DNA of 12,453 nt from Methanocella sp. (GTDB lineage Archaea > Thermoproteota > Bathyarchaeia > Bathyarchaeales > Bathycorpusculaceae), in the NCBI GenBank assembly GCA_050261115.1, contig JBLNCY010000048.1:1-12453 (forward strand). Reading direction: 5' to 3'. How positions within the stretch are numbered: position 1 is the stretch's first letter; every line of letters starts with the position of its first letter. Below the pieces are notes generated by a model, which saw nothing but the letters and a program-made list of their open reading frames with translations, was not told the origin of the DNA and ran no database searches. Below are positions 1-12,453 of the stretch, piece after piece. Position numbers and translations under genes: made by a program.

Positions 1-14
1 TTACGCATGTTCAT
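1..14 (-). CDS. 5' end of a downstream gene (probably the ABC-2 type permease), truncated by the window edge
   Basis: On the minus strand the ATPase stop overlaps a new start (ATGA, 14-11), reading M-N-M-R..., preceded by a strong SD-like AAGGAGGAGA (30-21). Permease identity is inferred only from usual operon order. Confidence 0.5.
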
Positions 15-946
15 TGCATTTCTCCTCCTTTAATGAGCTTAAGATAAGCCTCCTCCAACGATGGACGCAGCGTATTCACAGATAGTACGTCGCCGTCTGA
101 TGCTACAATCGTGCGGACGATTTCGGGGGTTGCAGAGTTAACGTCTTTTACAGTAATCAGCAGCTTATTCTCTTGTCGGTTAACCTCTTCAGCAACTCCG
201 AGCGCTTCGAGTGCGTTCAGCAGCCTGGGCGAAACCTGCTTTAGTGACACTTCGATAACGGGCTTTTCTTTGATTTTTTCTCGTAACTCATCGGGTGTGC
301 CCACGAGCAGTATGTTGCCTTTATTCATGATTAGTACCCGCTTGCAAAGCTTCTCCGCATCCACCAAATGATGCGTAGAGAGCAGAATCGTGCACTTCTC
401 GCGCTGGCTAAGTTCAGCCATCATATCGCGAATCTCTTTGGCTGATTCGGGGTCGAGTCCGGCGGTGGGTTCATCCAAGAACAACACAGGCGGCCTATGC
501 ACGATAGCTCGGACTATCGCCAACTTTTGCTTCATACCCTTGCTAAAGCCTGCGACTTTGTCGTTTCGGCGTTCCCAGAGGTGGAAAAACTCTAGCAGTT
601 CCTGAATGCGTCTTTGCCTCTCTGTGGGGTCGTTTAGGCCGTAGGCTTGGGCGAAGAAATCCATGTTTTCAAGGGCGGTTAGGCGCTCGTATAGGCTGGG
701 GTTTTCGGTTAGTATGCCGACTGATTGCCGGACTTTTAGAGGGTCTTGTTGGATGTTTAGGCCTGCGACGGTTGCGGTTCCGCTGGTGGGTGCGATTAGG
801 CAGGCTAGCATGCGTATGGTGGTGGTTTTGCCGGCGCCGTTGGGTCCTAGGAAGCCAAAGACTTCGCCTTTGCCTATGTGTAGGTTTAAGTTGTTTACGG
901 CGGTTAGGTTGCCGAATTTTCGGGTTAGGTTTTCTGTGGTTATCAT
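11..946 (-). CDS. ABC transporter ATP-binding protein (ABC-2/DrrA-like exporter type)
   Basis: Walker A GPNGAGKT, signature FSKGMKQK, Walker B LFLDEP, H-loop STHH, C-terminal PSLEEAYL. Start placed at ATG 946 (MITTENL), preceded by AGAGGGA, because the ORF-track extension to 1015 runs through the promoter. Confidence 0.93.
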   Translation of the reverse strand: MITTENLTRKFGNLTAVNNLNLHIGKGEVFGFLGPNGAGKTTTIRMLACLIAPTSGTATVAGLNIQQDPLKVRQSVGILTENPSLYERLTALENMDFFAQAYGLNDPTERQRRIQELLEFFHLWERRNDKVAGFSKGMKQKLAIVRAIVHRPPVLFLDEPTAGLDPESAKEIRDMMAELSQREKCTILLSTHHLVDAEKLCKRVLIMNKGNILLVGTPDELREKIKEKPVIEVSLKQVSPRLLNALEALGVAEEVNRQENKLLITVKDVNSATPEIVRTIVASDGDVLSVNTLRPSLEEAYLKLIKGGEMQ

Positions 947-983
947 AGTTTTCCCTCTGCGCTCTGTATGCATATGTAGGGAA

Positions 984-996
984 TAAATATATAAAT
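984..996. promoter_or_regulatory. Probable shared TATA element of the divergent promoter
   Basis: TAAATATATAAAT reads as a TATA box on both strands. It lies ~25 nt upstream of ATG 1019 (leaderless geometry) and ~40 nt upstream of ATG 946. Confidence 0.65.
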
Positions 997-999
997 AGG

Positions 1000-1015
1000 T
1001 TGAAATCGATTTCAA
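1000..1015. promoter_or_regulatory. Perfect 16-bp palindrome, putative operator
   Basis: TTGAAATCGATTTCAA equals its own reverse complement and sits between the TATA box and the regulator ATG (1019). Confidence 0.75.
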
Positions 1016-1018
1016 ATT

Positions 1019-1534
1019 ATGAAACTAGTTAAAGTGCTCGACAAGCAAGGCTCAGCCCTAGTAGCAGACCCAATCAACCAAAACCTCCTCCGCGAACTCG
1101 TAACCGCCGAATACGCCGTATCCGACCTAGCCCAAAAACTTAACCTCCCAACCCTAAACGTCTGGCGCCGAATGCAAAAACTCCAAAAAGCCAACCTCAT
1201 CGAACTAACAGCAACAAGGAAAAAGGGGAACCTCGAGAAAAAATTCTACCGCTCAACCGCCACCTACTTCGCACCCGAACAATACTTCACCTTTACCCCA
1301 AAAAACCCCAAACTATCCGAAGCATTCAGCATCTACAACGAAATCCAAAAGAAAATGATGACCCAAACCGCCGCCTACGGCAACATACCAAAAGACGTGG
1401 ATCCCATCGACTACTCCTTCTTTGTGAACATGACAGTCTTTGCCGATATCTGTAGCCAACCCGACGTGCAAGCAAAAATCCATGCGCTAAAAGAAAAGCT
1501 TGCCCAAGTCAAAAAGCAATCGGAGTTTATGTAA
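1019..1534 (+). CDS. Winged helix-turn-helix transcriptional regulator (ArsR/HTH_20-like N-terminus)
   Basis: ADPINQNLLREL...VSDLAQKLNLPTLNVWRRMQKLQKANLIE...KKFYR matches the ArsR-like wHTH pattern, followed by a helical C-terminal domain. Divergent from the ABC genes. Confidence 0.85.
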   Translation: MKLVKVLDKQGSALVADPINQNLLRELVTAEYAVSDLAQKLNLPTLNVWRRMQKLQKANLIELTATRKKGNLEKKFYRSTATYFAPEQYFTFTPKNPKLSEAFSIYNEIQKKMMTQTAAYGNIPKDVDPIDYSFFVNMTVFADICSQPDVQAKIHALKEKLAQVKKQSEFM

Positions 1535-1567
1535 CCTTTTTTAGAGAGGCACCCTGCAAGTCTTGGT

Positions 1568-2821
1568 ATGCCCACAAATCTGGTTTGGCACCGCAGAATC
1601 CTAAAAAACGGCATAACGGTACTCGTTTACCCCAGACAATCTGCCAATACGGCCCAGCTATCTGTGGGCGTCAAGTATGGCTCCAATCAGGAACCCAAAG
1701 CCCAAGCTGGCGTGGCCCACTTTATAGAGCACATGCTGGCTGGAGGCTCAGATGAACGCATTAAACGCTCAAGAAAAGTAGAAGATTACGGCGGCATATT
1801 GGACTTCTACACAGACCGCGAACAAGTTTTGGGCGCTATGGATGTTACGGCTGAAAAACTGCCCGAAGCCGCCGCCATACTCTCCGAGTTGTTCTTTGGC
1901 GAAGAGTTTGACGAGGAAAAGTTCGAGATTGAACGAAAAATAATACTAAACGAGCTGGCGGAAGTTGCCGATGACCCCATGGTGCGGGTTGAGGAGCTCC
2001 TTTTAAAGAACCTGTTCTTGAAGCATCCGATTCGACACCCAGTCGGCGGGTACCCAAAAACCATCAAGAAACTCTCATTTGACCAACTCGTTGAGGAGCA
2101 TAGGCGCATTTTTGTGCCCCAGAACATGATTGTAGTCTTATCGGGCAATGCCTCTGAAGGAACCCTAGAAAAAGTCCTTGAAGAATTTATCAACCAAAAA
2201 GGCGGCGCTGAGCCTCAACAGGGCATCGCTGTAAGCGAGAGTGGGAAACCAAAAGCGCTTGTGGTGGAAGAGAAAGCAGGCATAACCCAGACATATCTAA
2301 GCATAGGCGCCCGCAGCATCCCAGCCAGCCACCCCGACACCGCCGCCATGGATTTAGTTGGAACCTTACTTGGTGGCGGCACAAGCTCCCGCCTATTCAT
2401 CGAACTACGCGAGAAATACGCAGTTACTTATGATGTTAACGCTGCCCACTGTAAAGGCACCGACTTTGGATACTTTGGGATAAGCCTTGCAGTAAATAAC
2501 AGCAAACTCGACAAAGCCCGAAAAATAATCCACAAGCAGCTTGCCAATCTTCGAGAGGAGCCTGTTCCCCAAGCAGAGCTTGATCGGGCAAAGCAGATAA
2601 TGCTTGGCGGCATCCTGCGTGGTATGGATAACCCCCATGACTGCTACGAGATCATAACTTTCATGGAGATGCAGTTCCAAACCGAATTAGCACTCAAAAA
2701 TTACGTCGATAATATTAGGTCCGTAAAAAGCGAGGATATTAGGCGGGTTGCAGCCCAGTTTATAGATGAAGATTGCCTATGCACAGCCATCATTAATCCG
2801 GCCAATAAATCTAAACATTAA
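1568..2821 (+). CDS. M16 family (insulinase/pitrilysin-like) zinc metallopeptidase
   Basis: Inverted zinc motif HXXEH (GVAHFIEHML), downstream ERKIILNE with the third ligand, and C-terminal SRLFIELREKYAVTY with the R/Y pair; 417 aa. Confidence 0.93.
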   Translation: MPTNLVWHRRILKNGITVLVYPRQSANTAQLSVGVKYGSNQEPKAQAGVAHFIEHMLAGGSDERIKRSRKVEDYGGILDFYTDREQVLGAMDVTAEKLPEAAAILSELFFGEEFDEEKFEIERKIILNELAEVADDPMVRVEELLLKNLFLKHPIRHPVGGYPKTIKKLSFDQLVEEHRRIFVPQNMIVVLSGNASEGTLEKVLEEFINQKGGAEPQQGIAVSESGKPKALVVEEKAGITQTYLSIGARSIPASHPDTAAMDLVGTLLGGGTSSRLFIELREKYAVTYDVNAAHCKGTDFGYFGISLAVNNSKLDKARKIIHKQLANLREEPVPQAELDRAKQIMLGGILRGMDNPHDCYEIITFMEMQFQTELALKNYVDNIRSVKSEDIRRVAAQFIDEDCLCTAIINPANKSKH

Positions 2822-2902
2822 ACATTAGCCATCAGCTGCATCTTTTGCTACATAGCTAAAAACCAAGAATAGATGGCACACACGAAATTATGAATCTAGG
2901 GG

Positions 2903-3029
2903 TGCCGTTTGGCAGACTACCTAACCGTCGTAGGAGGATGTCCAGAGATACACCTTTGGGAGCCTAAGCCCCATAGTGCAAATCCGGCAACATCTTTTTT
3001 ACTATCGTAGGTTCATCTGCCAAACGACA
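2903..3029. repeat. Imperfect long inverted repeat / hairpin (~125 nt)
   Basis: CGTTTGGCAGA (2906-2916) is the exact reverse complement of TCTGCCAAACG (3016-3026). Nested pairing continues with ACCTA/TAGGT and GTAGGAGGATGT/ACATCTTTTTTAC (G-U pairs, one bulge). Confidence 0.6.
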
Positions 3030-3158
3030 AAACTATGAAAACCAAAGGCTCAAAATAAGAAATTGTGGTAACCCTCCAACAATCACACAGAAGCAGCCTA
3101 GTGCTTAAGCAGTACATTTTTAGGGATAAACAAAGAAAGATGAATGTGGTGCACAAGC

Positions 3159-3440
3159 ATGAGTTGTTCTAACCAGAAATATCTTGCATTCATAAAAATC
3201 AGCCCCAACATGGCTGCAAAACTCTACGAACCCCTAATGGAATTCAGCGAAAACCCCATAAAAGGCGTCAAACTCGAAGAAGCCTTCCAAGTGTTTGGTG
3301 AATGGGACTTCGCGGTACTTTTCCAAGCAGACAGCAACGCTAATGCGCTTCATTTTGTGGGCGACAAAATCCGATTAGTCGAAGGCGTCTTAGAGACCTT
3401 TACCGTTCCACTAACGCCAGTTAAAGACTATCGAAAATAA
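3159..3440 (+). CDS. Stand-alone Lrp/AsnC ligand-binding (RAM) or GYD-like domain protein
   Basis: ~93 aa with YLAFIKI...GVKLEEAFQVFGEWDFAVLFQA...DKIRLVEGVLETFT, typical of the AsnC C-terminal ferredoxin-like fold, and no HTH. ATG 3159 follows GTGGTG; alternative start 3144. Confidence 0.75.
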   Translation: MSCSNQKYLAFIKISPNMAAKLYEPLMEFSENPIKGVKLEEAFQVFGEWDFAVLFQADSNANALHFVGDKIRLVEGVLETFTVPLTPVKDYRK

Positions 3441-3455
3441 CAAAAATGCGCCAGA

Positions 3456-4046
3456 TTAGGCGCTCAACTTTTCTCTTGGGAGAACAGCTATGGGCGGCTT
3501 AGTGGTAGCTGGTGGCAGCACTGGCGCTGTTTGTTGCGTTTCAGATTTTATTGGCACCGGGTATACGCTGTAGCTTATGCTGGGCTTGTATGGCACTGAA
3601 AGCATGGTCCAAACTTTATTGAGGTCGTCAAGGGACATGGCATCGAAAACGATTTTTATGCCTTCGCTACCGCTTTGACTTAAGCTACCCTGCAATGCTG
3701 AGACGGGGATAATCGGTCTTTCCGCGAGGATCTGCATGACTTTTCCTAGCAAGAGTTGGTCCATCTGGGGCGTCTTTGATTGTGGCGTTATGAGATAGCG
3801 TAGGCTTAGGTACATTAATGTTCGGGGCTCTCCGGGCTGCTCCGGCATGTTTCGCATGCTTGCACATTCAGTAACGCTGTATAGGAGCAATGAAATCTGC
3901 CCTGATGGCGCCTGGTTAGAGGGCGCCTGGAGAGTGACTAGTTCCTCAGTGTGCAGTAGCTTTTGAAGTTCAACGTCTGCTTTTATGCCGTCTGAGATTA
4001 ACTTGGCAAGGGTCTGGGTGACGCCGCCAATGTTGTCGCTACTCAA
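3456..4046 (-). CDS. DUF4255 / Pvc16-N (Afp16-like) tube cap / tail terminator protein
   Basis: Family-like blocks: IGGVTQTLAKLI, ISLLLYSVTE..SMRN, LSLRYLITP, QLLLGKVMQIL...P, SLDDLNKVWTML..PYKPSISYSV.PVPI; Pro/Thr-rich C-terminal tail. TTG start 12 nt after the tube-gene stop, with AAGGGA in the gap. Confidence 0.85.
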   Translation of the reverse strand: MSSDNIGGVTQTLAKLISDGIKADVELQKLLHTEELVTLQAPSNQAPSGQISLLLYSVTECASMRNMPEQPGEPRTLMYLSLRYLITPQSKTPQMDQLLLGKVMQILAERPIIPVSALQGSLSQSGSEGIKIVFDAMSLDDLNKVWTMLSVPYKPSISYSVYPVPIKSETQQTAPVLPPATTKPPIAVLPREKLSA

Positions 4047-4058
4047 AGTTATCCCTTA

Positions 4059-4514
4059 CTACTTTTCACGCTGCATTACTTCAAAAGCTATTTCTAGCGT
4101 TTCTATGGCTACGTCGTTGCCGAGGGCGTTGAGGTCTGGTGCTTTGTATTTGCTGGGCCAGGCATTAGTGAATACCCACTTGTTAACGTCGATACCCTCT
4201 TCGTCCACCAATGTTACGATAACGTTTCTTCTTGCCTGGTTGATTTTGCCCTGCTCAACCAGTTTACGCCAGTTATAGAGCTCCATGGATGAAGTCAACC
4301 CCCACTTTAAGACTAGATTGCTACAGCTTAAAAGGCCAGGCTGTTTTTGGCTAACGGTTGTGTTTTGACTTCCTTCCCGGTGCTCGATTACTTGGCTTGC
4401 TGACTCTGGAAGAATGACTTCTAAAAAGTTGACTTGGCTGATACCGGCTATTTCAACTCTAAATCGATTGTTTACATATGGATAGTTTCTTTGACTTGCA
4501 ACCTTTGTTGACAT
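4059..4514 (-). CDS. Tail tube protein, T4 gp19-like (eCIS Afp1/Afp5, Pvc1-type)
   Basis: 151 aa with YPY..NRFRVEIAG, VIEHREG, KQPGL...NLVLKWG, ELYNWR, RRNVIVTLVDEEG, W.FTNAWPSKYKAPDLNA.GNDVAIETLEIAFE, the hallmark motifs of eCIS inner-tube proteins. Confidence 0.92.
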   Translation of the reverse strand: MSTKVASQRNYPYVNNRFRVEIAGISQVNFLEVILPESASQVIEHREGSQNTTVSQKQPGLLSCSNLVLKWGLTSSMELYNWRKLVEQGKINQARRNVIVTLVDEEGIDVNKWVFTNAWPSKYKAPDLNALGNDVAIETLEIAFEVMQREK

Positions 4515-4548
4515 ACTTTTGCCTCTTAGCGGTATCTTTCTATGAATC

Positions 4549-4556
4549 TATATATA
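4549..4556 (-). promoter_or_regulatory. Probable TATA box for the tube-cap unit
   Basis: TATATATA ~35 nt upstream of ATG 4514, with SD-like AGAGG just before the start on the minus strand. Confidence 0.55.
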
Positions 4557-4656
4557 CATTCTTAAAAGTCAAGAAGCCACCCTATGCGGTGTGGTTGATT
4601 TTATACAGTCACGCAGGTATATACGCCAAATTCACTGGTATTGACTGGTGAAAAAG

Positions 4657-4869
4657 ATGGAAACAACAATAAACGTAAACGACCAGCAAGCCATGGAAAT
4701 CTGCGAAAATGTAGGTCGAACCCTCGTTGATGAGCTTGATAAAGATGAGGTATGGGACAGAGTTGAGCAAACTCTTCAAGACTACCTCAAAGCAAACAAC
4801 ATAAGCAGTAGCCCCACAGACATAACCGACAAAATAGAGTGGTCTGTGAAAGTCAAGCTAAAAAAATAG
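4657..4869 (+). CDS. Small acidic hypothetical protein (70 aa)
   Basis: ATG 4657 preceded by archaeal SD GGTGA (4647-4651), TATA-like elements upstream (TTTTATA, GTATATA), protein-like composition, T-rich run after the stop. No family recognised. Confidence 0.7.
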   Translation: METTINVNDQQAMEICENVGRTLVDELDKDEVWDRVEQTLQDYLKANNISSSPTDITDKIEWSVKVKLKK

Positions 4870-5211
4870 CGGCTAACACTTTTAGGCTTCTTTTGGAGGT
4901 GGGATTTTCCCCCAGAAAAATAAACGGGGCGAGTTTACAGTAGAACGGAAAAGCAAAAAGCGAGAGTCGTTTGAGGAACAGGACCATCGGGTAAACGTTC
5001 CTGCCGATGTTGGAGACCAAGAAAAGAGAGCGCTGGCACAGAAAGGAAAAGAGGCAACCGGCAGCTGGTAAAATAACGAGCACACCTAAAACGTATGTGC
5101 AATTTTTTATTAAAGCAGGCCAAAAACTGAACAATCTAACCGCCACTTCCCTGATTATCTGTAAATCTTTTATAGCTATACAATTGAATAACAGCTACTA
5201 AGTGGCACTTT

Positions 5212-5454
5212 ATGGAAGAGAAATAATCGAAGTAGGCAGCATCACCCATTTCTTCAAAAATAGATGTTGCAGTTCTGCCTAGACTTGCCCTTACCCGTGG
5301 GTGATCGCATACTCATAAAAGGCCCATTCGGTCATCGAACAGACGGTTGAGTCGATTGACAATAAACATCCAACGCGCTGAGGGTGGACAAAGCATCACC
5401 ATAACGCTCAAACACAGTGCGACCGCGAAAGATTTGGTCTTTAAGAAAATTTAG
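5212..5454 (+). pseudogene. Frameshifted small 'translation elongation factor-like' beta-barrel protein (EF-Tu domain II / U32 peptidase C-terminal-like)
   Basis: Fragments in shifting frames: MEE / IIEVGSITHFF / KIDVAVL / LDLPLPVGDRILIKGP / IEQTVESIDNK / IQRAEGGQSITITLKHSATAKDLVFKKI-stop. These match the G.ITH(Y/F)F.KI.VAV...L.VGD.I.IKG...EQ.VES(MQ)ID...A..GQ.I pattern. About five frame changes; TATA-like TTTTATA at 5168-5174. Confidence 0.75.
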
Positions 5455-6581
5455 GGGATAATTTCTGCCCCGTTGTACTTCAAATAGTCAAAATCCCCAA
5501 GTCGTAGGCGCCCGCTTTGTATTAGCTGGTTGATTCTGGGCGTTTGGTTCTGGACAGATTCGACAAGCTTCTCCACCGTGTGACAGACATCTCGGTAGGC
5601 TTCGTCGGGCCACCGCTTAACTATGTTGGTGTAGAGGCATCTTCCGCCGCACAGACCCAAAATCTTGCAGTCACTGCAAGGCTTATTGGTCACAAACAGT
5701 TTCGGCAGCTTAAGTGGGTCAGCGTCTTTTATGTGGCCAGCGTAGTAGGCTTTCATGCCCCACATGGTTGGGCAGGGAATTATTTGGCCATCCATCTGTA
5801 TCGAGTAGTTTATCCATCCGCTTCCACACCGCATCAAAGCATTAGTCTCCGCATTCAGAAGCGAGTTGGCAATACCCAAAATCGGATAAAGCTTAAGCAC
5901 GACTCCAGTCTGCTCCATGTGATCCACCCAGCGGCGTACGAGGGCGTCAACGCCTGGGATGTAGCTTGTTTGGGTCCATTGTTTGAAGTTACGTCGTTGG
6001 TAGTCGTTGCCCCAAAAGCCAGCATTAAGTTGCCAATGGACAGACGTGAATGCGAGGTCATCGTTTTGCAGGAGGTATTTCACTTGTCTTTCTATATCGG
6101 TCTGCTCCATCACAGTCATTCGTGCAATTAATTCGCCACTGAAACCGTTTCTTTTGATTAGTTTGAGGTTTTCAATTACTCGGCGGTATGTGCCTTTGCC
6201 CCGGTAATAGTCCGTCAAGGCTTCATCGCCATCAATAGACACCAGAAGAGTATTGAGGCGGTTAATGTACTTGGGTTCCAGTTTATCCAGCAATAACCCG
6301 TTGGTTTGCATCATATACATTTTAGGCGTAACTACATCCATGATCTGCCGCAGCTTATGCATATGCATTAAGGGCTCGCCGCCATAAAAGGTCAAGACGC
6401 AATCGGGATCCTTCCGCACAAAACAATCGAGGTCGGCTACATCATAGTTTGCTTTTCTGGGCAAGTTGTAGTCGACTTCTAAGTCATCGCCGAATTCCTC
6501 ATCGAAATCGTCAAGGCTCTCGCCGAAGCAATACTTGCATTGCAGATTACAGTCGCTTGTGAGCAGCAGATGGAAGAACAT
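5451..6581 (-). CDS. Radical SAM/SPASM domain protein, probably AF0577 (TIGR04084) family
   Basis: CNLQCKYC motif, FYGGEPL, MQTNGLLL, VSIDG, HWQLNA.FW; SPASM cysteines CGSG..PCP..CSDCKILGLCGGRC..C; C-terminal YNGAEIIP. Confidence 0.9.
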   Translation of the reverse strand: MFFHLLLTSDCNLQCKYCFGESLDDFDEEFGDDLEVDYNLPRKANYDVADLDCFVRKDPDCVLTFYGGEPLMHMHKLRQIMDVVTPKMYMMQTNGLLLDKLEPKYINRLNTLLVSIDGDEALTDYYRGKGTYRRVIENLKLIKRNGFSGELIARMTVMEQTDIERQVKYLLQNDDLAFTSVHWQLNAGFWGNDYQRRNFKQWTQTSYIPGVDALVRRWVDHMEQTGVVLKLYPILGIANSLLNAETNALMRCGSGWINYSIQMDGQIIPCPTMWGMKAYYAGHIKDADPLKLPKLFVTNKPCSDCKILGLCGGRCLYTNIVKRWPDEAYRDVCHTVEKLVESVQNQTPRINQLIQSGRLRLGDFDYLKYNGAEIIP

Positions 6582-6785
6582 AGCCTATCCAACATTATGC
6601 GTTCCTTAATAGTATTTTTCCGATAATTTTTGCTTCTGCTTTGATGGACTCTTGGGATAGTAGTTTGCGACACTGGCCGATTAGGTTTATAGCTGGTCGC
6701 TGGCTGTGGAATTGCTCAACATAACAGCCAACCCTCAAACAATAAGCAAAACTCTTAATAGCCAAAGCACCTCACAGTGGGACTC

Positions 6786-9668
6786 ATGAGCCAAACCAAG
6801 CAAATGGAGCAGAAATGGCAGCAACGATGGGAAGCTGCCCACCTATTCGAAGCCGACCCCGACCCCAAACGCGAAAAGAAATTCGTAACTTTCCCATTCC
6901 CATACATGAACGGCCCACTACATGTGGGGCATACATTCACTGCCAGCCGCGTCGACGCCTACGCACGTTTCAAACGCATGCAGGGATACAACGTTCTCTG
7001 GCCTTGGAGCTGGCACTGGACCGGCCAACCCCTTCTGGGCGCTTCGCAGCGTGTAGCCCGAGGAGACCAAGCCTACATCAAGGTCCTGCGCGAAGTTGAC
7101 GGCGTCCCCGATGCGGAGCTTGCAAAGTTTGTTGACCCCCTCTATATGGCTCAATACTACACTAACGAGGGCCGCAACGCCGTTAAAAGCGTGGGTTTCT
7201 CAGTTGATTGGCGAAGAGAATTCACCACCGTCATGCCAACCTTCCAAAAATTCGTCGAATGGCAATACCGGAATCTACGCGAAAAAGGCTATGTTACCCG
7301 GGGGACGCATCCTGTTGTTTGGTGCCCCAAAGACCAATCCCCCACAGGTGACCACGACCGCCAAAGCGGCGAAGGCGTCACCCCCGAAGAGTACACACTA
7401 ATCAAGTTCAAGCTTGACGAAAAAACGTTCCTGCCAGCGGCGACTTTCCGCCCTGAAACCATCTATGGCGTCACTAACATGTGGATTAACCCCGACGCCG
7501 CATATGTGGAGGCTGATGTGAATGGCGAGTGCTGGATTATCAGCGAAGAAGCCGCAGAGAAACTTAAAGAACAGGAACGCAAAGTCACCGTAAAGCGCAC
7601 GTTTAAAGGTGCTGAACTCATCGGGAAATCCTTCGAAAGCCCTGTTACGGGACAGAAGTTCCCGATTCTGCCCGGATGGTTTGTTAACCCCAAAATCGCC
7701 ACCGGCGTAGTCTACAGCGTCCCTGCCCACGCACCCTATGACTATCTGGCGTTGCGTGACTTGCAGCAGAAGCCTGAAGTCTTATCCCAGTTTGGGGTAG
7801 ATCCCGAAATGGTCAAAGCCATAAAGCCTGTCTCGATTATTAAAATCGAAGGGTTTGGCGATTACCCCGCGATTGAAATAGTGGAGCAGATGGGACTAAA
7901 AGATCAAAACGACCCCAAAGGCGAAGAAGCAACAAACGAAATCTACAAAAAAGAGTTCCACACAGGCAAGTTAAAGGACAACTGCGGCCCCTACGCTGGC
8001 AAATCAATCCGCGAAGCAAAAGACATCCTAATCAGCGACTTTAAGAAAACTGGTGTTTTCGAGAGCATGTATGACCTAAAGAGCCCAGTTGTTTGCCGCT
8101 GCATGACGCAGTGTGTGGTCAAGATTCTCTCGGATCAATGGTTCCTCAACTACTCTGACCCCAACTGGAAACAACTCGCACACGAAGCAGTCGCACAGAT
8201 GAACATATACCCTGAAACCGCCAAAACCTGGTTCAACACCGTGATTGATTGGCTACGGGAGTGGGCTTGCGCACGCACCACCGGCTTTGGCACCCCGCTG
8301 CCCTGGGGTAAAGGCTGGATAATCGAGACCCTAAGCGACTCGACCATTTACATGTCCTTCTACACCATAAACAAACACATCAAACAGCACAACATCAAAC
8401 CCGAATCCTTAACACCCGAAGTATTCGACTACATCTTCCTAGGCAAGGGCGAAGTAGAAGCAATCAGTAAAGCCACAGGCATCAACCCCGAATTAGTCCA
8501 AGCCATGCGCAACGAATTCCAATACTGGTATCCCTTGGACTTCCGCAACTCAGCCAAAGAACTAGTACCCAACCACCTAAGCTTCTGCATCTTCCACCAC
8601 GCAGCGCTGTTTCCACGCCAATACTGGCCCCGAGCCATCGGCATCAACGGCATGCTCATGGTCGAAGGCCAAGGCATGCACAAAAGCAAAGGCAACTTCA
8701 TCACCATGAAAGGCGCCGTGGAAAAGTATGGTGCCGATGCCACCCGCTGCAGCCTGCTGCTTGGCGCCGAGGGCATGGATGATCCCGACTGGCGAGCGGA
8801 CAACGTCACCGAACTCAAGAACAAGTTCGATGGTCTCATGAGTTTTGCAGGCAACATAATCGATACCGCCAAAAATCCTGACGACACCGCCTTAGAGCGT
8901 TGGCTACAGAGCCAGATGCAGCTACGGGTAAGAGAGGTCACTGCGGCCCTTGATGAACTCAAGACACGCACGGCGCTGCAGACTGCGCTGTTTGAGACGT
9001 GGAATGACCTGCGCTGGTATATCCAACGCAAAGGCAACACCGACGCCAAAGCCCTGGGTGAAGCTGTGAAGGATTGGCTCAAGATGCTAGCGCCTTTTGC
9101 ACCGTTTATGTGTGAGGAGCTTTGGAGCCAAACAGGCGAAGAGGGCTTCATAAGTGTCGCCAAATGGCCAGCCTATGACCCAGATAAAGTGGACGTAGCC
9201 GCCTTAGAGCAAGAGAACCTTGTAACCGACGTAATGTACGACACTAACAACATCTTAAAAGCTATGAAAATCGCCCCCAAAAAAATCGTCTACTACACCG
9301 CGGCAGCCTGGAAATGGCAAGTCTACCTCAAAGTCGTCGAAAAAACCCTTGCAGGCGAAGCAAAAATCAACGAGCTAATGAAGGAATTTGCCTCTGACGC
9401 CGCCCTTAAACCGCACATGAAGGACATAGCGCCTATGGTGCCCCGAATCATCAAAGCACTCACCAAAGTCTCAGGCGACCGCAAAGCCAACATGGCAAAA
9501 ATCGGTGAAGTAAACGAGAAAGCCATAATTGCAGACGCCGCAGCCTTCTATAAAGATCGCTTCAACGCCGAAATCCTGGTCTTTGGTGAATCTGATGCCG
9601 ACCGCTTTGACCCCAAGGGCCGTGCCGCAATGGCGATGCCCTATCAACCGGCAATCTACATAGAATAA
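6786..9668 (+). CDS. leuS: Leucine--tRNA ligase, archaeal type
   Basis: FPYMNGPLHVGH (HIGH motif), CPKD...GDHDR..GEG, CP1 editing ATFRPETIYG and VPAHAPYD, IETLSDSTIY, R.SAKELVPNHL, GMHKSKGN, C-terminal A.PYQPAIYIE. Start is ATG 6786 or GTG 6777. Confidence 0.97.
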   Translation: MSQTKQMEQKWQQRWEAAHLFEADPDPKREKKFVTFPFPYMNGPLHVGHTFTASRVDAYARFKRMQGYNVLWPWSWHWTGQPLLGASQRVARGDQAYIKVLREVDGVPDAELAKFVDPLYMAQYYTNEGRNAVKSVGFSVDWRREFTTVMPTFQKFVEWQYRNLREKGYVTRGTHPVVWCPKDQSPTGDHDRQSGEGVTPEEYTLIKFKLDEKTFLPAATFRPETIYGVTNMWINPDAAYVEADVNGECWIISEEAAEKLKEQERKVTVKRTFKGAELIGKSFESPVTGQKFPILPGWFVNPKIATGVVYSVPAHAPYDYLALRDLQQKPEVLSQFGVDPEMVKAIKPVSIIKIEGFGDYPAIEIVEQMGLKDQNDPKGEEATNEIYKKEFHTGKLKDNCGPYAGKSIREAKDILISDFKKTGVFESMYDLKSPVVCRCMTQCVVKILSDQWFLNYSDPNWKQLAHEAVAQMNIYPETAKTWFNTVIDWLREWACARTTGFGTPLPWGKGWIIETLSDSTIYMSFYTINKHIKQHNIKPESLTPEVFDYIFLGKGEVEAISKATGINPELVQAMRNEFQYWYPLDFRNSAKELVPNHLSFCIFHHAALFPRQYWPRAIGINGMLMVEGQGMHKSKGNFITMKGAVEKYGADATRCSLLLGAEGMDDPDWRADNVTELKNKFDGLMSFAGNIIDTAKNPDDTALERWLQSQMQLRVREVTAALDELKTRTALQTALFETWNDLRWYIQRKGNTDAKALGEAVKDWLKMLAPFAPFMCEELWSQTGEEGFISVAKWPAYDPDKVDVAALEQENLVTDVMYDTNNILKAMKIAPKKIVYYTAAAWKWQVYLKVVEKTLAGEAKINELMKEFASDAALKPHMKDIAPMVPRIIKALTKVSGDRKANMAKIGEVNEKAIIADAAAFYKDRFNAEILVFGESDADRFDPKGRAAMAMPYQPAIYIE

Positions 9669-9671
9669 CCG

Positions 9672-9698
9672 TCTCTCCCTTTCTCTCTTTTCTGTTTT
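9672..9698 (+). terminator. Pyrimidine/T-rich archaeal-type terminator after leuS
   Basis: TCTCTCCCTTTCTCTCTTTTCTGTTTT directly after the stop codon. Confidence 0.5.
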
Positions 9699-9746
9699 GG
9701 TGTAGCTTTAAATCGCTGAGTTTGTGTCTGCTTATGAGCTGATATC

Positions 9747-10298
9747 ATGAATTTCCTAAATGACATCCCCACAGGCGATAACCCGCCGCAACTGCTAAAC
9801 ATGGTAATCGAAGTCACAAGCGGCTCCCGGGATAAATACGAATACAGCATCCAATGGGAAGCCTTTGTGCTTGACCGAATCATACCCTCCTCAGTTGTTT
9901 TCCCCGTCGAATACGGCTTTGTACCCCAAACTTGGTCAGAGGACGGCGACCCCCTAGATATCATGGTACTAAGCTATGCACCGCTCACAACAGGCTGCAT
10001 CGTTAAAGCCCGAGTCATAGGCGCACTGGTCATCGAAGACGAAGAGGGCCTTGACACAAAAATCCTCTCGGTCCTGACAAACGATGCCCGCTTCGAAGGC
10101 TACCACGACATCGCCGACGTGCACAAGAGCCGGCTTGTGGAGATTCAGGAGTTCTTTGAAACCTACAAGCGCCTTGAACCCCACAAATGGGTAAAGGTGC
10201 GAGAATGGAAGGACGCCACGGCAGCCCAAGAAGTGGTGAAGCTGGCCATGAAGCGATATTTGGAATTAGGTGTGACGCAGCGGGCGAACAGCAAATGA
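9747..10298 (+). CDS. ppa: Family I soluble inorganic pyrophosphatase
   Basis: VIEV..GSRDKYEY, LDRII....FPVEYGFVPQT, DGDPLD signature, D.K, IQEFFETYKRLE..KWV. Confidence 0.96.
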   Translation: MNFLNDIPTGDNPPQLLNMVIEVTSGSRDKYEYSIQWEAFVLDRIIPSSVVFPVEYGFVPQTWSEDGDPLDIMVLSYAPLTTGCIVKARVIGALVIEDEEGLDTKILSVLTNDARFEGYHDIADVHKSRLVEIQEFFETYKRLEPHKWVKVREWKDATAAQEVVKLAMKRYLELGVTQRANSK

Positions 10299-10848
10299 GT
10301 AGACAAATGGCTGTGCCGGTATTCCCAAACTCTATTGTCCTATTTGATACAAGTTTGCGCAGTTTTGACGCAGATATGTCACAAAACTTATTACTTTCCA
10401 ACCCCTTCTGTAATTTTGCAGGCCAAGGAGCAAGCTTTAGAAGCAATGCACTGAGGCACAGAAGTAACCCAATCCAAACAGCGAACGATTAAGGTTGCGA
10501 ACAAGACTTCGCCTCAATGGGCTGACCATTGCTTAATGTTGAAGCATCTAAGCTTTGAAGCTGCAGATTACAAGCGGCGAGGAATCTGCGGCGAAAATAA
10601 ACCATCGCTTAGGTGGGCCGTATCAACAATAAGGCTCAGACTTGGCCTGCACAATGAAGTGGACATAAACTCTAAAACTGGAAAAACCAACGATAGAATC
10701 TATCCTCCACTTTTTTCTCTTTTAAAATATTCAAATATTGTTACTCTTTTCCCTTGTTTAGTTTCCTACTATATAGATACTAAGAACAAGTAGTTAACGC
10801 ATCCTTTTGCTCAAGCAATGCGGATAACCATTTTTTATAACATATGAG

Positions 10849-10874
10849 TTAAAAAAAAAGTAAAAAAAGGAAGG
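10849..10874 (-). terminator. Poly-T terminator for the 11482-10892 gene
   Basis: Plus-strand AAAAAAAAAGTAAAAAAAGGAAGG gives long T-runs on the minus strand ~20-40 nt after the stop. Confidence 0.6.
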
Positions 10875-10891
10875 AATTTTCCAACTAATGT

Positions 10892-11482
10892 TTAGCTGTG
10901 TGTGAATAGTGAGTCTTCGAGCGTTGGGTTTACGGATATATCGTATATTCTGTAGGTGAATCCTTCGACGGTGTATGAGTAATCTCCCATTCCGTTCCAT
11001 GATGCCAAGCTGCTAATGTATCCGGACCATGACTGTTTCCAAATGTCATATTGCATGTCGAAGTAGCTTGACATGTCAATCCATTCGCCATCGCCCGCAT
11101 TTGTCCAAGCCTCTTTTGTACCCGCATTGAAGATATAGATGCCGCTGCCTTCAGTGTCAGAGTATTCTATTCGCATCGCAAAATCGTCTCTTCCGGCATT
11201 CTTGCCCCAGAAAGTATAGCTTGCCTGCACAACGCCATTCTCTGCTACGCTAACGCTGTATTTTAGGCTGCTTGCGCCTGCAATATCTGGGGTTTCCGTT
11301 GATGATGTAGCACTAGGATCAGAGGTGCCACTAGGAGTAGGAGTTGGATTATCAGATGGGGCTGCAGGTTGACTCAAAAGTGCAAATGCACCCACTGCCA
11401 CTGCAACAACCACAATAACAACTACCACTGCCACAATCAACATTGTAGAAATTCCTGTATTATTTTTCTTTAAATCTTTCAA
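10892..11482 (-). CDS. Membrane-anchored surface protein, hypothetical
   Basis: Basic N-terminus LKKNNTG-IS, long hydrophobic helix (LIVAVVVVIVVVAVAVGAFALL), Pro/Ser/Thr linker, aromatic- and beta-rich domain ending NPTLEDSLF. TTG start preceded by AGGGAGA. Confidence 0.85.
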   Translation of the reverse strand: MKDLKKNNTGISTMLIVAVVVVIVVVAVAVGAFALLSQPAAPSDNPTPTPSGTSDPSATSSTETPDIAGASSLKYSVSVAENGVVQASYTFWGKNAGRDDFAMRIEYSDTEGSGIYIFNAGTKEAWTNAGDGEWIDMSSYFDMQYDIWKQSWSGYISSLASWNGMGDYSYTVEGFTYRIYDISVNPTLEDSLFTHS

Positions 11483-11763
11483 ATTTCTCCCTAGGTTGCC
11501 TTATCAGCATAAGATAAATAAAATACTTTACTGATTGCCCGTCTGTGTAGTTGCAAGATAATTGCTAAGGGTCTTAAGCTACGGATAGCACAGGGTAGAT
11601 GCCTTATTGGTTAAAGTGCAAGTCAAGCTCTCCTCTGGAGCTGACGAGTTTTATTCATTTAATGGAAAGCGCTTAATGGTAATCAAGCATTGGCAGGTAA
11701 TCTTATGCTTGTTTAATGGGGGGTAAATTTGTTGAATAAAAGAGGCTTACCCAGGAGCTAAAA

Positions 11764-12150
11764 TTAGAACAGCTCTCTGGTGTTTTTCAAGTCTTTCATG
11801 GCACTCTTAAATGCCTTGGGCATATCTTCCAAGTAAATTTGGTTTCGTCTAATGCCTTCTTGAACTAATCCAGCGGCTATGAGCGAAGTTCCAAGAAGAT
11901 CACTTACTATGGGCTCGGGAAAAATAACTAAGGCCATTCCAGCTTTGATCAGGTAATTTTTATTTCCCTTCTTGGAAAGCTTGTTTACAGATCCGGCGCT
12001 TTTTTGGGTCTCTTTCATTGATTGCTTAGCTTCATTAAAGGTGTCAACGTGTGATTGGGTTACTTCTTTAATGGCTGGAGTAAGTTTTCCAAGTTCTTTT
12101 GCACTCATTATTTTCTCATCCCTGTCACCGTTATGGGTCTTGACTGGCAT
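11764..12150 (-). CDS. Hypothetical protein with a hydrophobic helix-turn-helix segment
   Basis: Lys-rich helical N-part, then LIKAGMALVIFPEPIVSDLLGTSLIAAGLV, then an amphipathic C-terminal helix. Start uncertain: ATG 12150 or ATG 12108; the ORF track extends to 12228. Confidence 0.72.
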   Translation of the reverse strand: MPVKTHNGDRDEKIMSAKELGKLTPAIKEVTQSHVDTFNEAKQSMKETQKSAGSVNKLSKKGNKNYLIKAGMALVIFPEPIVSDLLGTSLIAAGLVQEGIRRNQIYLEDMPKAFKSAMKDLKNTRELF

Positions 12151-12453
12151 AAGCTTTCTTTGAGAATAGGGCGAGGAAAACGTTTCTTCTAGGGGTGCGA
12201 AGGAAAATAATGTATGGTAGATTTTCAATTTTACGCAAAATGGACAACCAAATTAACATAAAAGAATAAACTATTAGCGGTGCTCTGAGGGGTTTTATCT
12301 TTACAGTCCAAGCTAAAGCCTGGCGGCGCCTTAAAAGAAAGGTAACTAAATTCCAAACACTTCAAATAAGTACTGAATTATCACAAAAAGCACATAGGCC
12401 CCAACCAGCAAAACCCCATCTCTCTTATCTATACAGCCGTCTCTTGCATGCAT

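What the first reader, a model, noticed from the sequence alone, without database searches (positions are those of the whole stretch)
3456..4556. Orphan two-gene 'tube + cap' module from a contractile injection system in an archaeal housekeeping region
Seen: an intact gp19/Afp1-type tube gene followed 12 nt later by an intact DUF4255/Pvc16-type gene, with its own TATA box and SD. A convergent Lrp-domain gene (15-nt gap) and a divergent small gene bound it, so the unit cannot be longer. No sheath, baseplate, VgrG/PAAR spike, LysM, AAA+ ATPase, capsid or integrase is in the window. Established: in Afp/PVC-type eCIS these proteins are the inner tube and its distal cap, normally inside large clusters. 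Inference, as alternatives: (a) a satellite supplying an alternative tube/cap in trans to a CIS locus elsewhere, like orphan hcp loci; (b) a sheath-less capped nanotube or cargo container; (c) an antiviral decoy that co-assembles with and prematurely caps viral tails; (d) a relic. Intact frames and tight coupling of two physical partners argue against random decay.
Basis: partly seen in the sequence, partly recalled or inferred. Interest (0 to 1): 0.85.

Follow-up and report, generated by a model that had tools for sequence, protein, structure and literature searches.

The report
Baseplate-less sheath-tube-cap set in archaea
Two intact neighbouring genes for the inner tube and end cap of a phage-tail-like injection machine sit in a Bathyarchaeia genome that keeps only one more part, a lone sheath gene elsewhere, and this three-part remnant without any baseplate is conserved in about a dozen related species, which suggests a new reduced use of such machines.

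Summary
Window 4059-4514(-) is a gp19/CIS-type tube gene (PF06841, E 5e-38). Window 3456-4046(-) is a Pvc16_N cap gene (PF14065, E 1e-31). They lie 12 nt apart and no other CIS gene is on the contig.

The pair is not fully orphan. The same Bathyarchaeia MAG (94.85% complete) has one short 365-aa sheath gene on contig C46, also among housekeeping genes. Pfam, phmmer and profile searches found nothing else: no gp25, Baseplate_J, VgrG/GPD, tube initiator, tape-measure candidate or Afp15-type ATPase.

In an 81-genome genus sample, 11 genomes carry the same tube-to-cap bicistron. Ten of the 11 have the short sheath, 0 of 11 Baseplate_J and 1 of 11 gp25. One is a single 3.04-Mb contig.

- The pair's tubes form one starred clade, sister to the tube of a complete eCIS cluster in a congener.
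- The gene order is rearranged relative to such clusters.
- dN/dS is 0.04-0.27 for all three genes.
- Contigs from RNA libraries carry the pair.

Best reading: a domesticated, dispersed, baseplate-less sheath-tube-cap core. How it assembles and what it does are inferred. It is a new variant of a known kind.

The parts
4059..4514 (-). Inner tube gene, 151 aa (gp19 / CIS tube family)
   Evidence: PF06841 E 5.4e-38 and TIGR02241 at 128.7 bits. Nearest solved relatives are the AlgoCIS tube 7adz (5e-19), tCIS All3324, Pvc1 and Afp1. It is 61% identical to the tube next to the sheath in a congener's full eCIS cluster.
3456..4046 (-). Tube/sheath terminator cap gene, 196 aa (Pvc16_N only; C-terminal tail 171-196 predicted disordered)
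   Evidence: PF14065 E 1.1e-31. A profile of 23 relatives hits the solved caps 7adz, 7b5i, 6j0f and 6rap. The AF2 model has pLDDT 81.2 and pTM 0.76. The six best Foldseek PDB matches are all CIS cap chains, TM 0.49-0.67.
4549..4556 (-). TATA-box-like TATATATA, 35-42 nt upstream of the tube start
   Evidence: Read directly from the sequence. The upstream regions of orthologues are A/T-rich but this motif is not strictly conserved. Promoter function is inferred.
4522..4527 (-). Shine-Dalgarno-like AAGAGG, 7 nt before the tube ATG
   Evidence: Read from the sequence. A GAGG/GGAG-like motif stands at the same distance in at least 8 of 11 orthologous pairs.
4047..4058 (-). 12-nt spacer between tube stop and cap start, holding AAGGGA (4052-4057)
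   Evidence: The spacer is 6-19 nt in 11 of 11 pairs, using first-start ORF calls.
3434..3446 (-). T-rich tract (TTTTT G TTATTTT) 10 nt after the cap stop; possible archaeal terminator
   Evidence: Read from the sequence. It overlaps the 3' end of the convergent gene. Function is inferred only.

Best explanation
The tube-cap bicistron is one half of a dispersed three-gene remnant of an extracellular contractile injection system (eCIS). The tube and terminator cap lie here on contig C48. A single-domain 365-aa sheath lies on contig C46 (17495-18592, -). Nothing else of the machine remains.

Shown:
- The three genes descend from a complete eCIS cluster of the kind still present in a congeneric genome (G062).
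- The tube-to-cap order is a rearrangement of that cluster's order.
- The set is inherited vertically in housekeeping neighbourhoods of a Bathyarchaeia genus.
- All three genes are under purifying selection.
- Baseplate, spike, tube initiator and Afp15-type ATPase genes are not detectable, even in a single-contig genome.

Inferred mechanism: tube hexamers stack into a hollow rod, the Pvc16_N hexamer closes one end, and the short sheath polymerises around the rod. With no spike, baseplate, tape measure, fibres or loading ATPase, this cannot be a classical triggered injector. I propose a self-assembling capped sheath-tube rod with a structural, storage or spring-like role. The cap ring would be the only end-binding platform, nucleating or anchoring the rod. 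A parallel reduced set in sister species supports this idea. It keeps the same sheath with a different tube and an Afp7-like CIS_tube ring instead of the cap, so each set holds two polymerising proteins and one end ring.
For: Families and folds.

Own genome (94.85% complete):
- PF06841 and PF14065 each hit only the window.
- PF04984 hits only C46, where the sheath is flanked by NUDIX, HIT and ABC-transporter genes.
- PF04965, PF04865 and PF05954 give 0 hits at E<=0.1.
- Of the 20 proteins of the G062 cluster (annotated), only tubeA (61%), the sheath core (50-55%) and the cap (35%) find homologues by tblastn and phmmer. The second tube hits the same window gene. The ATPase query hit only the generic AAA domains of housekeeping genes on C12 and C3 (27% identity; the C12 one is a CDC48).
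- Profiles built from up to 66 relatives find the same three genes. The AAA hit on C12 is an ordinary CDC48.

Genus sample of 81 genomes:
- Tube is present in 34, sheath in 32, both in 27, tube only in 7, sheath only in 5.
- Of the 27 with both, 20 have neither gp25 nor Baseplate_J.
- 11 genomes carry the adjacent tube-to-cap pair. Ten of these 11 have the short sheath; the exception is 56% complete. Baseplate_J is in 0 of 11, gp25 in 1 of 11 (G079), CIS_tube in 0 of 11.
- Five near-complete pair genomes, one a single 3.04-Mb contig, have 0 of 5 hits for PF04717 and for PF05954.

Descent:
- The 11 pair tubes form one clade (96/94*), sister to the G062 cluster tube.
- 12 short sheaths form one clade (97/99*), in a shared NUDIX/HIT/ABC neighbourhood.
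- Sub-clades agree between the tube, cap and sheath trees.
- In clusters the order is ATPase-cap-CarbReg-sheath-tube. The bare tube-to-cap pair appears in 10 of the 80 cap-relative loci examined, all Bathyarchaeia.

Selection in unsaturated pairs: tube 0.04-0.16, cap 0.14-0.27, sheath 0.11-0.27.

Expression hint: 22 of 24 listed runs are RNA libraries and 14 hold at least half of the words. In 3 of the 4 runs laid, from different studies, a single contig carries both genes at 99% identity or more.

Parallel set: tube (165 aa) followed by a PF19266 protein in 7 loci.
Against: - No experiment or structure shows that the three proteins assemble together.
- The co-occurrence counts come from related genomes and are not independent.
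- The same short sheath orthologue also occurs with a 30%-identical tube and no cap (G001, G014). The sheath may therefore not be tied to this tube and cap.
- Decay is visible in the genus: the tube has 5 stops in G048 and 2 in G087, G054 holds a decaying cluster, and the G094 sheath is split into 87 + 291 aa.
- G079 keeps an extra orphan spike-gp25 piece, so some sets may be stages of loss.
- In known CIS the baseplate nucleates tube and sheath assembly (recalled knowledge). A baseplate-free extended assembly has no precedent.
- dS is saturated for every comparison that involves the window's own genes, so selection is shown for orthologues and not for this copy.
- RNA-library contigs cannot exclude DNA carry-over.
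- PAAR was not searched. Tape-measure proteins diverge fast and could be missed.
Confidence: 0.55

Rival explanations
1. It is still an injection device. The baseplate, spike and trigger are supplied by proteins too diverged or non-homologous to recognise, or by an unbinned plasmid or virus. The three detectable genes would then be only the conserved trunk of a split locus.
For: - G079 has an orphan base_V - 96 aa - gp25 trio on another contig, so CIS parts can be scattered in this genus.
- MAGs miss extrachromosomal elements.
- The genome-wide first look missed some weak CIS_tube matches that hmmscan then found.
Against: - Queries from a congener's own cluster, whose tube is 61% identical, found nothing else by tblastn, phmmer or profile search.
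- Five near-complete genomes, one a single 3.04-Mb contig, lack gp25, Baseplate_J, base_V, GPD and CIS_tube.
- No conserved unknown gene travels with the pair or the sheath. Every neighbour that matched a Pfam family is housekeeping; a few conserved neighbours near the sheath matched no family.
Confidence: 0.13
2. The genes are slowly decaying relics of lost eCIS clusters, with no present function.
For: - The distribution is patchy and pseudogenes exist: G048, G087, G054 and the split G094 sheath.
- Many different partial sets exist in the genus.
Against: - dN/dS is 0.04-0.27 at dS 0.36-1.8.
- 11 of 11 pairs are intact with 6-19 nt spacers.
- One rearranged pair is inherited as a clade.
- An SD-like motif is conserved.
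- The pair is present in RNA-library contigs of 3 studies.
- The window's long branches match the species divergence: leucyl-tRNA synthetase is 78% identical against 92-93% among the others.
Confidence: 0.1
3. The genes act as an antiviral decoy. Host-made tube, cap and sheath subunits co-assemble with the tails of infecting tailed viruses and terminate them early.
For: - The retained parts are exactly the polymerising and terminating ones.
- The cap fold also resembles phage tail terminators, including that of an archaeal tailed virus (9fkb).
- The genome holds caudoviral head genes on C27 and C49.
- The cap evolves fastest of the three, as an arms-race partner might.
Against: - There were no PADLOC matches.
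- The genes descend from an eCIS, not from a virus.
- The tube is strongly constrained (omega 0.04-0.16).
- The one provirus described for this group in print is siphovirus-like, without a sheath (PMC11697101, passages).
- No sheath or gp19-type tube lies on the viral contigs.
Confidence: 0.1
4. Tube and cap act alone as a capped Hcp-like ring or nanotube, for example as a chaperone or container. The sheath gene is unrelated to them in function.
For: - Only tube and cap are fused into an operon, and the sheath is on another contig.
- The same sheath orthologue occurs without this cap in G001 and G014.
Against: - The sheath is present in 10 of 11 pair genomes and in 27 of 34 tube genomes.
- Sub-clades are congruent in the three trees.
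- The sheath is under comparable constraint.
Confidence: 0.08

Closest known systems
Complete eCIS cluster of a congeneric Bathyarchaeia genome (G062, contig 7, about 317.7-338.4 kb) and its relatives in methanogens and bacteria
   Same: Tube 61%, sheath core 50-55% and cap 35% identical to the G000 genes. The pair's tubes are sister to this cluster's tube. The cap is likewise a short Pvc16_N-only protein of 203 aa.
   Different: The cluster also has a second tube, CIS_tube-LysM, GPD, base_V, gp25, two Baseplate_J proteins, a PA14 fibre-like protein and a WHD-AAA ATPase, and its sheath is 817 aa. Its order is cap-CarbReg-sheath-tube in one locus. G000 has three genes on two contigs, a 365-aa sheath, and the order tube-cap.
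Afp / PVC / AlgoCIS / tCIS / CISSc (solved contractile injection systems)
   Same: The best solved matches for all three proteins come from these systems. Caps: 7b5i, 9qgn, 7adz, 9gts, 6j0f, 6rap. Tubes: 7adz, 7b5h, Pvc1, Afp1. Sheath: aligned end to end with Pvc2 (13-361 against 7-351 of 355) and with Afp2.
   Different: All of these have a baseplate, spike, tape measure and ATPase encoded in one cluster. None of those genes is detectable here.
Orphan hcp / vgrG islands of type VI secretion systems (recalled knowledge)
   Same: Structural genes of a contractile machine sit away from any main cluster.
   Different: Those islands serve a complete T6SS encoded elsewhere in the same genome. No main cluster was found here.
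Polysheaths and baseplate-free sheath tubules formed by over-expressed sheath proteins (recalled knowledge)
   Same: They show that sheath subunits can polymerise without a baseplate.
   Different: They are contracted-state by-products without a tube or cap, and are not known as a selected, conserved gene set.

Membership tests
Phage_T4_gp19 / CIS inner tube (PF06841, TIGR02241) | Profile match above the curated cut-off over the whole domain | tested here: met
   PF06841 130.3 bits against 28.2, profile positions 2-133 of 134. TIGR02241 128.7 bits against 62.4.
NCBIfam CIS1_fam equivalog (NF053769) | Score at or above the equivalog cut-off of 220 bits | tested here: not met
   87.7 bits. The protein belongs to the wider tube family, not to this narrow equivalog.
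Pvc16_N / DUF4255 tube-terminating cap | Profile match above the cut-off | tested here: met
   110.4 bits against 27, profile positions 2-176 of 180.
Pvc16_N / DUF4255 tube-terminating cap | Fold of the solved cap subunits | tested here: met
   AF2 model pLDDT 81.2. Foldseek ranks 1-6 are CIS caps, E 4.5e-8 to 6.9e-5, TM 0.49-0.67.
Pvc16_N / DUF4255 tube-terminating cap | Hexameric ring on the distal tube end that contacts the last sheath layer | not testable with these tools
   It needs a 6:6:6 model or EM. No usable result was obtained here.
Extracellular contractile injection system (Afp/PVC-type eCIS) | Contractile sheath gene | tested here: met
   One gene, C46:17495-18592, with PF04984 and PF17482, but not linked to the pair.
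Extracellular contractile injection system (Afp/PVC-type eCIS) | Baseplate wedge (gp25 and Baseplate_J / gp6-like) | tested here: not met
   0 hits at E<=0.1 for PF04965 and PF04865. No hit with the congener's proteins or with profiles.
Extracellular contractile injection system (Afp/PVC-type eCIS) | Central spike (VgrG: GPD and base_V) | tested here: not met
   PF05954 gave 0 hits. GPD and base_V proteins and profiles gave no hits. Relatives: 0 of 5.
Extracellular contractile injection system (Afp/PVC-type eCIS) | PAAR spike tip | not tested
   No PAAR search was run.
Extracellular contractile injection system (Afp/PVC-type eCIS) | Tube initiator (CIS_tube / Afp7-like) and tape measure | tested here: not met
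   PF19266 gave 0 hits in G000. A profile of the class-B partner gave none. Profiles of CIS_tube-LysM and p335 gave none below E 0.08. Tape measures diverge fast, so that part is weaker.
Extracellular contractile injection system (Afp/PVC-type eCIS) | Afp15-type AAA+ ATPase with N-terminal winged-helix domain | tested here: not met
   The best AAA hit (C12) is a CDC48, with CDC48_N, CDC48_2 and two AAA domains, among housekeeping genes.
Extracellular contractile injection system (Afp/PVC-type eCIS) | All structural genes in one cluster | tested here: not met
   Pair on C48, sheath on C46. In single large contigs of relatives they lie about 0.5-0.7 Mb apart, for example G067, G072 and G055.

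The most novel reading that the evidence does not exclude
A Bathyarchaeia genus has turned an injection machine into a new kind of cell-owned nanostructure. This would be a baseplate-independent sheath-tube rod whose assembly starts from, or is anchored by, an end ring. The ring is the Pvc16_N cap in one lineage and an Afp7-like tube ring in another. The rod would have a non-injecting role, such as a cytoskeletal rod, spring or container. It would be the first contractile-tail derivative that works without a baseplate or spike.
Probability: 0.3. Interest if true: 0.85.

Novelty: new variant of a known kind. Interest (0 to 1): 0.68.

Why it matters
Every contractile tail-like machine studied so far (phage tails, tailocins, eCIS, T6SS, and the thylakoid- or membrane-anchored forms) is built on a baseplate that nucleates the tube and sheath and triggers firing. 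Here a sheath-tube-cap trio is kept by selection for a long time in about a dozen archaeal species that lack every detectable baseplate, spike, ruler and ATPase gene.

That implies one of two things. Either these three proteins can form a useful structure on their own, or an unknown, non-homologous platform replaces the baseplate. Either answer would widen what is known of how such machines assemble and evolve.

It also gives a very small three-gene system to test by co-expression and EM. Bathyarchaeia are abundant, uncultured anaerobes whose cell biology is almost unknown.

Tried and rejected
- A single-protein scan of genome contigs with the cap found no confirmed relative. The alignment-based scan worked.
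- Complex prediction on sheath (A2) plus cap (A1) returned no verdict, score 0.00. It counts neither for nor against binding.
- PADLOC gave no hit for tube, cap or sheath. The 73-aa neighbour had a Cas11-like match at E 0.003, which I take as chance.
- NCBIfam gave nothing for the cap or the sheath.
- A strong profile hit of the CIS ATPase model on C12 (358 bits) proved to be an ordinary CDC48.
- I suspected relaxed constraint in the window's lineage because of long end branches. I rejected this because leucyl-tRNA synthetase shows the same extra divergence.
- dN/dS could not be computed for pairs that include the window's own genes, because dS is saturated or undefined. YN00 also failed for several pairs.
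- RNA-library contigs end at 4507 and 4513, close to the tube ATG. I considered a leaderless transcript. I dropped the idea because contigs cannot show ends and an SD-like motif is conserved.
- Bins 4577-4992 had no cover in 4 of 4 runs.
- Rfam searches and the tRNA search of the window found nothing.
- Conserved neighbours of the pair and of the sheath were checked as candidate hidden parts. Those with a Pfam match proved to be PadR regulators, an LPG-synthase-like membrane protein, radical SAM, SufBD, a Cache sensor, heliorhodopsin, NUDIX, HIT, DinB, fasciclin, flavodoxin, complex-I-like subunits and a HerA-like ATPase. Several others matched no family.
- Literature searches found no description of a baseplate-less set: 3 papers; 55; 4; 106. 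I read passages only of PMC9230969, PMC11566945 and PMC11697101. All others were seen only as search listings. No supplements were opened.
Full report
OBSERVATION

The window is a whole 12,453-base contig (C48) of a 2.15-Mb, 66-contig MAG rated 94.85% complete.

On the minus strand, 4059-4514 encodes a 151-aa protein. It matches PF06841 (Phage_T4_gp19) at E 5.4e-38. The next gene, 3456-4046, encodes a 196-aa protein that matches PF14065 (Pvc16_N) at E 1.1e-31. The spacer between them is 12 nt.

A TATATATA stretch lies 35-42 nt upstream of the tube ATG, and AAGAGG lies 7 nt upstream. A GAGG/GGAG-like motif recurs at that distance in at least 8 of 11 orthologous pairs.

The flanking genes are a convergent 98-aa gene and a divergent 73-aa gene. 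The 98-aa gene's Lrp/GYD matches are below Pfam's cut-offs. The 73-aa gene has no family. The other genes scanned on the contig match housekeeping families; the 963-aa gene I call leucyl-tRNA synthetase was not scanned.

THE PROTEINS

The tube's nearest solved relatives are the AlgoCIS tube (7adz, 5e-19), the Anabaena tCIS tube, Pvc1 and Afp1.

Its AlphaFold model has pLDDT 81.2, with a disordered tail at 171-196. The six best PDB matches of the model are CIS cap chains, followed by phage tail terminators.

The organism is a Candidatus Bathyarchaeia archaeon, by the names that sources give to close homologues and by record titles.

THE REST OF THE GENOME

PF06841 and PF14065 hit only the window. 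PF04984 hits one place, C46:17495-18592. That gene encodes a 365-aa sheath (PF04984 + PF17482) flanked by NUDIX, HIT, Fe-S assembly and ABC-transporter genes. The sheath aligns end to end with the 355-aa Pvc2 and with Afp2, so it is a complete single-domain sheath and not a fragment.

gp25, Baseplate_J and Phage_GPD gave no hit at E<=0.1.

A congener, G062, carries a complete eCIS cluster. It holds a second tube, a 335-aa candidate tape measure, CIS_tube-LysM, GPD, base_V, gp25, two Baseplate_J proteins, a PA14 protein, a WHD-AAA ATPase, a cap, a CarboxypepD_reg protein, an 817-aa sheath and a tube.

I used its 20 proteins as tblastn and phmmer queries against G000. Only three G000 genes answered: the tube (61%), the N- and C-terminal sheath core (50-55%, with the middle 94-552 absent) and the cap (35%). 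The ATPase query additionally hit the generic AAA domains of two housekeeping genes on C12 and C3.

Profiles built from 2 to 66 relatives per family gave the same answer. The one strong extra hit is a canonical CDC48 among housekeeping genes.

So the pair is not strictly orphan, but no CIS locus exists for it to serve.

RECURRENCE

In an even sample of 81 genomes of the genus:
- Tube is found in 34, sheath in 32, Pvc16_N in 33, Baseplate_J in 6, gp25 in 9 and CIS_tube in 12.
- Tube and sheath occur together in 27, tube alone in 7 and sheath alone in 5. Twenty of the 27 have neither gp25 nor Baseplate_J. These genomes are kin, so the counts are not independent.

Eleven genomes, including G000, carry the same adjacent tube-to-cap pair. 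The spacers are 6-19 nt. Tube identity to the window is 64-70% and cap identity is 39-51%.
- Ten of the 11 have the short sheath. The exception, G092, is 56% complete.
- 0 of 11 have Baseplate_J, 1 of 11 has gp25 (G079) and 0 of 11 have CIS_tube.

Five near-complete pair genomes, one a single 3.04-Mb contig, also lack base_V and GPD (0 of 5 each). Where pair and sheath share a contig they lie roughly 0.5-0.7 Mb apart.

G092 is fully syntenic with the window. Three other genomes keep the pair near leucyl-tRNA synthetase, and the rest have other housekeeping contexts. The short sheath sits in a neighbourhood shared across the genus, with NUDIX, HIT, ABC/MacB, DinB, fasciclin and complex-I-like genes.

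Outside the genus, sheath genes are rare in the class. They occur in 7 of 151 sampled genomes, two of which belong to this genus.

ORIGIN

The 11 pair tubes form one starred clade (96/94*), sister to the G062 cluster tube that lies next to the sheath. Twelve short sheaths form a starred clade (97/99*) next to the long cluster sheaths. Sub-clades such as G055/G067/G072/G008 and G079/G094 recur in the tube, cap and sheath trees.

I scanned genome contigs with the cap alignment and kept 80 loci of 174 relatives. Most of these caps sit inside clusters ordered ATPase-cap-CarbReg-sheath-tube. A bare tube-to-cap pair appears in 10 of the 80, all Bathyarchaeia. Most of those are probably the genomes already counted.

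The pair is therefore a rearranged, derived operon. It is not what a flanking deletion of a cluster would leave.

SELECTION AND EXPRESSION

For orthologue pairs with unsaturated dS (0.36-1.8), dN/dS is 0.04-0.16 for the tube, 0.14-0.27 for the cap and 0.11-0.27 for the sheath. Comparisons that involve the window's own genes are saturated. The window's long branches match its species divergence.

Of the 24 listed public runs that hold the pair, 22 are recorded as RNA libraries from anaerobic digesters or sludge. Fourteen hold at least half of the sampled words. In 3 of the 4 runs laid, from different studies, one contig carries both genes at 99% identity or more: 3163-4507, 3515-4513 and 3494-4279. 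This fits transcription but cannot exclude DNA carry-over, and it shows neither strand nor transcript ends.

INTERPRETATION

Shown: the pair belongs to a conserved, vertically inherited, selected three-gene set that lacks every other detectable CIS part.

Inferred: the three proteins build a capped, sheathed tube. Without a spike, baseplate, ruler, fibres and ATPase, this cannot work as a triggered injector. I propose a self-assembling rod in which the cap ring serves as the nucleating or anchoring end.

A second reduced set in nine sister genomes keeps a sheath, no Pvc16_N cap and at least one tube; the short-sheath orthologue was confirmed in two of them (G001, G014). In five of the nine, and in G007 and G015, a 30%-identical 165-aa tube is followed directly by a PF19266 (Afp7-like) protein. 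This suggests a general rule of two polymerising proteins and one end ring.

Evidence against:
- There is no direct evidence that the three proteins assemble together.
- The shared sheath orthologue weakens a strict tie between the sheath and this tube-cap pair.
- Decaying copies exist in G048, G087, G054 and G094.
- G079 keeps an orphan base_V - 96 aa - gp25 piece.
- In known systems the baseplate nucleates assembly (recalled knowledge).

The rivals, in order, are a hidden or extrachromosomal baseplate, relics, an antiviral decoy, and tube-cap acting alone.

COMPARISON AND NOVELTY

Each protein is an ordinary member of its family. The system fails the defining features of an eCIS: baseplate, spike, initiator, ATPase and a single cluster.

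What I found in print:
- PMC9230969 notes an unusually short Bathyarchaeota sheath, but says nothing of its genomic setting (passages).
- The haloarchaeal CIS paper deals with complete clusters (passages).
- The Bathy-6 genome paper does not mention these genes in its main text (passages; supplements not seen).
- Searches found no description of a baseplate-less set.

I rate it a new variant of a known kind. Interest is moderate to high, and the decisive test is simple: co-expression of three genes followed by EM.

Noticed in passing
window 10434-10639 (intergenic, between the pyrophosphatase gene 9747-10298 and the 196-aa gene 10892-11482): In RNA-library contigs of 4 of 4 runs, this ~206-nt stretch carries a 'goes back 206' joint (10639 to 10434). 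In two runs its word depth is about 16,000-25,000, against 5-40 for neighbouring genes. It looks like a very abundant, possibly circular, small RNA. There is no Rfam match and no tRNA. The + strand folds slightly better than shuffles (z -2.3), the - strand does not.
   Followed up: partly
congeneric genomes G009, G013, G016, G020, G044, G047, G051, G053, G056, G063, G091, G093; loci L068, L074, L082, L086, L089, L121, L127: Lone Pvc16_N-domain ORFs of about 288-316 aa occur in genomes with no tube or sheath hit. No other CIS gene lies within 10 kb of them. This is a cap-like domain apparently used outside any CIS.
   Followed up: no
L009, L010, L011, L013, L019, L020, L012 (about 1465-1962 and the next gene); L134:7137-8336: A second kind of orphan pair: a 165-aa gp19-type tube, 30% identical to the window's, followed at once by a 225-256-aa protein with a weak PF19266 CIS_tube match (E 1e-6 to 2e-5). 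Most of these genomes have a sheath (the short orthologue confirmed in G001 and G014), and none except G075 (L134) has a Pvc16_N cap.
   Followed up: partly
L132:9642-10957 (G079 contig 13): An orphan trio of base_V spike (206 aa), a 96-aa ORF and gp25 (123 aa), with no Baseplate_J, in a genome that also has the tube-cap pair and the lone sheath.
   Followed up: partly
G054 contig 9, about 40-65 kb: A decaying eCIS cluster: the tube has 3 in-frame stops, and gp25 and CIS_tube are each split in two. In the same genome a separate short sheath lies next to a tube.
   Followed up: no
G000 contigs C49 (L138:366-6104) and C27 (L137:12939-14126): Tailed-virus head genes lie in the same MAG: a terminase large subunit, HK97-type capsid proteins and a cement protein. 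No sheath or gp19-type tube is on those contigs.
   Followed up: partly
L024:15385-17933 (G092): The leucyl-tRNA synthetase gene of the genome most syntenic with the window is broken into about a dozen short frames. This looks like frameshift-rich assembly and is a caution for that genome's other calls.
   Followed up: no
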